This document shows, piece after piece, positions 1-64,000 of a stretch of 64,000 bases of DNA (its first letter is position 1; every line of letters starts with the position of its first letter). Source of the stretch: an uncultured bacterium (lineage in GTDB: Bacteria; Verrucomicrobiota; Kiritimatiellia; RFP12; UBA1067); assembly GCA_902800055.1 (NCBI GenBank), contig CADCCW010000007.1, positions 3,788-67,787 on the forward strand. Reading direction: 5' to 3'. A model generated the notes under the pieces. That model saw only the letters and a program-made list of their open reading frames with translations. It had not been told where the DNA came from and made no database searches. Both the position numbers and the translations under genes were made by a program.

Positions 1-218
1 ACCTCTCGCTTTCCGACTGGTGCCGCGCGCATCCGCGCCACCGCCGCATCAACGGCGCGCCGGTGATGGAGCACGCGCTCAACTCGCGCTGGTGGCGCGG
101 CCGCCACTTCAAGATCGGCTTCTGCGACGAGGGCGTCTTCACCCACAACCGCTTCGACGACAGCTGGCGGCCGGAGCACGCGGCGTTCAACGCGGCGATT
201 TCGGAGGAGAAAAGGTGA
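1..218 (+). CDS. 3' end of an upstream CDS (partial, product unknown)
   Basis: Frame 3 is open from the window edge to TGA 216-218 (...FKIGFCDEGVFTHNRFDDSWRPEHAAFNAAISEEKR*). The stop overlaps the GTG of the next gene (GTGA). The ORF-track frame upstream of 215 translates to Arg/Pro/Ala-rich junk. Confidence 0.4.
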   Translation, partial: LSLSDWCRAHPRHRRINGAPVMEHALNSRWWRGRHFKIGFCDEGVFTHNRFDDSWRPEHAAFNAAISEEKR

Positions 219-1216
219 AGATCGGCGTCGTCATCCCGGCCTACAACGCCGAGCGCTTCGTGGCCGACTCGCTCGGCTCGCTCCGGGCGCAGACCTGCGC
301 CGACTGGGAGGCGTACGTGATGGACGACGGCTCGCGCGACGGCACGCTCGCCGCCGTGCGCGCATTTGCCGCGGAGGACCCGCGCATCCACGTCTGGAGC
401 CGCGAGAACCGCGGGCTGGTGGCCACGATGAACGAGTTGCTGGACCGGCTGGACGACTCCGTGGACCGCGTCGCCTTCCTTGACATCGACGACTTCATCC
501 ACCCCGAGACGTACGCCGTCCTCTCCGCCGCGCTCGACCGCGCCGACGCCGATGTCGCCGAGTGCTCGATCGTCCATGTGCCCGCGGGCGCATCGCCGGC
601 CGAGGTGTTTGCGCGGCCGGTCGGGTCGCCGCCGGAGCGGGTGATCGGCGACATGTCCGTCTACTGGCTTCGGCGCACCTCGCCCGACGGCTGGATCAAC
701 AAGCAGAACAAGCTCTACCGCCGGGATGCGATCCGCGGGCTGAGGTTCCGTCCGTCGCTATCCTACGAGGACGACAACTTCTTCGCCTGCGAGGTGAACG
801 CGGCAATTCGGCGCAAGGTGAAGGTCGACGCCGCGCTCTACGCGTACCGCGACAATCCGTCGAGCGCCACTTCGTCGATCCCGTTCCGCGAGTACGTGCG
901 CTCCACCCTGGAGCGCATCCGCCTGAGCCACGAGGTGTTCCTCGTCCCCGGGCGCGTCCCCGCGGCACTTGTCGCCGAATACCGCGCCGACCTTGCGCGC
1001 GACGCCTACCGGATGTGCATTCGCAAGAATCTGCGCAGGAACCGAGACGCCGCGTCGCGCCGCGAGCTTTTCCTCTACGCCGGCGATGCGCTCGGGCGGC
1101 TCGAGCGCGACTACGGCTTTTCCCCCGCCGGACTCGGCCCGCTGCAGCGGCTCGTCTACTCCGCCTGCCGCCGCGGCCGCTACCGCCTTGCCAGCCTCCT
1201 CGCCCCGCTGGCCTGA
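215..1216 (+). CDS. family 2 glycosyltransferase
   Basis: VKIGVVIPAYNAERF...YVMDDGSRDGT...FLDIDDF is the GT2 (GT-A, DxD) signature. GGAGGAG SD at 203-209 precedes GTG 215. The ORF-track start at 20 is upstream read-through. Confidence 0.85.
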   Translation: MKIGVVIPAYNAERFVADSLGSLRAQTCADWEAYVMDDGSRDGTLAAVRAFAAEDPRIHVWSRENRGLVATMNELLDRLDDSVDRVAFLDIDDFIHPETYAVLSAALDRADADVAECSIVHVPAGASPAEVFARPVGSPPERVIGDMSVYWLRRTSPDGWINKQNKLYRRDAIRGLRFRPSLSYEDDNFFACEVNAAIRRKVKVDAALYAYRDNPSSATSSIPFREYVRSTLERIRLSHEVFLVPGRVPAALVAEYRADLARDAYRMCIRKNLRRNRDAASRRELFLYAGDALGRLERDYGFSPAGLGPLQRLVYSACRRGRYRLASLLAPLA

Positions 1217-1254
1217 CGCGCAGCTTCGCGTCCTTGCGCGCGTGCATGGGAATT

Positions 1255-1263
1255 TGGTATAAT
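1255..1263 (+). promoter_or_regulatory. extended -10 promoter (TGGTATAAT) for P1
   Basis: Same 9-mer recurs upstream of many genes in this window. Here it is followed by a 23-nt leader with AAAGGAGAG SD and ATG 1287. Confidence 0.55.
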
Positions 1264-1286
1264 TCGTGCCAGTGAAAAGGAGAGTC

Positions 1287-3764
1287 ATGATGAACAGCGT
1301 CAAGAAACTCGCGTATGGTTTTATCTTGTCTGCGGTCATGCTGTGCGTGGCAGGCGCATCGGCGGCGACTGCGGAAGGCGAATGGACGAAATCGACCTGG
1401 ACTACGTTCACCGCGTCGCCCGACGCCATTTCCCGCCCCAAGTACATCGCCGCCGACAGGCCCTACACCGACTTCATATTTTGCGACGGCTACGCGAACA
1501 CATCGGCGGCCGGCAACCTCGGCAACGGCCGCGTCCTGGCCTGGGAATTCCCGCGCAAGGCGACGCTGACCGGCGTCAAGCTGTATTCGAACCACAAGGA
1601 CACCGGCCGCGACGACATCCGCCTCGCCTCCGTGCAGGTCAAGTACACGGCCGACGGTGCATGGGAGACGCTCGCGAACTCCGCGGTAACGCACAACCAC
1701 TCAAGCACGATGCAGAATAAGCTCTACGCCGGCTTCGCCGCGCCGGACGGCTACAACCTGGCCGAGGACGTGGTGGCGGTCAGGCTGGTCTTCGCCGCAA
1801 ACCAGGAGAACAGCTGCATCACCCTGGCTGAGGCCGAGCTGCTCGGCTCGATTGAACCCCCATCTGAACCCGAGGAGCCGAGCCCCTACGTCTGGACGGC
1901 CGGCGGCTATGTGCCGGGGTCGTGGACGCCGCTTGTCGCCGAAAGCAACATGATGGCCTACTGCACCTCCATCCTGAAAGGTAGCACGACCACTTCGTCC
2001 TACGACGCGATGACCGACCAGTCGGTCGCGCAGTTCAACGCATATGTCCCCAACAACAATACCATGTCCTGGCTCTTCGACCAACCGTTCGACCTCTACG
2101 AGTTCCGCGTCTTCTCCCGCTGGGGCGACGGCGGCCGCGACGACATCGCGATCATGAAGTTCGAGACGCGCGACGAGAACGGCGTCTGGACGGTTCGCAC
2201 CGACTCCGATAACTATGCGGTTGTTGGCGTCGACACGGGCATCGATACCGGGACCGCGAGGGCGGGCTCGAACTACGCGTTCCTGCGGCGCAACGACGGC
2301 GAGCCGATCGCGCGCGGTGTCACCGGCATTCGCGTCTTTTCGTACTACTACCTCAACGACCCATGCTGGGCCGAGGTCGAGGCGGAGGGCTTCATGCCGG
2401 CGGGACCGGCCATCTTCGACGCGCGGTCGGTCGCCGTCTCCAACAACTGCTTCAAGGTCGACTGGACGGCGCAGCTATCGAGCCTGGGCGCGAGCGACTC
2501 GGCGACGGTCAACCTCTGGACGAGTACCAACGGCGTGGACTATTCCCTGGCGGACTCGGCCCTTGTCACCGAGACCGGCGTGGACTATGCCTTCACCAAG
2601 ACATTCGACGCCGTGGGCCTGACGATCAGCTACCGCTTCGAGACCATCAACACCAACGCCACCAGAAGCTGGTGCTCGACGAACGAAGTCGCGATGTTCG
2701 TCAACCACGACAACTCGACCTACTACTGGCGGCCGTCGGTCGCCTCCGGCTCCTGGGAGGACGCCTCCAGCTGGTCGAACAGCCTCAACGATGCCCGGCT
2801 CCCATATCCTTCCCAGCAGTACGCGACGGCGAGCTTCGCCCTCATTGACCAGGCCCAATCGGTCGAGGCCACGGTCGGCGCCTCGCACACGGTGCGGTTC
2901 GTGCCGCCGCCGTCGGCCGCGGCAGTTTTGACGCTGAAGGGCGACTCGTCCGTGACGCTGGAGTTCGCCAGGCTTAATGGGACGCTGGTGGGGACGAACG
3001 TCCTGGATGGACTCGTCGTCCGCTATCCCGACCGGCCGATCCTCGCCGCCGGCGCGCGCATCAAGGCGCGGAACGGCGCCAAGTGCTACATCCTGCCGTC
3101 CAACAGCTGCGGGCAGCACGCCGGCATCGAGCTTTATTCCGGCGCGAAGCTGAACATCCCCGCCTCCGTTGCCGCCAACGATACGCAGTATTTCGCCGCC
3201 GATTTCGAGATCGTCCTTGACGGCGGTTCGGTCGAGAACGCCGGCTACTTCATCTGGTCCGGCAGCGGATATGGCCGTGCCAACCGCGGGCACATCGTCT
3301 TCCGTCCGGGCGGCGGACAGTTCCTGGCGCCAGGCAGCCACAACATGCTGGTTAGCGGCGCACGCTGCGAGATGCGCTACGAGCTGCCGGGCGGCAACTG
3401 GAGCGGATATGCGGCCGCGCCGCTGCAGCCCGGGGACGTCAATGGCGACCATCGGTTCGGACGGGTAACCGGCAGCGGAACCTTCTTTGTGAACGTCGTC
3501 TTCGGGGAGGACAAACCATGGCGCAAGGCGGAAGTCCCGCTCATCCGGAAGACCAACAACAACGGGATCATCACGAACAACTTCGCCTTCGCGGCCTTTG
3601 GGACGAACCTGACCGCTAACGAGCGCAACGACAAGGGTGACTACTTCTACTGGACCTACGGCAAGAACGACACCCTCGAACCGGCAAACGCCGGCGACCT
3701 GCCGACGGGCCTGAGCTTCCACTACGCCGGCCGCCCCGACGGCTCGGTGTACTACCTGCGATAG
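1287..3764 (+). CDS. large secreted protein P1 with two discoidin (F5/8 type C)-like domains and a beta-rich C-terminal region
   Basis: SD plus ATG 1287. Signal peptide is MMNSVKKLAYGFILSAVMLCVAGASAATAEGEW. Two domains end in ITLAEAELLG and CWAEVEAEG, with GRDDI repeated. C-terminus is GSVYYLR*. Confidence 0.8.
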   Translation: MMNSVKKLAYGFILSAVMLCVAGASAATAEGEWTKSTWTTFTASPDAISRPKYIAADRPYTDFIFCDGYANTSAAGNLGNGRVLAWEFPRKATLTGVKLYSNHKDTGRDDIRLASVQVKYTADGAWETLANSAVTHNHSSTMQNKLYAGFAAPDGYNLAEDVVAVRLVFAANQENSCITLAEAELLGSIEPPSEPEEPSPYVWTAGGYVPGSWTPLVAESNMMAYCTSILKGSTTTSSYDAMTDQSVAQFNAYVPNNNTMSWLFDQPFDLYEFRVFSRWGDGGRDDIAIMKFETRDENGVWTVRTDSDNYAVVGVDTGIDTGTARAGSNYAFLRRNDGEPIARGVTGIRVFSYYYLNDPCWAEVEAEGFMPAGPAIFDARSVAVSNNCFKVDWTAQLSSLGASDSATVNLWTSTNGVDYSLADSALVTETGVDYAFTKTFDAVGLTISYRFETINTNATRSWCSTNEVAMFVNHDNSTYYWRPSVASGSWEDASSWSNSLNDARLPYPSQQYATASFALIDQAQSVEATVGASHTVRFVPPPSAAAVLTLKGDSSVTLEFARLNGTLVGTNVLDGLVVRYPDRPILAAGARIKARNGAKCYILPSNSCGQHAGIELYSGAKLNIPASVAANDTQYFAADFEIVLDGGSVENAGYFIWSGSGYGRANRGHIVFRPGGGQFLAPGSHNMLVSGARCEMRYELPGGNWSGYAAAPLQPGDVNGDHRFGRVTGSGTFFVNVVFGEDKPWRKAEVPLIRKTNNNGIITNNFAFAAFGTNLTANERNDKGDYFYWTYGKNDTLEPANAGDLPTGLSFHYAGRPDGSVYYLR

Positions 3765-3833
3765 CTCCGCGGCAGTTTTGCCTCGTGCGGAGACGCAGAG
3801 ACGTAGAGGATTGTTTGGTTATTTTGAGTTTTT

Positions 3834-3906
3834 AACACACGGATTGGTTCGCGACTACGTCGCTCACAGATGGCGAAGGTCGTAGACCTGAGCAAATCAG
3901 TGTGTT
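3834..3906 (+). repeat. hairpin repeat copy A (about 73 nt; AACACACGGATTGG ... CAAATCAGTGTGTT arms)
   Basis: Near-identical to 15960-16032. The inner 41 nt (GTTCGCGACTACGTCGCTCACAGATGGCGAAGGTCGTAGAC) are identical in both copies. The arms have 2 mismatches in this copy. Lies 70 nt after the P1 stop. Confidence 0.8.
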
Positions 3907-3955
3907 ACAACTATTCTCCGCCCCTCGCCGCGCCTTGCGCGCGTGCGCGATAATT

Positions 3956-3964
3956 TGGTATAAT
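3956..3964 (+). promoter_or_regulatory. extended -10 promoter (TGGTATAAT), leaderless ACT-domain gene
   Basis: The hexamer ends 6 nt before ATG 3971 and there is no SD in between. Confidence 0.6.
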
Positions 3965-3970
3965 ACCCGC

Positions 3971-4411
3971 ATGCAAATCAGACAGATATCGATATTTCTC
4001 CAGAACCAGCCCGGGCAGCTCAGCCAGATCTGCCGCGCTTTGGCCGACGCAGACATCAACATCGCGACGCTTTCGCTCGCCGACACCAGCGACTTCGGCA
4101 TCGTCCGGATGATCGTGGATGACCACGAGCGCGCCAAGGACGTGCTTGCCGCGGCCGGTCACGCGGTCAACGTGACCGAGGTGGTCGCCGTCTGCGTGCC
4201 GGACCGTCCGGGCGGCATGGCCGGCGTGATGCAGGTCCTCGACCGCGCCGGCGTGGACATCGAGTACAGCTACGCCTTCGCCTTCCACAAGGGCGAGAAG
4301 GCGGTGCTGGTGTTCCGGTTCGACGACAACGCCGCCGCCGCCAAGGCGCTGGCCGACGCCGGCTACATGACGCTGAACGAGGAGGAGGCGGTCGCCTCCG
4401 CCGCGCAGTAG
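3971..4411 (+). CDS. ACT domain-containing protein (two ACT repeats)
   Basis: MQIRQISIFLQNQPGQLSQICRALADADINIATLSLADT... and a second VCVPDRPGGMAGVMQVLDRAGVDIEY repeat. The ORF-track start at 3902 would translate the promoter (IIWYNT). Confidence 0.8.
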   Translation: MQIRQISIFLQNQPGQLSQICRALADADINIATLSLADTSDFGIVRMIVDDHERAKDVLAAAGHAVNVTEVVAVCVPDRPGGMAGVMQVLDRAGVDIEYSYAFAFHKGEKAVLVFRFDDNAAAAKALADAGYMTLNEEEAVASAAQ

Positions 4412-4421
4412 CCCCACGGCC

Positions 4422-5834
4422 ATGTCGGTATCCTACATTTCGACGCGCACCGGCGAGCAGGCGTCCGGCGTCGAGACCGTCTTCCGCGGGCTCGCTCGCG
4501 ACGGCGGGCTGTATCTGCCCGTGGGCGTCGGCGAGATCGCCGGCATCCGCTCCGCCGACACGCTGCGCAGGGCGGAGGAGCTGGTGCTCGCGGAGTTCTT
4601 CGGCGACATGCCCGAGGGCGTCCGCAACGACGCCGTGGAGCGGCTCCTCTCGCGCTTTCCCGCCGCCGACCCGGTGCCGGTGGTCGAGAAGGGCGCGCTC
4701 CATTTCCTCGAGCTCTTCCACGGCCGCACCGGCGCGTTCAAGGACGTTGCGCTGTCGATGCTGCCGGTCTTCATGCGCTATGCCGCCGCCGGCCGCCGCG
4801 TGCTGGTGCTGACGGCGACGAGCGGCGACACCGGCTCCGCGGCGATGCAGGGCTTCGCCGGCGTGGATGGCACGGAGATCGCGGTCTTCTATCCGGCGGA
4901 GGGCACCTCGCGCGTGCAGCGGCTCCAGATGACGACGCCGTCCGAGCCCAACGTCCACGCGATCGGCATCCGCGGCAACTTCGACGATGCGCAGACGGCG
5001 GTGAAGCGCATTTTCTCCGATCCGGCGATCGCGGCGGAGGCGGCGGCGCACGGGGTTACGCTCTCGAGCGCCAACTCGATCAACACCGGGCGGCTGGTGC
5101 CGCAGGTGGCGTACTACGCGCTCGCCGGCGCGCGGCTGGGGCGCGAGTTCGACGTGGTGGTGCCGTCCGGCAACTTCGGCAACATCCTCGCCGCCTGGTA
5201 CGCGAAGCGCGTCGGCGCGCCGATTAGGCGGCTTGTCGTGGCCTCGAACGTGAACGACGTCCTCGCGCGATTCGTGAAGACGGGGATCTACGAGCCGGGG
5301 CCGGACTTCACGGTCACCAACTCCCCCTCGATGGACATCCGCATCTCGTCCAACGTCGAGCGGCTTCTCTGGGAGCTCAACTTCGACGGCGACGCCGCGG
5401 CGGCCTGCGCGGCGACGGCGCGGCTGATGTCCGACCTCCGGGAGAAGGGCCGATACGAGCTTTCCGCCGCGGCGAAGGCACGGCTCCTTGCCGAGTTCGA
5501 AGGGGGAGTGGCGACTCCGGAGGAAACCGAAGGGGAGATGCGCCGCCTGCGCGACGAGGAGGGGTATCTCGTCGACCCGCACACCGCGGTCGGCTCGTTC
5601 GTGGCGCGCCGGCTCGGGTATCCGCGTGACGGCGTCCCGTGCGTTATCGCCGCGACTGCCACGCCCTACAAGTTTCCCGAGACCTGCCGCCGCGCCTACG
5701 GCGAGGACGTTCTCGTCGATCCGCCGCCGTCCGTGGCCGGGCTGGAGCGGATGCCGGTCGCCCAGAAGCGCGTCTGCGACGTCGGGGAGATGGACGCGGT
5801 GGTGCGCGGGCTGATCGAAGGGGGCGTACAATGA
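4422..5834 (+). CDS. thrC: threonine synthase
   Basis: YISTRTGEQ...GLARDGGLYLP N-terminus, PLP-lysine context HGRTGAFKDVAL, and SSANSIN motif. 470 aa. Confidence 0.93.
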   Translation: MSVSYISTRTGEQASGVETVFRGLARDGGLYLPVGVGEIAGIRSADTLRRAEELVLAEFFGDMPEGVRNDAVERLLSRFPAADPVPVVEKGALHFLELFHGRTGAFKDVALSMLPVFMRYAAAGRRVLVLTATSGDTGSAAMQGFAGVDGTEIAVFYPAEGTSRVQRLQMTTPSEPNVHAIGIRGNFDDAQTAVKRIFSDPAIAAEAAAHGVTLSSANSINTGRLVPQVAYYALAGARLGREFDVVVPSGNFGNILAAWYAKRVGAPIRRLVVASNVNDVLARFVKTGIYEPGPDFTVTNSPSMDIRISSNVERLLWELNFDGDAAAACAATARLMSDLREKGRYELSAAAKARLLAEFEGGVATPEETEGEMRRLRDEEGYLVDPHTAVGSFVARRLGYPRDGVPCVIAATATPYKFPETCRRAYGEDVLVDPPPSVAGLERMPVAQKRVCDVGEMDAVVRGLIEGGVQ

Positions 5835-7300
5835 CGGCTTTTCGGTCTGCGCTGGCGGCCGCGGCGCTTTCCGCGGCGCTTTCTGCGGGGGCGAGTCCGG
5901 TGTGGGTGCAGGGCGAGTCGCTCGCGCCCGGGGTGGCGACGATGACCGCGCGGGTCGAGACGCCGCGGAAAATCCGGTTCTTCGCGGTCAAGGTGGACAT
6001 GAAGACGGCGGACATCGGCTTTGTCGCGACCGGCCGCGCAAGCGGCTGGGGGCGTCCGCTCGAAGAGGCGCCGACGCTCTACGACGGCCGCGGCGAGAAG
6101 ATCGAGCCGGCCGACGTGCGCACCCGGCGCGAGACGCCGGCGGAGTTCCTGCAGCGCGGCGGCAAGGGGGCGCTCTTCGCGTTCGCGACGCGCGCGACGC
6201 GCCATCCGTATTCCGGCGACTTCGCGGACCCGAGGGGCCTTTTCATCGCCAACGGCGTGGTGGTGAGCAACTCCAAGCATGGGCGCGGGCCGGTGTTCGC
6301 GGTGCGCCGCGGAGGCGAGCTGGAGATCGCCGACCGCATCATGCAGGCCGAGGTGCCGGATCTCCTCTTCGCGCAGACGGGAGACGTGGTGATCCGCCGC
6401 GACGGACGCGACACGGTCTCGCCCGAGCGCCGCAACATCGCGCCGTGTCTCGCGGTCGGGCTTTCGGAGGACCGGAAGCAGTTCTTCGTGGTCACGGCCG
6501 ACGACGGCGAGAAGATTGCGGGCGGAACGGGAGCGGACTACCACGACATGAACGACGCGCTCGAGGCGCTCGGGGTGTCAGACGCAATCAGCTTCGAGCA
6601 CGGGAGCGCGATCGGGGTGTTTGCGGCCGGAAGAGACGGAGGGCCGCGGCAGCTCAACCAGCTGGGACCGAATCCGAACGCATCGCGCGCCGTCTCCTGC
6701 CTCGGGGTGACGCTGGGGCGGCCGAAGGGCGCGGGAGAGCCGCCGCCCAAGGTGAACCCGGCGCAGGTGAAGGGGGCGCTCGTGATGCCGAAGGTGACGC
6801 CGATGAAGGGGCGCAACCGCGGTGCCGAGCTGACGCTGGGAATGCAGGTTAAGGCGAATCTCAAGGGCGAGTTGCCGCGTATCAAGCGGCCGGTGCTCAG
6901 CGTCTCGGCGCTTTTCGAGACCGACGGCCTCTGGCGCAGCTACGACGTGGTGCTGACCGACCAGAAGACTCCGCACGGAATCAACATCAGCGCCGAGCAG
7001 ACTCCGGCCGGAGTGTCCGAATGGCAGCCGGAGGTGACGCTGAAGGACTGGAAGTCGCCGGTGTTCGGCGACGCGAAGCACGGACTTTTCAAGGGCTGCG
7101 GGATATCGTCGTCGTCCGCCAAGCTCATCGCGTGGCGGCTGGAGCTGTGGCAGAACGGCGGGCTGGTGGCGGCGAGCGAGTCGGACCAGAAGCAGCTCCG
7201 GAAGCTGGGCGTGCCCGAGGACTGGCACGTGAAGGGCAAGTACGCCGGCAAGATAACCTACCGCTGGCCGCCGCCGCCGGACAAGGACAAGAAGAAGTAG
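5831..7300 (+). CDS. secreted phosphodiester glycosidase (DUF2233/NAGPA)-like protein
   Basis: ATG 5831 overlaps the thrC stop (ATGA). Signal peptide is MTAFRSALAAAALSAALSAGASP. The core (FAVKVDMKTADIGF ... GLFIANGVVV ... CLAVGLSEDRKQFFVVTADDG ... ALEALGVSDAISFEHGSA) resembles DUF2233. Lys-rich tail. Confidence 0.6.
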   Translation: MTAFRSALAAAALSAALSAGASPVWVQGESLAPGVATMTARVETPRKIRFFAVKVDMKTADIGFVATGRASGWGRPLEEAPTLYDGRGEKIEPADVRTRRETPAEFLQRGGKGALFAFATRATRHPYSGDFADPRGLFIANGVVVSNSKHGRGPVFAVRRGGELEIADRIMQAEVPDLLFAQTGDVVIRRDGRDTVSPERRNIAPCLAVGLSEDRKQFFVVTADDGEKIAGGTGADYHDMNDALEALGVSDAISFEHGSAIGVFAAGRDGGPRQLNQLGPNPNASRAVSCLGVTLGRPKGAGEPPPKVNPAQVKGALVMPKVTPMKGRNRGAELTLGMQVKANLKGELPRIKRPVLSVSALFETDGLWRSYDVVLTDQKTPHGINISAEQTPAGVSEWQPEVTLKDWKSPVFGDAKHGLFKGCGISSSSAKLIAWRLELWQNGGLVAASESDQKQLRKLGVPEDWHVKGKYAGKITYRWPPPPDKDKKK

Positions 7301-7301
7301 C

Positions 7302-7931
7302 ATGAAGATCAAGACTGCGGTCGTGAACGGGGCGGAGATCTCCGCGGAGGCGGTCGAGTTCGAGCTCGAGCGGCTGGTGAGGTTCTATTCGGCGCACGGC
7401 GCGTCGGCCGAGGAGGTGCGCGGGTGCTTGGGCCTGCTGCGCGAGAAGGCGCTCGAACAGGCGATCGGCGCGAAGCTGCTCCTGGACCGCTCGGCGGAGC
7501 TGGACATCCCGGTGACCGCGGCGGACGTGGACGCCGAGGTGGAGCGGGTGGTCGCGCAGATCGGCGGGCGCGAGGCGTACCTCGCGGCGCTGAAGGCGCA
7601 GGGTGTGAGCGAGGATGGCTTCCGCCGCGAGCTCGAGAAGGGCGCAAAGGTGAACAAGCTCGTCGAGCAGGCGTGCGCGTCGGTGGCGGAGCCGACCGAC
7701 GCCGAGATCGCCGCCTTCTTCGAGTCGCGCCGCGATGCGTACGCGAAGGAGAACCGCACGCTGGTGGACGCGCACGACGAGATCCGGGACTTGCTGCGGC
7801 ATGATGCACGGGGCAAGGCGATGGACGCGTTCGTCGCGGAGCTGAAGGCGGCGGCGAAGATCGAGTACAAGACGGTAGACTCTCCGCACCACGAGCACGG
7901 CTGCTCCTGCGGCTGCGGCCACCACCACTGA
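7302..7931 (+). CDS. SurA N-terminal domain-like chaperone lacking a PPIase domain, with a His/Cys-rich tail
   Basis: Helical SurA_N/PpiD-like pattern (EFELERLVRFY..., KALEQAIGAKLLL, EIAAFFESRRDAYA). C-terminus is HHEHGCSCGCGHHH*. Confidence 0.55.
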   Translation: MKIKTAVVNGAEISAEAVEFELERLVRFYSAHGASAEEVRGCLGLLREKALEQAIGAKLLLDRSAELDIPVTAADVDAEVERVVAQIGGREAYLAALKAQGVSEDGFRRELEKGAKVNKLVEQACASVAEPTDAEIAAFFESRRDAYAKENRTLVDAHDEIRDLLRHDARGKAMDAFVAELKAAAKIEYKTVDSPHHEHGCSCGCGHHH

Positions 7932-7949
7932 GGCGGCGGGAAGGACGAA

Positions 7950-8807
7950 ATGGATATCACCTCCTTCAGCAACCCCAAGATCAAGCACGTCGTCCGGCTG
8001 CGCAACCGCCGCGACCGCGACGAGGCGGGGGAGATGATTGTCGAGGGATACCGCGAATGCCGCCGCGCGCTCGACGCGGGGTATCGTCCGAAAGCGCTTT
8101 TCCACTGCCCCGAGATGTACCTCAAGAACGAGCACGAGGGCGCGATCGTGGAGGAGTGTGAGGCGCTGGGGGCGGACGTCTACACCTGCCCCGCGCCGAT
8201 CTTCGCGAAGATCGCCTACAAGGAGCGCCCAGACGGGCTGCTGATGATTGGCCCCCACGTGTCGCGGCGGCTCGTGGACCTCAAGCTGCCCGCGAACGCG
8301 CTGGTGATCGTCGCCGAGGCGATCGAGAAGCCGGGCAACCTCGGCACGATCCTCCGCTCGGCGGACGCGGCCGGCGCGGCGGCGGTGATCGTCTGCGACC
8401 GCGTGACCGACGTCCACAACCCGAACGTGGTGCGCGCCTCTACTGGCACGATGTTCACCGTGCCGATCGCCGAGGCGTCGAGCGACGAGGCGCTTGTGTG
8501 GCTGAAGGAGCGCGGATTCCGGATCCTGGCCGCGACGCCGCACGCCGAGAAGCTGCATTTCGAGGAGGACCTTTCCGGCAACGTGGCGATTGCGCTGGGC
8601 GCGGAGCAGTACGGGCTCACCGCGAAGTGGATGGACGGCGCGGACATCCGGGTCAGGATCCCGATGCTCGGCGTCGCCGACTCGCTCAACGTGAGCGCGG
8701 CGGCGGTCATCCTGGCCTACGAGGCGGTGCGGCAGCGCATCGCGTCCGGCGCGGCGGCGGTGCCGCCGGCCGAGCCGTGGCACGGCGAGGGCAAGATCGA
8801 CCATTGA
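7950..8807 (+). CDS. TrmH/SpoU family RNA 2'-O-methyltransferase
   Basis: KHVVRLRNRRDR, EGYRE, PGNLGTILRSADAAGAAAVI and DSLNVSAAAVILAYE are SpoU motifs. Confidence 0.85.
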   Translation: MDITSFSNPKIKHVVRLRNRRDRDEAGEMIVEGYRECRRALDAGYRPKALFHCPEMYLKNEHEGAIVEECEALGADVYTCPAPIFAKIAYKERPDGLLMIGPHVSRRLVDLKLPANALVIVAEAIEKPGNLGTILRSADAAGAAAVIVCDRVTDVHNPNVVRASTGTMFTVPIAEASSDEALVWLKERGFRILAATPHAEKLHFEEDLSGNVAIALGAEQYGLTAKWMDGADIRVRIPMLGVADSLNVSAAAVILAYEAVRQRIASGAAAVPPAEPWHGEGKIDH

Positions 8808-8834
8808 CGGCATTTTCAAACAAGGAGGAGAAAC

Positions 8835-9614
8835 ATGGCAAAGATTCATCCAACGGCAATAGTGGAAGACGGCGCGCAGCTCGGCGCGGACGTCGAGATC
8901 GGCCCGATGGCGCACGTCGGCCAGGACGTCAAGCTCGGCGACGGTGTCAGGGTGGCGCAGGGCGCGATCATCGACGGCCACACCACGATCGGGGCGATGT
9001 GCCAGATCTTCCCCTACGCCTGCATCGGCATGAAGACGCAGGACCTCAAGTACAAGGACGGCTCGGTCTCCTACGTCGAGATCGGCGAGCGCACGGTCAT
9101 CCGCGAGTTCGCCACCGTCCACCTCGGCACCGCCGACGGCGAGAAGACGGTGATCGGCTCCGACTGCCTCTTCATGTGCTACTGCCACGCGGCGCACGGG
9201 GTTATCCTCGGCAACCACTGCATCTGCTCGAACTCGGTGCAGCTTGCCGGCGACGTGCACCTCGACGACTACGCGATTGTCGGCGGCTGCTGCGCGGCGC
9301 ACCAGTTCTGCACCGTCGGCTGCCACGCGATGATCGGCGGCATGACCAAGATCCGCCAGGACGCGCCGCCGTACATGCTCTGCGACATGGTCGATGGCGC
9401 GATGAAGGTGATCGGCGTCAACGTGGTCGGCCTCACCCGGCGTGGGTTCAAGCGCGAGGTAATCCAGTCGCTCAAGGAGGCGCACCGCTTCATCTACCGC
9501 GACGGCCTCAACCGCACCCAGGCGCTCGAGCGGGTGGAGAACGACGTGGAGCAGACCGACGAGGTGAAGCGGCTCGTCGCCTTTTACCGCCACTCCCAGC
9601 GGGGCGTAGCATGA
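8835..9614 (+). CDS. lpxA: acyl-ACP--UDP-N-acetylglucosamine O-acyltransferase
   Basis: AAGGAGGAG SD. MAKIHPTAIVEDGAQLGADVEIGP hexapeptide repeats, HLGTADG, and C-terminal helical domain. 259 aa. Confidence 0.92.
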   Translation: MAKIHPTAIVEDGAQLGADVEIGPMAHVGQDVKLGDGVRVAQGAIIDGHTTIGAMCQIFPYACIGMKTQDLKYKDGSVSYVEIGERTVIREFATVHLGTADGEKTVIGSDCLFMCYCHAAHGVILGNHCICSNSVQLAGDVHLDDYAIVGGCCAAHQFCTVGCHAMIGGMTKIRQDAPPYMLCDMVDGAMKVIGVNVVGLTRRGFKREVIQSLKEAHRFIYRDGLNRTQALERVENDVEQTDEVKRLVAFYRHSQRGVA

Positions 9615-10957
9615 GCCACGTAGCGCTGCCGCTGAAGTACCGTCCGATGACCTTTGCCGACGTCGTCGGCCAGGAGCATGTCGTGCGCACGCTGAGGCAT
9701 GCCATCGAGTCGGAAAGGGTCGCCAACGCCTATCTCTTCATCGGGCCGCGCGGCATCGGCAAGACCACGCTCTCGCGTATCTTCGCGAAGGCGCTCAACT
9801 GCCAGTCGCCGAACGGTTCCGAGCCTTGCGGCAAGTGCGTGAACTGCCGCGAGATCGCGGCCGGCCGTTCGCTCGACGTCGTCGAGCTCGACGCCGCCTC
9901 GCACAACAAGGTGGAGGATGTGAAGCCGCTGCTGGAGCAGTGTCAGTTCGCGCCGGCGTCGTCGAAGTACAAGATCTACATCGTCGACGAGTGCCACATG
10001 CTCTCGAACGCGGCGTGGAACGCGATGCTGAAGACCCTGGAGGAGCCGCCGCCGCACCTGCGGTTCATCTTCGCGACGACCGAAGGCGACAAGGTGCTCG
10101 CGACCATCATCTCCCGTTGCCAGCGCTTTGACTTGAGGCGCATCCAGACCCACGACATCGTCGCGCGGCTCAAGGACGTCTGCGCGAAGGAGAAGGTGAA
10201 GGCGACCGACGACGCGCTCCTCGCGATCGCCCGCGGCGCCGAGGGCGGCATGCGCGACGCGCTCTCCTCGCTCGACCAGCTCATCTCCTTCAAGGGCTCG
10301 AAGATCGAGGAGGAGGACGTCCTGGGTGTCTTCGGCCTGGTGAGCCGCTCCGCGCTCGAGTCGCTTGCGGGCGCGATACTTAAGGGCGACGTCGCCGCGA
10401 TCCTCTCCGCCATCGACTCTTTTGATTCCGCGGGCAGGAACATGCGGCGCATTTCCGCCGAATTGCTCGGCCACTTCCGCAACCTCGCGGTGCTGCAGGC
10501 GCTGGGCCCGGACGCGCCGTCGCTGGCGGCGACGCCGGAGCAGGTGAAGACTCTCGTCGAGCAGGCGAAGGGCATCGACCCGGGAAGGGTGTTCCGCATC
10601 TGCGACCAGCTGGCGGAGCTGGAGGATTCGCTCCGCTACGCGCTCGGCGCACGCACGCTTATCGAGCTTTCGCTCATCCGCGCTTCGCGGATTGCCTCGA
10701 CCGCCACGATCGAGGAGCTGATGAAGGCGGTGCGGGCGCTTCGGTCGTCCGACGCCGCTTCGCTCGAACTTCCGGTCGCCGCCGCCCCGTCTGCTCCTGC
10801 GTCTGCTCCGGCGCCCGCACCGGCGAAGCCGGCCGAAAGCGCCGTCGACACGGCGGCGATCAACCGCGAAGTCCTTTCCGATCCGGCGGTGACCGCCATC
10901 CTCGCGTCGCTGCCCGGCGCAGCGGTAATGGGCATCAGCGAAAGGAAGCGGGCATGA
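9611..10957 (+). CDS. dnaX: DNA polymerase III subunit gamma/tau
   Basis: ATG 9611 overlaps the lpxA stop (ATGA). KYRPMTFADVVGQEHV, GPRGIGKTT, Zn module CGKCVNC, YIVDECHML, SRCQRF. Confidence 0.92.
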   Translation: MSHVALPLKYRPMTFADVVGQEHVVRTLRHAIESERVANAYLFIGPRGIGKTTLSRIFAKALNCQSPNGSEPCGKCVNCREIAAGRSLDVVELDAASHNKVEDVKPLLEQCQFAPASSKYKIYIVDECHMLSNAAWNAMLKTLEEPPPHLRFIFATTEGDKVLATIISRCQRFDLRRIQTHDIVARLKDVCAKEKVKATDDALLAIARGAEGGMRDALSSLDQLISFKGSKIEEEDVLGVFGLVSRSALESLAGAILKGDVAAILSAIDSFDSAGRNMRRISAELLGHFRNLAVLQALGPDAPSLAATPEQVKTLVEQAKGIDPGRVFRICDQLAELEDSLRYALGARTLIELSLIRASRIASTATIEELMKAVRALRSSDAASLELPVAAAPSAPASAPAPAPAKPAESAVDTAAINREVLSDPAVTAILASLPGAAVMGISERKRA

Positions 10958-11487
10958 GGGTGGCGCTTGCAGCGTTTGCCGCGGCGGTTGCCGTCTTCGC
11001 ATTTGCCGCGCCGGAACCTGATCCGGCGGCGGAAGAGGCGACCGAGGAGATCGTCCTCAACATAGAGCTGGACAAGAGCGGCGTCGTCTCCAAGCGCGTC
11101 TTGCCGATGCCGCCGGCGGCCGGGAAGCTCTTCCGCCGCTACCTTTCGCTCGCCGACTGGCAGTGTCCGCTCACCATCATGAAGAGCGAGGGCAAGGGGC
11201 GCGACTTCGCGTGGATTGTCGGGCGCAACCAGTCCTGCAGCCAGCTCGTGTTCCTGACCTCGAACCTGACCGCGCGTCCGCGCGAGATCAGGTACCTTCT
11301 TTCCTCGAAGGAGTCGCTGACGCCGGTGTACCGCCGCGTCGTCTCCGACAACCGCGGCCGCACCTGGCGGCGGTTTGCGTTCGAGCCGCCGCACTTCAAC
11401 GGCATCGTCTGCGCGAGCACGTCGCAGCAGGGCAGGATCGAGGTTCCCCCGTACACGGTCCAGGTGGTCTTTGTGAGGCTGAGATGA
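10954..11487 (+). CDS. hypothetical secreted protein
   Basis: ATGA overlap with dnaX. Signal peptide is MRVALAAFAAAVAVFAFA. No recognised domain. The C-terminal strand TVQVVFVRLR resembles the end of the next gene (TVQVVIFPLRL). Confidence 0.55.
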   Translation: MRVALAAFAAAVAVFAFAAPEPDPAAEEATEEIVLNIELDKSGVVSKRVLPMPPAAGKLFRRYLSLADWQCPLTIMKSEGKGRDFAWIVGRNQSCSQLVFLTSNLTARPREIRYLLSSKESLTPVYRRVVSDNRGRTWRRFAFEPPHFNGIVCASTSQQGRIEVPPYTVQVVFVRLR

Positions 11488-13136
11488 GCATACTTGCGAT
11501 ACTGCTGGCGGCGACGATCACCATCGACGTCGACAAGAGTCCAATCAAGGACCAGCGCGACTCCACCTGCCGCCCGGACCTCGGCTACGCCGGGTGTCTG
11601 ACCGAGGTGTCGCTCTACAACGAGGCGTTTCCCGTCTGGGCCTACGGCCAGGGGATCAAGGAGACCGAGAAGGCGCTGCGCGCGTGCGGCGCGAGGTTCA
11701 TCCGCCAGTGGAACGCGGTGGATGAGTGGCAGATGGGCATGGCGGGCCACTGGAACCGCGCCAACCCGAGGGACTACTTCTCGCTCTGGAAGAAGATGGG
11801 CATCAAGGTGCTGCTGACGCTCGAGAACTACTCCGTCTACCCCAACAAGTCCGCCACCGGCAAGAAGACCTCGGACATCGGGACGGTCAAGCAGACTATC
11901 GGCCGGTACGTCAAGTGGCTGGTGGACAACCGGTTCAAGGACGTCGTCGCGGGCTTCGAGCTCGGCAACGAGCCGTACTTCGGCGCCGACCCCGAGACCT
12001 ACGCCGCTCGCTGGTGCGAGATCCTGCCGGAGATAAGGAAGCACTGGCCGGACGCGAAGATCGGCATTCCGATTGCGGAGTACCGCGCCGGCGATCCCGA
12101 CCTGGATGCGGTGCGCCGCCGTCTCGGCGAGAAGAAGATGATGCCCGGCGGCGGCGAGTTCGAGATCAACCGCTTCAACCAGTGGTCCGGCAGGTTCGTG
12201 ACCGCGATGTCGAACGAGATCGACAACATCTCGCACGTCATCTACCACTTCTATGGCGGCGACGCCGCGTACGGCTGCAGTGCGAGCGGCTTCGGGCGCG
12301 TCCACAACTTTGCGAAGATCTATCCGCAGATCGCCGGCAAGCGGGTGTGGATTTCGGAGTGGCGCGAGCGGTCCGACGAGGACATGCGCTGCCACCGGAT
12401 GTTCTTCTCGACGCTTTGGAAGGCCCACTACATGCTCATCGTCCTCGCCCAGCCGGACGTCGACGGCGTCAACCAGCACTGCATCGGCTGCTATTCCGGG
12501 GGGCTGAACATCTCGATGAACTGCTCGTTCAAGGACGAGCCCTGGCGCAGCGGCTTCCACTTCCAGAGCGACCCGGCCGGCGGCTACAACTTCTACCCCG
12601 ACCCCGACGCCGGCTACGGCATCCGCCGCTACGAGGTCGGGCCCGCCGGCCCGCTCTACCGCATCTACACCGACGCGCTGATGGACCACCCGATCATCCT
12701 CGAGCACGGCCTCTACGGCAAGCAGGGCAAGGAGGCGAACTTCTGGACGAGCGCGCTCTACTACGCGGCGGGCAATGCCGAGCGCGCGGCGCTGGCGCGG
12801 GGCGAGCCGCAGTCGCGGGTGCCGCGGGCGAAGGGGAACGTGGAGTGGATCGCGGCGCTTTCGGGCAACCGGCGGTCGCTTGCGCTTCTGATGGTGAACA
12901 CCACCGATGTGGAGCAGCAGCTCGACGTCGTCCTCCACGGCAGCACCTTCGCCGGGCCGGCGAAGGCGCAGACGGTCTCCTGCCCGCACGAATACGTCTA
13001 CTACTACAGCATCCCGGCCGAACCGCCGCTCTGGTCGGAGGGGACGCAGCGCTTCACCTCGGTCTACGGCGAGCGCGCCGACATCTCGATCCGGCCGGAC
13101 ACGGTGCAGGTCGTCATCTTCCCGCTCCGCCTGTGA
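11484..13136 (+). CDS. glycoside hydrolase, clan GH-A (TIM barrel) like
   Basis: ATGA overlap with the preceding gene. Candidate acid/base is FELGNEPYFG and candidate nucleophile is KRVWISEW. Family not assignable by eye. Confidence 0.55.
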   Translation: MSILAILLAATITIDVDKSPIKDQRDSTCRPDLGYAGCLTEVSLYNEAFPVWAYGQGIKETEKALRACGARFIRQWNAVDEWQMGMAGHWNRANPRDYFSLWKKMGIKVLLTLENYSVYPNKSATGKKTSDIGTVKQTIGRYVKWLVDNRFKDVVAGFELGNEPYFGADPETYAARWCEILPEIRKHWPDAKIGIPIAEYRAGDPDLDAVRRRLGEKKMMPGGGEFEINRFNQWSGRFVTAMSNEIDNISHVIYHFYGGDAAYGCSASGFGRVHNFAKIYPQIAGKRVWISEWRERSDEDMRCHRMFFSTLWKAHYMLIVLAQPDVDGVNQHCIGCYSGGLNISMNCSFKDEPWRSGFHFQSDPAGGYNFYPDPDAGYGIRRYEVGPAGPLYRIYTDALMDHPIILEHGLYGKQGKEANFWTSALYYAAGNAERAALARGEPQSRVPRAKGNVEWIAALSGNRRSLALLMVNTTDVEQQLDVVLHGSTFAGPAKAQTVSCPHEYVYYYSIPAEPPLWSEGTQRFTSVYGERADISIRPDTVQVVIFPLRL

Positions 13137-13158
13137 AGTGGCGCGCGACGGCGCCTTT

Positions 13159-13167
13159 TGGTATAAT
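13159..13167 (+). promoter_or_regulatory. extended -10 promoter (TGGTATAAT), near-leaderless KASIII gene
   Basis: The hexamer ends 9 nt before ATG 13177. Confidence 0.55.
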
Positions 13168-13176
13168 ACGGCTCAT

Positions 13177-14187
13177 ATGAAGATTCTCGATATCGGTGGA
13201 GTTGCGGTAGAGGGCGTCTATGCCTGCGTTCCGGCGCACGAGGTGGACGTCGTCGCTTCGCTGCGGCCGCTTGTTGGCGACAAGGCGGAAGGCGTCGTCG
13301 AGGCGACCGGCATCCGCTTCCGCCGCGTTGCCGAAGCGGGAACGGGCGCGTTCGACCTCTGCGCCGCCGCCGCCGAGCGGCTGCTCCCCGCCTGCGCCGC
13401 CAAGCTGGGGACAAGCCTCGGGGAATATGCGCAGACATTTGGCGCTGTCGTCTTCGTCTCCTTTACCGAGCGGACTCGGATGCCGTCCGCCGCCGCCCGC
13501 GCCCAGGCGCGGCTGGGGTTGCCGAAGGACGTCCTCGCGCTCGACCTCTCACTCGCCTGCTCGGGCTGGGTCTCCGGCCTCCACCTCGCCGCGCTCCTGG
13601 CGCGCGAGACCGGCTGCCGCGTGCTGCTCCTTGACGGCGACGTGCAGTCGACGCGAATCGGCGAGGGCGACTCCTCCACCTTGCCGCTGCTTGCCGACGG
13701 CGGCACCGCCGCCGTGGTCTCGCCTTCGCGGGACGCCGCGCCGTGGCGCTTCGCTTTCCTGGGCGACGGCGAAAAGGGCGGTGTGCTAAGGCTTGACGAG
13801 GGCGGGACGATTGCGATGGACGGCTTCGGCGTCTTCAAGTTCGTCGCCTCCGAGGTGTCGGCGTTCCTGAAGGAATTCATTTCCGCCGCGTCCGAGTCTG
13901 CGTTCGACGCGTTCGTTCCCCACCAGGCCAACATCTACATGGTGCGCCAGCTCGCGAAGTCGCTCGGCATCGCGCCGGAGCGGCTCTGGACCTCGGGCGA
14001 GCGGCTCGGCAACCTTGCCTCGGCGTCGGTGCCGGCGACTATCGCCGCCTGCGCGCCGGCGGCGTTGCGCGCCGGCCGTTCCCTCCGGCTGCTGGCGTCC
14101 GGCTTCGGTGGCGGGCTTTCCGCCTCGGCTGCGCTCCTCTCGCTTGGCCCCGGCACCTGCGTGGAGATCTTCGACTATGGACGCTGA
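13177..14187 (+). CDS. 3-oxoacyl-ACP synthase III (FabH)-like condensing enzyme
   Basis: Cys-His-Asn triad contexts: LSLACSGWVSGLHLA, VPHQANIYM, GNLASASVP. Confidence 0.8.
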   Translation: MKILDIGGVAVEGVYACVPAHEVDVVASLRPLVGDKAEGVVEATGIRFRRVAEAGTGAFDLCAAAAERLLPACAAKLGTSLGEYAQTFGAVVFVSFTERTRMPSAAARAQARLGLPKDVLALDLSLACSGWVSGLHLAALLARETGCRVLLLDGDVQSTRIGEGDSSTLPLLADGGTAAVVSPSRDAAPWRFAFLGDGEKGGVLRLDEGGTIAMDGFGVFKFVASEVSAFLKEFISAASESAFDAFVPHQANIYMVRQLAKSLGIAPERLWTSGERLGNLASASVPATIAACAPAALRAGRSLRLLASGFGGGLSASAALLSLGPGTCVEIFDYGR

Positions 14188-14410
14188 GCGCGAGTTCCTC
14201 GATTTTGCCGCTGCGCTTTTCGGCGTCGATGCCGCGGCAGTTTCGCTCGCCACCGCCTATGGATCGATCCCGGAGTGGGACAGCGTGATGCAGCTTCGGC
14301 TGGTGATGGAGTTCGAGGCGCGCTATGGCGTTGCCGTCGCGCTTGAGGAAGTGGCGGAGATGACGACGCTCGGGAAATTCTTCGCCAAACTTGGGAAGGG
14401 CGGGACGTGA
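14177..14410 (+). CDS. acyl carrier protein (ACP-1)
   Basis: 77 aa. Phosphopantetheine site context is IPEWDSVMQLRLV. Overlaps both neighbours. Confidence 0.7.
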   Translation: MDAEREFLDFAAALFGVDAAAVSLATAYGSIPEWDSVMQLRLVMEFEARYGVAVALEEVAEMTTLGKFFAKLGKGGT

Positions 14411-15741
14411 AGGTCGCGATTCTCTCCAACGTCACCACCTCCGTCCTGGCGGGAATGCTCCGCGGCGAGGCCGAGGTCTGGTCGCCGCCAGGCCATGGCG
14501 CCTGGATGGAAACGGCGCTTTCGGTCCCGGACGACCTGGTGGCATTCTCGCCGGAGCGGATCTACATTCTCCTCGACCGCCGCTTTGCCGCGGTGTCCGC
14601 CGATCCTGCCGAGGCCGTTGCCGCGCTCGCGCGCCGCTTTCCCGGCGCGGCGGTGATTGTCCCGGACCTGGCGGCGATGGCGGCGGAGATCGGCGACGGG
14701 TTCTACGACGAGCGGATGTGGAAACTTGCGCGAATGCCGTGGTCGCTTGTCGGCCTTAGGGAGATTGCCAAGTCGATTGCGCCGCTCAAGAAGGTGCTGG
14801 CGCTCGACTTCGACGGAGTGCTGTGGCATGGCGCCGCGGGCGAGGGCGAGGTGGAGACCTGCGTCGGCTTCCAGCGCGAAGTCGCTGCGCTTGCGCGGCG
14901 CGGCGTGGTGCTGGCTGCGCTCTCCAAGAACAACATTGCCGACGTCGAGGCGGCTTTCGAGAAGTCGGGGTCGACGCTGTCGCTCGAGGATTTCGCCGCC
15001 GTGCGCGTCGACTGGCAGCCGAAGCCGGAGAACCTTGTCGCCGTTGCGGAGGAGCTTAACCTCGGCCTTGATTCGTTTGTGTTTGTTGACGACAGCCCCG
15101 CGGAGCGCGCGGAGATGCGCGCGAGGCTGCCGGGTGTGTGCGTGCCGCCGTTTCCGCCGCGGCTGGATGGCTATTTCCCGTCCGCCGAGACAGCGACGCC
15201 CGAGGACGCCGTGCGCGCCGCGGGCTACCGCGCCGAGTCCGAGCGCCGCCGCTTTGCCGCGGGCAGGAGCCTGGACGACTATCTCGAGTCGCTTGAGATC
15301 CACACCGACATCCACCTCGTCCGCGCGGACGAGGCGGCGCGGGTGGCGCAGCTGAGCCAGCGCGCCAACCAGTTCAACGTCTGCACCAACCGCTATTCCG
15401 AGTCGGAGGCGGCGGCGTTCGTCGGCGAGGAAGGCGGCTTTACCGCCACCATGTCGGCTGGCGACCGGTTTGGCGAGCTTGGCCTCGTCGCCTTTGTGCG
15501 CGTACGCGGCGGCGAGATCGTCGACTGGGTGATGAGCTGCCGCGCGATGAACCGCCGGCTGGAGTTTGCGCTGGAGGAGTTTGTCGAGGCGGAGGCGAAG
15601 CGGCGCGGAATTAGGCGGCTTGTCGCCGCATGGCGGTGCACCGCCAGGAACGAGCCGGTGCGGGAGCTCTTCGACCGCTTCGGCTTCACGCTGGTGTCGG
15701 AGAACAGGGACGAAAGGCGGTATGAACGAATTCTTGGATAG
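14407..15741 (+). CDS. FkbH-like HAD-IIIC phosphatase with C-terminal GNAT-like domain
   Basis: GTG start overlaps the ACP-1 stop (GTGA). LALDFDGVLWHG (DxD), LSKNN, and VFVDDSPAERAEM are HAD motifs. C-terminal acyltransferase-like fold. Confidence 0.8.
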   Translation: MKVAILSNVTTSVLAGMLRGEAEVWSPPGHGAWMETALSVPDDLVAFSPERIYILLDRRFAAVSADPAEAVAALARRFPGAAVIVPDLAAMAAEIGDGFYDERMWKLARMPWSLVGLREIAKSIAPLKKVLALDFDGVLWHGAAGEGEVETCVGFQREVAALARRGVVLAALSKNNIADVEAAFEKSGSTLSLEDFAAVRVDWQPKPENLVAVAEELNLGLDSFVFVDDSPAERAEMRARLPGVCVPPFPPRLDGYFPSAETATPEDAVRAAGYRAESERRRFAAGRSLDDYLESLEIHTDIHLVRADEAARVAQLSQRANQFNVCTNRYSESEAAAFVGEEGGFTATMSAGDRFGELGLVAFVRVRGGEIVDWVMSCRAMNRRLEFALEEFVEAEAKRRGIRRLVAAWRCTARNEPVRELFDRFGFTLVSENRDERRYERILG

Positions 15742-15946
15742 AATGGCGGAAGTGCTGGAGGTGCCGGTGACGCCCGAGACGCGTTTTCGCGAACTGGCGG
15801 GATACTCGTCCCTCAAGGGCTTTGGCCTCATGGTGGTGCTTGAGAACGAGTACCATCGCCCGATTTCCATCTCCGAGTTCGCCGCCATGTCGACCATCCG
15901 CGACCTCGCCGCAGCCGCCGGCAGTGCTATTAGACATAATTGTTAG
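15722..15946 (+). CDS. acyl carrier protein-like (ACP-2)
   Basis: 74 aa. GYSSLKGFGLMVVLE helix II-like context. Overlaps the FkbH 3' end by 20 nt. Confidence 0.55.
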   Translation: MNEFLDRMAEVLEVPVTPETRFRELAGYSSLKGFGLMVVLENEYHRPISISEFAAMSTIRDLAAAAGSAIRHNC

Positions 15947-15959
15947 TGTTTGAGTGTTT

Positions 15960-16032
15960 AACACACGGATTTGTTCGCGACTACGTCGCTCACAGATGGC
16001 GAAGGTCGTAGACTAGAGCAAATCCGTGTGTT
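15960..16032 (+). repeat. hairpin repeat copy B (perfect 14-bp arms AACACACGGATTTG / CAAATCCGTGTGTT)
   Basis: Same element as 3834-3906. Starts 14 nt after the ACP-2 stop. Flanks (TTTGAGTxTTTAAC on the left, TAxAACTA on the right) are also shared. Confidence 0.85.
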
Positions 16033-16041
16033 ATAACTAAA

Positions 16042-16076
16042 CACGAGCCACGAATCACGAACCACGAAGCACGAAA
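16042..16076 (+). repeat. tandem heptamer array CACGAAN x5
   Basis: CACGAGC CACGAAT CACGAAC CACGAAG CACGAAA. Related arrays are at 38909-38922, 45401-45435 and 51289-51323. Confidence 0.85.
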
Positions 16077-16105
16077 CCGAGGGGGTTGCCAAACTGCCGC
16101 GGATT

Positions 16106-16114
16106 TGGTATTAT
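16106..16114 (+). promoter_or_regulatory. extended -10 promoter (TGGTATTAT) for P2
   Basis: Followed by a 46-nt leader with GGAGGA SD and ATG 16161. Confidence 0.5.
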
Positions 16115-16160
16115 CCCCAGCAATGACATACCGGACTACCCTAAAATCGGAGGATAAACG

Positions 16161-19100
16161 ATGAATGGAGTGAAAAATCTCGCGTGTATGGTTGTTTTGT
16201 CGGTTGCCGTCGCGCTCGGCGCGGCAAGCGCATTGGCCGGCGAGTGGACATACGATGCATCCACCAATCCCAAGACCATCTCGGACGGCAATTGGACGAT
16301 TGCACTCTTGGACGCAGACCTTGAAAATGGCATGGTCCAGCTGGGCAACATCACCGCCGGGTCGGGCGTCCTCGACCTTCGCGACCTGACGGTGGACGGC
16401 CATCGCGTCACCTCGATCATGTTCCATCCCAACAGCGGCGCCTACGCCACGAGCTGGAAGACATGGAACATTTCCGACTTCCTAATCGATGCATTTGACA
16501 GCGTCGCCGATGACCGGCACAACACGCTGGTGTTTGGCGGCAACGCGAACATCAAGAACATCGAGATTTCCGGCGGCAATGTCACTTCGTTCAGCACCGA
16601 ATTATCTGGCATGACGGGCTTGACGAATGTTGTGATCCGCCTGCCGTCTCTCCAGACGTTTGGCGCCTCCAACCAGAATAGCGGCTTTTACAACTGTACA
16701 GCCCTCAAGCGCGTAGTCCTCGACTGCCCGAAGCTGTATTCTCTTGGTCAGAACGTCTACGGCAACTGCACAGCGCTCGAAGGCGACGTCGGCGACTACA
16801 TCCCGCCTTCGGTCACCAACTTCTGGCAGAACTTGCAGTTCACCGCTGCTGGCGTGACGGGGACGCTGGTGTTGACCAATCTCCAGTCGGTGAATTACAT
16901 GAACTTCTCTGGCATCGGTGACACGAAGATAACCTTCACCGGGACAAGTCTGGCGGGCTCTCAGATGTTCCGCCAAAGATGGGGCGATGTCACCTTGATC
17001 GCGCCCGAACTGACAAACATGGTGTTTAATAAGAGCTACGTCTGGAGCAGCTGCACGATCACGAACTTCACCTTCTATCTGCCGAAACTCGAAACGACGG
17101 TTGCGCTGGGCTCCTCCGTAAAGACCGTGACGTTCCTGAACGCCGCACCGGAAAAGTCGCTCGTGCAGACTTTGGCCGGGAACTTCACGGCATCGAACTA
17201 CGGCATCGACAAGATTGGCAAGATCTACTGCTCGAAGTATATGGGCTGGCAGGGTGTCGCCGACGCAATGACGATTGCGGAAGACCTATCGAGATACAAA
17301 CCGGATGGTTGCTTCGGCGTCCTGCACGACACGAACGGGAAGACACGCGCCTGGCTCGTCCACCGCAACTCGCCATACGAACCCCGCCTTGGCCTTTCCG
17401 TCAGCGGCGATGCAATTACGGTGACTGTTCCAGCGGGGATCATCGCCGCGACCAACCGGCTTGCCCTCTGCTGGGGTGCGTCCGACGCGGGCGAGTCCTT
17501 CGGCAACTGGGATCACTCCGCGATTTTCAGCGAAGAGGTGACGCCGACCGGCGGCGTCTGGACTATTTCCGCCGCCGCGAACGGCATTGTCGCGGGTTCC
17601 GTGCTACGCCCGTGTCTCGTCGAGTCGTACAAAGTCGTTGAATACGCGGAAACCACTTCGACTAAGACGCTTGCCGTCAATACCGGCGTCCGGGCGAAGA
17701 CTGGTCTTCACGTGAAGACGAAGATGCGCTGGTTCGCGCTTGGCGACATCGAGTTCTGCGGCGGACGCTACGCCGGCGGCGACTACACACGCATGTACGC
17801 CATCCACGCCATGTCAAGCAAATGGCTGATTGGTCATAGAGGCGTCACCGTTGTCGGGTCGGCGATTTCGATCGGAACCGACTACGAAGTTGAGTCTAAG
17901 ATGTATCTCGGTTCGCAGACGATGTCCGTCGACGGGGTGCAGGTATGCGCAATGACCGATAATTCTGAAGTCGACACGGCCGGTCCGTGCGCCGTTTTCG
18001 CGGCGTGTTACCCCGGCGAAGCCTCCCCGTATGCTCTTCCGACATACTCGCGCTGCTACTACCTCAAGATGTGGGAGAACGGCAACACGACGGACAACCC
18101 CGAGGGAGATTTGGTGCGCGATTTTGTGCCGATCAAGGACGCGCTCGGTCACGGTGCGCTCTACGACAAGGTGACCGGCAAGGTGTTCAAGTCCGTTTAT
18201 TTCGGCACGGGAACGACCGAATACCTGGCCGTAGGGGACGAGACCGGCGACGAGGTCAGCGAGATGACGGTCGTTGGCGCGGCGGTTTGCTACAATCCGG
18301 CGGGGACGGGTACAGGCGACTTCTACGCCACGCTTGACGGGCGGACGCTGACGATAACGGTCAATCCTGCGGCTGTGATGAACGGCGCCACGGCGCTTTG
18401 CGTCGGCTCCGATGCCAATGACCAGGGGTCCGATGCGAACAACTGGGCGCAAGTAGTGGTCGTTGCCAGGCGTGTGCCGTTCTTCGGCGGCGTCTATCGC
18501 GTCAACCTGAAAGATGCTGGAGTCACGAATGCAGTTGTCCGTCCGTTCCTCGCCCAGGTGACCGAGACCGAGGAACTCTCCTACCTGCGGTCGGTCAACG
18601 TTGGTTTAAATTCGCATGTCCGCACAGGCGTTCCCGCCAAGTCCGGCACACGTGTGGTGACGCGGATGAGCTGGGACAGCACGGCCGCCAACAAAAGTGA
18701 CCAGAGCTACTTTGGCGCAAAGGTCTCAGGCGTCGGAACCCGCTTGCTGCTGATCCACTACTACAATCAGTGGGGCATGGGATACGACGTCGGCATTTGG
18801 AATAAAGGCGCCGTCACGGACGGGAAAGTGTGCGATGTCGAGGTGAAGGCATACGCCGGCTACCAGATGCTCAAGGTTGACGGGACAGAACTGTATTCAG
18901 GGAGCAACTCAACCGAGCTCGACTTCTCGCCAACCGATTTCACCGTGTTCGCCTGCAACTACACGGGGGCCACCCTGGGACTTGCCTCTGCGTCCACCTG
19001 CTACTACCTGAAGGTCTATTCCGACGGCGATGAGACGACGAACCCGGACGGCACGCTCGTGCGCGACTTCGTTCCGGCGCGCCGCGGCGGCGTGCTGGGG

Positions 19101-19259
19101 CTTTGGGACAAGCTGAACAACGAGTTCCATCCAGGCGTCGGGGACTGCTTCTTCGGTGGCTCCGTCGTTTCAAAACTGCTGCCGGACGCTTACGAGACAC
19201 ACCTTGCGGCAGACGCAATCAGGGTGACGTCGCCCGGTTTCTTTATTTACCTCTACTAA
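16161..19259 (+). CDS. giant secreted protein P2: BspA-type leucine-rich repeats plus two copies of the DFVP jelly-roll-like module
   Basis: Signal peptide MNGVKNLACMVVLSVAVALGAASALAGEWT is similar to P1. LRR_5-like FYNCTALKRVVLDCPKLYSLGQNVYGNCTAL. Two modules end in CYYLKMWENG...LVRDFVPIKDALGHGALYD and CYYLKVYSDG...LVRDFVPARRGGVLGLWD. C-terminus is GFFIYLY*. Confidence 0.85.
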   Translation: MNGVKNLACMVVLSVAVALGAASALAGEWTYDASTNPKTISDGNWTIALLDADLENGMVQLGNITAGSGVLDLRDLTVDGHRVTSIMFHPNSGAYATSWKTWNISDFLIDAFDSVADDRHNTLVFGGNANIKNIEISGGNVTSFSTELSGMTGLTNVVIRLPSLQTFGASNQNSGFYNCTALKRVVLDCPKLYSLGQNVYGNCTALEGDVGDYIPPSVTNFWQNLQFTAAGVTGTLVLTNLQSVNYMNFSGIGDTKITFTGTSLAGSQMFRQRWGDVTLIAPELTNMVFNKSYVWSSCTITNFTFYLPKLETTVALGSSVKTVTFLNAAPEKSLVQTLAGNFTASNYGIDKIGKIYCSKYMGWQGVADAMTIAEDLSRYKPDGCFGVLHDTNGKTRAWLVHRNSPYEPRLGLSVSGDAITVTVPAGIIAATNRLALCWGASDAGESFGNWDHSAIFSEEVTPTGGVWTISAAANGIVAGSVLRPCLVESYKVVEYAETTSTKTLAVNTGVRAKTGLHVKTKMRWFALGDIEFCGGRYAGGDYTRMYAIHAMSSKWLIGHRGVTVVGSAISIGTDYEVESKMYLGSQTMSVDGVQVCAMTDNSEVDTAGPCAVFAACYPGEASPYALPTYSRCYYLKMWENGNTTDNPEGDLVRDFVPIKDALGHGALYDKVTGKVFKSVYFGTGTTEYLAVGDETGDEVSEMTVVGAAVCYNPAGTGTGDFYATLDGRTLTITVNPAAVMNGATALCVGSDANDQGSDANNWAQVVVVARRVPFFGGVYRVNLKDAGVTNAVVRPFLAQVTETEELSYLRSVNVGLNSHVRTGVPAKSGTRVVTRMSWDSTAANKSDQSYFGAKVSGVGTRLLLIHYYNQWGMGYDVGIWNKGAVTDGKVCDVEVKAYAGYQMLKVDGTELYSGSNSTELDFSPTDFTVFACNYTGATLGLASASTCYYLKVYSDGDETTNPDGTLVRDFVPARRGGVLGLWDKLNNEFHPGVGDCFFGGSVVSKLLPDAYETHLAADAIRVTSPGFFIYLY

Positions 19260-19266
19260 AACCGAG

Positions 19267-19644
19267 ATGACGATCAACCGGAGAGATTTTGTAGGCGGGC
19301 TTGCCGCGGCATTCGCGTTCGGCTGCCCGGGGTGGCAGGCCGCGCGGGCGGCGGGGCTGGCGCAGGGCGCGCGGCGGCTCAGGTTCGGCGTCCTCAGCGA
19401 CGTGCACATCTACAGCGCGGCGGACGTGCCGTACTTCACGCGCGCGCGCGACTATGTGCCGGCGGTGCTGGACGGAGTCGCCGGGATGTACGACCGCCAG
19501 AACAAAACCTTCACCGCAAGCGCCGGCACGGGCGCGTTCCAGTACGGCGCGGTCACGAATGTCGCCGGCTATGTCCGGACGACGCTATGCGCGTCGCCGT
19601 CTGCTGAAATGATTGGCAGCAGATTCCTGTTCATCGTCAAATAG
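19267..19644 (+). pseudogene. chimeric remnant: Tat signal plus metallophosphoesterase N-terminus fused to the tail of a P-family module
   Basis: MTINRRDFVGGLAAAFAFG is a twin-arginine signal. RLRFGVLSDVHIY is metallophosphatase motif I only. Then RDYVPAVLDGVAGMYDRQNKTF...GTGAFQYG...GSRFLFIVK* is colinear with the last ~66 aa of P2. Confidence 0.5.
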
Positions 19645-19752
19645 GCGGTAATTCCGTCAGTTCGCGAAGCCGATGTCGCGGAGCGCCGCAAGTAGTGCCG
19701 CGGCCAGCCCCGCGCGACATGGTCCCGCTCGACGCCGTGACCCTGTGATTTT

Positions 19753-19761
19753 TGGTATAAT
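19753..19761 (+). promoter_or_regulatory. extended -10 promoter (TGGTATAAT), leaderless fhs
   Basis: The hexamer ends 7 nt before ATG 19769. Confidence 0.6.
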
Positions 19762-19768
19762 ACAGCCT

Positions 19769-21532
19769 ATGAAACTAGATCCAACGAAGATGAAGGACTG
19801 GGAGGTCGCCGAGGCCGCCGAGGGTGGAATGCGCCCGGCGGCAGATCTCCTGGCCGAACTGGGGGTTGAACAGGGCGAATGGGATGCCTACGGCACCTAT
19901 CTCGCCAAGGTGGACGCGACGAAGGTGCTGCGGCGTCTCGGGGAGAAGAAGCGCGCGAAGTACATCGACGTCACCGCCATCACCCCGACTGCGCTCGGCG
20001 AGGGCAAGACCACGACGACGCTCGGGCTCGTCGAGGGGCTCGGCCGCCTCGGCAAGCGCGTGATCGGCTGCGTGCGCCAGCCTTCCGGCGGCCCGACCTT
20101 CAACATCAAGGGGTCCGCGGCCGGCGGCGGGCTCGCCCAGGTGATTCCGCTGACCTCGCTCTCGCTGGGGCTGACCGGTGACATCGACGCGATCACCAAC
20201 GCCAACAACCTGGCGATGGTGGCGCTCAACTCGCGCATGCAGCACGAGCGCAACCACGACGACGCCTGGCTCGCCGAGCGCGGGCTGAAGCGGCTCGACA
20301 TCGACCCGGAGCGCATCCAGTTCCGCTGGGCGATGGACTTCTGCGCGCAGGGGCTGAGGAACATCGAGATCGGCCGCGGCGGCAAGCTGGACGGCTTCAA
20401 CTGCAATTCCGGCTTCTACATCACCGTCGCCTCCGAGGTGATGGCGATCCTCGCGATGAGCGCCGACCTCGCCGACCTCCGGGCGCGGCTCTCGAAGATA
20501 GTCGTCGCCTACTCGAAGTCCGGCGCGCCGGTGACGACGAAGGACCTCGAGGTCGACGGCGCGATGTGCGCGCTGCTCGTCAACGCGATCAAGCCGACGC
20601 TGATGCAGTCCATCGAGGGCCAGCCGGTGTTCGTGCACGCCGGGCCCTTCGCCAACATCGCCATCGGACAGAACTCGGTCGTCGCCGACCGGCTTGCCTG
20701 CGCGCTCGGCGACTACGTGGTGACGGAGAGCGGCTTCGCCAGCGACATGGGCTACGAGAAGTTCTGGAACATCAAGTGCCGCTGCTCGGGGCTCAAGCCC
20801 GACGCGGTGGTGCTGGTGGCGACGGTACGCGCGCTCAAGGCGCACGGCGGCGCGCCCAAGGTGAAGGCGGGGCTGCCGCTCGACCCGGCGTACACCACCG
20901 AGAACCTGGAGCTGCTGGAGAAGGGCTGTGACAACCTGCTCGCGCACATCGACATCATCCGCCGCTCGGGCGTGCAGCCGGTCGTCTGCCTCAACGCGTT
21001 CTACACCGACACCCCGGCCGAGCGCGCGCTGGTGAAGTCCTTCGCCGAGCGCGCCGGCGCGGCGTTCGCCGTCTCCGACCACTGGCTGAAGGGCGGCGAG
21101 GGCGCGCTCGAGCTCGCCGAGGCGGTGGTGAAGGCGTGCAGCGAGCCGAACTCGTTTGAATACCTCTGCGACCTCGACGAGCCGATCTCGGCGCGGATCG
21201 AGAAGCAGGTGAAGGAGGTCTACGGCGGCGACGGGGTGGACTACGAGCCCGCGGCGCTCGAGAAGCTCCGGCGCTTCGAGGCTGACCCCGAGACCGCGCG
21301 GCTCCCGGTCTGCATGGCCAAGACGCAATACTCGCTTTCGCACGACCCGGCGCTCCTGGGGCGGCCGAAGGGCTGGCGGCTGCCGGTCAAGGACATCCTC
21401 ATCTACAGCGGCGCGGGGCTGCTGGTGCCGGTCGCCGGCGAGATCAAGCTCATGCCCGGCACCTCCGCCTCGCCCGCCTACCGCAAGATCGACGTCGACG
21501 TTGAGACCGGCCGCGTGCGCGGGCTGTTCTGA
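19769..21532 (+). CDS. fhs: formate--tetrahydrofolate ligase
   Basis: MKLDPTKMKDWEVAE..., TPTALGEGKTTTTLGL P-loop, and conserved C-terminal KLMPG/PAY region. 587 aa. Confidence 0.93.
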   Translation: MKLDPTKMKDWEVAEAAEGGMRPAADLLAELGVEQGEWDAYGTYLAKVDATKVLRRLGEKKRAKYIDVTAITPTALGEGKTTTTLGLVEGLGRLGKRVIGCVRQPSGGPTFNIKGSAAGGGLAQVIPLTSLSLGLTGDIDAITNANNLAMVALNSRMQHERNHDDAWLAERGLKRLDIDPERIQFRWAMDFCAQGLRNIEIGRGGKLDGFNCNSGFYITVASEVMAILAMSADLADLRARLSKIVVAYSKSGAPVTTKDLEVDGAMCALLVNAIKPTLMQSIEGQPVFVHAGPFANIAIGQNSVVADRLACALGDYVVTESGFASDMGYEKFWNIKCRCSGLKPDAVVLVATVRALKAHGGAPKVKAGLPLDPAYTTENLELLEKGCDNLLAHIDIIRRSGVQPVVCLNAFYTDTPAERALVKSFAERAGAAFAVSDHWLKGGEGALELAEAVVKACSEPNSFEYLCDLDEPISARIEKQVKEVYGGDGVDYEPAALEKLRRFEADPETARLPVCMAKTQYSLSHDPALLGRPKGWRLPVKDILIYSGAGLLVPVAGEIKLMPGTSASPAYRKIDVDVETGRVRGLF

Positions 21533-21554
21533 CGAGCAGACGGGGGGAAAGGAC

Positions 21555-22907
21555 ATGGTTAAGTCGAAGATAGCGATGTACACGCTGGCAGTGCTGCTGG
21601 CGGCCGGGTGCGCCACGAGGCGTGCTGACTTCCGCGAGGTGATCCGCGAGACGACTGACCGGGTGTTTCCTTCGCTCGTCTACGTGCGCGTCGTCTGCGA
21701 GGACCTCTCGTCGGGCAAGAACGAGCGGCACGAGGCGTCCGGCTCGGGCGTGGTGGTGTCAGAGGACGGCGAGGTGCTCACCAACCACCACGTGGTCGAC
21801 AAGGCGACTGAGATCAGGTGTCTGCTTTCCGGCGGCGAGTCGTGTACCGCGAAGGTAATCGGATTCGACAAGGACATGGACATCGCGCTCCTCAGGCTCG
21901 AGCGTCCGGCCGGCGCGCCGCCGCTACGCGCGGCGAAGCTCTCCACCCGCGCGGTGAAGCGCGGCGACGTAGTACTGGCGATGGGCGCGCCGTGGGGACT
22001 GGCGCGCTCGGTGACGATGGGCATCATCAGCTGCACCGACCGCTACCTAGATGGCGCGGGGCAGTACACACTCTGGTACCAGACGGATGCGGCGATCTCG
22101 CCGGGCAACTCGGGCGGGCCGCTGGTTGACACCTTCGGCGAGGTGGTGGGCGTCAACGCGCGAGGCATAATACTCGGCGGCCAGGCGTTCACCATACCCT
22201 CGACGGCGATCCTCGAGGTGCTGCCGCATCTGCGGAAGAGCGGCGGCGCCAACTGGAGCTGGTTCGGATTCAAGCTTCAGCCGCTCAACGACTTTGACCA
22301 CAACATGCGCTTCCCCTGGGAAAACGGCGTCATGGTGGCGGGAACCGACGCCGGCAGCCCGGCGCGCAAGGCCGGCTTCCTGCCCAGCGACCGGATCGTG
22401 GCGGTTGACGGCAAGCCGGTAACCATCCTCAACGCCGAGGACTTGCCAGCGTTTGAGCGGCGCATCGGCCGCATGCCGTTCGGCAAGGAAGTGGTCTTCT
22501 GCGTCGAGCGCGACGGAAAGGCACTGGACATCTCCGTCGCTCCATGCGAGAAGGGGCGTGTCGAGGGCGAGCAGAAGGCATACGAGCGCTGGGGACTCAC
22601 GGTCAAGGAGATCAACCAGTTCGCCGATCCAGACCTTGCGTTCTTCGCGCCAGAGGGCGGGCTATACGTAGCCGCGACATCGTGGGAAGGCAACGCGTCG
22701 GTCTGCGGGCTTCGGCGGCGGGACGTGATTGTCTCGGTGGACGGAACCAGGGTGAAGACTCTCGCCGACCTCGACAAAATCTACGAGGCAGCGCTCCGCG
22801 ACCTGCCCGGACGCTACAAGATGCGCATCGACGTCTCCCGCAAGGGACGCGACATGCAGTTCGTGCTCAACTACCTCGAGGACACCGAGAAGGAGGACGT
22901 GGAATGA
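21555..22907 (+). CDS. htrA: HtrA/DegP family serine protease lipoprotein (S1C) with PDZ domains
   Basis: Lipobox LLAAGC. Catalytic contexts are TNHHVV, DMDIALLRL and GNSGGPLVD. Two PDZ-like segments (GSPARKAGFLPSDRIVAVDG; CGLRRRDVIVSVDG). Confidence 0.88.
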   Translation: MVKSKIAMYTLAVLLAAGCATRRADFREVIRETTDRVFPSLVYVRVVCEDLSSGKNERHEASGSGVVVSEDGEVLTNHHVVDKATEIRCLLSGGESCTAKVIGFDKDMDIALLRLERPAGAPPLRAAKLSTRAVKRGDVVLAMGAPWGLARSVTMGIISCTDRYLDGAGQYTLWYQTDAAISPGNSGGPLVDTFGEVVGVNARGIILGGQAFTIPSTAILEVLPHLRKSGGANWSWFGFKLQPLNDFDHNMRFPWENGVMVAGTDAGSPARKAGFLPSDRIVAVDGKPVTILNAEDLPAFERRIGRMPFGKEVVFCVERDGKALDISVAPCEKGRVEGEQKAYERWGLTVKEINQFADPDLAFFAPEGGLYVAATSWEGNASVCGLRRRDVIVSVDGTRVKTLADLDKIYEAALRDLPGRYKMRIDVSRKGRDMQFVLNYLEDTEKEDVE

Positions 22908-25144
22908 AGACCACGGCGACGGCTCTGGCTGCGCTTCTGGCGCTGGCGGCGGTGGATGGATTCGCCGCGGAAGAGGGAAAGGTCGACTCGCCGTCGGCGA
23001 GGCGCGAGCGCATCGCGACGCTCGACCGGGAGTTCTCGAATTCGTGCGCGCTCGTGCGAACGTGGCTGAGGTCGGACGAGGACGGCGAGCCGCCGGACTT
23101 CGGGATCAGGTATCTTTGTCCCAACTGTTGTAATTACCACACGATTTCGGCGAGCGAACTGCTCGGTGACGAGCGGCCGATAGAGGGTGCGGCGTTCGCT
23201 GTCGCGCAGGACCGTTTCCTGGTGCAGGACGTGCACTTGAAGTCTAACTGGGTGGAGCGGGCGGAAATCGTCTTTGAGGGCGAGGTCTACGCCGCGAGGC
23301 CGGTCTCGCGCTATCCGGCGGAGAAGGCGGTGGAGATGAGGACTGAGCGTCCGGTGAGCGGAGTAAGACCGCTTGTCTTCTCGCGGCGGATCGACTTCGC
23401 CGACGACGCCGGCGGAGTCTACTACTACCGTGCGAGGGAGAAGGGCCTCGACTGCCGCGGAATGAAGCCGAGCGCGCTTGCGGACTTCACGCGCTACGCC
23501 GACATAGGGCTGGACGTTTCCGCCGCGGTAGCCAACGCCATCGCGGTCAACTCCTCCAACGAGGCCGCCACGGTGTCGTTCCGCAGCCGCTTCGCGCATG
23601 GGCGCGACAGCTTCGAACCTCCGTCCGAGTGGAAGGGCGAGGATCCAGCCTTCTTCGACGGACGTTGGGCGGCGGCGGAGCGCGAGGCCACGATGCGTGC
23701 GCTGCCTGTCTACATACACCTCGACGACGAGGACAACCGACGCAACGGCTTTACGCGTCACTACTCCAGATACCGCAGCGACTCCGACTCCACTGACCTC
23801 GACATGGTTGGCGTGCTGCTGCCCGACGGCGAGGTGCTGGTGTGGCTTTCGCTTGACGCGAGCAAGATGAGCGAGATTGACAAGATCGAGGCGACGCTTC
23901 CCGACGGTTCCAAGGCGCCGCTCGAGTTCGTGGGTGCGTTCGCCGACTACAAGCTGGCGGTGCTCGCGTTCGCAGACGGCAAGACCCCCGCCGGCTGCGA
24001 GCCGGCGACGCTCTCGGCCCGGCGGGTGGAAACGCGCTTCCTCGAGGACGCCTGGGTCGCCAAGGCGCAGAACTTCAACGGCAAGGTGAGGATGCGCCTT
24101 GCGAGGGCAGAGCTGGACGAGTTTAGAGTCATTCGTGGAGGCGAGGCGGCGCCGGTCGGCGACATCTACCCACGGCGCGGCGCAGTCGGGGCGCTGGTGT
24201 TCGGGGACGGCACCCTCGGCGGTATCGTGGCGGATCGCCGGTCAGGGGAGCGATACTCCGGCGACAATGAGTTCGTGAGCGCGGCACGGCTTGCGAAGCT
24301 GCTCGGGGAGCGTGACTTCGACCCGCAATTTGCCATCCGCAAGGGCAAAGACCGCATACGCGTGGCCTGGATAGGAGTAGAGACCCAGCGGCTCACAGAC
24401 GACATTGCGCGTGAGCGAAGGGTGACGGCTCTCCTTTCGGCGGCTAACACGAGCGGCGCGCTGGTGACACGCGTCTGGCCCGGGACGCCGGCTGTTGCGG
24501 CGGGGCTGAAGGAAGGAGATGTGCTGCTTACGGTGCGGCTTGCGAAGTCCCACCGCCAAGTGCAGCTATCAGACAACGACACATCCGGCGGCTTCGACAT
24601 ATCGGACTACTTTGACTCCGAGGATTTTGGCGGAGGGATGTTCTCGTCAATGGGCGCGGTTGCGCCGTGGCCTAACGTCGAAAGCGGGGTCAATGCGGAA
24701 TTCACCAGGCTCGGCATCGGCAAGGACGTGGTGGTGGCCTACGCACGCGATGGCGAGAGGCGCGAGGCGGCGATGAAGCTTGAACAGGCTCCAGTCCACT
24801 TCCAGACCGCGAAGCGGATTAAGAACAAGGAACTGGGCATTAAGGTCGCTGATATGACCTTCGAGGTGCGAGGCTACTTTAAGTTAGGCGATGACGCGCC
24901 AGGTGTTGTGGTCGAGAAGGTTCAGCCTGGCCACCCGGCGGCGATCGCGGGGGTGCGACCGCTCGAGATCATAACCCATGTCAACGGCGAGCCGGTGATG
25001 AGCGCGAAGGACTTCGCGAAGAAGGCGAAGTCGTCGCGTACGATCACATTATCTATTCGGAGGCTCGCGGCGACGCGGGTGGTGAGAATCGAGCTCAAGG
25101 AGCAGGAGAAGAAGGAAGGCGAAGTCAAGGAGGCCCAGAAATGA
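22904..25144 (+). CDS. secreted PDZ domain protein (HtrA-associated, no recognisable catalytic triad)
   Basis: ATGA overlap with htrA. Signal peptide is MKTTATALAALLALAAVDGFA. Two C-terminal PDZ-like segments (GTPAVAAGLKEGDVLLTV; GHPAAIAGVRPLEIITHVNG). A CPNCC motif lies near the N-terminus. Confidence 0.6.
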   Translation: MKTTATALAALLALAAVDGFAAEEGKVDSPSARRERIATLDREFSNSCALVRTWLRSDEDGEPPDFGIRYLCPNCCNYHTISASELLGDERPIEGAAFAVAQDRFLVQDVHLKSNWVERAEIVFEGEVYAARPVSRYPAEKAVEMRTERPVSGVRPLVFSRRIDFADDAGGVYYYRAREKGLDCRGMKPSALADFTRYADIGLDVSAAVANAIAVNSSNEAATVSFRSRFAHGRDSFEPPSEWKGEDPAFFDGRWAAAEREATMRALPVYIHLDDEDNRRNGFTRHYSRYRSDSDSTDLDMVGVLLPDGEVLVWLSLDASKMSEIDKIEATLPDGSKAPLEFVGAFADYKLAVLAFADGKTPAGCEPATLSARRVETRFLEDAWVAKAQNFNGKVRMRLARAELDEFRVIRGGEAAPVGDIYPRRGAVGALVFGDGTLGGIVADRRSGERYSGDNEFVSAARLAKLLGERDFDPQFAIRKGKDRIRVAWIGVETQRLTDDIARERRVTALLSAANTSGALVTRVWPGTPAVAAGLKEGDVLLTVRLAKSHRQVQLSDNDTSGGFDISDYFDSEDFGGGMFSSMGAVAPWPNVESGVNAEFTRLGIGKDVVVAYARDGERREAAMKLEQAPVHFQTAKRIKNKELGIKVADMTFEVRGYFKLGDDAPGVVVEKVQPGHPAAIAGVRPLEIITHVNGEPVMSAKDFAKKAKSSRTITLSIRRLAATRVVRIELKEQEKKEGEVKEAQK

Positions 25145-25773
25145 GCAGGCTGAAGATCGGGGTGTTGGGTTCGGGCTCGGGCTCGAACATGCAGTCGATA
25201 GTCGACGAGATCGAGGCGGGGCGGCTCGACGCGGAGGTGCGGGTGGTGCTCGCCGACGTGCCGGACGCGAAGATCCTCGATCGCGCGAAGAGGCACGGCA
25301 TTCCCTGCCAGTATCTCGACTGCGCGCCGTGGAAGACTAAGCTCGAAGGCCAGGCGGAAGACCGCTGCATCGAGATCCTCAGGGGCGCGGGCGTCGACAC
25401 GGTGGTCCTCGCCGGCTTCATGCGCATCGTCAAGCCGGGGCTCCTGGCGGCGTTTCCGAACCGCGTCCTCAACATCCACCCCGCGCTGCTGCCGGCGTTC
25501 CCTGGCGTCCACAGCTGGAAGCAGGCGCTCGACTACGGCTGCAAGGTGGCGGGGGTTACGGTGCACTTCGTGGACGGCGGCACCGACACCGGCCCGATCA
25601 TCGTGCAGAAGGCGGTGCCGGTCCTCGAGGACGACACGCCCGAGACCCTGCACGCGCGCATCCAGGTCGAGGAGCACAAGGCGTTCCCCGAGGCGCTTGC
25701 GCTCCTCGCCGCCGGCCGGCTCTCCGTCGAAGGCCGCCGGGTCCGGATTGGGGATATTTCCAAAGGCAACTAA
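25141..25773 (+). CDS. purN: phosphoribosylglycinamide formyltransferase
   Basis: ATGA overlap. KIGVLGSGSGSNMQSI, NIHPALLPAFPG, TVHFVDGGTDTGPII. Confidence 0.92.
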   Translation: MSRLKIGVLGSGSGSNMQSIVDEIEAGRLDAEVRVVLADVPDAKILDRAKRHGIPCQYLDCAPWKTKLEGQAEDRCIEILRGAGVDTVVLAGFMRIVKPGLLAAFPNRVLNIHPALLPAFPGVHSWKQALDYGCKVAGVTVHFVDGGTDTGPIIVQKAVPVLEDDTPETLHARIQVEEHKAFPEALALLAAGRLSVEGRRVRIGDISKGN

Positions 25774-25798
25774 CACCACTAAGCGAAAGGAAGGCGAC

Positions 25799-26878
25799 AT
25801 GGCAACTGGATGCGACAGAAGGGCGTTCATCGGCGGCGCGGCGGCGGCGCTGGCGGCGGGATGCGTGGGACCGGCGGCGAAGGATGCGGCGGACGCCGCG
25901 GCGCTGGCGGCGACGCGGAAGTGGTTCAAGGACGCCCAGTTCGGGATGATGGCCCACTGGGGGCTCTATACGCTGCTCGGCGGCGAATGGAACGGCAAGC
26001 CCGGCGTGCGCGCCTACGGCGAGTGGATTCAGTACGGCAACAAGATCCCGCTGAAGGACTACTCCGCGCTTGCCAAGGCGTTCAACCCGGTGCTGTTCGA
26101 CCCGCTCGACTGGATGAAGCGCGCCCGCGACGCGGGGATGAAGTACTTCGTCATCACCTCCAAGCACCATGACGGCTTCGCGCTCTACCGCTCGAAGGTG
26201 TCGAAGTACAACGTGGTGGACGCGACGCCGTTCGGTCGCGACATCATCGAGGAGATCGCCGAGGCCTGCCGCGCCACCGGCATCAAGCTCGGCCTCTACT
26301 ACTCCCAGGACCTCGACTGGAGCGACCCCGACGGCGGCGGGCTCAAGAACGCCACCGCCAAGGTCAACTGGGGCGACGAGGACTGGCGCAACACCTGGGA
26401 CTGGCCGGCCGACCGCGGCTACGACTTCACCCGCTACTTCGAGCGCAAGTGCAAGCCCCAGGTGCAGGAGATCCTCACCCAGTACGGCGACCTCTGCCTG
26501 ATCTGGTTCGACGTTCCCTGCACCATCACCGAGGAGCAGTGCCTGGAGCTCAAGGGCATGGTGCGCCGCTACCAGCCCGGCTGCCTCATCAACGGCAGGC
26601 TCGGCTACGGCCTCGGCGACTACCAGACGCCGGGCGACAACATGATCGCCGACAAGACCGAGGCCGGGGTGCTCTACGAGACCGTGGGCACGATGAACGA
26701 CTCGTGGGGGTATCGTCCGACCGACACCCACTACAAGACCGTGGCGGAGATCCTCAAGATCAAGGCCGACTGCGCCAAGATCGGCTCGAACTACATGCTC
26801 AACATCGGTCCCGATCCGCTCGGGCGCATTCCGGTCGCGGGCATCCAGATCCTCGACGGCCTCGCCAAGGCGAGATAA
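25799..26878 (+). CDS. alpha-L-fucosidase (GH29)
   Basis: Signal/lipobox MATGCDRRAFIGGAAAALAAGC. WFKDAQFGMMAHWGLY and YFVITSKHHDGFALY are GH29 hallmarks. Confidence 0.85.
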   Translation: MATGCDRRAFIGGAAAALAAGCVGPAAKDAADAAALAATRKWFKDAQFGMMAHWGLYTLLGGEWNGKPGVRAYGEWIQYGNKIPLKDYSALAKAFNPVLFDPLDWMKRARDAGMKYFVITSKHHDGFALYRSKVSKYNVVDATPFGRDIIEEIAEACRATGIKLGLYYSQDLDWSDPDGGGLKNATAKVNWGDEDWRNTWDWPADRGYDFTRYFERKCKPQVQEILTQYGDLCLIWFDVPCTITEEQCLELKGMVRRYQPGCLINGRLGYGLGDYQTPGDNMIADKTEAGVLYETVGTMNDSWGYRPTDTHYKTVAEILKIKADCAKIGSNYMLNIGPDPLGRIPVAGIQILDGLAKAR

Positions 26879-28326
26879 TGAGGCTTAAGTCCGCGATAGT
26901 CGCGCTTGCCGCGCTTGTCGCCGCCGGCTGCTCCACCATCGCCGCGGCTCGCCGTGCCCAGCGCGCCGCGGAGCCTGCCGCCAGCGGCGAGCAGGCCGCC
27001 GTCGGTCGCGTCTCGCTCGCGGGGCGCGGCCTCGCCGGACTCGTCGACTTCGCGCTCACCAACCGTCCCCAGATTGTGCGTTCGCGGCTGGCGGTGGAGG
27101 ACGAGCGGTTGGCGCTCCGTGCGCTTGCCGCCGACGCGCCGCTCGCGAGCTCCACGCCCTGGACTGCCCTCACGGCGTCAGTTGGCGCCGGCTTCGGCGG
27201 CTCGGAGTCATCCCAGGACTTCCGCGAGGCGAAGCGCATCCACGGCGGCACTGCCTCGGCCTCGCTGTCGCTTGACCTGCTGATCTGGGACTTCGGCCGC
27301 TACAATGCCCGCGCCTCGGCGCAGCGCGAGCGCGTCCTCGCCGCGGAGCTGGACCTCGCCGCCGCCGGCTACACCGTGTTCAAGGAAGTCGTAGACACCT
27401 ACTTCGACCTCCTGGAGCGCGATGCGCTGCTCGTCGTCGCCTGCACCAACGAACTCGAGTTCGCGGTGCATCTCGAGCAGGCCGAGCGCGCGCTCGAGGC
27501 CGGCGAGTTGCAGGAGCTGGACGTCCTCCGGGCGCGGCTCGACCTCTCGGTCGCGAAGGAGGAGACGCTTTCGGCGTCCAACGCCGTCACCACCGCCTTC
27601 GCCAAGCTCGCGTGCGCGCTCGGGCTCGACGCTTCGCTCGTCGAACGCGAGGACGTGCTGCCGCGCATGGAGGATCCGCTCCGCTTCGTCATGCAGGGCT
27701 TTGCCGCGACGACCGACGGCTCGGACGAGGTCTACGCCTTCGCCCGTACCAACTCTCCGGCGATGCAGGTAACACGCGCCAAGCTGCGCGCGGCGTCCGC
27801 GGCGGTTGACGCGGCGATCGCGGACCTGATGCCGGAGGTGTCGGTGTCGGCGTCGCTTTCCTGGACCGATCCGATGTGGGCGCTGAAGTGGGGCGTGTCG
27901 GCGGTGCAGTCGCTCTTCCAGGGCTTCCGCCGCACCACGGCGGTCGACCGCGCGCGGGTGGCGCTGGAGCAGGCCGAGACCGACGTTGCCGCCGCCGAGC
28001 ATGCGCTCTCGCGCGACCTGGAGCTCGCGGTCGCCGCGCGCGACAACGCCGCCGAGGCGCGGCTGCGCGCCGAGGACTCGCTCCGCCAGGCGCTGGAGAA
28101 CTTCGCGGTGGTGAGGAGCAAGTTCGAGCTCGGCGAGGCCAACCGGGTGGACTTCGGGGACGCCGTCGCGGCGCTCTCGTCGTCGGTCGGCGGCGTCGTG
28201 AGCGCGTTCTATCGCGGCCAGGTCGCCGAAGCCGACCTCTTCAGGCTCGCCGGGGTGTATCCTGTTTACGACGAAAAGGCTGTCGTCGCGAGCGACGCGA
28301 TCAACAAGCTGGAGGAAGGAAAATGA
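26878..28326 (+). CDS. TolC family outer membrane efflux protein
   Basis: TAATG overlap with the fucosidase gene. Lipobox LVAAGC. Duplicated helical repeats are typical of OEP/TolC. Confidence 0.8.
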   Translation: MRLKSAIVALAALVAAGCSTIAAARRAQRAAEPAASGEQAAVGRVSLAGRGLAGLVDFALTNRPQIVRSRLAVEDERLALRALAADAPLASSTPWTALTASVGAGFGGSESSQDFREAKRIHGGTASASLSLDLLIWDFGRYNARASAQRERVLAAELDLAAAGYTVFKEVVDTYFDLLERDALLVVACTNELEFAVHLEQAERALEAGELQELDVLRARLDLSVAKEETLSASNAVTTAFAKLACALGLDASLVEREDVLPRMEDPLRFVMQGFAATTDGSDEVYAFARTNSPAMQVTRAKLRAASAAVDAAIADLMPEVSVSASLSWTDPMWALKWGVSAVQSLFQGFRRTTAVDRARVALEQAETDVAAAEHALSRDLELAVAARDNAAEARLRAEDSLRQALENFAVVRSKFELGEANRVDFGDAVAALSSSVGGVVSAFYRGQVAEADLFRLAGVYPVYDEKAVVASDAINKLEEGK

Positions 28327-29600
28327 CGAGATGCGCGATTGCCGCGGCCGCGCTGGCGGCGGCGCTTGTTACCGGGTGCTCCGACGGCGGCGCCGCCGGG
28401 TCGTCCAAGAATGGGCCGGCGTTCCGGTTCGCGCCGATCGTGCGGACGGACATCGTGCGCACGGTGGAGGCGACCGGCAAGGTGACGCCGCGCAACACCG
28501 CCGACGGCATCCCCGTCGGCGCGCAGGTGAACGGCAAGGTCATCAAGATGTTCGTGGACTACAACTCCACCGTCACCAACGGCCAGGTGGTGGCGCTCAT
28601 CGACCCGCTCGTCTACGAGGCGACGTACAAGAGCGCACTGGCGCAGCTGCACGTCAACGAGGCCAACGTCGAGGTGCGCCGGGCGGCGGTGGAGTCCGCC
28701 AAGGCGGCGCTCGACCTCGCCGAGAAGACGTTCGCGCGCAAGCAGTCGCTCGCCGAGCGCAAGCTCGCCGCGCAGGCCGACTTCGACAGCGCTGAGTCCG
28801 CGCTCGCCCGCGCGAAGGCGGACCTCGGCAGCGCCGAGGCGGCGGTGAAGAGCGCGCTCGCGAGCGTCGAGCAGAGCGAGGCGGCGGTGAGCAAGGCGAA
28901 GGCCGACCTCGACTACTGCACCATCCGCTCGCCAGTCAACGGCGTGGTGATCGCGCGCAAGGTGGACGAGGGCGAGACCGTGGTCTCGTCCATGAATGCG
29001 GTGCCGGTGCTGACGATCGCCGAGGACCTGAAGACGATCTGGATCGAGGCGACGGTGCCCGAGGCCGACGTCGGCGACATCAAGGTGGGGCAGGAGGTCA
29101 CCTTCACCGCCGACGCCTACCGCCGCCGCTTCAAGGGCAAGGTGCGGCAGATCCGCCTCGCCGCCACCACCACCAACAACGTGGTCACCTATCCGATCAT
29201 CATCGAGGCGGACAACCCCGGCGAGATGCTCTTCCCAGGCATGACCGCCACGCTCTCCATCGAGACGGCGCGCGCCGAAAACGCGGTCGTCGTCTCTGCG
29301 GCGGCGTTCAGGTTCCGTCCCAAGGACTCCGACCGGGCTTCGGGCGAGGCGCCGCGCGGCCGGAAGATCTGGCTCGTCGGGCCGGACGGCAAGCTCTCCG
29401 CCCGGGCGGTCTCCGAGGGCGTGACCGACGGCTCCTTCACCCAGATCCTCGACGCCGACGACCTCGAGGGCTCCCAGGCGGTTGCCGGCTACGAGACGGC
29501 CCGCACCGCCGCGGCGGCGTCCGGCGACACCCGCAATCCGTTCATGCCCAAGATGCCGCGCCGCGGCACCAGCGGCACCGCACCCGAGCCGAAGAAGTAA
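28323..29600 (+). CDS. efflux periplasmic adaptor (HlyD/MacA family)
   Basis: ATGA overlap. Lipobox LVTGC. Coiled-coil hairpin and beta-barrel (CTIRSPVNGVVIARKVDEGE). Confidence 0.85.
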   Translation: MTRCAIAAAALAAALVTGCSDGGAAGSSKNGPAFRFAPIVRTDIVRTVEATGKVTPRNTADGIPVGAQVNGKVIKMFVDYNSTVTNGQVVALIDPLVYEATYKSALAQLHVNEANVEVRRAAVESAKAALDLAEKTFARKQSLAERKLAAQADFDSAESALARAKADLGSAEAAVKSALASVEQSEAAVSKAKADLDYCTIRSPVNGVVIARKVDEGETVVSSMNAVPVLTIAEDLKTIWIEATVPEADVGDIKVGQEVTFTADAYRRRFKGKVRQIRLAATTTNNVVTYPIIIEADNPGEMLFPGMTATLSIETARAENAVVVSAAAFRFRPKDSDRASGEAPRGRKIWLVGPDGKLSARAVSEGVTDGSFTQILDADDLEGSQAVAGYETARTAAAASGDTRNPFMPKMPRRGTSGTAPEPKK

Positions 29601-30298
29601 TGTCTCACCTCATCGAGCTAAGGGACCTCTACAAGATCTACGCGCAGGGCGAGGAGCCGGTGCACGCGCTGGACGGCGTATCGGTCTCGGTCGACGATGG
29701 GGAGTTCGTCGCGATCATGGGCGCGTCCGGCTCGGGCAAGTCGACGATGCTCAACATCCTCGGCTGCCTCGACACGCCGACCTCCGGTTCCTACCTGCTC
29801 GACGGCATCGAGGTCGCGCGGCGCTCGCGGCGAGAGCTCGCGCAGATCCGCAACCGCAAGCTCGGGTTCGTGTTCCAGAACTTCAACCTGCTGCCGCGCA
29901 TCAGCGCGGTGGAGCAGGTGGAGCTGCCCGACCTCTATATGGGCAGGCTCTCCCGCTCCGCCCGCCGCCGCCGCGCGCTGGAGCTCCTCGACCGCGTGGG
30001 GCTCGGCGGCCGCGCCACCCACAAGCCGTCGGAGCTCTCCGGCGGCCAGCAGCAGCGCGTAGCCATCGCTCGCGCGCTCATGAACGAACCGCCGGTGCTC
30101 TTCGCCGACGAGCCGACCGGCAACCTCGACACCAAGGCGTCGGTCGAGATCATGAAGCTCTTCACCGAGCTTTCCGCCGAGGGGATAACCATCGTGATGG
30201 TCACCCACGAGGACGACATCGCCGCCTACGCGAAGCGCCACCTGGTGATGAAGGACGGCAAGCTGGTCCGCGACGACCGGCGGGAGGCAGCGCAGTGA
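29600..30298 (+). CDS. ABC transporter ATP-binding protein (MacB/LolD type)
   Basis: [35 protein letters not shown]. Confidence 0.92.
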
Positions 30299-31524
30299 AC
30301 TTCGGCATGGTCTTCAAGGTGGCGATCCTCGCCATCATGCGCAACAAGACGCGCTCGCTCCTCACCTGCATCGGCATCATCGTCGGCATCGCCGCGGTCA
30401 TCTCGGTGCTGGCGATCGGCAAGGGCGCATCGACGATGATGGTGAAGGAGATCTCGTCGATGGGGAACAACCTGATGATGGTCTTCCCCGACCGCAACCG
30501 GAAGGGCGCGGTGAGGAGCGGCATGGGCGCGGGCGAGACTATGACCGCCGGCGACGCGGAGGCGGTCAAGCGCGAGCTCGGCCACCTCGTCAGCGGCGTC
30601 TCGCCGGCGGTGAACGTCTCCTGCCAGCTCATCCGCGACAACCGCAACTGGAACTGCCGCGTGAGCGGGGTGAGCTACGACATGCCGGAGATCCGCAACT
30701 GGAACGTCGCCGAGGGCAGGTTCTTCGAGGAGTCGGAGCAGCGCGCCTGCGCCCGCGTCTGCGTGATCGGCACGACGGTCAAGGCCAATCTCTTCGACGA
30801 AGGCGAGGAGGCGGTCGGCGCCACCATCCGCATGGGCGCGATGCCGTTCAAGGTGGTCGGCGTGCTCGCGGCGAAGGGCGCGAACAGCTGGGGGCAGGAC
30901 CAGGACGACACGGTGATGGCCCCGTACACCACGGTCGGACGGGTGCTCCAGCGCTCCAAGTTCCGCTCGATCAACATGATGAACATCTCGCTCTGGTCGC
31001 TGGACGACAACGAAGAGGCGAAGCGCGAGGTGACGGCGCTCCTCCGGCAGCGGCACAACCTCGCCGACTACCAGGACGACGACTTCGAGACGCGCGACAC
31101 CACCGAGATCATGAACACGATGGGGTCGGTGACCGGCCTCATGACTGTGCTCCTCACCGCGGTCGCGGCGATTTCGCTGCTCGTCGGCGGCATCGGCATC
31201 ATGAACATCATGCTCGTCTCGGTGACCGAGCGCATCAAGGAGATCGGCCTGAGGATGGCGATCGGCGCCACCCCGGCCTGCATCCTCTGGCAGTTCATCC
31301 TCGAGGCGGTGGTGTTGTCGACGGTTGGCGGGGCGATAGGCGTCGCGCTCGGCGTGGGCGCGGCGAAGGTGATCGGCGAGGTCAACCACTGGCCGATCGT
31401 GATCGAGTTCTCGAGCGCGGTGTACTCGTTCCTGTTCTCGTCCTTCGTCGGCATGTTCTTCGGCTTCTACCCGGCCTACCGCGCCTCCAAACTCAACCCG
31501 ATCGACTGCCTGCGCTACGAGTAG
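30295..31524 (+). CDS. ABC transporter permease (MacB periplasmic domain plus FtsX)
   Basis: GTGA overlap; an alternative ATG is at 30307. N-terminal TM, large periplasmic domain and C-terminal FtsX helices. Ends PIDCLRYE*. Confidence 0.88.
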   Translation: MNFGMVFKVAILAIMRNKTRSLLTCIGIIVGIAAVISVLAIGKGASTMMVKEISSMGNNLMMVFPDRNRKGAVRSGMGAGETMTAGDAEAVKRELGHLVSGVSPAVNVSCQLIRDNRNWNCRVSGVSYDMPEIRNWNVAEGRFFEESEQRACARVCVIGTTVKANLFDEGEEAVGATIRMGAMPFKVVGVLAAKGANSWGQDQDDTVMAPYTTVGRVLQRSKFRSINMMNISLWSLDDNEEAKREVTALLRQRHNLADYQDDDFETRDTTEIMNTMGSVTGLMTVLLTAVAAISLLVGGIGIMNIMLVSVTERIKEIGLRMAIGATPACILWQFILEAVVLSTVGGAIGVALGVGAAKVIGEVNHWPIVIEFSSAVYSFLFSSFVGMFFGFYPAYRASKLNPIDCLRYE

Positions 31525-31549
31525 CCACTTGCGCTATCCGCGGCAAATA

Positions 31550-31558
31550 TGATATACT
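31550..31558 (+). promoter_or_regulatory. extended -10 promoter (TGATATACT) for tRNA-Ala
   Basis: Lies 17 nt upstream of the mature tRNA 5' end. Confidence 0.5.
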
Positions 31559-31575
31559 ACGCGCCAATCGTGAAT

Positions 31576-31651
31576 GGGGAAGTAGCTCAGTTGGTAGAGC
31601 ATCACGTTCGCAACGTGGGGGTCGGGAGTTCGAATCTCCTCTTCTCCACCA
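31576..31651 (+). tRNA. tRNA-Ala (anticodon CGC)
   Basis: Manual cloverleaf: acceptor GGGGAAG/CTTCTCC with G3:U70, D arm GCTC-AGTTGGTA-GAGC, anticodon loop TTCGCAA, T arm GGGAG-TTCGAAT-CTCCT. Encoded CCA. 76 nt. Confidence 0.93.
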
Positions 31652-31684
31652 TCACGTTCAGGGCCGTCCGCCGACGCGGGAATT

Positions 31685-31693
31685 TGGTATAAT
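31685..31693 (+). promoter_or_regulatory. extended -10 promoter (TGGTATAAT), near-leaderless DUF2723 gene
   Basis: The hexamer ends 9 nt before ATG 31703. Confidence 0.55.
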
Positions 31694-31702
31694 ACACAGG
31701 TT

Positions 31703-34700
31703 ATGAAGGACAGGTTTTTCTCAAAGCTGGACTGGGCTGCGTTCTGGACGGCCACGGTCGCCACTTTCGCGGTGTATTTCTACACCCTCGGGCCATCCGT
31801 GGGGCTGGAGGACTCGGGCGAGCTCGCCACCGCCGCCGCCAACCTCGGCGTGCCGCATCCTCCTGGGTATCCGTTCTGGACCTTCTGCTCCTGGCTTTTC
31901 TGCAAGGCGTTCTCCTTCGTCACCTACATGGGCCATCCGACGCCGGCGTGGTGCGTCTCGCTCTGCTCGGCCGTCTTTGGCGCCTTCGCCGCGGGCTGCA
32001 CGGCGATGCTGATCTGCCGCTCGGGGCGGGACTTCGTCGACGGCGAGGAGGGGCCTGGCGCGTGGCTCTGCTTCGGCGGCGGCGTCGCCGGCGCGCTGAC
32101 CTTCGCGCTTTCGCCGGTCGAGTGGTCGCAGTCGACGATCGTCGAGATCTACTCGCTCAACGCGCTCTTCCTGATGTGGGTGTTCCTGCTGTCCTACCGC
32201 TGGATGCGCCGGCCGTCCGACAAGATCCTCTGGACGACGGCCTTCGTCTTCGGCCTCGGCCTCACCAACTACCAGGTGCTTTTGTTCGCGATCGTGCCGC
32301 TCGCGCTTGTCATCGCGATGAAGAACATCGGCATGTTCCGGGACGTGTTCATCTACCTCACCCCGGTCGCGCTCACCTACCAGGTGCTGCAGATCGGCCA
32401 GCTCGTGCGCGCCGACCGCGTGATGAGCGCGGACGCGATCAACAAGCACCTGCCGCTGAAGGCGGCGACGGTGCCGTCCACCACGGTGCTGGTCCTCGGC
32501 CTTGCGGCTATCGTCGTGTCCATCGCCGCCGCGGCGTTCCTGAGCCGCCGCGGCAGCCGCGAGCGTGCGCGCAAGGTGGCGCTCTTTGGCGGCGTGGGCG
32601 GCGTCGTGCTGATGCTCGCGTCGATGTATATCTTTTCGTCGATTTCGGTGTGGGGCGGGGCGGACCTCGAGCTTGCGCCGCTCGTAGAGCCGTGGCGCTA
32701 CCTGCTCGTGGCCGCGTGCGCGGCAGGCTCGGTCGTCGCCGCGGCGCTGGCGGCGCTGCGTCCGGCGGAGGATCCCGAGCCGGACGGGTTCGCCGCGCGC
32801 GTCAAGGCGCAGTTCTGCCGCGAGCTCTGGATCGCGGTCGCGCTCGCGGCGCTGGCGGTGGTGTTCGCGACGATGGTGCCGCAGGCCGGCGACGGCGGCT
32901 ACCTGGGGCCGAAGTATCCCTGGGGCAAGTCGACGCTCGTCTTCGTCCTGGTGCTGGCGGCGCTGTTCGCGATGTGCTCCTCGACGCCGCGCGGGCTCTC
33001 CTTCGCGGTGCCGGTGGCCGGCCTCCACATCGCGGCGTTCGTGCTCCTCTCGCGCGGTGCGCTCAACGGGCTCACGCATCCGACCACCTGGTACTTCTGC
33101 TGGCCGGTCGCCTGGAACTTCGCGCTGCTGGCGCTTTCGGTGCTGACGTTGCCGAACGGGCTCAGTGTCGCCGGCGCGGCGTTCTTCGCGCAGCTCGGGG
33201 TGAGCTTCTACGCCTACATGCCGATCGTCTCCGACCTCAGGAACCCGCCGATGAACTGGGGCTACCCGCGCACCTGGGAGGGCTTCAAGCACGCGATCAT
33301 GCGCGGCCAGTACGAGGCGATCGGCTTCCAGCTGCCGAAGTGGGGCGCGATTCTCGAGTACTTCAAGGACGTGCGGGTGCAGTTCACCGACGTGATGATC
33401 CCGTTCGCGCTGGTGCCGTTCGTCGCCGGGCGTTGGATCGTGAGGAAGGAGAACCGCAAGGCGTTCTGGCAGTGGATGGTGCCGGTGCTCGTGTGCTTCC
33501 TCCTGATGAGCGTGCTGCTCGTCGGCCTCGCGAACGTGAAGGGCGACCTGCAGGACGGCTTCATCCAGAAGGTGAAGTTCATCTCCTCGCACGCGATGAT
33601 CGCGCTCTGGATCGGCTACGGCCTCGTCTTCGCCTGCGCGTTCGCGCTTCGGAAGGCGGGCGAGCGCGGGCTGCTCGCCGGCGGCAGGGTGCGCCTCGCC
33701 GCCTTCGCCGCCGCCGCGCTGATGATCGCCGTCTCGTTCTTTGCGCCGCTCGTCGACAACTACTGCGGCGACTACCGGCTCGGCGTGAACGAGGTCGCGT
33801 TCAAGCTCGGCGGTTCGGAGCAGAACGGCCACACCTTCGGCTGGCAGTTCGGCGCCTACCAGCTCGAGGGCGCGAAGGCGATCAACGAGCAGATCGAGGC
33901 CGACGAGGAGCCGCTTCCCGACCCGACCTGGCCGCCGCCGATGGAGAAGTACTCCATCTTCTTCGGCGGCACCGACCCGGGCCGCTTCGTGCCCACCTAC
34001 ATGATCTACTCGGCGCTATTTCGCCCCGACGTCTACCTCATCACCCAGAATGCCCTTGCCGACGACACCTACATGTCGGTCGAGCGCGACCTCTACGGCG
34101 ACGAGATCTGGATTCCGTCCAAGGAGGACTCTGCCGAGGCGTTCAACGTCTACGTCGACGAGGTGCAGCGCGGCGTGAGGCCGGCGAACGGCGACGTGAA
34201 GATCGAGAACGGCCGCGTGCAGGTGACGGGCGCGCTCGGGGTGATGGAGATCAACGGCATCCTCACCAAGATGATGCACGACCACGACCGCCTGCGCCAC
34301 GCGTTCTACGTAGAGGAGTCGTACGTCATCCCGTGGATGTACCCGTACCTGAGCCCGCACGGCCTCATCATGAAGATCAACGCGGACCGCACCCCCTACG
34401 ACGCGAAGACCGCGGCGAAGGACCGCGACTTCTGGGACTGGTACGTGCGGCGGCTCCTGAACGACCCCGCCTACCGGCGCGACTTCGCCGGACAGAAGAG
34501 CTTCTCCAAGCTCCGCGCCGCCATCGCCGGGCTCTACATCAAGCAGGGCCGCTACCGCGAGGGATCCCAGGCCTTCCGCGAGGCGTGCCTCCTCTACCCC
34601 GCCTCGCCCGAGGCGACGTTCCGCTACGCCCAGGAGTGCCTGATGCCGTTCCGGAAGTGGAACGAGACGCTTGAGCTGATGGACTACACCGACCTCATCG

Positions 34701-35221
34701 ACCCCAACAACCGCCGCACCCGCCAGCTGCGCGACTACGTGACCAGAATCCGCGCGCTCACCGAGGAGACCGAGCGGCTTGAGGGCAAGCGCCGCTCCGG
34801 CAATCTCACCAACGCGGAGTCGCTCGCGCTTGCGCGCTGCTACTACGAGATGGGCAGGACGGTTGAGGCGGCCTCGCTCGTGCAGCCGATCGCCGACTCA
34901 CTCCAGAGCCCGTCCGACCTGCGCTTGGCGGCGACGGTCCTCCGCGAGGCGAGGCGCGCCGCCGAGGCGGAGAAGGTCCTCGACCGCTACCTCCGCGCGG
35001 TGCCGTCAGACGCAGACGCCTGGCTGGAGCTTGCCATTTTCCAGCACCGCTCCAACCGCCGGTCCAAGGCGATGGCCAGCTTCGACCAGGCGGTGCGCGC
35101 CGACGCCCGCGCTGTCGAGGCGCGGCTCCAGAAGCGCGAGCCGGACCTGATGGAAATCTACACCGGCTGGACCCGCCACCAGCCAGCCGCGCAGCGCCGC
35201 CAGCCGTCCTCGGTGTGGTGA
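31703..35221 (+). CDS. DUF2723 (GT-C-like) polytopic membrane protein with C-terminal TPR region
   Basis: DSGELATAAANLGVPHPPGYPFWT signature, more than 10 TM helices, and a TPR-like tail. 1172 aa. Confidence 0.85.
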   Translation: MKDRFFSKLDWAAFWTATVATFAVYFYTLGPSVGLEDSGELATAAANLGVPHPPGYPFWTFCSWLFCKAFSFVTYMGHPTPAWCVSLCSAVFGAFAAGCTAMLICRSGRDFVDGEEGPGAWLCFGGGVAGALTFALSPVEWSQSTIVEIYSLNALFLMWVFLLSYRWMRRPSDKILWTTAFVFGLGLTNYQVLLFAIVPLALVIAMKNIGMFRDVFIYLTPVALTYQVLQIGQLVRADRVMSADAINKHLPLKAATVPSTTVLVLGLAAIVVSIAAAAFLSRRGSRERARKVALFGGVGGVVLMLASMYIFSSISVWGGADLELAPLVEPWRYLLVAACAAGSVVAAALAALRPAEDPEPDGFAARVKAQFCRELWIAVALAALAVVFATMVPQAGDGGYLGPKYPWGKSTLVFVLVLAALFAMCSSTPRGLSFAVPVAGLHIAAFVLLSRGALNGLTHPTTWYFCWPVAWNFALLALSVLTLPNGLSVAGAAFFAQLGVSFYAYMPIVSDLRNPPMNWGYPRTWEGFKHAIMRGQYEAIGFQLPKWGAILEYFKDVRVQFTDVMIPFALVPFVAGRWIVRKENRKAFWQWMVPVLVCFLLMSVLLVGLANVKGDLQDGFIQKVKFISSHAMIALWIGYGLVFACAFALRKAGERGLLAGGRVRLAAFAAAALMIAVSFFAPLVDNYCGDYRLGVNEVAFKLGGSEQNGHTFGWQFGAYQLEGAKAINEQIEADEEPLPDPTWPPPMEKYSIFFGGTDPGRFVPTYMIYSALFRPDVYLITQNALADDTYMSVERDLYGDEIWIPSKEDSAEAFNVYVDEVQRGVRPANGDVKIENGRVQVTGALGVMEINGILTKMMHDHDRLRHAFYVEESYVIPWMYPYLSPHGLIMKINADRTPYDAKTAAKDRDFWDWYVRRLLNDPAYRRDFAGQKSFSKLRAAIAGLYIKQGRYREGSQAFREACLLYPASPEATFRYAQECLMPFRKWNETLELMDYTDLIDPNNRRTRQLRDYVTRIRALTEETERLEGKRRSGNLTNAESLALARCYYEMGRTVEAASLVQPIADSLQSPSDLRLAATVLREARRAAEAEKVLDRYLRAVPSDADAWLELAIFQHRSNRRSKAMASFDQAVRADARAVEARLQKREPDLMEIYTGWTRHQPAAQRRQPSSVW

Positions 35222-35264
35222 GCGGTTAGCGGCAAGTCGTTTTTCAAAGAAAGGAGACAACAAC

Positions 35265-36293
35265 ATGAAAGCGCCCAAGAAGGGAATCAAGTGGGAGAAG
35301 CTCGGCTTTGGCTTCTCCGACGTCAACTGCCACCTCAGGATGACCTGGAAGGACGGCAAGTGGTCGAAGCCGAAGTTCGTCAAGGACCCGTGGATCAAGA
35401 TGCACATCGGCGCGGCCTGCCTCCACTACGGTCAGGAGTGCTTCGAGGGCATCAAGGCCTTCCGCCAGAAGAGCGGCAAGATCGTCATCTTCCGCCCCGA
35501 CGAGAACGCCAAGCGCATGTACAGGACGGCCGAGCGCACCTGCATGCCGCCGATTCCGGTGAAGACCTTCATCGAGTGCTGCAAGGCGGTCGTCAGGAAG
35601 AACGCCGAGTACGTGCCGCCGTTCGGCACCGGCGGGTCGATGTACCTCCGTCCGCTCCTGATCGGAACCGGTCCGCAGATCGGCGTCGCGCCGGCGAAGG
35701 AATACACTTTCATGATCATGGTCATGCCGGTCGGCGCCTACTACAAGGGCGGCATCAAGCCGGTGCGGGCGGTCATCTTCGACCAGTGGGACCGCGCCGC
35801 GCCCCACGGCATGGGCGACGTCAAGGTCGGCGGCAACTACGCCGCGGGCATCTTCGCGCACGAGAAGGCGAAGAAGGAAGGCTGGCCGGTCGAGCTCTAC
35901 CTCGACGCCAAGACCCACAAGTACATCGAGGAGTTCGCAACCTCCAACTTCGCCGGCATCACCAAGGACGGCGCGTATGTGACTCCCGACTCCTGCTCGG
36001 TGCTCCCCTCGGTCACCAACATGTCGCTCCGCCAGTGCGCGAAGGACCTCGGCATCAAGGTCGAGGTGCGCCCGGTGCCCTACACCGAGGTGAAGAAGCT
36101 CAAGGCCGTCGCCGCGCTCGGCACGGCGGTCGTCATCACGCCCGTCTGGGAAATCACCCGCGGCAAGGAGGTGATCAAGGTGTCCGACCCCGAGGTCGTC
36201 CATCCGACCCTGCAGAAGCTCTACGACCGCGTCCAGGGCATCCAGTACGGACTCGTCCCCGACCGCCACCACTGGTGCTTCGAGGTCAAGTAG
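35265..36293 (+). CDS. ilvE: branched-chain amino acid aminotransferase
   Basis: AAAGGAGA SD. LHYGQECFEGIKAF, GTGGSMYLRPLLIG and VKVGGNYA are class IV aminotransferase motifs. Confidence 0.9.
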   Translation: MKAPKKGIKWEKLGFGFSDVNCHLRMTWKDGKWSKPKFVKDPWIKMHIGAACLHYGQECFEGIKAFRQKSGKIVIFRPDENAKRMYRTAERTCMPPIPVKTFIECCKAVVRKNAEYVPPFGTGGSMYLRPLLIGTGPQIGVAPAKEYTFMIMVMPVGAYYKGGIKPVRAVIFDQWDRAAPHGMGDVKVGGNYAAGIFAHEKAKKEGWPVELYLDAKTHKYIEEFATSNFAGITKDGAYVTPDSCSVLPSVTNMSLRQCAKDLGIKVEVRPVPYTEVKKLKAVAALGTAVVITPVWEITRGKEVIKVSDPEVVHPTLQKLYDRVQGIQYGLVPDRHHWCFEVK

Positions 36294-36297
36294 CCAC

Positions 36298-37953
36298 GTG
36301 TCGGCCGGCGAGATAGTCGCGAAGATCCTCCGGGCCCGCGGCATCAGCGAAGCCGAGCTCGGGGACTTCCTCAATCCGTCCCTCGACCAGCTCGCGCGCC
36401 CAGAGGACCTGCCCGGCGTCGAGGCGGCGGCCGACGCCGTCCTCGCCGCGGTTGCGGCGGGGCGCAAGGTCGTCGTCTTTGGCGACTACGACTGCGACGG
36501 CGTGTGCGCCACCGCGATCTTGGTGAAGGCGCTCGGCGCGCTGGGGGCGAATGTCGAGCCGTTCCTGCCCAGCCGCCTCACCGAGGGCTACGGCATGAGC
36601 GACGCATCAGTCGCGCGTCTCCTCGCCGAGCAGCCAGACGTCGGGCTCGTCGTCACCGTCGACAACGGCATCAACTCCATCGACCAGATCGCCGCGCTCA
36701 GGTCCCGTGGCGTCGAGGTGGTGGTGACCGACCACCATCTCCCCGGCCGCCTCGCCTCTGACGACGGCTCGCCGGGCGAGATCGTGCTGCCGGAGGCCGC
36801 CGCGCTCGTCAACCCCAAGGTCGAGGCGCCAGCGCGCCTTGCCGACCTCTGCGGCGCCGGCGTTGCCTTCCTGCTCGCCAATCGCCTGATTGCCGAGGCC
36901 GCGCGCCGCGGCATGTATTCCGGCGAGAAGATCGGCGGCCCGCTGCTGGTGCTCGCCGGCATCGCCACGGTGACGGACCTCATGCCGATCCTCGGCCAGA
37001 ACCGCATCCTCGTCGCCGAGGCGCTGAAGCGCTTCGCCGCTTGGGCGCCGATGGGCGTGCGCGAGCTCTACGCGCGCGCCGCGCGCGCTGGCTCCGAGCG
37101 ATTGACTTCGCGCGACTTCGGCTTCCTCATCGGCCCGCGCATCAACGCCTCCGGGCGAATTGCCTCGGGCGACGAGGCGCTGGAGCTGGTGCTTTCGGAC
37201 GACCGCGAGATTTCGCGCGAGTTGGCGCGGATCGTTGACATGCGCAATGTCGAGCGCCGGTCGATTGAGCAGAAGATGTCGGAAGAGGCCGCCGCCAAAG
37301 TGGTGCAGGGCGCGAGCGCCCAGGTCATCGACCTCCCCGACGGCCATCCCGGGGTGGCGGGGATCGTCGCCTCGCGGCTGCTCGAATGCGTCGGGCGGGG
37401 ACCGGTGTGCGTCATCGCGGGCGGGCACGGCTCCGGCCGCGCGCCGGGCGGGTTCAACCTGCGCGACGCCTTCGACGCCTGCGCTTCCGTTCTCGAGCGC
37501 TACGGCGGCCACGCCGCCGCCGGCGGGTTCTCGGTTAAGCCAGGGAAGACCGACGAGTTCCGGCGGCTGCTCTGCGAATACTGCGAGCGCGAGGAGCGGC
37601 TGCATCCGCCGGTCACCGCCGGAATCGAGCCGGACGTCTGGATCGAGCCCGACGACGTCACGCTGGAGCTTGCCGACGAGGTGGCGCTGCTCGAGCCGTT
37701 CGGCGAGGGCAACCCCGAGCCTGTCTTCGCGCTTCGCGGCGTCACCATCGCCGATGTGCGTCCGCTCGGTTCGGAAGGGCGCCACCTCACGCTTTCGCTC
37801 CGCGAGTCGCGGCTGAGGGGAGTGTTCTGGAACCACGGTGACATGGTGGAGGAGCTGCGTGCCCACCCCTCGCACCGAAACGTCTTCTTCACCCTCTGCA
37901 TCTCCGACTACGGCGAGCGCCACGTCGAGCTCAAGCTGGTGGCGGTGGAATGA
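36298..37953 (+). CDS. recJ: single-stranded-DNA-specific exonuclease RecJ
   Basis: GTG start. DHH motifs VVFGDYDCDGV, VTVDNG and VTDHH. DHHA1 GGHAAAGG. Confidence 0.9.
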   Translation: MSAGEIVAKILRARGISEAELGDFLNPSLDQLARPEDLPGVEAAADAVLAAVAAGRKVVVFGDYDCDGVCATAILVKALGALGANVEPFLPSRLTEGYGMSDASVARLLAEQPDVGLVVTVDNGINSIDQIAALRSRGVEVVVTDHHLPGRLASDDGSPGEIVLPEAAALVNPKVEAPARLADLCGAGVAFLLANRLIAEAARRGMYSGEKIGGPLLVLAGIATVTDLMPILGQNRILVAEALKRFAAWAPMGVRELYARAARAGSERLTSRDFGFLIGPRINASGRIASGDEALELVLSDDREISRELARIVDMRNVERRSIEQKMSEEAAAKVVQGASAQVIDLPDGHPGVAGIVASRLLECVGRGPVCVIAGGHGSGRAPGGFNLRDAFDACASVLERYGGHAAAGGFSVKPGKTDEFRRLLCEYCEREERLHPPVTAGIEPDVWIEPDDVTLELADEVALLEPFGEGNPEPVFALRGVTIADVRPLGSEGRHLTLSLRESRLRGVFWNHGDMVEELRAHPSHRNVFFTLCISDYGERHVELKLVAVE

Positions 37954-37965
37954 TTCACCTCGTTA

Positions 37966-37974
37966 TGGTATAAT
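37966..37974 (+). promoter_or_regulatory. extended -10 promoter (TGGTATAAT), leaderless
   Basis: Starts 13 nt after the recJ stop. The hexamer ends 7 nt before ATG 37982. Confidence 0.55.
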
Positions 37975-37981
37975 TCGCATC

Positions 37982-38791
37982 ATGATTGTCCTTATTGCAG
38001 CTTTCGCCGCCGGGTGCGGCGGTTTCGCCGCGGCCCGCTGGGGCTTCGGCGCCGGAATCGGCTGGAGCGTGTTCTGGGGGATACTCTCTCTGGTAGTCGC
38101 CCAGTTCGTCCTCGGGTTCCTCGTCCAGCGCCGCGTGAAGGCGGTGATGAACGCAGTGCAGTCCATCCTGCTCGCCGGGCAGAAGCGCCTGCAGCAGAAG
38201 ATGCAGCGCTGGCAGATGCGCCCGCCGGGCTCGGTGCAGGCCGCCCAGAAGGAGATCTTCGCCGACACCAAGGTGTTCGTGCAGGACGCGCTCGCGAAGG
38301 TGGAAGAGCTCAACCGCTTCCGCCTGCTCGTACCGATGATGGACCGCCAGATCGCCACCGCCAAGGTGCAGCTCGCCTGGATGATCAAGGACTTCAAAAC
38401 CGTCGACGCGCTGATGCCGAAGGTGCTGCTGGTGGACCCGATGATGACCGCGATCAAGATCGCGCGCCTCCACATGACCGGCGGCGACTTCAAGGAGATC
38501 GAGAAGCTCTACCGCAAGGGCGTCGGGCGCGTGCGCTACAACGGCAACGTCCTCCTCGCCGCGGAGATGAGCTGGATCCAGGTCAAGCGCGGCGACGCCG
38601 ACGGCGCGTTCAAGACGCTCACCGAGGCGCTGAAGAAGAGCGACGACGCGACGCTGAAGCGCAACCACGAGTGCCTGATGAACAACCGCGTCGGCCACTT
38701 CTCCAACTCCGGCCTCGGCGACCAGTGGTACTCGCTGCTCCTCGAGGAGCCGAAGGTCCACGTCCAGCGCCAGCGCAGCGTCTACCGCTGA
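37982..38791 (+). CDS. hypothetical membrane protein (two N-terminal TM helices, helical repeat C-terminus)
   Basis: MIVLIAAFAAGCGGFAAARWGFGAGIGWSVFWGILSLVVAQFVLGFLV, then a helical, TPR-like region. No named family recognised. Confidence 0.6.
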   Translation: MIVLIAAFAAGCGGFAAARWGFGAGIGWSVFWGILSLVVAQFVLGFLVQRRVKAVMNAVQSILLAGQKRLQQKMQRWQMRPPGSVQAAQKEIFADTKVFVQDALAKVEELNRFRLLVPMMDRQIATAKVQLAWMIKDFKTVDALMPKVLLVDPMMTAIKIARLHMTGGDFKEIEKLYRKGVGRVRYNGNVLLAAEMSWIQVKRGDADGAFKTLTEALKKSDDATLKRNHECLMNNRVGHFSNSGLGDQWYSLLLEEPKVHVQRQRSVYR

Positions 38792-38798
38792 GGCGGCG

Positions 38799-38858
38799 GC
38801 AGAAGAAGCGGAGGCTGTTTTTAACGCAAAGAACACAAAGAACACAGAGGGCTCTTTG
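38799..38858 (+). repeat. conserved 5' block of the P3/P4 leader
   Basis: GCAGAAGAAGCGGAGGCTGTTTTTAACGCAAAGAACACAAAGAACACAGAGGGCTCTTTG matches 51161-51220 at about 55 of 60 positions. Confidence 0.85.
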
Positions 38859-38863
38859 GAAGT

Positions 38864-38894
38864 GTTTGAGGGTTTGAGTGAAGAGTGTTTGAGT
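38864..38894 (+). repeat. tandem octamer GTTTGAGN (x3 plus one degenerate unit)
   Basis: GTTTGAGG GTTTGAGT GAAGAGT GTTTGAGT. TTTGAG also flanks both hairpin repeats. Confidence 0.7.
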
Positions 38895-38963
38895 TCTGGC
38901 TTTGCTCCCATGAATCACGAATTTGAATCCACCAATATCACCACCAACAACGAGGATAACACC

Positions 38964-41900
38964 ATGAACACCCAAGTAGTGAAATCTGCTGCGGTCAAGG
39001 TGCTGGCGGTGGGCGCGATGCTAGCGGCAACAGCGCCGTTCGCTGCGGTCGCGGACGAAGGCAAGTCTACTAGCGACTATGTCCAGGACGGACTGGTGGC
39101 GCAGTGGGACGGCGTCGAGAACGCCGGGGTCGGGGTGCACGAAGACTCGCCGAGTGCGTGGGTGGACATCGTCGGCGGCCTGGAGATAACCATTCCAGAA
39201 TGGGTGACGGTGGAGACGAACGCCTTCTATTCGGAATCCTCGACCGCCACGCGCACCTATCCGTCCATCTCCTCGATTCCCGGCCTCGGCGACAACGTGA
39301 CGATCGAGGTCGTTGCCGAGCGCGTGATGTGGCGCGATAAGACCAACTACGGGAATCTCCAGCCTGTCATCACTTCGCCCTACGCGAAGTTTGGCTATCG
39401 TCAGGACTCCACGGCGGGCGTCTTTTATCAGATGCCAATCGGCACGAACAACAAGCTGTGGCTCTACACGAGCACAAGCGGAAGTTTCGACGTTTCTGAA
39501 TGCCACACGTACACTGCAAGGGTCACCATGCCAAGGGACGTGTCCAACACGCTGCTCGTCGATGCGGCGACGGTTCCAGGCTGGGCTAAGGAGGGTACCG
39601 ATGGATTGCCGACCGATCCGCCAACCAACTGGACGTTCTTCAGCGCGCCGCGCGCTGATGTACGCCTCCACGCCATCCGCGTCTACAACCGCAAGCTGAC
39701 CGACGCCGAGGTTACGGCCAACGCCGCCGTGGACAACGTGCGCTTTGTCGAGGGGAAGATTTCCAACGGCACGCTCAAGTCCGCGCTGGAGAACGTCAGC
39801 ACCAACAGCGTGAACCTCGTCTGGTCGCTGGTGACGTCGGCGGACCCGGCGCCGACGGTGACGGCCCGCTTCGTGAGCGGCCGCGAGCCGGATCTCTCGG
39901 ACGGCGTCGCCCGCGCCCTCGGCACCATCTCCGCCAACACCGTCGTCACCTCCGCCGTCCCGTTCGTGCGCTACGCCACGACCTACTGGCGGCTTGAGGC
40001 GGAGGACACCAACGGCAAGTCCTACGTCACGGCGACCAAGACGGTGCCGGCCTTCTCCCTCGACTCCACTTCGTATGTGTCGTCCGGCCTGGTGGCGCAG
40101 TGGGACGGCGTCGAGAACGCCGGGCGCGGCGTCCATTCCGACAGCCCGACCGTCTGGAAGGACCTCGTCGGCTCGAATGACATCACTCTGCCTGCATGGG
40201 TCTCGGCCACGGCGAAGGGGATGGATTCAGTCGGCTCGTCCGAGTCGAGGACGTATCCTGAACTTGCGTCGATCACCGGCCTCGACGGCGACGACGTCAC
40301 GATCGAGGTCGCGGCGAGGCGCGTCCGCTGGACGCAGACCGACGACTACGGGAACCTCCAGTCATTCTTCACTTCGCCATGGGGGCATTTCGGGTACCGG
40401 TTCAACCAGAACGACGCCTTCTACGCCTACCTTCCGCCAAACGGAAACAACGCCGGCCAGGCGAAGCTCTACAACATCAACACCGGAACCGGTGGCGCCA
40501 AGGTTACCGAATGCCAGACCATTGCCGGGCGCATCACGCGCAACTCGTCGTCGGCCCAGAACGGGCTGTTCATCAACGCCGCCGCGCAAACGCTCGTGTA
40601 CGCCAACTATTCCGCCAACCTCGGGAGCAGTTGGAAGTTCTTCAACAATCCCCGCACCGAGATCGAGTTCTACGCCATCCGCGTCTACAACCGGCGGCTG
40701 ACGAGCAGTGAACTCGCGGGGAACGCCTGGGTCGACAGGCTCCGCGTGACCGGCGAGATGACGGACAACGCGGCTGCGCCGCTCCAGATTGCGTACGACG
40801 GCGCCGGCGCGTCGGTCCGCAAGGGATACTACTGCTGGCCGGTGCCTGGCGAGGCCTTTTCCCACCGCGTCGCCTACTCCGTGCCGGACGGCGACTACCA
40901 GTCGCTCTGCGTCGGGTGGACGCGCTACGTGGAAACGAGCACCGACGTCTGGGAGGAGGAGGCGCACGGCGCGACCTGCGAGGCGTCGTATCTGCCCGAC
41001 TCGCGCCGTCACCGCCTCGTCTTCCACACGGCGAAGTGGCGGGACTTCCCGGCTGGATATGCTCGCCTCGACGGCCTTGTCGCCAACGGCAACCAGATAA
41101 TCGACACCGGATACTACCCGAACTACCATACCTATTGTGTGATCGACCTCAAGTTTACCGGCAACACCTACAACTACCAAGGTAGCGTCAGCCCCTTCGG
41201 CGCACCGCCATCCGCAGGCGGACTGCAGTTTTCCGTCAATTTCGGCGGCAATGCCAACCAAGGAACAACGCTCTTTTTCTGGACCCGCTACAACTACGCC
41301 ACCGGCGGCGACAGTGAAATCCGCCAAATGACAACTACCGCCAATACCGTCAAGAACCGCAGCAGCCTCTATATCCACATGACGGATGGCGGAGCACAAT
41401 ACGGGGACACGCTAATAGGAATCAAGCAGCGCGCGGAGGATCAGACACAGTCGACGACGTTCAGGCTCTTCGGTCTCACCGCCCCGTTCAACGGCTACGA
41501 CAGCATGACCATCTACGGCACCAAGCTCGGCGAACGCGTCGGAACCGACACGACGTATCAGCGGGACCTCGTCCCGGCGCGGTCCGCCGAGACGGGCCTC
41601 CGCGGGCTCTACGACTACGTGACCGGCGGCTTCTTCACCAACATCGTCGAGAACGCCGCGGAGGACTTTGCCGGCGATCTGTCCTCCGCGGTCTACATCG
41701 ACGGCGAGCCGTCGCGGATTGGCGAGCCGACGATTCCCTACGGCTATGCTGAGATGGAGTCCGGCTGGGAGTTTGAGCTTGCGGAGACGAACACGGTGAA
41801 GACGACCGGGCACCAGATGCACGTCAAGTCGATTGCGCGCTACACTTACAACGACACGACTGGCGCGTGGACGCTCGCCGAGCGCACGAAGGGCGGGAAG

Positions 41901-41984
41901 GTCACCGCAACCTACTCCGGCGCGCCGACGCGATACGTCCTGGAATGGGCCGAGAACACCGGCTTCTTCATCTACCTGCACTGA
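38964..41984 (+). CDS. giant secreted protein P3: two LamG-like domains plus one DFVP module and C-terminal extension
   Basis: GAGGA SD plus ATG 38964. Signal peptide is MNTQVVKSAAVKVLAVGAMLAATAP. Duplicated GLVAQWDGVENAG...(H/Y)AIRVYNR(K/R)LT. FPAGYARLDGLVANGNQIIDTGYYP...YQRDLVPARSAETGLRGLYD. C-terminus is GFFIYLH*. The ORF-track start at 38856 (TTG) is also in frame. Confidence 0.85.
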   Translation: MNTQVVKSAAVKVLAVGAMLAATAPFAAVADEGKSTSDYVQDGLVAQWDGVENAGVGVHEDSPSAWVDIVGGLEITIPEWVTVETNAFYSESSTATRTYPSISSIPGLGDNVTIEVVAERVMWRDKTNYGNLQPVITSPYAKFGYRQDSTAGVFYQMPIGTNNKLWLYTSTSGSFDVSECHTYTARVTMPRDVSNTLLVDAATVPGWAKEGTDGLPTDPPTNWTFFSAPRADVRLHAIRVYNRKLTDAEVTANAAVDNVRFVEGKISNGTLKSALENVSTNSVNLVWSLVTSADPAPTVTARFVSGREPDLSDGVARALGTISANTVVTSAVPFVRYATTYWRLEAEDTNGKSYVTATKTVPAFSLDSTSYVSSGLVAQWDGVENAGRGVHSDSPTVWKDLVGSNDITLPAWVSATAKGMDSVGSSESRTYPELASITGLDGDDVTIEVAARRVRWTQTDDYGNLQSFFTSPWGHFGYRFNQNDAFYAYLPPNGNNAGQAKLYNINTGTGGAKVTECQTIAGRITRNSSSAQNGLFINAAAQTLVYANYSANLGSSWKFFNNPRTEIEFYAIRVYNRRLTSSELAGNAWVDRLRVTGEMTDNAAAPLQIAYDGAGASVRKGYYCWPVPGEAFSHRVAYSVPDGDYQSLCVGWTRYVETSTDVWEEEAHGATCEASYLPDSRRHRLVFHTAKWRDFPAGYARLDGLVANGNQIIDTGYYPNYHTYCVIDLKFTGNTYNYQGSVSPFGAPPSAGGLQFSVNFGGNANQGTTLFFWTRYNYATGGDSEIRQMTTTANTVKNRSSLYIHMTDGGAQYGDTLIGIKQRAEDQTQSTTFRLFGLTAPFNGYDSMTIYGTKLGERVGTDTTYQRDLVPARSAETGLRGLYDYVTGGFFTNIVENAAEDFAGDLSSAVYIDGEPSRIGEPTIPYGYAEMESGWEFELAETNTVKTTGHQMHVKSIARYTYNDTTGAWTLAERTKGGKVTATYSGAPTRYVLEWAENTGFFIYLH

Positions 41985-42029
41985 CCCTGCGGCAAGTTGC
42001 GCGGCAGGTTGACACCTCGCGGCGCAATT

Positions 42030-42038
42030 TGGTATACT
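42030..42038 (+). promoter_or_regulatory. extended -10 promoter (TGGTATACT) for vapBC
   Basis: Followed by a palindromic operator and AAAGGAGGG SD. Confidence 0.55.
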
Positions 42039-42043
42039 CCAAT

Positions 42044-42062
42044 CATCTAGACAGACTAGATG
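42044..42062 (+). promoter_or_regulatory. candidate antitoxin operator (CATCTAG-N5-CTAGATG)
   Basis: Perfect 7-bp inverted repeat between the -10 and the SD of the antitoxin gene. Confidence 0.5.
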
Positions 42063-42075
42063 AAAAGGAGGGAAC

Positions 42076-42351
42076 ATGACTTGGGCGCTTCAGGACGCGA
42101 AGAACAAATTCTCGGCGGTGGCCGACACCGCCGCTAACGGTACGCCGCAGGTGGTCACCAGGCGCGGCCATCCGCTTGTAGTCGTCATATCCTACGCGAT
42201 GTTCAGGGAGAAGATCGCGCCCGAGCCGAGCAGCAACATCGCGGACGCCTTCAAGTCATGTCCGGTGGACGTTGATTTCGACACGCTCATTCCGCCGCGG
42301 AGAACCCGCAGCGGCCGTGGTCACAAGACTCGTCTTTTCCAGGAGAAGTGA
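42076..42351 (+). CDS. type II antitoxin, Phd/YefM family
   Basis: MTWALQDAKNKFSAVADTAANGTPQVVTRRGHPLVVVISYAMF is the Phd/YefM N-terminal fold pattern. Overlaps the PIN toxin gene. Confidence 0.85.
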   Translation: MTWALQDAKNKFSAVADTAANGTPQVVTRRGHPLVVVISYAMFREKIAPEPSSNIADAFKSCPVDVDFDTLIPPRRTRSGRGHKTRLFQEK

Positions 42352-42788
42352 GCATGAACTATCTTGTCGACACATGCATCCTGAGCGAACTCGCCAAGCG
42401 CCGCCCGAATGCGAAGGTAGCGAAGTGGCTGTCCGGTCATTCGTCCAGTAGCCAGTTCTTCGTCTCAGCGGTAACGGTCGGAGAGATCATGGAGGGGATA
42501 GAGTCCCTGCCGCCTGAAGATCCGGCAAGGCGGAAGCTGTCGACATGGTTCAGGGAGCGCATCCTCGACGTATACAAGGAAAGCATACTCCCGTTCGACC
42601 GGGACGTGGCCGTCAAGTGGGGGGAGATCAAGGGGATGACGAACAGGATGGGCAAGGCAAGGCCCGACCTTGATACGCAGATTGCTGCGACTGCTCTTGT
42701 CCACGGCCTGACGATAGTGACGCGAAATGTCGCTGACATGGAATATACTGGAGCCAGAACCGTGAATCCATTTGGTGATGGCGTGTAG
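42348..42788 (+). CDS. vapC: type II toxin, PIN domain RNase (VapC)
   Basis: YLVDTCILSE, VTVGEI, DTQIAATALVHGLTIVTRN acidic PIN residues. GTG 42348 (GTGA overlap) or ATG 42354. Confidence 0.88.
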   Translation: MSMNYLVDTCILSELAKRRPNAKVAKWLSGHSSSSQFFVSAVTVGEIMEGIESLPPEDPARRKLSTWFRERILDVYKESILPFDRDVAVKWGEIKGMTNRMGKARPDLDTQIAATALVHGLTIVTRNVADMEYTGARTVNPFGDGV

Positions 42789-42796
42789 CTGAAGGC

Positions 42797-44521
42797 ATGA
42801 GCGATTTTCTGATGTCGTTGAAGGACGTGACGCTGGCGTTTGGCGGGCCAAGCGTGCTGGACGGCGTGTCGCTTTCAGTCTCGAAGGGACTGCGCGCGGC
42901 GCTCACGGGGCGCAACGGCGAAGGCAAGTCGACCCTGTTGAAGGTGATCGCCGGCGACCTCGAGCCCGACTCCGGCGAAATCGTCCGCGCCCCCGGGCTC
43001 AAGACCATCTACGTCTCGCAGGAGGTGCCGGCCGACCGCCCCGGCGACTCCGCCTTCAACGCGCTTTCCGGCGGCCGGCGCCGCCGGAGCATCCTCGAGG
43101 CGGCGCTCCTGTCGCGCCCCGACCTGCTGCTCCTCGACGAGCCCACCAACCACCTCGACATGGAGACGATCGACTGGCTGGAGGGGATGCTGCGCCGCGC
43201 GCGCGACATGGCCGTGATCGTGGTCACGCACGACCGCCGCTTCCTGCGGCGGGTGGCGGCGAAGATATTCGACCTCGACCGCGGCGAGCTCTCGGGCTGG
43301 GAATGCGACTATCCGACGTTCCTGAAGCGCAAGGCCGAGCTGCTGGCGGACGAGCAGGTCTACTGGGAGCGGAAGTCCAGGAAGCTCGCCCAGGAGGAAG
43401 CGTGGATCCGTCGCGGGGTGAAGGCGCGGACGACCCGCAACGAGGGGCGCGTCGCGGCGCTGATGAAGCTGCGCGAGGAGTTCGCGGCGCGGCGGACTGC
43501 CGCGGGAACGGCGGCGATGCGGCTCGACACCGCCGCGCCCGGCGGCGCGTGCGTGCTGAAGGCGAAGAACCTCACCTTCGCCTATCCCGGTGCGGAGAAA
43601 CCGGTGATCTCGGACTTCACGGCCACGGTGCTGCGCGGCGAGCGGATCGGCATCCTCGGCGCGAACGGCGCGGGCAAGACGACGCTCCTCAACCTGCTGA
43701 CAGGGCGGCTCGCGCCGACGGAAGGTGAGGTGGTGCGCGGAACGAACGTGGAGCTTTCGTTCTTCGACCAGCTGCGGAGCGAGATGCGGCCGGAGCTGAC
43801 CGTCGGCGAGAACATCGCGTCCGATCGCGATGAGGTGATGGTGGGCGGAGTGAAGAAGCATGTCTACTCCTATCTCGCGGACTTCCTCTTCACGCCGGAA
43901 CGGGTGCGCACGCCGGTGAAGGCGCTTTCCGGCGGCGAGCGCGCGCGGCTGATGCTTGCCAAGCTGTTCCTGAAGCCGGCGAACCTGCTGGTGATGGACG
44001 AGCCCACCAACGACCTCGACGTGGAGACGCTGGAGCTGCTGGAGGAGCAGCTGCTGGCGTATTCGGGGACGCTGCTGCTCGTCAGCCACGACCGCGAGTT
44101 CCTGAACAACGTGGTGACCTCGACCTTCGTGCTGGAAGGCGACGGCCAGGTGCGGCAGTATCCGGGCGGATACGACGACTATGTGCGCCAGCGCGCCGTC
44201 GCGCCAGACCGCGGCACGGACCGGCGCGCAGAGGCAGGACGCGAGAAGCAGCTGCCGCGCCGGGACGATGCGCCCAAGCCGCGCGACCGGAAGCTTTCGT
44301 ACAACGAGCGGCGAGAGCTGGACGCCCTGCCGGGCAGGATCGACGCGCTGGAAGGGGAACTCAAGGAAATCCGCGAGGCGCTGGCGGACGGATCCGTCTA
44401 CCGGACCGATCCTGCGCGGGCGAAGGCGCTTTCCGACCGGCTACCGCTTGCCGAAGCCGAGCTCGAGGCGGCAGTCGACCGCTGGGCGGAACTGGCTGAG
44501 CGCAGCGGGGAAATGGCGTGA
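42797..44521 (+). CDS. ABC-F family ATPase (Uup-like) with unusually short NBD1
   Basis: NBD1 has GRNGEGKST, LSGGRRRR, LLLLDEPTNHLD. NBD2 has GANGAGKTT, LSGGERARL, LLVMDEPTNDLD. C-terminal coiled coil. Only ~42 aa separate Walker A from the signature motif in NBD1. Confidence 0.85.
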   Translation: MSDFLMSLKDVTLAFGGPSVLDGVSLSVSKGLRAALTGRNGEGKSTLLKVIAGDLEPDSGEIVRAPGLKTIYVSQEVPADRPGDSAFNALSGGRRRRSILEAALLSRPDLLLLDEPTNHLDMETIDWLEGMLRRARDMAVIVVTHDRRFLRRVAAKIFDLDRGELSGWECDYPTFLKRKAELLADEQVYWERKSRKLAQEEAWIRRGVKARTTRNEGRVAALMKLREEFAARRTAAGTAAMRLDTAAPGGACVLKAKNLTFAYPGAEKPVISDFTATVLRGERIGILGANGAGKTTLLNLLTGRLAPTEGEVVRGTNVELSFFDQLRSEMRPELTVGENIASDRDEVMVGGVKKHVYSYLADFLFTPERVRTPVKALSGGERARLMLAKLFLKPANLLVMDEPTNDLDVETLELLEEQLLAYSGTLLLVSHDREFLNNVVTSTFVLEGDGQVRQYPGGYDDYVRQRAVAPDRGTDRRAEAGREKQLPRRDDAPKPRDRKLSYNERRELDALPGRIDALEGELKEIREALADGSVYRTDPARAKALSDRLPLAEAELEAAVDRWAELAERSGEMA

Positions 44522-44570
44522 TTTTGTACTATGGCGACGGGCTGTGAGCTCGGCCCGCCCTCTGCCGCAC

Positions 44571-44606
44571 CGCGGCAGATTACGCGGCAGATTGCGCGGC
44601 AATGTC
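44571..44606 (+). repeat. tandem 12-mer CGCGGCAGATTN x3
   Basis: CGCGGCAGATTA CGCGGCAGATTG CGCGGCAATGTC. Similar units (TGCGGCAAGTTG CGCGGCAGGTTG) lie at 41987-42011. Confidence 0.7.
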
Positions 44607-44659
44607 TTGATTATTCCGTTGTTCTACCAAGCGGTGAAGTTGCGGAGTGGGAGTTTGGT

Positions 44660-45010
44660 TTATTGCCCGTATGGGTTGGATGTGTCGTAGACTGGATTTG
44701 CTGAGAGGCCTCTGACGCTCCTCGAATACCTGAACCATCGCACTTCCATCACATGGTCGTGGACTATGTAATAGACCGTGTAGTTGCCGACTTGAATCGC
44801 ATAGTATGGCTGCTGAACGTCGGGCGGACGGTATCGTGGAGCAGTCACGAGCGGATGGTCGAGCATATTGTCGATGGCGGAATAGACATCTGCTATGAGT
44901 TTGTCTGCCGCAATCGGGTTGCGAAGTTGCTGTTCGATGTAGGCGACCGCTCGGTCCAACTCCTCGATGAACGTCGGACGGATGTCAAGCGTGTACTTTT
45001 CTCCGAGCAT
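44660..45010 (-). CDS. type II toxin, RelE/ParE family
   Basis: YTLDIRPTFIEELDRAVAYIEQQLRNPIAADKLIADVYSAIDNMLDHP...YYIVHDHVMEVRWFRY is a ParE/RelE-like pattern. Lower-GC region. Confidence 0.8.
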   Translation of the reverse strand: MLGEKYTLDIRPTFIEELDRAVAYIEQQLRNPIAADKLIADVYSAIDNMLDHPLVTAPRYRPPDVQQPYYAIQVGNYTVYYIVHDHVMEVRWFRYSRSVRGLSANPVYDTSNPYGQ

Positions 45011-45281
45011 CGCGGTGTTCCTTCAGTATCTTCAGCGACTGTGCGCGGGTGTAGTGCCGTGTGTCGTCTTCGCAAAGCGCATCGGCTTTGTTCAGCTCTC
45101 CAATAACAGGGTCGTTGAGATGCTTGTAGGCGTCAAAGCTCATTGTCACCATGCAGCCGTAGCCATTGCGGGTGAAGATGATTGTGTTGCCGCCCTGCAC
45201 ATAGTCGGCAATCTCCGCAAACTTGTTGCGGAGGTCTGAGATCGGTCTGATGTCAGTGTCGATTGTTTGAGTTGCAGTCAT
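44985..45281 (-). CDS. type II antitoxin, Phd/YefM family
   Basis: MTATQTIDTDIRPISDLRNKFAEIADYVQGGNTIIFTRNGYGCMVTMSFDAYKHL. ATG at 45281. The longer ORF-track call (to 45719) is antisense read-through of the neighbouring promoter and gene. Confidence 0.8.
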   Translation of the reverse strand: MTATQTIDTDIRPISDLRNKFAEIADYVQGGNTIIFTRNGYGCMVTMSFDAYKHLNDPVIGELNKADALCEDDTRHYTRAQSLKILKEHRDARRKVHA

Positions 45282-45313
45282 GGGTAAACCCTCGTTGCGT
45301 TTTGATGTCGCAT

Positions 45314-45334
45314 ATTTTATCATAATTGTGATAA
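45314..45334 (-). promoter_or_regulatory. extended -10 (TGATAAAAT) overlapping palindromic operator TTATCA-N6-TGATAA
   Basis: Minus strand reads TTGCGCAATTATCACAATTATGATAAAATATGCGAC. The inverted repeat spans the -10 of the antitoxin-toxin operon. Confidence 0.5.
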
Positions 45335-45400
45335 TTGCGCAAGGTGGTGCGTTCATGGCAGGTATCAAGTCAAATATGATTCTCTCACCATGCGCGGCAG

Positions 45401-45435
45401 GACGAACAACGAGCCGCGAATCACGAACCACGAAT
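45401..45435 (+). repeat. tandem heptamer array (G/A/C)ACGA(A/G)N x5 abutting a promoter
   Basis: GACGAAC AACGAGC CGCGAAT CACGAAC CACGAAT, ending 1 nt before the TGATATAAT extended -10. Confidence 0.8.
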
Positions 45436-45436
45436 A

Positions 45437-45445
45437 TGATATAAT
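45437..45445 (+). promoter_or_regulatory. extended -10 promoter (TGATATAAT), leaderless
   Basis: The hexamer ends 8 nt before ATG 45454. Confidence 0.55.
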
Positions 45446-45453
45446 ACACACTC

Positions 45454-47112
45454 ATGCGAGATTTCAACGACAGGAAGGTGAGGAAGGCCATCGTCCTTGC
45501 GGCTGGCTTCGGCACGCGGCTGAGGCCGTTTACGTGCGCCGTGCCCAAGCCGCTCCTGCCGGTCTGGGGCGAGCCGATGCTCGCGCGCGTCGTCGACAGG
45601 CTGCGCTCGCTGGGCGTCGAGGAGATCGTCGTCAACTGCCACCACCTGCACGAACAGGTCGAGGCGTGGTGTGCGACAAACGGCTGCCGCGCTGCCTTCG
45701 AGCCGGAGATCCTCGGCACCGGCGGCGTCCTTAACCCGCTACGCGAATGGATCGGCGGCGATGACTTCTACCTCGTCAACGGCGACATCGTCCTTGAGGG
45801 CTTCGACGGCTTCGGCGAGGGCGCGCTGGGCGTCAAGGGCGCGGACGGGACGGGCGCAATTGCTTTTGCGCTTACGGCCGAGACGGGTCCGCGCACGATC
45901 GAGGTGGAGCCGCATAGCGGATTCGTCACCAACTGGAGCAGCGACGACGCCGGCTTCCCCGGCACCTTCACCTACTGCGGCTTTGCTCTCTTGTCGGCGA
46001 AGATCCTCGACTACGTCGAGCCGACCGGTTTTTCATCCATCATCGCCGCCTACGAGCGCGCGATGGGCGACGGCTGGTTCGTGAAGGCGGTTTCGCCGAA
46101 GGGGATGCTATGGACCGACGCCGGGTCGATCGACAGCTACCTTGACGTCAACCGCCACGAGGACGACAACGCCTTCGCCGACCTGCCGCAGCTCAAGGCG
46201 ACGGTTGGCGACGGCGACGGCGCGGTCGAATTCCTCGGCGCGCGCGGCAGCGACCGCGCCTTCTTCCGCCGCGGCGACAAGATTGCCATCGTCTACGACG
46301 ACGCCAAGCGCTCCGAGAACGCGCTCTACGCGCCGCAGGCCCGCTGGCTGAAGGAGCGCGACGTTCCGGTGCCGGCGGTTCTCGCTGACCGGCCCGACCT
46401 CAAGGCGCTGGCGATGGAGTGGGGTGGCGAAGAGCGCAAGATGTCGCTTGCCGACCGCGTGCGCGTCGTCGAGGAGCTCGCGAAGTTCAATGCGCTCGGC
46501 GCGCGCTGGGCAGATTCCGCCGCGGAGGGCCTGCCGAAGCTCATGGAGGCGTTCGGTCCCGAGACCTGGGCGTGGGAGCGCGGGCTTTTCGCCGAGCACT
46601 GCCTTGGGACGCGGTTCCGACGCGAAATGCCGGCGGCGGTGGAGACGGAGCTGAAGGCGGTCGCCGACCGGCTTGAGCACGAGCCGAAGGCGCTCGTCCA
46701 CCGCGACTTCCAGTCCTCGAACGTGCTCTGGAAGGGCGACGAGCCGTGCTTCATCGATTTCCAGGGGATGCGGCTTGGTCCCGCGGCCTACGATCTTGCG
46801 TCGTTCGTCTACGATCCCTACGTCGACATCTCCGAGCGCGAGCGCGAGGCGCTGGCGCTCAAGTACGCGCAGGTCTCCGGACGCGAGGACATCGCCGGCG
46901 TCCTGCCGTTCGCGGCGGTCGAGCGGCTGGTGCAGTGCCTCGGCGCCTACGGCAGGCTCGCCTCGGTCGGCCAGCCGCAGTTCGGCAGGTACGTGCTGCC
47001 GGCGCTGGAGCGGCTACTCGCGGCGGCGGACGAAGCCAACCTCGACGCCACCGGCGCGCTGGCCGAGGACCTCATCGCCGAGGAAGGGCACCACCACCAT
47101 CACCACAAATGA
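45454..47112 (+). CDS. bifunctional sugar-1-phosphate nucleotidyltransferase / sugar kinase (MurU-AmgK-like fusion) with natural His6 tail
   Basis: N-terminus has KAIVLAAGFGTRLRPFTCAVPKPLLPV (NTP_transferase). C-terminus has LVHRDFQSSNVLW...FIDFQGMRLGPAAYDLASFVYDPY (APH-fold kinase, AmgK-like). Ends EEGHHHHHHK*. A LicC/LicA-type function cannot be excluded by eye. Confidence 0.75.
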   Translation: MRDFNDRKVRKAIVLAAGFGTRLRPFTCAVPKPLLPVWGEPMLARVVDRLRSLGVEEIVVNCHHLHEQVEAWCATNGCRAAFEPEILGTGGVLNPLREWIGGDDFYLVNGDIVLEGFDGFGEGALGVKGADGTGAIAFALTAETGPRTIEVEPHSGFVTNWSSDDAGFPGTFTYCGFALLSAKILDYVEPTGFSSIIAAYERAMGDGWFVKAVSPKGMLWTDAGSIDSYLDVNRHEDDNAFADLPQLKATVGDGDGAVEFLGARGSDRAFFRRGDKIAIVYDDAKRSENALYAPQARWLKERDVPVPAVLADRPDLKALAMEWGGEERKMSLADRVRVVEELAKFNALGARWADSAAEGLPKLMEAFGPETWAWERGLFAEHCLGTRFRREMPAAVETELKAVADRLEHEPKALVHRDFQSSNVLWKGDEPCFIDFQGMRLGPAAYDLASFVYDPYVDISEREREALALKYAQVSGREDIAGVLPFAAVERLVQCLGAYGRLASVGQPQFGRYVLPALERLLAAADEANLDATGALAEDLIAEEGHHHHHHK

Positions 47113-49190
47113 ACGCCATCCGCCAGCTGCTCAAGAAAGTGAAGTCGACGGGCACCAGGCTCGCCGGGCAGGTGAAGACGGTTTCGATGGGGCGCGAGCG
47201 GGTTTTCGAGGCGTACAACCTTGGCGACGACACCTTCGTCTTCGAGCGCGGCGTTTCCGCCCGCCTCGCCGAGCGTCCGAGCGTGCTGGTGGTGGACCGG
47301 CGCTGGCTGCGGCGGCGCGGGCGCGGCAAGGTGATGACCGTCACCACCGGCAACCACGCGGTGGCGGCAATGCCGCTCCTGGACGGCAGGTTCTGGAAGC
47401 TCTCTTCGCTGCCGGTCTCTCGCCGCAGCGACGTCATGACCAGCGCCATCCTCTGCGCCAACATCGTCGACGGAAGGCTCGAGGTTTCGCAGCGCGACGT
47501 GCCAACGCCGGAACTCGTCTCGCTCGACCGCTGGCTCGTGGACGCCGCGGGACTCGGTCTCGGGGGCGTGGTGATGCTCGACCGCAACGAGTCCGCGCTC
47601 GACCACTACCGGCGCCTCGGCCAGGAGTGGCGGGTGAAGCCGCTGGTGTGGACCGAGAAGGAGATGCTCACCCAACTCGCGGCGTCGCGCAAGCGCATTT
47701 CCTCGAAGACGCGCTACTACCACTCCTCGCGCGGAGTCCACTTCCTGACCTACCCCGAGTTCATGCGCCTCGTGGCGCTCGCCGAGACCTCGCCCGCCGA
47801 CTTCGTGGCGGGGCTGCGGGAGATCGTGAGCATCTTCGAGGGCAACACCGTCTCCTTCTCGCGGATGCCCAAGTACCGCGGCCACCACGAGATCGAGTTC
47901 TTCGGCCTCGGGCGCGGCGTCGGCGTGGAGCGGATCGTCCCCGAGCTCGAGAAGCTGATGGAGGCGGTCGCGCTCGGCCGGCTCGGCCAGCTCGGCGTCA
48001 TCCAGAAGGCGCGCGAGGCGGCGGCGCTTTACCAGTCGCTGCTGACCACGCCGGAGTTCGCCGACGAGTCATCGCCCGTCTTCGTCGAGAAGCTCTACAT
48101 GTACGTGACCGGCGAGGTCTACTCCGTCGTCGGCGACGGATCCACTCCGTCCTTCGACGACCGCCGCACCGCGCTGCCGGGAGCGACGTTCGTCGGCGGC
48201 CGGCCGGTGATGCACCCCGGCGCCGACGTTCGCAGCGAGGTGCTGCTCTCCAACCTGCGCGGACTCCTCTCCAAGGACGAGTTGGTGGAGTACGCGAACA
48301 TCTACGAGCTCCGCGAGGACGACTCGGTGCCGGTCGGCCGCGGGCGCACCCGCGAGGTCGTGTACAAGACGAACATGCGCCCGCTGGCGACGAGCCTCAT
48401 CGAGAAGGGGCTCTCCTCGCGCCGCCGCGGCTACGCCGAGTACATGCTCGCGCGCATCGGCGCGCTGCGCGCGATGGGCGTGTCGATGAGCGCCTACTAC
48501 CGGGTGCTCCGCCGCCGCCCCTCCACCCGCTCCGCGCCGTCCGACTTCTACATCCGCATGCGCTGCGAGGGCGAGCCGATCGAGTCGATCCCCGCCAACT
48601 GGTTCCGGAGCGGAGAGGACTCCTCGGTCGAGGTCGAGGACGTGGTGCTGGGCCTCGCCGCGCTGATGGGCGACGCCGCCGCGCAGAACATGGCGATGAA
48701 GAAGTTCGACCCCAAGACCGAGAGCCCGCTCTATGGCGTCGGCAAGGAGATCTACGAGTTCGAGTACGACATCATCAAGGAGCAGGTGGTACCGAAGAAG
48801 GTGGCGACCTGCTCCATCCGCGGCAGTTTCGGCTGGCCGGACCTCTCCTTCACCGACCAGAACGTGAACGCCTTCGCCTCGTTCTACTTCACCCACTTCG
48901 CGCACGCGCTGAAGGACTTCTGCCGCCACCACACGGTGCCGATGGCCGATCTCGCGGAGCGCTTCATGAGCGGATTCGAGTTCCGCACCCGCGCGATGGC
49001 GTGGCAGCTCTCGGTGATGCGCGACGGCTTCGAGTCCTTCTCGCCGCCGGTGCCGCCGGCCTACCGCTTCGCCGAGAAGTGGCGCTTTGCGATGTGGGCG
49101 CTCGAACGCCAGGAGCGCCGTCTGCCGCTGCTCAGGAAGATGTTCTTCGAGCGAGTCGCGCTTGTACAGAGTGAGTCGTCAGGGACTTAA
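47109..49190 (+). CDS. large uncharacterised cytoplasmic protein (693 aa)
   Basis: ATGA overlap with the upstream fusion gene. No signal peptide or TM. No named domain recognised. The C-terminal half carries kinase-like strings (see findings). Confidence 0.7.
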   Translation: MNAIRQLLKKVKSTGTRLAGQVKTVSMGRERVFEAYNLGDDTFVFERGVSARLAERPSVLVVDRRWLRRRGRGKVMTVTTGNHAVAAMPLLDGRFWKLSSLPVSRRSDVMTSAILCANIVDGRLEVSQRDVPTPELVSLDRWLVDAAGLGLGGVVMLDRNESALDHYRRLGQEWRVKPLVWTEKEMLTQLAASRKRISSKTRYYHSSRGVHFLTYPEFMRLVALAETSPADFVAGLREIVSIFEGNTVSFSRMPKYRGHHEIEFFGLGRGVGVERIVPELEKLMEAVALGRLGQLGVIQKAREAAALYQSLLTTPEFADESSPVFVEKLYMYVTGEVYSVVGDGSTPSFDDRRTALPGATFVGGRPVMHPGADVRSEVLLSNLRGLLSKDELVEYANIYELREDDSVPVGRGRTREVVYKTNMRPLATSLIEKGLSSRRRGYAEYMLARIGALRAMGVSMSAYYRVLRRRPSTRSAPSDFYIRMRCEGEPIESIPANWFRSGEDSSVEVEDVVLGLAALMGDAAAQNMAMKKFDPKTESPLYGVGKEIYEFEYDIIKEQVVPKKVATCSIRGSFGWPDLSFTDQNVNAFASFYFTHFAHALKDFCRHHTVPMADLAERFMSGFEFRTRAMAWQLSVMRDGFESFSPPVPPAYRFAEKWRFAMWALERQERRLPLLRKMFFERVALVQSESSGT

Positions 49191-49203
49191 GGAGAAAACG
49201 CAA

Positions 49204-50448
49204 ATGAAAAACATCGACTACAAATGGCGGGCGCTCGCGCTTCTGTGGGTTGCCTTTTTCCTCCAGCAGGGCACGCGGCAGCTCTTCGGGCCGTCGGTTC
49301 CCGCGATCTGCGCCTCGATCGGCGTGGACAAGGTGGCGATTGGCGTGGTGGGCACGGTGTTCGCGATGATGTACGGCATCTGCGTGCCGTTCGCGGGGCT
49401 CACCGCCGACCTCTTCAGCCGCAAGTGGATGGTGGTGTCGGGCGTGGCGATCTTCTGCCTCGGCATCTTCCTCTCCGGCTTTGTCGCCTCGGTCGGGCTC
49501 CTCATCGTCACCTACGGCGTCCTCAACGGCTTCGGCCAGACGTTCTACTATCCTTCCGCCACCTCGCTTATCTCGCAGCTCCACAAGGAGTCGCGCGCGA
49601 CGGCGATCTCGATCCTGCAGCTCGGCCTCTACATCGGCATCATCGGCTGCGGCAGCCTGGCCGGCTTCCTCGCCGGGAAGGGCGGCGAGAGCTGGCGCAC
49701 GCCGTTCTGGATCTTCGGCGGCATTGGCCTCGTCTGGGCGGCGCTGATGATCTTCACCCTGCGCGACACCAAGCCCGTCGCCGCGCCCTCGGGGGCGGTG
49801 GACAAGCCGTCGATCGCCGAGGCAATGAAGGCAGTCCTTTCCAAGCCGACCGCGATCTGCGTGACGCTCGGCCTCGCGATGATGATCTACGTGGACATCG
49901 GCTTCAAGAACTGGATGCCGTCGCACCTACAGTCGCAGTTCCTCGACTCGTGCCCGTTCCTCCAGCGCTGGGCCGGCCTCCACGCCGTGGTCTGGCACTA
50001 CGTTGGCGCGGTGATCGGCGTCCTCGTCGGCAGCCGCATCGGCGACCGGCTGGTGAAGTCCCGTCCCGGCATCCGGCTCGACCTCGGCGTCGCGGGGCTG
50101 GGGCTGGCGATTCCCTTCATCGTCTGGATGTCGCTCACCCCGTCCTTCGCGCTCTGCTGCGCGGCGATGTTCGGCTTCGGCATCTTCCGCGGCGTCTACG
50201 ACTCGAACTTCATGGCGAGCTTCTTCGACGTGGTGAACCCGCGCTACCACGCCTCCGGCGTCGGCATCATGATGTGCATTGCGTTTCTCTTCGGTTCGCT
50301 CTCGTCGACGGTGCTGCCGGTCATCGCCAAGGCGTTCGACGGCAAGATGGGCTTCAGCATGGCCTCGCTCGCCGGCTTCTACCTGGTCGGCGTCGCGATC
50401 CTCGCCCTCGCCCGCTTTGCCTTCCTCCGCCGCGACCTGTCCAAGTAG
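49204..50448 (+). CDS. MFS transporter
   Basis: AAGGAGAAAA SD. 12 predicted TM helices. LTADLFSRKW loop 2-3 motif. Confidence 0.88.
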   Translation: MKNIDYKWRALALLWVAFFLQQGTRQLFGPSVPAICASIGVDKVAIGVVGTVFAMMYGICVPFAGLTADLFSRKWMVVSGVAIFCLGIFLSGFVASVGLLIVTYGVLNGFGQTFYYPSATSLISQLHKESRATAISILQLGLYIGIIGCGSLAGFLAGKGGESWRTPFWIFGGIGLVWAALMIFTLRDTKPVAAPSGAVDKPSIAEAMKAVLSKPTAICVTLGLAMMIYVDIGFKNWMPSHLQSQFLDSCPFLQRWAGLHAVVWHYVGAVIGVLVGSRIGDRLVKSRPGIRLDLGVAGLGLAIPFIVWMSLTPSFALCCAAMFGFGIFRGVYDSNFMASFFDVVNPRYHASGVGIMMCIAFLFGSLSSTVLPVIAKAFDGKMGFSMASLAGFYLVGVAILALARFAFLRRDLSK

Positions 50449-50483
50449 GGGATGAAAAATTTTCACACTATTTTCCCTTGAGG

Positions 50484-50492
50484 TGGTAATAT
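50484..50492 (+). promoter_or_regulatory. extended -10 promoter (TGGTAATAT), leaderless sigma factor gene
   Basis: The hexamer ends 8 nt before ATG 50501. Confidence 0.45.
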
Positions 50493-50500
50493 GCTTTTAG

Positions 50501-52759
50501 ATGGGCATTATCAAAGACATCCACGGCGACATCGAGCGGGAGGCGGCGCTTCTCCTCGATAGATACCGTGATGCACTGATGCTGGAGGCGCTCACGCTTT
50601 CCTCCGGTGACTCCCATGCCGCCGAGGAGCTGGTGCTCCAGACCTTTGAGGCGTATCTCTTCGGCCGCGAGCGGTTCGACCCTTCGAAAGGCGAGCTGCT
50701 GCCGTGGCTGCGTGGCATCCTACGCAACATCCACGGCAAGGCCGGGCGTGGCAAGTCGGTGAAAGCTGTATCTTATCTCTCGCAGGACGAGCTTGAGCTT
50801 ATCAGCGAAATCCGCCGGCAAGACAACTCCACCGACGAGGAGATACTCTCCAATTCCGATTCCGAAGTGATCCGCAAGGTGATAGAGGCGCTGCCGGACA
50901 AGACGAGGCGGATAATCGTCTTGCGCTGTTTTGAGTCCGCCTCCTTCGGGGAAATCGCCCGTTTGCTCGGCATCAGCGAGATTTCGGTGAAGAATCGGTT
51001 CTATTACGCCCGCAAGCTTTTGGCGCGGCGGCTCGGCAAGCTCCTGGGCCGCGCACCCGCCATTGCGCTTGGCGTAATTCTCGCCGGGGCCTCGCTCCTC
51101 TACGCAGCGGCGGTTGTCACCGGCCTCGCCCCATCGCCGTTCGCTGCGGCGGAGCCCGCGGCAGAAGAAGCGGAGGTTGTTTTTAACGCAAAGAGCACAA
51201 AGGACACAGAGGGGGCTTTGACAGGATTGCCTGCCGTGGGGACAGACCCCGAGCCTGCCGTCTCAAGTCTCTCGTCTCAAGCCCCGGCCTCGAACCACGA
51301 ATCACGAACCACGAACCGCGAAACCAATGGGGACAGTCCCCAGCAACCCGAGGTGATAACTGCCAATTCTGAAACCAACAACGAGGAAAACACCATGAAC
51401 ACCCAATTGGTCAAATCTGCCGCGGTCAAGGCACTGGCGGCGGGCGCAATGCTCGCGGCGGCGGCAGTTCCGGCGAAGAGCACGCAGGCGACGGATCTGC
51501 CATCTGGCTACACCAAACTTGAGTACATCCAGGGTGACGGCGCGAGCGCCCGCCTCATAACCGACTACACCCCCAATCCGCAGACAGACAAAATCGAGGC
51601 GGTAATCGAGTGGCCAGCGGAGACAATCGGCGGAAACCAGCAAGTCTGGTGTGCGCGAGGCACTAGCGGGACGGACAAAACTTATACATTGTTCGCAATC
51701 GGTTCCAATCTTCGTTTTGACTACAACAAAACACGGGGAGATCTGCTTACGCCAGAAATCTCCGAGGGGGTGAAATACACCGTCACCGCCGATCGCTACA
51801 TGTTTACCTGGTCGGGCGGCAACGGGCAGACTCATACTGAAAGCACCATTTTTCAGTCGACAGGCTACCCATTAGTGCTGTTCGCGTCCTATGCCAGAGG
51901 TGTCAACACCGAAGTCGTAAACTATGGCAAGCACCGGCTATATTCCTTCAAGGTCTGGCGCTCGGATGAACTCATTCACGATTTCGTACCGTGCAGAGAC
52001 CCGAACGGCGTGGCGACGATGGTTGACGTCTGCGACAATCCCGCGACGCTGACGGTCCAGGGGACATTCATCGCCCCTGGCGACAATGGAAAGTTGCCAG
52101 CTGGATACACCGAGGTCCAGTATATTCAGGGTAACGGTGAGGACGCCCGCATCGTCACCTCTTATATTCCGCATCCGCAGACAGACAAGGCCGAGGCGGT
52201 GGTCGAGTGGCCGTCGTCGGTCGGTGATGCCTTGTCAGGAAATCAGGGTGTATGGTGCGCACGAGGCTCGACAACATCGACCGCATCCTGGACGCTGCAC
52301 ATGCTGGGCAATAGCGGCGGCAAGTTCCGATTCGACTACAACTCGGCATCAGGCAACCTTCTTGAGCCTGCGCTTTCCACAGACGTGAAGTACACCGTAA
52401 CGGCCGACAGGAATGTGGTTTCATGGTCGGGCGGCAACGGGCAGACGCACACGCCGGTTATTGGCTTTACAGCTGCCGGCGATCGAATGGTGCTTTTCGC
52501 TGTGTATAGCGGCGGAACAATCGATACATATCCAGGCAACTACGGCAAGCACCGGCTCTACTCCTTCAAGGTCTGGCGGTCGGGTGAGCTCATCCACTAC
52601 TTTGTGCCGTGCAAGGATCCGAACGGCGTAGCGACGATGGTTGATATTTGCTACAACGCGGCACTGACCATAGATGGCACCTTCACCGCCGGTCCCGAAG
52701 GGCACTACTACGACGATAAGCTCTTCAGGCCAGCGGGTACGGTGTATTACATTCTATAG
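50501..52759 (+). CDS. continuous ORF: ECF-type sigma-70 factor, hydrophobic helix, repeat-encoded linker, then P4 module protein
   Basis: Region 2 is LVLQTFEAYLFGRERFDPSKGELLPWLRGILRN. Region 4 HTH is RRIIVLRCFESASFGEIARLLGISEISVKNRFYYARKLL. No in-frame stop until 52757-52759. Whether one or two proteins are made is unresolved. Confidence 0.5.
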   Translation: MGIIKDIHGDIEREAALLLDRYRDALMLEALTLSSGDSHAAEELVLQTFEAYLFGRERFDPSKGELLPWLRGILRNIHGKAGRGKSVKAVSYLSQDELELISEIRRQDNSTDEEILSNSDSEVIRKVIEALPDKTRRIIVLRCFESASFGEIARLLGISEISVKNRFYYARKLLARRLGKLLGRAPAIALGVILAGASLLYAAAVVTGLAPSPFAAAEPAAEEAEVVFNAKSTKDTEGALTGLPAVGTDPEPAVSSLSSQAPASNHESRTTNRETNGDSPQQPEVITANSETNNEENTMNTQLVKSAAVKALAAGAMLAAAAVPAKSTQATDLPSGYTKLEYIQGDGASARLITDYTPNPQTDKIEAVIEWPAETIGGNQQVWCARGTSGTDKTYTLFAIGSNLRFDYNKTRGDLLTPEISEGVKYTVTADRYMFTWSGGNGQTHTESTIFQSTGYPLVLFASYARGVNTEVVNYGKHRLYSFKVWRSDELIHDFVPCRDPNGVATMVDVCDNPATLTVQGTFIAPGDNGKLPAGYTEVQYIQGNGEDARIVTSYIPHPQTDKAEAVVEWPSSVGDALSGNQGVWCARGSTTSTASWTLHMLGNSGGKFRFDYNSASGNLLEPALSTDVKYTVTADRNVVSWSGGNGQTHTPVIGFTAAGDRMVLFAVYSGGTIDTYPGNYGKHRLYSFKVWRSGELIHYFVPCKDPNGVATMVDICYNAALTIDGTFTAGPEGHYYDDKLFRPAGTVYYIL
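51161..51220 (+). repeat. conserved 5' block of the P3/P4 leader (copy inside the sigma ORF)
   Basis: About 55 of 60 identity to 38799-38858, including TTTTTAACGCAAAGA. Confidence 0.85.
51289..51323 (+). repeat. tandem heptamer array CACGAAN x5
   Basis: CTCGAAC CACGAAT CACGAAC CACGAAC CGCGAAA. A second 7-nt array (GTCTCAA GTCTCTC GTCTCAA) lies at 51260-51280. Confidence 0.8.
51395..52759 (+). CDS. secreted protein P4 (internal start): two tandem DFVP jelly-roll-like modules
   Basis: GAGGA SD plus ATG 51395. MNTQLVKSAAVKALAAGAMLAAAAVPA is nearly identical to the P3 start. Two modules run LP(S/A)GYT..(E/Q)YIQG(D/N)G ... YGKHRLYSFKVWRS.ELIH.FVPC.DPNGVATMVD. C-terminus is GTVYYIL*. Confidence 0.65.
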   Translation: MNTQLVKSAAVKALAAGAMLAAAAVPAKSTQATDLPSGYTKLEYIQGDGASARLITDYTPNPQTDKIEAVIEWPAETIGGNQQVWCARGTSGTDKTYTLFAIGSNLRFDYNKTRGDLLTPEISEGVKYTVTADRYMFTWSGGNGQTHTESTIFQSTGYPLVLFASYARGVNTEVVNYGKHRLYSFKVWRSDELIHDFVPCRDPNGVATMVDVCDNPATLTVQGTFIAPGDNGKLPAGYTEVQYIQGNGEDARIVTSYIPHPQTDKAEAVVEWPSSVGDALSGNQGVWCARGSTTSTASWTLHMLGNSGGKFRFDYNSASGNLLEPALSTDVKYTVTADRNVVSWSGGNGQTHTPVIGFTAAGDRMVLFAVYSGGTIDTYPGNYGKHRLYSFKVWRSGELIHYFVPCKDPNGVATMVDICYNAALTIDGTFTAGPEGHYYDDKLFRPAGTVYYIL

Positions 52760-52781
52760 CCCGCTACTAAGCATAGGTTTT

Positions 52782-52790
52782 TGGTATAAT
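52782..52790 (+). promoter_or_regulatory. extended -10 promoter (TGGTATAAT), leaderless
   Basis: The hexamer ends 6 nt before ATG 52797. Confidence 0.6.
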
Positions 52791-52796
52791 ACGCGC

Positions 52797-53672
52797 ATGG
52801 CAAAGGGAATATTTTCCGCGGCGGTTGCGGCGGCGATCTGCTGCGTTGTTGCCGTGGGCTGCAGGACGCGCGCGCCGCTGATGGTCGCGCACCGCGGCGC
52901 CGGCGACCTGGAGATGCCGGAGGCGTCGCTTGCGGCGTACTCGAACGCCGTGGCGACGGCATGCGACATCGTAAAGCTCGACCTGTTGGAGACGAAGGAC
53001 GGCGTCGCGGTCATGGGGCACGACGTGGACCTGTATCGGGCGATGAAATGGGGCGCCCGCGTATGCGACGTGACCTACGACGAAATCGTCGCCCGCGGCT
53101 TTCTCGTCCCGGTCGGCGGCTATGCGCACGAGCGGATCGTGCGGCTGGACGAGGCGCTGGCCGTCGTCAAGGACATTCCGCAGTTCTGGATCGACTTCAA
53201 GCGGTTCTCGCCCAAGTTCGCCGAGAATGTCATCGCTACCTTCAGGCAGGCCGGCATCGACGAATCGCGGCTGATGGTCGCCACGTTTTCCGAGGCGGCG
53301 CTCGCCTATATGCGCGAGCACCACCCCGCGATCCGCCGCGTTGGACACGTCGGCATCTGGCAGGACGAGGAGCGTGGCCTTTGGCACAGCACCGTCGGCG
53401 GCTCTTCGCGCACCAGGGAGGAGCAGATCGAGGCGGTGGTCGGCTGGCGCGACCGCTTTGGGCTCTTCGGCGTGAACATGCGCGTCCTCTACGGCATCAC
53501 GACGCCGGCGGACGTTGCCTACCTGCAGCGGCAGGGACTTTGGGTGTCGCTCTGGTTTGTCCAGAGCGCCGAGATGGCGGCCGAGTACCGGGACGCCGGT
53601 GCGGACGCCTTTGTGACCGACCATGTCTCCGAGGCGCGGCGCGGGCTTGGGATTCCGCCTCCGTCCAGGTGA
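52797..53672 (+). CDS. glycerophosphodiester phosphodiesterase family lipoprotein
   Basis: Lipobox VAVGC. MVAHRGAGDLEMPEASLAAYSNAV (HR..G..PEN-like GDPD motif). GADAFVTD near the C-terminus. Confidence 0.8.
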   Translation: MAKGIFSAAVAAAICCVVAVGCRTRAPLMVAHRGAGDLEMPEASLAAYSNAVATACDIVKLDLLETKDGVAVMGHDVDLYRAMKWGARVCDVTYDEIVARGFLVPVGGYAHERIVRLDEALAVVKDIPQFWIDFKRFSPKFAENVIATFRQAGIDESRLMVATFSEAALAYMREHHPAIRRVGHVGIWQDEERGLWHSTVGGSSRTREEQIEAVVGWRDRFGLFGVNMRVLYGITTPADVAYLQRQGLWVSLWFVQSAEMAAEYRDAGADAFVTDHVSEARRGLGIPPPSR

Positions 53673-53688
53673 AAGGAATGACGTGCTG

Positions 53689-54828
53689 ATGGACAATCCT
53701 GCAGCGGCAAAGAAGAGGCGGCTCGTCTCGCTCGACATCCTGAGGGGCGCGGACATGTTCCTCCTCACGGTAATCGGGCCGTTCGTGTGGGCGCTCGACA
53801 AGTCGTTTGGGCTGCCGAAGGGCGTTCTGGCGCAGTTCGACCACGCCTGGGGCGGATTTACGCTGTGGGACATCATCATGCCGCTCTTCATCTTCATGAG
53901 CGGCGCGGCGGTTCCATTCGCGATGAAGGGGCGGCTCGACAACGGCCATGCGCGCTGGCGCTACTGGCGGCACGTCCTTTCGCGCTTCGCCGTCCTCTGG
54001 ATCCTCGGCATGGTCGCGCAGGGACGGCTCCTGACGCTCGACGCGAACCTGATCAGCCCGTTCGACAACACGCTCCAGTCGATCGCCGTCGGCTACCTCG
54101 CGTGCGCGCTTGTATACCGCATCCCGTCGCGCGCCGTGCGCTTTGCGGTCCCGGCCGCGCTTGCCATCTTCTATACGCTCGTCCTCGCGTTCCTCGGCGA
54201 CTACTCGAAGGACGGCAACGCCGCCGCGCTCTTCGAGAACTGGTTCGTGCCGTTCACCGTCCCGGCGACTTCGCGCGTCCTCGAGCTGGCCGATCCCGGC
54301 TACACCTGGTGGGCGACGATTCCGATGTTCGCCGCGATGGGGCTCGCGGGAATGTGCGCGACGGAGATCCTCACGGACGCCGCCCTCGCGCCGACCCGCC
54401 GCGCGGCGCGCCTCGGCGCCGTCGGCGCGGCGCTGCTGGCGCTGGGCTGGGCGCTCGTGCCGGTGATACCGCCGATCAAGCACATCTACACGCTTTCCTT
54501 CACCGCGCAGGCGATGGGCTGGAGCTGCCTCTCGCTCGCGGCGCTCTATGCGCTCTTCGACATCCGCCTTGCCGATTCGGCGGCGGCGGGAAGGGCGACT
54601 GCGCTGCTCGTCCTCTTCGGCCGCACCTCGCTGCTTGCCTATCTCTGCGCAGACGTGTTCACACCCGTGTTCACGGCGTTTGGCCGGATGTTCTCGCCGG
54701 GATTCGCCCACCTCTTCGGCGGATGGGCGGGCCCGCTCGCCGCCTGGCTTGCGTCTACCCTGCTGCTCGTCGCAGTCCTGAAGACCCGCTACGATGCGCT
54801 GCGTTCGCGTCGTGAGTTGCGATCGTAG
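53689..54828 (+). CDS. DUF5009/DUF1624 acyltransferase-3-like membrane protein (HGSNAT-like)
   Basis: KRRLVSLDILRGADMFLL N-terminal motif and about 10 TM helices. ATG 53689 follows AAAGGAA. Confidence 0.75.
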   Translation: MDNPAAAKKRRLVSLDILRGADMFLLTVIGPFVWALDKSFGLPKGVLAQFDHAWGGFTLWDIIMPLFIFMSGAAVPFAMKGRLDNGHARWRYWRHVLSRFAVLWILGMVAQGRLLTLDANLISPFDNTLQSIAVGYLACALVYRIPSRAVRFAVPAALAIFYTLVLAFLGDYSKDGNAAALFENWFVPFTVPATSRVLELADPGYTWWATIPMFAAMGLAGMCATEILTDAALAPTRRAARLGAVGAALLALGWALVPVIPPIKHIYTLSFTAQAMGWSCLSLAALYALFDIRLADSAAAGRATALLVLFGRTSLLAYLCADVFTPVFTAFGRMFSPGFAHLFGGWAGPLAAWLASTLLLVAVLKTRYDALRSRRELRS

Positions 54829-54978
54829 CGACCTCTGGAAGCGCCTGCTGCGCAAGACGGGCGTCCAGCCTTACGAAGAGGACGCCGCGGTAGTGGAGGT
54901 CTTGGCGGATGCGCCGGCGGAGCTGTCGCACCTTGACCTCCAGGTCCGCCAAGACGTGAGATAATTGCCGGTGCTGGC

Positions 54979-57078
54979 TTAGCCGAGCAACTCCAGGAGG
55001 CGCTTTTCGTCGATTACCTCGGTGCCGAGCGCGTGCGCCTTGGCGGTCTTGGTGGCGCCGGTGTTCTCGCCGGCGATGAGGTAGCGGGTCTTCGAGGTGA
55101 CGGCGCTTTGGACGATTCCGCCCGCCGCCTCGATGAGCTTGGCGTACTCGCCGCGCGGGCGCGAAAGGGTGCCGGTGAGGACACAGCCCATGCCGGCGAG
55201 CGGCCCCGTGGTCTTCGCCGGCGCCGTCTTTTCCGACACCGGGTCGATCCCGAGCGCGGCCATCCGCTCGGCAAACCGACGGCCGTAGTCGCTCTCGAAG
55301 AACGCGAGCACCGCCTTGGCGGCCTCGACCTTGATCGGCAGAATCAGGTGCTCCTTGCCTTTCTTCGCGTCGTTCTCGACGACGTTCTTGAGGACCGCGC
55401 TCCCGGCGAGTTCGCTGAACCTTTCGTGCTCCGCGGCGATGTCCTTCGCTACCGTCACTCCGACGTTGGGGATGCCGATTGCGAAGAGCCAACGGTGGAG
55501 CGGCAGCGTTCGCGCCTCACCGATCGCCTTTATGAGGTATTGCGCGTTGCGGCCGAACTTGCGGGTGGGGCGCGAGAATCCTGGCAGCAGCTCCGCCGTA
55601 TCGCCGGCGGGTTCGTCCGCGCCCTCGGCGAGGTCGAGGCTCTCGAGCGCCGCGGGGTCGAGCGAGAAGAGGTCGAGGAGGTCCTTCACCATCCCCGACG
55701 AGACGAGCGCGTCCGCCACCTTCTCGCCGAGCGCCTTGAGGTCGAGCGCGTTGCGCGAGGCGAAGTGCTCGAGCCGACGCCGCAGCTGTGCGCCGCAGGC
55801 CGGGTTCACGCAGCGGACGGCCACCTCGCCATCGGCGCGCTTCGTCTCGCCGCCGCAGACCGGGCACTTCGCCGGCATCTCGAACTTCCGCTCCGCGCCG
55901 GTGCGCTTCTCGACGATGACCGAGTCGACCGCGGGGATGACGTCCCCGGCCTTGACGATCCAGACGTGGTCGCCGATGCGGATGTCCTGGCGCGCGATCT
56001 GGTCCTCGTTGTGCAGGGTGGCGCGGGCGATGGTGGAGCCGGCGAGCTCCACCGGCCTGAGCTCCGCGACCGGGGTGAGGATGCCGGTGCGGCCGACCTG
56101 GACGGTGATGGACTCGACCACCGTCTCGGCGCGTTCGGGCGCGTACTTGTAGGCGCGGGCCCAGCGCGGGCCGTGCGCGGTGGCGCCGAGGACGGGATAG
56201 AGCGCGCGTTCGTCGATCTTCACCACCGCGCCGTCGATCTCGAACGGGAAGTCGTGGCGCCGCTCCTGCAGCTCGTCGATGGCGGCGAACACCTCCTCGA
56301 TCGTCTTCGCCCGGCGCGACCACGGCGCGGTCGGGAAGCCCCAGCCGCGGAAGGCGGCGATCATCTCCGAATGGCTGGCGAAGTCGTCGCACCCCGCCCC
56401 GCCCGAGTTGTAGACCACGAGGTCGAGCGGACGCGAGGCGGTCACGCGCGCGTCGAGCTGCTTGAGCGATCCGGCGCAGGCGTTGCGCGGGTTCGCGAAC
56501 TCCTCCAGGCCTGCCGCGGCCTGGCGCTCGTTCAGCTCCAGGAAGCCGCTGCGCGTCATGTACGCCTCGCCGCGCACCTCCAGGACGCGCGGCGCGGACG
56601 CGGGCAGCTCGCGCGGCACCGCGGCGATGGCGAGCGCGTTGGCGGTGATGTCGTCCCCGATAGTCCCGTTGCCGCGCGTCGCGGCGCGGACGAGCCGTCC
56701 GTCCTCGTAGCGGAGCGAAATCGAGACGCCGTCCACCTTCGGCTCGACGACGTAGGTGAAGTCCGTGACCGTCTTGCGCACGAAGGCGTCGAACTCGGCG
56801 AGCTCGTCCTTGGCGTGGGTCTTGTCCAGCGACTGCATCGGTGGATCGTGGCGCACCTTGGCGAAGCCGTCGGAGACGCCGCCGGCGACGTTGCGGACCG
56901 GAGAGGAGGCGTCGGCGAGGGAAGGGAACTCGCCCTCGATCCTGAGGAGCTCCGCCTCCCAGAGGTCGTAGTCGCGGTCGCCTACGGTCGGCGCGGCGAG
57001 GTCGTAGTAGTCGTGGTTCGCCTTTTCGATCAGGCGGCGCAGCTCGGCGGCGCGCGCGGAGGCTTCCTGAAGGTTCAT
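54979..57078 (-). CDS. ligA: NAD-dependent DNA ligase
   Basis: Adenylation site VEPKVDGVSISL, Zn finger CPVCGGE...C..PAC, HhH region and C-terminal BRCT. 699 aa. Confidence 0.95.
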   Translation of the reverse strand: MNLQEASARAAELRRLIEKANHDYYDLAAPTVGDRDYDLWEAELLRIEGEFPSLADASSPVRNVAGGVSDGFAKVRHDPPMQSLDKTHAKDELAEFDAFVRKTVTDFTYVVEPKVDGVSISLRYEDGRLVRAATRGNGTIGDDITANALAIAAVPRELPASAPRVLEVRGEAYMTRSGFLELNERQAAAGLEEFANPRNACAGSLKQLDARVTASRPLDLVVYNSGGAGCDDFASHSEMIAAFRGWGFPTAPWSRRAKTIEEVFAAIDELQERRHDFPFEIDGAVVKIDERALYPVLGATAHGPRWARAYKYAPERAETVVESITVQVGRTGILTPVAELRPVELAGSTIARATLHNEDQIARQDIRIGDHVWIVKAGDVIPAVDSVIVEKRTGAERKFEMPAKCPVCGGETKRADGEVAVRCVNPACGAQLRRRLEHFASRNALDLKALGEKVADALVSSGMVKDLLDLFSLDPAALESLDLAEGADEPAGDTAELLPGFSRPTRKFGRNAQYLIKAIGEARTLPLHRWLFAIGIPNVGVTVAKDIAAEHERFSELAGSAVLKNVVENDAKKGKEHLILPIKVEAAKAVLAFFESDYGRRFAERMAALGIDPVSEKTAPAKTTGPLAGMGCVLTGTLSRPRGEYAKLIEAAGGIVQSAVTSKTRYLIAGENTGATKTAKAHALGTEVIDEKRLLELLG

Positions 57079-57431
57079 CTTTTCTTTCCTCTGCTGGCGC
57101 CGCGGCTTGGCAGCGGGTCGGGGGTGTCGTCGCGCGACCAGGTCTCGAACTGGCGCGGCACGGGGCCGATGGTCTCGGAGACAGCGTGGCGGTCCGAGAC
57201 GAGGATCGGGCGGGTGTAGCCGTTCTTGGCGAGGCAGGCCATCAGGAAGTTCGGCTCGGGGGAGTGCCTGAGGCGCGGGTCGACGCGGATGTGGATGGTC
57301 TGGCTGCGGGGGACGCCGTAGTCGTCGAGGATGCGAGGGACGTCCTGGGGCCGGACGCGGCGGTCGGCGAAGTAGACGCCTTCGGGGGCGACGGTGACGA
57401 CGGGGTGGTGCACGTCGAGGCGAGCATGCAC
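57075..57431 (-). CDS. hypothetical protein translationally coupled to ligA (start uncertain)
   Basis: Stop overlaps the ligA ATG (ATGA). Candidate GTG starts are at 57431 or 57413. VVTVAPEGVYFADRRVRPQDVPRILDD...IHIRVDPRLRHSPEPNFLMACLAKNGYTRPILV weakly recalls an ExbD/TolR periplasmic domain, but no TM helix is present. Confidence 0.4.
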   Translation of the reverse strand: MHARLDVHHPVVTVAPEGVYFADRRVRPQDVPRILDDYGVPRSQTIHIRVDPRLRHSPEPNFLMACLAKNGYTRPILVSDRHAVSETIGPVPRQFETWSRDDTPDPLPSRGASRGKKR

Positions 57432-57730
57432 ATGTAGAAGACCGTGCCGGCGAGGATCGACAGGAGCGGATTCCGCCGCCAGAGCTGGAAGGCGACGGTG
57501 AGGACGCCGGCGAGGTACGGCCAGGCGGTGCGCCATTCGAGTCCGGAGTAGGAGTAGACGATCAGCGCGGCGATGATGACCGGCGAGGCGAAGTCGCCGA
57601 ACCGCTCCGCCCACTTCGGCGCGGTGCGCCCGCCGGCCGCGAAGAGCGCGAAGGGGACGAGCCGGAGGGAGAAGGTCACCGCCCAGCCGACCGCGATCAC
57701 CGCGAGCATCCTGGCGGCTTCACTTTCCAT
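57242..57730 (-). CDS. azlD: AzlD-like branched-chain amino acid exporter small subunit with anomalous 3' extension
   Basis: The first ~104 aa are AzlD-like (LAVIAVGWAVTFSLRLVPFALF...SILAGTVFYMCMLA). The last ~58 aa are Ser/Thr/Pro/Ala low complexity and overlap the downstream ORF out of frame. Confidence 0.6.
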   Translation of the reverse strand: MESEAARMLAVIAVGWAVTFSLRLVPFALFAAGGRTAPKWAERFGDFASPVIIAALIVYSYSGLEWRTAWPYLAGVLTVAFQLWRRNPLLSILAGTVFYMCMLASTCTTPSSPSPPKASTSPTAASGPRTSLASSTTTASPAARPSTSASTRASGTPPSRTS

Positions 57731-58340
57731 TGGCTTTCCTTTCCTTCGCCCTGGCGGCGAAATCCACGACCTGGTCGGTCAGGATGACGATGAAGAGCGC
57801 CACCATCGCGAACTCGATGCCCTTCGAGGGAATCGGCAGCGCCGCGCCGGCGAGCGCGCCCGAGGTTGTGCCGACGATCCAGTAGGAGACGTTGAGCGCG
57901 TGGTTCCAGAGGCAGTAGAGGCGGTGCTTGAGCGGGTCGGTCTCGCGGCAGGCGAGGTCGAGGGCGTAGATCTCGTCCGCCAGCGAATGGACAAGGAACC
58001 ACTTCTGGAGGCGCGGGATGCCGCGCCAGCGCCCGAGCATCGAGAAGCCGTAGAAGGCGTAGCGGAAGTTGATGCCGAGCGTGAGCGCCGCCACCGCGGC
58101 GAGCGAGGCGCCGTCGGCCACGAGCGGCACGATGGCGAATGAGAGCGTGCCCGAGACGGTGCTGGCGGCGAGCAGGGCGGACCACGCCGCCGGATGGACA
58201 AGACCGCCCTTGACCGCCATCAGCACCCCGGCCGCGAAGCCCATGGTGACGTAGCCCATCAGCACCGGCAGCGAGGCGACGAACGCCGCTCGGCGGATGC
58301 GGCGGCGCTCGGCGGCGGGGATGGCGGCAAACTCACGCAT
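57720..58340 (-). CDS. azlC: AzlC family branched-chain amino acid exporter subunit
   Basis: ATG 58340 gives MREFAAIP...LPVLMGYVTMGFAAGVLM...LTLGINFRYAFYG. The ORF-track start at 58556 is read-through inside kdsB. Confidence 0.8.
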   Translation of the reverse strand: MREFAAIPAAERRRIRRAAFVASLPVLMGYVTMGFAAGVLMAVKGGLVHPAAWSALLAASTVSGTLSFAIVPLVADGASLAAVAALTLGINFRYAFYGFSMLGRWRGIPRLQKWFLVHSLADEIYALDLACRETDPLKHRLYCLWNHALNVSYWIVGTTSGALAGAALPIPSKGIEFAMVALFIVILTDQVVDFAARAKERKANGK

Positions 58341-59094
58341 TGCGCGCTTCGAGGAGCTTTCCGACGCGCACCGCGTCCTCGGGCGTGTCGACGCCGACGC
58401 CTTCGTCGCTCGTCTCCACCACCGCGATCTTCGCGCCCATCCAGAGCGCGCGCAGCTGCTCGAGCTTCTCGGTCGACTCGAGCGGGCACGGCGGCTCGGC
58501 GATGTAGCGCTTGAGGAAGCCGCCGCGGTAGGCGTAGATGCCGAGGTGCCGGACAAAGAGCCCGCTCGCGAGGTCGCTTTCGCCGTCGCGGGTGCAGGGG
58601 ATCGGCGAGCGCGAGAAGTAGAGCGCGCCGCCGTCGCGGTCGAGGACGACCTTGACCACCGTCTTCGCGGCGAGGTCTGCCGCGGACTTGATCGGCGTCA
58701 CGGCGGTCGCCATCGACCAGCGCGCGTCGTCCTTCAGCTTCGCGGCGAGGCTTTCGATCAGCTTCGGGTCGATGAGCGGCTCGTCGCCCTGGATGTTGAC
58801 GAGGATGTCGTCGTCGTCGAAGTCTCCGCCGAGGAACGCGCGCGCGGCGCCGGCGATGCGGTCGGTGCCGCTCGGTAGCTCGCTCGGGGTCATCACCGCG
58901 GTGCCGCCGCAGTCCTCGACCGCCTTGACGATGCGCTCGTCGTCGGTCGCGACGAGCACCGCGTCGAGTCCTTTTGCGCGCTTGACCGCGTCGACCACCC
59001 AGGCGACGAGCGGTTTGCCGGCGATGACGGCGAGCGGCTTCCCGGGGAAGCGGCTCGAGCCGTACCGGCTGGGTATGATTCCGTAGGTTTTCAT
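58333..59094 (-). CDS. kdsB: 3-deoxy-manno-octulosonate cytidylyltransferase
   Basis: MKTYGIIPSRYGSSRFPGKPLAVIAGKPLV, NIQGDEPLI. Confidence 0.92.
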   Translation of the reverse strand: MKTYGIIPSRYGSSRFPGKPLAVIAGKPLVAWVVDAVKRAKGLDAVLVATDDERIVKAVEDCGGTAVMTPSELPSGTDRIAGAARAFLGGDFDDDDILVNIQGDEPLIDPKLIESLAAKLKDDARWSMATAVTPIKSAADLAAKTVVKVVLDRDGGALYFSRSPIPCTRDGESDLASGLFVRHLGIYAYRGGFLKRYIAEPPCPLESTEKLEQLRALWMGAKIAVVETSDEGVGVDTPEDAVRVGKLLEARNA

Positions 59095-59102
59095 ATGTGT
59101 GT

Positions 59103-59111
59103 ATTATACCA
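59103..59111 (-). promoter_or_regulatory. extended -10 promoter (TGGTATAAT), leaderless kdsB
   Basis: Minus strand reads GGAGTTTGGTATAATACACACATATG. The hexamer ends 8 nt before ATG 59094. Confidence 0.6.
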
Positions 59112-59128
59112 AACTCCAGGGGCGACGG

Positions 59129-60433
59129 TCACATCTTCGCAGCGAGCTCGCGGATGCGGCGCGAGGTGCGGACGGCGCAGAACTGCTTGCCGCACATCGA
59201 GCAGTGGTCGTCGCCGTGCGCTTCGTCGGTGAACGCGCGCGTCTTCAGCCACCGCGCCTTCGCGCGCTCCGGGTCGAGGCAGAGCTCGAACTGGCGGTCC
59301 CAGTCGAACGCCGCGCGAGCGTCGGACATCGCGTCGTCGCGGTCGCGCGCGCCGGGCAGGTGGCGGGCGACGTCGCCCGCGTGCGCGGCGATCTTGTAGG
59401 CGATGCAGCCCTGGTGCACCTCCTCGGCGTCGGGGAGGCCGAGGTGCTCGGCCGGCGTCACGTAGCAGAGGAGCGACGCGCCGTAGGTGGCCGCGGCGGT
59501 CGCGCCGATCGCCGAGACGATGTGGTCGTAGCCGGGCGCGATGTCGGTGACGACGGGGCCAAGGACGTAGAAGGGGGCTTTCCTGCAGACTTCCTGCTGG
59601 CGCTCCATGTTCATCCGGATCTGGTCGAAGGGGACGTGGCCCGGGCCCTCGACCATCGTCTGCACGCCGCGTGCGCGGCAGCGCTCGACGAGCTCGCCGA
59701 GGACGTCCAGCTCGCCGAACTGCGCGGCGTCGGAGGCGTCGGCGAGGCAGCCGGGGCGGAGCCCGTCGCCGAGCGAGACGGTGACGTCGTGCTCGGCGAG
59801 GATGTCCATCACCTCGTCCCAGTTGGCGTAGAGCGGGTTCTCCGCCTTGTTCTCCATCATCCACTCGGCCATGATCGCGCCGCCGCGCGAGACGATGCCC
59901 ATCTTGCGCTTCATCGCCGCGGGGATGTGCTTTAGGAGGAGCCCGGCGTGCAGGGTCATGAAGTCGACTCCCTGCTCGGCCTGGCGGCGGATGACGCCGA
60001 TGAGGAACTTGGGGTCCATCTTCGGGATGTCGCCGAGGAGCGAAATGGTCTCGTAGATGGGCACGGTGCCGAGCGGCTTCGGCGAGGCGTCGAGCATGCC
60101 CTGGCGGATCGTCGCGATCTCGTCCTCGGACGACGCGACCGAGAGGTCCATCACGAAGTCCGCCCCGGCGTCGAGCGCCACCTTGAGCTTCTCGAGCTCG
60201 TCGCCCTTGCCGGAGTGGGTCACGCTGCGGCCGAGGTTGGCGTTGATCTTGGTGGTGAACATCCGTCCCACGCCGACCGGCATGCAGTTGCGGTGAGCGG
60301 GGTTGAGCGGGATCACCGCCTCGCCGGACGCGACGGCGGCGCGCACCGCCTCGGCGTCGAGTCCCTCGTCCTTGGCTACGCGCTTCATCGCGTCCGTCAC
60401 AATGCCCTTGCGGGCCGCCTCAAGCTGTGTCAT
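59129..60433 (-). CDS. thiC: phosphomethylpyrimidine synthase
   Basis: MTQLEAARKGIVT..., GPGHVP, C-terminal CSMCG...C cluster motif. 434 aa. Confidence 0.95.
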   Translation of the reverse strand: MTQLEAARKGIVTDAMKRVAKDEGLDAEAVRAAVASGEAVIPLNPAHRNCMPVGVGRMFTTKINANLGRSVTHSGKGDELEKLKVALDAGADFVMDLSVASSEDEIATIRQGMLDASPKPLGTVPIYETISLLGDIPKMDPKFLIGVIRRQAEQGVDFMTLHAGLLLKHIPAAMKRKMGIVSRGGAIMAEWMMENKAENPLYANWDEVMDILAEHDVTVSLGDGLRPGCLADASDAAQFGELDVLGELVERCRARGVQTMVEGPGHVPFDQIRMNMERQQEVCRKAPFYVLGPVVTDIAPGYDHIVSAIGATAAATYGASLLCYVTPAEHLGLPDAEEVHQGCIAYKIAAHAGDVARHLPGARDRDDAMSDARAAFDWDRQFELCLDPERAKARWLKTRAFTDEAHGDDHCSMCGKQFCAVRTSRRIRELAAKM

Positions 60434-60450
60434 TTTGCTTTCTCCTTTAA

Positions 60451-60554
60451 CCTTTCAACCTTTCAACTTTTCAACTTTTCAACTTTTCAACCTTTCAACC
60501 TTTCAACTTTTCAACTTTTCAACCTTTCAACCTTTCAACCCTTCAACTTTTCAA
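60451..60554 (-). repeat. 13-unit tandem octamer array (mRNA sense UUGAAARG) filling the thiH-thiC spacer
   Basis: Plus strand has 13 contiguous CYTTTCAA units (one CCCTTCAA) from 60451 to 60554. The array starts immediately after the thiH stop (60555-60557). A degenerate 14th unit merges with the thiC SD (TTAAAGGAGAAAG). Confidence 0.95.
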
Positions 60555-61667
60555 CTATATCCTGTTATCCCAGTTCTTGAAGACGACCTCCTGGCCGTTC
60601 GCCTTGATCGCTTCGTAGACTTCCTTCGGCGCGCGGCGGTCGGTGAGGGTGAACTGGGCGACGTCGGCGGCGTGCTCCTTTTCGAGCACGGCGTAGCCGC
60701 CCGGCGTCACGCGCGAGCCGGCGCTCATGTTGTCCGCCGCCACCTGGACGATGTAGTCGCGGAAGGCCGGCGCCTCGCGGGTCGAGACGGTCATGCAGCA
60801 CTGCGGGAAGCAGATGCGGAAGGCGAGCATCATCAGGTCGACGTCGCGCTCCTCGACTTCGCACGGCGGCACGAACCCGCCCTCGACGCGGCAGAAGCGC
60901 GGGAAGGCGAACTGCACCTTCGACTCGTAGCACTCCTTCATGAGGTACAGCGCGTGCGCCGCGAGGCTCGCCGCCTCCCTGCGCCACGGCGTAAGGCCGA
61001 GCAGGAAGGCGCAGCCGAGGATGCGGAAGCCGGCCCTGCCGGCGCGGAGCTGGGTCCAGAGCCGCCATTCGTAGTTGGACTTCGGCCCGGCCGGGTGGAA
61101 GTACTTGTAGCGTTCCTGGTCGTAGGTCTCCTGGAAGCAGGTGAGGGACTCGAAGCCGGCCTCGAACATCGCGCGGTAGCCTTCCTCGGTCTGCGGCGCG
61201 ACTTCGAGCGAGAGGTTGGAGAACATCGGCTTCAGGAGGCGGGCGACGTCGCAGAAGTGCTCGACCGAGTTGACCTTCGGGTCTTCGCCGGCGACGATGA
61301 GGAGGTTGTCGATGCCGCTTGCGCGGATCGCCTCGGCCTCGACGCGGATCTCGTCCAGGGTAAGGTTGCGCCGCACCGTGCCGGTGTGCTCGCGGCGGAA
61401 GTCGCAGTAGCGGCAGTGGTTGACGCAGGTGTTGCCGATGTAGAGGGGGGCGTAGACGCTGACGGTCTTGCCGTAGTACTTGATCCGCGCGAGGCGGGCC
61501 TTTTTGCGCATCGCGTCCATGAAGGGGTACGCGGCGGGCGAGATGAGGTTCAGGAGGTCGAACCAGTCGTGGCGGTCCTTCGCGAGCGACGCCTCAACCA
61601 TCTCCGGCGTCACCTTGGCGAAGTAGTCGTCGACCTGCTCGGCCGTGTATTTCAGCAGCGGGAACAT
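60555..61667 (-). CDS. thiH: 2-iminoacetate synthase (radical SAM)
   Basis: CVNHCRYCDF radical SAM cluster. Length and context between thiG and thiC fit. Confidence 0.9.
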   Translation of the reverse strand: MFPLLKYTAEQVDDYFAKVTPEMVEASLAKDRHDWFDLLNLISPAAYPFMDAMRKKARLARIKYYGKTVSVYAPLYIGNTCVNHCRYCDFRREHTGTVRRNLTLDEIRVEAEAIRASGIDNLLIVAGEDPKVNSVEHFCDVARLLKPMFSNLSLEVAPQTEEGYRAMFEAGFESLTCFQETYDQERYKYFHPAGPKSNYEWRLWTQLRAGRAGFRILGCAFLLGLTPWRREAASLAAHALYLMKECYESKVQFAFPRFCRVEGGFVPPCEVEERDVDLMMLAFRICFPQCCMTVSTREAPAFRDYIVQVAADNMSAGSRVTPGGYAVLEKEHAADVAQFTLTDRRAPKEVYEAIKANGQEVVFKNWDNRI

Positions 61668-61675
61668 CGGAGATA

Positions 61676-62440
61676 CTACTTGAAGATGTCCATGGGGCTC
61701 GTCGCGCTCGCGGTGGCGCGGGAGGAGGGCGGACCGGCCTTGAGCGCAATTTCGGCGGCCTGGACGGCGAGGCCGAACGCCTTCGCCATCGCCACCGGGT
61801 CGTCCGCCGCGGCGACCGCGGTGTTGGCGAGGACGGCGTCAGCGCCGAGCTCGATCGCCTCGGCGGCGTGGGAGGGGAGGCCGATGCCGGCGTCGACGAC
61901 GACGGGCACGTGGCTCTGCTCGACGATGATCTCGATCATGTCGCGGGTGCGGATGCCGCGGTTGGAGCCGATGGGGCTGCCGAGCGGCATCACCGCCGCG
62001 GCGCCGGCGTCCTCGCAGTGGCGCGCCAGGACGGGGTCGGCGTTGATGTAGGGGAGGACGACCATCCCGAGCTTCGCGCATTCCCTCACCGCCTCCAGCG
62101 TCTCGACCGGGTCGGGCAGCAGGTAGCGCGCGTCGGGGTGGACCTCGATCTTGATCCAGTTGTAGCCGGCGGCCTTGCCAAGCTTGGCGATGCGCACGGC
62201 CTCGGCTGCGTTGCGCGCGCCGGAGGTGTTGAGCATCACCTCGACCTTCGAGCGGTCGATGACGCCGAGGATGTCGTCGTGCGCGGCGTCGTCCTCGTGG
62301 ACGCGCGTGAGCGCGGTGGTGACGAGCTCGGTGCCGCTCGCCGCGATGGCGGCCTTCAGGAGCTCGCCCGAGGCGAACTTGCCCGTTCCCAGAAAGAAGC
62401 GGCTCGAGAACTTCCTGCCGCCGATGATTAGGTCTTTCAT
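61676..62440 (-). CDS. thiG: thiazole synthase
   Basis: LGTGKF, WIKIEVH (Schiff-base Lys context), VMPLGSPIGSNRGI. Confidence 0.93.
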   Translation of the reverse strand: MKDLIIGGRKFSSRFFLGTGKFASGELLKAAIAASGTELVTTALTRVHEDDAAHDDILGVIDRSKVEVMLNTSGARNAAEAVRIAKLGKAAGYNWIKIEVHPDARYLLPDPVETLEAVRECAKLGMVVLPYINADPVLARHCEDAGAAAVMPLGSPIGSNRGIRTRDMIEIIVEQSHVPVVVDAGIGLPSHAAEAIELGADAVLANTAVAAADDPVAMAKAFGLAVQAAEIALKAGPPSSRATASATSPMDIFK

Positions 62441-62462
62441 TTTTCTTTCCTTTCAAATTTGA

Positions 62463-62588
62463 TTTTTAACACAGAGGCACAGAGACTCAGAGACACAGAG
62501 TTAGAAGCTGGGGTTGCCACCCCAGACCCCGCGCCGAAGGCGCACTCAAAAACCTCTGTGCCTTTGTGCTTATGTGTCTCTTTGTTAT
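62463..62588. repeat. long imperfect hairpin built from CACAGAGN octamers with two internal GC hairpins
   Basis: Left arm is TTTTTAACACAGAGGCACAGAGACTCAGAGACACAGAG (62463-62500). Right arm is CCTCTGTGCCTTTGTGCTTATGTGTCTCTTTGTTAT (62553-62588). Inner hairpins are CTGGGGTTGCCACCCCAG (62508-62525) and GCGCCGAAGGCGC (62531-62543). Confidence 0.8.
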
Positions 62589-62635
62589 GACAAATCATTT
62601 GTGTAGGATCTCTATTGTCGTTTTAGGTTAAAGCG

Positions 62636-63010
62636 TTAGTTGACTATGCGCTTGAATCCGGAAATAAGTGTTTCCTTTCCGAAATTCACAAGCAGCCCCA
62701 AATGCAAATTCATGAGGCGAAGATATGTAAGAGTTTGAATTGCAAAGATCGGATTGTCTTTGTCTGTCGCTTTGCATTCGACAACGACACGCCCCTCCAC
62801 AAGCAGATCGATTCGCAGCGGATCGCCCACGACAACGCCCTTGTAGACTACCGGGACATGAACCTCCTTTTCGACCTTAAAACCTCTTTGTGCCAATTCG
62901 TAGGCAAGCGCATCTTGATACACTGACTCAAGCAATCCAGGACCCCCAAGCGTCCGATGCACAGTTATGGCCGCATCAAGCACCTCCTTGCTGATATCAT
63001 TATCTTCCAT
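62636..63010 (-). CDS. GxxExxY protein (PD-(D/E)XK nuclease fold family)
   Basis: 124 aa. GPGLLESVYQDALAYEL contains G-x-x-E-x-x-Y. Also RIDLLVEGRVVVECK. Much lower GC than its neighbours. Confidence 0.85.
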   Translation of the reverse strand: MEDNDISKEVLDAAITVHRTLGGPGLLESVYQDALAYELAQRGFKVEKEVHVPVVYKGVVVGDPLRIDLLVEGRVVVECKATDKDNPIFAIQTLTYLRLMNLHLGLLVNFGKETLISGFKRIVN

Positions 63011-63017
63011 TTCTGTT

Positions 63018-63054
63018 CTCTGTGCCTCCGTGTCTCTGTGTCTCTGTGTTAAAA
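63018..63054 (-). repeat. CACAGAGN-type repeat upstream of the GxxExxY gene
   Basis: Minus strand reads TTTTAACACAGAGACACAGAGACACGGAGGCACAGAG and runs into the SD/ATG of the GxxExxY gene. Confidence 0.8.
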
Positions 63055-63061
63055 TCTCTCT

Positions 63062-63658
63062 CTATATTTCCTCGCCCAGCAACATTGCGACGACGCTGTT
63101 GGCTTGCATTGCCGCGGCGATTCCGACCCGGGGCGAGGCGGGCGCGGCGCTTTCTCCGACGGCAGTCTCGCCGTCGCCGACGGCGACGATGTTCCCCATC
63201 TGCCTCACCTGCATTGCGTTCGACCGCCCCCAGCCAGCCAGCCCGCTTGCAGTGACGATCCGCTTGCCCGATGGCGCAAGCGCCGCGACAAGCATCGCCT
63301 TTGCCTCGACGACGTCGAATGCCTCGACCACGATGTCGCAGTTGGCGAAGGTTTCCCGCGCCGATGCCGCGTCTAGCCGCAGGTCGACGGAGCGGATGTC
63401 CGCGTCCGGGTCGATCCGGAGCAGGTTCGCCTTGAGCGCCTCTACCTTCTTGAGTCCAAGTTGGTCGCGGAAGAAGAACTGGCGGTTGAGGTTCGACTCG
63501 TTGACGACGTCGAAGTCGACGACGGTCAGGTTCCTTACGCCGGCGCGCACGAGGTGCATCGCGCAGTTGGAGCCGAGTCCGCCGGCGCCGGCGATCCCCA
63601 CTCGCGCTGCTTCAAGTACGGCGCGCTCGCTGGGGGTGAGATAGGTGTTTGCGGACAT
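63062..63658 (-). CDS. thiF: ThiF family adenylyltransferase (ThiS activation)
   Basis: GIAGAGGLGSN nucleotide-binding loop. 198 aa short ThiF/MoeB form. Adjacent to thiS. Confidence 0.85.
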   Translation of the reverse strand: MSANTYLTPSERAVLEAARVGIAGAGGLGSNCAMHLVRAGVRNLTVVDFDVVNESNLNRQFFFRDQLGLKKVEALKANLLRIDPDADIRSVDLRLDAASARETFANCDIVVEAFDVVEAKAMLVAALAPSGKRIVTASGLAGWGRSNAMQVRQMGNIVAVGDGETAVGESAAPASPRVGIAAAMQANSVVAMLLGEEI

Positions 63659-63659
63659 C

Positions 63660-63860
63660 TCAGCCTCCCGCCGTCAGCTTGAACACATCGAGCGCGGCGC
63701 CTTCAGCGAGAATTAGCGCCTGGAGGTCGGATCCAGGCGCATACACCTCGCCGCCGTATTCGACAATCGCCTTGGCCGGGTCCACGCCCCGCGCCGAGAG
63801 AAACTCGGCCACCGTCTTCGCCGTCGTCTCGACGGCCTCGCCTTGATAGACAATGTTCAT
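63660..63860 (-). CDS. thiS: sulfur carrier protein ThiS
   Basis: 66 aa with a C-terminal GG (…FKLTAGG*). Confidence 0.88.
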   Translation of the reverse strand: MNIVYQGEAVETTAKTVAEFLSARGVDPAKAIVEYGGEVYAPGSDLQALILAEGAALDVFKLTAGG

Positions 63861-63863
63861 CTG

Positions 63864-63950
63864 CTTCCTCCGCCGGCATTACCCGGATCAGGTTTTGCGG
63901 GTCTGTTCTCAGCCAAGACGCGCCCTGCGCCCCAGCACCCCGTCGTTAGA
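63864..63950 (-). promoter_or_regulatory. TPP (THI-box) riboswitch
   Basis: Minus strand reads ACGACGGGGTGCTGGGGC...GGCTGAGAACAGACCCGCAAAACCTGATCCGGGTAATGCCGGCGGAGGAAGCAGATG. It contains the conserved GGGGTGC, CTGAGA, ACCTGATC-GGTAATGCC blocks directly upstream of thiS. Confidence 0.9.
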
Positions 63951-63956
63951 TTGTGT

Positions 63957-63965
63957 ATTATATCA
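63957..63965 (-). promoter_or_regulatory. extended -10 promoter (TGATATAAT) of the thi operon
   Basis: Minus strand reads ATATGATATAATACACAATC, immediately 5' of the riboswitch. Confidence 0.55.
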
Positions 63966-64000
63966 TATTTCCTATGTCGGTAGATTGAGGAAACCAATTG

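Follow-up and report, generated by a model that had tools for sequence, protein, structure and literature searches.

A GxxExxY nuclease-fold gene framed by mirrored octamer arrays in the thiamine operon of a rumen bacterium

Introduction

Several described systems place a small gene between, or next to, short repeated sequences. Free-standing homing endonuclease genes include one for a PD-(D/E)XK homing enzyme, I-Ssp6803I. The intervening sequences of 23S rRNA lie in a helix of the 23S molecule, carry an ORF of the S23p/PF05635 type, and are excised by RNase III. REPIN/RAYT systems consist of REP sequences together with REP-associated tyrosine transposases (PMC3116915, PMC3337134, PMC5581495). 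In addition, paired intergenic sites, each made of four tandem octanucleotides and located on opposite strands at a variable distance, were reported in Geobacter metallireducens and read as regulator sites (PMC2700814).

The GxxExxY family (PF13366/TIGR04256) is very large, with 16,083 clusters at 50% identity (matches with E up to 0.001), and its function was given as unknown in a Pfam survey (PMC3424549). Here, a member of this family that lies inside the thiamine operon of a rumen bacterium, together with the octamer arrays (arms) that frame it, is examined in a 64-kb stretch of DNA (hereafter the window, always meaning the whole stretch) and compared with relatives.

The cassette formed by gene and arms shares features with each of these systems. 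As in REPIN/RAYT, the gene is flanked by inverted short repeats that also occur without the gene as intergenic doublets able to form hairpins; inheritance is largely vertical, purifying selection operates, and target duplications are lacking. However, the cassette protein is of the PD-(D/E)XK type and not an HUH/Y1 (IS200/IS605 TnpA-like) transposase, each arm contains three to four tandem octamers instead of a single palindrome, and the gene lies inside an operon, here co-oriented with it. Many genomes also carry many GxxExxY paralogs, in contrast to REPIN/RAYT. With homing endonuclease genes, the cassette has in common a small nuclease gene, the lack of a transposase, presence or absence at a fixed site, and, within a sister clade, a divergence between lineages far lower than that of the flanks, with tracts resembling co-conversion that fade into a neighbour; it differs in its framing by repeat arms and in the long vertical residence without decay seen in the lineage of the window. 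The 23S intervening sequences likewise place an ORF in a long stem, a plausible RNase III substrate, within a transcript that must stay functional, whereas the cassette resides in an mRNA operon, its ORF belongs to PF13366, and no RNA-strand signature was found in its arms. With regard to the Geobacter sites, the class TCTCCGTS resembles the CACGGAG-type arms of one locus analysed here (L030), although the sites were described without a linked gene and no connection to GxxExxY was drawn (PMC2700814).

The Gene and Its Operon

On the minus strand of the window, the operon order is TPP riboswitch, thiS, thiF, insert, thiG, thiH, and thiC, the genes being assigned by matches to NCBIfam and Pfam. 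The features that concern the insert are as follows, in operon order and all on the minus strand:

63848..63952, minus strand: TPP riboswitch ahead of thiS at the operon start (RF00059, 57.2 bits against a gathering score of 54.3, E 5e-10; matched on the same contig at L008 2489-2593 and then mapped to window coordinates)
63062..63658, minus strand: thiF, the upstream neighbour (NF006395, E 7e-70; PF00899)
63018..63054, minus strand: arm A1, TTTTAA(CACAGAGN)x4 on the operon strand (inverted repeat I1, 37 nt, tandem period 8)
62636..63010, minus strand: GxxExxY / PD-(D/E)XK nuclease-fold gene, 124 aa (TIGR04256, 132.5 bits; PF13366, E 8e-37)
62554..62587, minus strand: arm A2, a third and decayed copy that runs the same way as A1 (inverted repeat I2, 34 nt)
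62501..62553, minus strand: loop between A2 and B, 53 nt, with two GC hairpins (fold of 62496-62556: -27.8 kcal/mol, z -2.6)
62464..62500, minus strand: arm B, (CTCTGTGN)x4 TTAAAA on the operon strand (inverted repeat with A1)
62441..62463, minus strand: thiG ribosome-binding spacer, AATCAAATTTGAAAGGAAAGAAAA on the operon strand (common to filled and solo-arm alleles)
61676..62440, minus strand: thiG, the downstream neighbour (PF05690, E 3e-94)

As the original prediction had proposed, the nuclease gene lies between thiF and thiG in a riboswitch-controlled operon; it is one ORF in the 621-nt spacer, has the same orientation as both neighbours, and belongs to an island of low GC content (0.39 at its lowest, where the window averages 0.657; the genome has 66% GC). 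Read on the operon strand, the insert runs from the thiF stop codon through AGAGAGA, A1, 7 nt, the ORF, 47 nt, A2, the 53-nt loop, and B to the thiG ribosome-binding site (RBS). No promoter-like or terminator-like site was found within the cassette; the nuclease gene is most likely transcribed by readthrough from the thi promoter, which the riboswitch controls, and the termination that had been suggested between thiF and thiG is not supported on this count.

The assignment of the protein to the GxxExxY family is based on scores well above the cut-offs (132.5 bits against 35 for TIGR04256; 126.6 bits against 22 for PF13366, PDDEXK_3), and these two are its sole Pfam/NCBIfam matches. The family motif reads G25-L-L-E28-S-V-Y31, and the D...ExK triad is complete (D68, E78, and K80). 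Among 30 diverse relatives (about 50% identical), G25, E28, D68, and K80 are invariant, and Y31 and E78 are at least 90% conserved. An AF2 model (pLDDT 96.2, pTM 0.88) has the PD-(D/E)XK fold; its top Foldseek match is the Cas4 protein SSO0001 (E 9e-4, TM 0.58), followed by lambda-exonuclease-type enzymes and the R2 restriction-like endonuclease. A sequence search of the PDB with the 124-aa protein gave no match, no phage family in PHROGs matched it, and in PADLOC it had only sub-threshold Cas4 matches (E 0.03-0.05), with no defence-system model fitting it.

Octamer Arms and Predicted Folds

The cassette is a gene inside two mirror-image arrays of three to four octamers, with a second, partial hairpin module made of A2, the loop, and B. 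A spacing of 7 nt separates A1 from the start codon (ATG) of the nuclease gene; A1 and B (62464-62500) are 37 nt each, 89% complementary, and 517 nt apart. The imperfect inverted octamer repeats first noted around the gene are therefore present, within 1-2 nt of the positions originally given. A2 is 76% complementary to 62467-62500 of arm B, with 53 nt between them, and is better preserved in strains L001 and L018, where it reads TTTTAACACAGAGATACAGAGGCGCAAAGGCACAGAG or ...CACAGAT. Within the loop, one GC hairpin occupies 62531-62543 (UUC loop on the operon strand) and the other 62508-62525. Another species (L019) has a homologous loop whose stem sequences differ. The pattern CACAGAGNCACAGAG, with up to two mismatches, occurs seven times in the 64-kb window, in every case at the thiF-thiG cassette, against 0.33 expected, and this count was reached in 0 of 100 shuffles.

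Two predicted folds involve these arms. A 146-nt stretch with A2, the loop, and B folds as one hairpin with the two GC hairpins inside (z -5.5 on the operon strand, -7.1 on the other). In the full-length RNA of 621 nt (operon strand), the predicted fold joins A1 to B and encloses the whole ORF (-215.5 kcal/mol, z -5.4). The hairpin that the original prediction attributed to a third, inward-facing copy is thus recovered, with its two inner GC hairpins; in the full-length RNA fold, however, the partner of the thiG-proximal arm is the outer arm and not the third copy.

These folds could be taken to mean that the cassette is an operon intervening sequence acting at the RNA level, in which RNase III cuts a selected double-stranded stem, setting the nuclease mRNA free and parting the thiF transcript from that of thiG, any behaviour at the DNA level being secondary. 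The minimum-energy pairing of A1 with B would fit this, as would the fact that in several copies the ORF nearly fills the loop from start to stop codon, and the 5-bp GC stem with UUC triloop (GCGCC-UUC-GGCGC) on the operon strand, which is kept with other stem sequences in L019. Cassette sequence is also included in contigs from RNA libraries, one of which runs from the end of thiF through A1 into the start of the gene; these are Logan contigs of depth 2-4 from mixed rumen communities and carry no ends, strand, or quantification. On the other hand, mismatches in 61 arm pairs comprise 62 G.U and 54 A.C on the sense strand (p = 0.52), where a 2:1 bias would have been detectable; the local hairpin folds at least as well antisense; and solo arms and gene-less hairpins (see below) exist with no mRNA to free. 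An RNA-level function of this kind is consequently considered unlikely. Because G.U pairs show no excess over A.C, the mirrored arms look like a DNA-level feature, arising by hairpin or cruciform pairing or by the copying of one arm from the other, and the RNA stem would be a consequence and not a selected trait.

States of the thiF-thiG Junction

Contigs whose ThiG is 100% identical to that of the window fall into two classes, with and without the gene. Filled junctions are those of the window, L008, and L001, with spacers of 621-630 nt, and the same 630-nt filled junction is present in L003 and L004, which were retrieved via the cassette protein. In the gene-less class the spacer is 64 nt (L009-L014 and L016) or 61 nt (L017) and reads TAG-CTCA-(CTCTGTGN)4 TTAAAAATCAAATTTGAAAGGAAAGAAAA-ATG. 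The segment that distinguishes the two classes is:

62505..63061, unstranded: 557 nt missing from solo-arm strains of the same species (junctions of window/L008, 621 nt, against L009-L014 and L016, 64 nt, and L017, 61 nt)

The only arm retained in the gene-less strains is B, the thiG-proximal one, which is identical to that of the window in L009, L010, L012, L014, and L016, one base off in L011 and L013, and also slightly different in L017. The cassette is dispensable and polymorphic within the species, and the lone arm B is either a deletion scar or a pre-cassette feature.

Further states were sought via ThiF relatives at 83-88% identity. In an unoccupied junction (L111-L114), thiF and thiG are 2 nt apart (TAG-GA-ATG). 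The empty-site comparison that the original prediction had proposed thus yields both gene-less 64-nt junctions and an unoccupied one. Other relatives have a solo arm with a different core, (NCTCTGCG)4 TTAAAAAA (L115-L117 and L121-L124), or an unrelated array, (CGTGTAGAN)3 (L119). A simple cassette of arm A, gene, and arm B is present in L020, L021, L023, L024, and L137-L146, and the complex form in the window, L001, L018, and L019. On a tree of thiF plus thiG, filled alleles are present in both major clades.

Target-site duplications, which had also been raised as a possible mark of insertion, were found neither at the thiF-thiG junction nor at five other contexts (six inspected), and an AG/CT microhomology is the only thing shared at the thiF-thiG junction. 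The 3' end of thiF resembles the RBS spacer of thiG; this was attributed to RBS constraint and not counted as a target duplication.

Age, Selection, and Exchange

In codon-aware alignments of the window with L019, L020, L021, L023, and L024, the cassette gene (gxx) has a dS of 0.79-1.26 and a dN of 0.025-0.033, while thiF and thiG have a dS of 0.43-1.21 in the same species comparisons. Since the synonymous divergence of the cassette matches that of its flanks, the cassette is old at this junction, having resided there about as long as the compared species have been separated. Its dN/dS of about 0.03, a constraint equal to that of ThiG and exceeding that of ThiF, indicates that the protein is kept by strong purifying selection. 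A recent date for the landing in the operon that the original prediction had envisaged is at odds with both observations. The gene-less strains of the window's species differ from the window by a dS of only 0.04-0.08; given the long residence and the purifying selection, they are rather better explained as deletions that left arm B than as sites that were never invaded.

A different pattern is found in a sister clade, where gxx has a dS of 0-0.14 against 0.17-0.65 for thiF and 0.15-0.57 for thiG, so that divergence in the cassette is lower than in its flanks by a factor of 3 to more than 30. Between L137 and L138, for instance, gxx has 1 difference in 375 positions, compared with 63 in 597 for thiF and 40 in 765 for thiG; the 3' spacer with arm B has 0 in 50 and the spacer with arm A 16 in 58, and the identical tract has one edge slightly within arm A and peters out some 100 nt inside thiG. 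L139 and L142 have no difference over the 474 nt of arm A, gene, and arm B, while their thiF sequences differ at 54 positions and their thiG sequences at 39. An inherently slow synonymous rate is ruled out as the cause, because the same gene has a dS of about 1 against the window's allele, and the pattern therefore points to a recent sweep of the cassette across diverged sister-clade lineages on short, cassette-centred conversion tracts. Such tracts resemble homing with co-conversion, and ordinary homologous recombination with a selective sweep would look alike, with no need of a nuclease. Besides the edge at one arm, the exchange tracts have ends within thiF and thiG. Disagreement between element and flanks was seen within the sister clade and not between the window's species and the others.

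Two further points concern these data. Metagenome assembly could in principle mix the cassette and flanks of co-resident strains; the low-divergence pattern recurs in independent assemblies. A dN/dS of 0.03 together with long vertical persistence is as much in keeping with a gene useful to the host as with a selfish one.

Other Loci and Gene-Less Hairpins

Copies of the gene with 74-79% identity are found in other operons (between rfb-like genes, after glycosyltransferases, and elsewhere), all with arms of the form TTTTAA(CACAGAGN)3-4 ... (NCTCTGTG)3-4 TTAAAA that often touch the start and stop codons. A copy with 46% identity lies between korA and korB and has CACGGAG-type arms. Near-identical copies at different loci were not found: P0088 is always in one context and P0030 always between thiF and thiG. 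Nor was a recent jump between loci seen, identical proteins each being in a single context. The view of the cassette as mobile is thus partly supported, by its presence or absence beside an identical ThiG, the unoccupied 2-nt junction, its occurrence in other operons, its gene-less partners (see below), and its exchange between lineages, but not by near-identical copies across loci.

The same arms also form hairpins without the gene, in L001 (same species, in the thiH-thiC spacer, with a 20-nt loop), L022, and L026. In the rumen metagenome X16, arm depth is 3-8 times flank depth, with at least five short-loop hairpins. Viral contigs yielded two distant relatives but none of the CACAGAG arms, and carriage of the cassette by phages is therefore not supported.

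A non-autonomous transposon, mobilised by a transposase encoded elsewhere (of the IS200/IS605 or DDE type, for instance) and carrying the GxxExxY gene as a passenger, would explain why the unit ends in inverted repeats, has gene-less partners, and occupies several contexts. It would, however, be expected neither to lack target-site duplications at all six contexts nor to leave no identical copies at different loci, and the same cargo family with such arms in many phyla is unexpected for a passenger. The gene-less hairpins were also considered as MITE-like deletion derivatives, which was ruled out as their loops are unrelated to the gene. With this, the missing target duplication, and, as originally proposed, no transposase in the unit, the cassette was not assigned to the transposons or MITEs, and a transposon moved in trans is regarded as very improbable.

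Distribution of the Gene-plus-Arms Unit

The generality of the unit was examined at 80 GxxExxY loci from species-representative genomes of about 16 phyla, relatives being sought with a nine-sequence alignment. Inverted repeats that bracket the gene exceed the 99th percentile of position-shifted controls at 54 of the 80 loci, so flanks of this kind are, as had been anticipated, found on other GxxExxY copies; in the remaining 26 the scan detected no arms. The arms consist of three to four tandem units, with a period of 8 in 43 of 49 loci, and their consensus is C-R-C-A-R-A-G-N (cores seen: CGCAAAG, CACAAAG, CACAGAG, CGCAGAG, and CGCGGAG). They are mirrored in register, including unit variants and heads, with an identity of 0.88 against 0.63 when slid by one unit, a comparison somewhat favoured by taking the best diagonal. 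Not all loci share one topology: some have the order B-gene-A or hairpin-gene-hairpin. By a crude ORF-based check, no more than 42 of 75 loci from other phyla have both neighbours in the orientation of the gene, and co-orientation with an operon is therefore not universal in the family.

On the protein tree, the class of arm core requires 11 changes, where 300 label shuffles gave 18.7 on average and never fewer than 13, and host phylum requires 27 changes on the same tree. This comparison indicates that arm type follows the protein tree rather than the host phylum, and hence that protein and arms travel together and cross phyla.

The arrays might instead be host features, such as sites for a nucleoid or global regulator or products of RBS slippage, with the nuclease gene only one of several things found between them. 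The gene-less paired sites of Geobacter metallireducens were indeed read as putative IHF/HU sites (PMC2700814), this genome has other intergenic short tandem arrays, and the thiF-thiG junction of relatives can hold unrelated arrays. Several findings argue against such an origin: arm type tracks the GxxExxY protein tree, across about 16 phyla the C-R-C-A-R-A-G core recurs beside this single protein family, each arm mirrors the other down to unit variants and heads instead of being an independent array, and CACAGAG arrays occur in the 64-kb window only at the nuclease gene. Arrays that are host features are accordingly an improbable explanation.

The gene-plus-arms unit is widespread, and a description of it could not be found in the literature searched, a full-text search with the arm sequences and with GxxExxY/PF13366 having returned no account of this architecture.

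Proposed Mechanism and Implications

The best explanation of these findings, held with somewhat better than even confidence, is a nuclease-plus-arms unit that spreads by recombination. As to how this would occur, the mechanism preferred here, which is put forward as possible but well short of probable, is that the nuclease acts on its own arms and spreads via recombinational repair. Briefly, the arms would serve as a DNA substrate or recognition module, and the encoded nuclease would bind or cut the array or hairpin. The resulting breaks would be repaired by recombination that copies the gene, for which the arms and the flanking genes may supply homology. Copying by break repair could thus spread and maintain the cassette without a transposase or target duplication. 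In its logic this would be akin to a free-standing homing nuclease or to a REPIN/RAYT pair. The 37-bp A1:B stem in the RNA would be a physical by-product, which RNase III may cut.

In its broadest form, and only as a tentative suggestion, GxxExxY nucleases with octamer arms would constitute a new class of mobile DNA that spans phyla, in which the nuclease would act on the arm arrays and the arms would also serve as portable homology, so that break repair places copies of the gene in gene-less hairpins and homologous junctions. Such a class would parallel REPIN/RAYT with a PD-(D/E)XK protein and would behave much like homing elements; the naive, solo-arm, simple, and complex states of the thiF-thiG junction would then form a natural time series.

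For the PF13366/TIGR04256 family, the octamer arms are a conserved DNA partner and hence a concrete candidate substrate. The thiF-thiG locus adds data at the population level, with all junction states, purifying selection, and cassette-centred exchange. If the nuclease does act on the arms, this would be a new route by which a gene can persist and spread inside essential operons without a transposase, and it would also explain the paired octamer sites of Geobacter.

Repeat elements in the spacers of the thi operon

The thiF-thiG junction, which is occupied in the window by the cassette (a GxxExxY nuclease-fold gene bracketed by inverted CACAGAG arms), has different contents in close relatives. 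In L119, one of the thiF relatives at 83-88% identity, the spacer (2398-2446) contains (CGTGTAGAN)3, an array unrelated to the cassette arms, and a solo arm, (NCTCTGCG)4 TTAAAAAA, likewise unrelated to them, is located in this spacer in L115-L124 (2398-2467 in L115). L119 and the cassette-bearing L020 are a very close pair (thiG dS = 0.115), and since the former carries the array and the latter the cassette despite this proximity, turnover at the thiF-thiG junction is fast.

The thiH-thiC spacer of the window (60444-60555) is filled with 13-14 TTGAAARG units, whereas in L001, which belongs to the same species, it is a gene-less hairpin (3990-4095) with CACAGAG arms and a 20-nt loop. Thus, a single intercistronic spacer harbors two different repeat elements within one species. 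Other short tandem arrays occur intergenically in the window (16042-16075, 45409-45435, 51291-51322, and 38823-38894), made up of CACGAAC/CACGAAT heptamers, AACACAAAG 9-mers, and GTGTTTGAG units; several have a TTTTAAC head, as do the cassette arms.

Variation of GxxExxY proteins and cassettes

Many members of the GxxExxY family are tandem double proteins of ~275 aa with two matched stretches each (such as P0121, P0124, and P0128-P0130). The topology of gene and arms also differs in other phyla. In L058 (~1100-2250), a complete gene-less hairpin lies on each side of the gene, the two copies being in direct orientation, while two Pyrinomonadaceae genomes (L070 and L090, around 2460-2930) show the reversed arm order, B-gene-A, with the heads adjoining the gene. 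A Prevotella genome (L047) has two GxxExxY genes less than 2 kb apart (2501-2869 and 4422-4742), the first of which has arms composed of 9-nt CACAGATNN units.

Variation at the operon border and in thiF

Among L008-L014, whose ThiG is identical to that of the window, the genes immediately upstream of the riboswitch and thiS differ entirely between strains. The alternative contents include:

HTH_36 gene
AbiEi/AbiEii pair
Glycosyltransferase and UDP-galactopyranose mutase
Further alternative genes of other types

On its 5′ side, the thi operon is bordered by a variable region. Within the operon, thiF is mosaic between the cassette-bearing L020 and L021, with blocks of 82-93% identity alternating with blocks of 67-73% and one indel, a pattern that points to frequent recombination among these rumen lineages.
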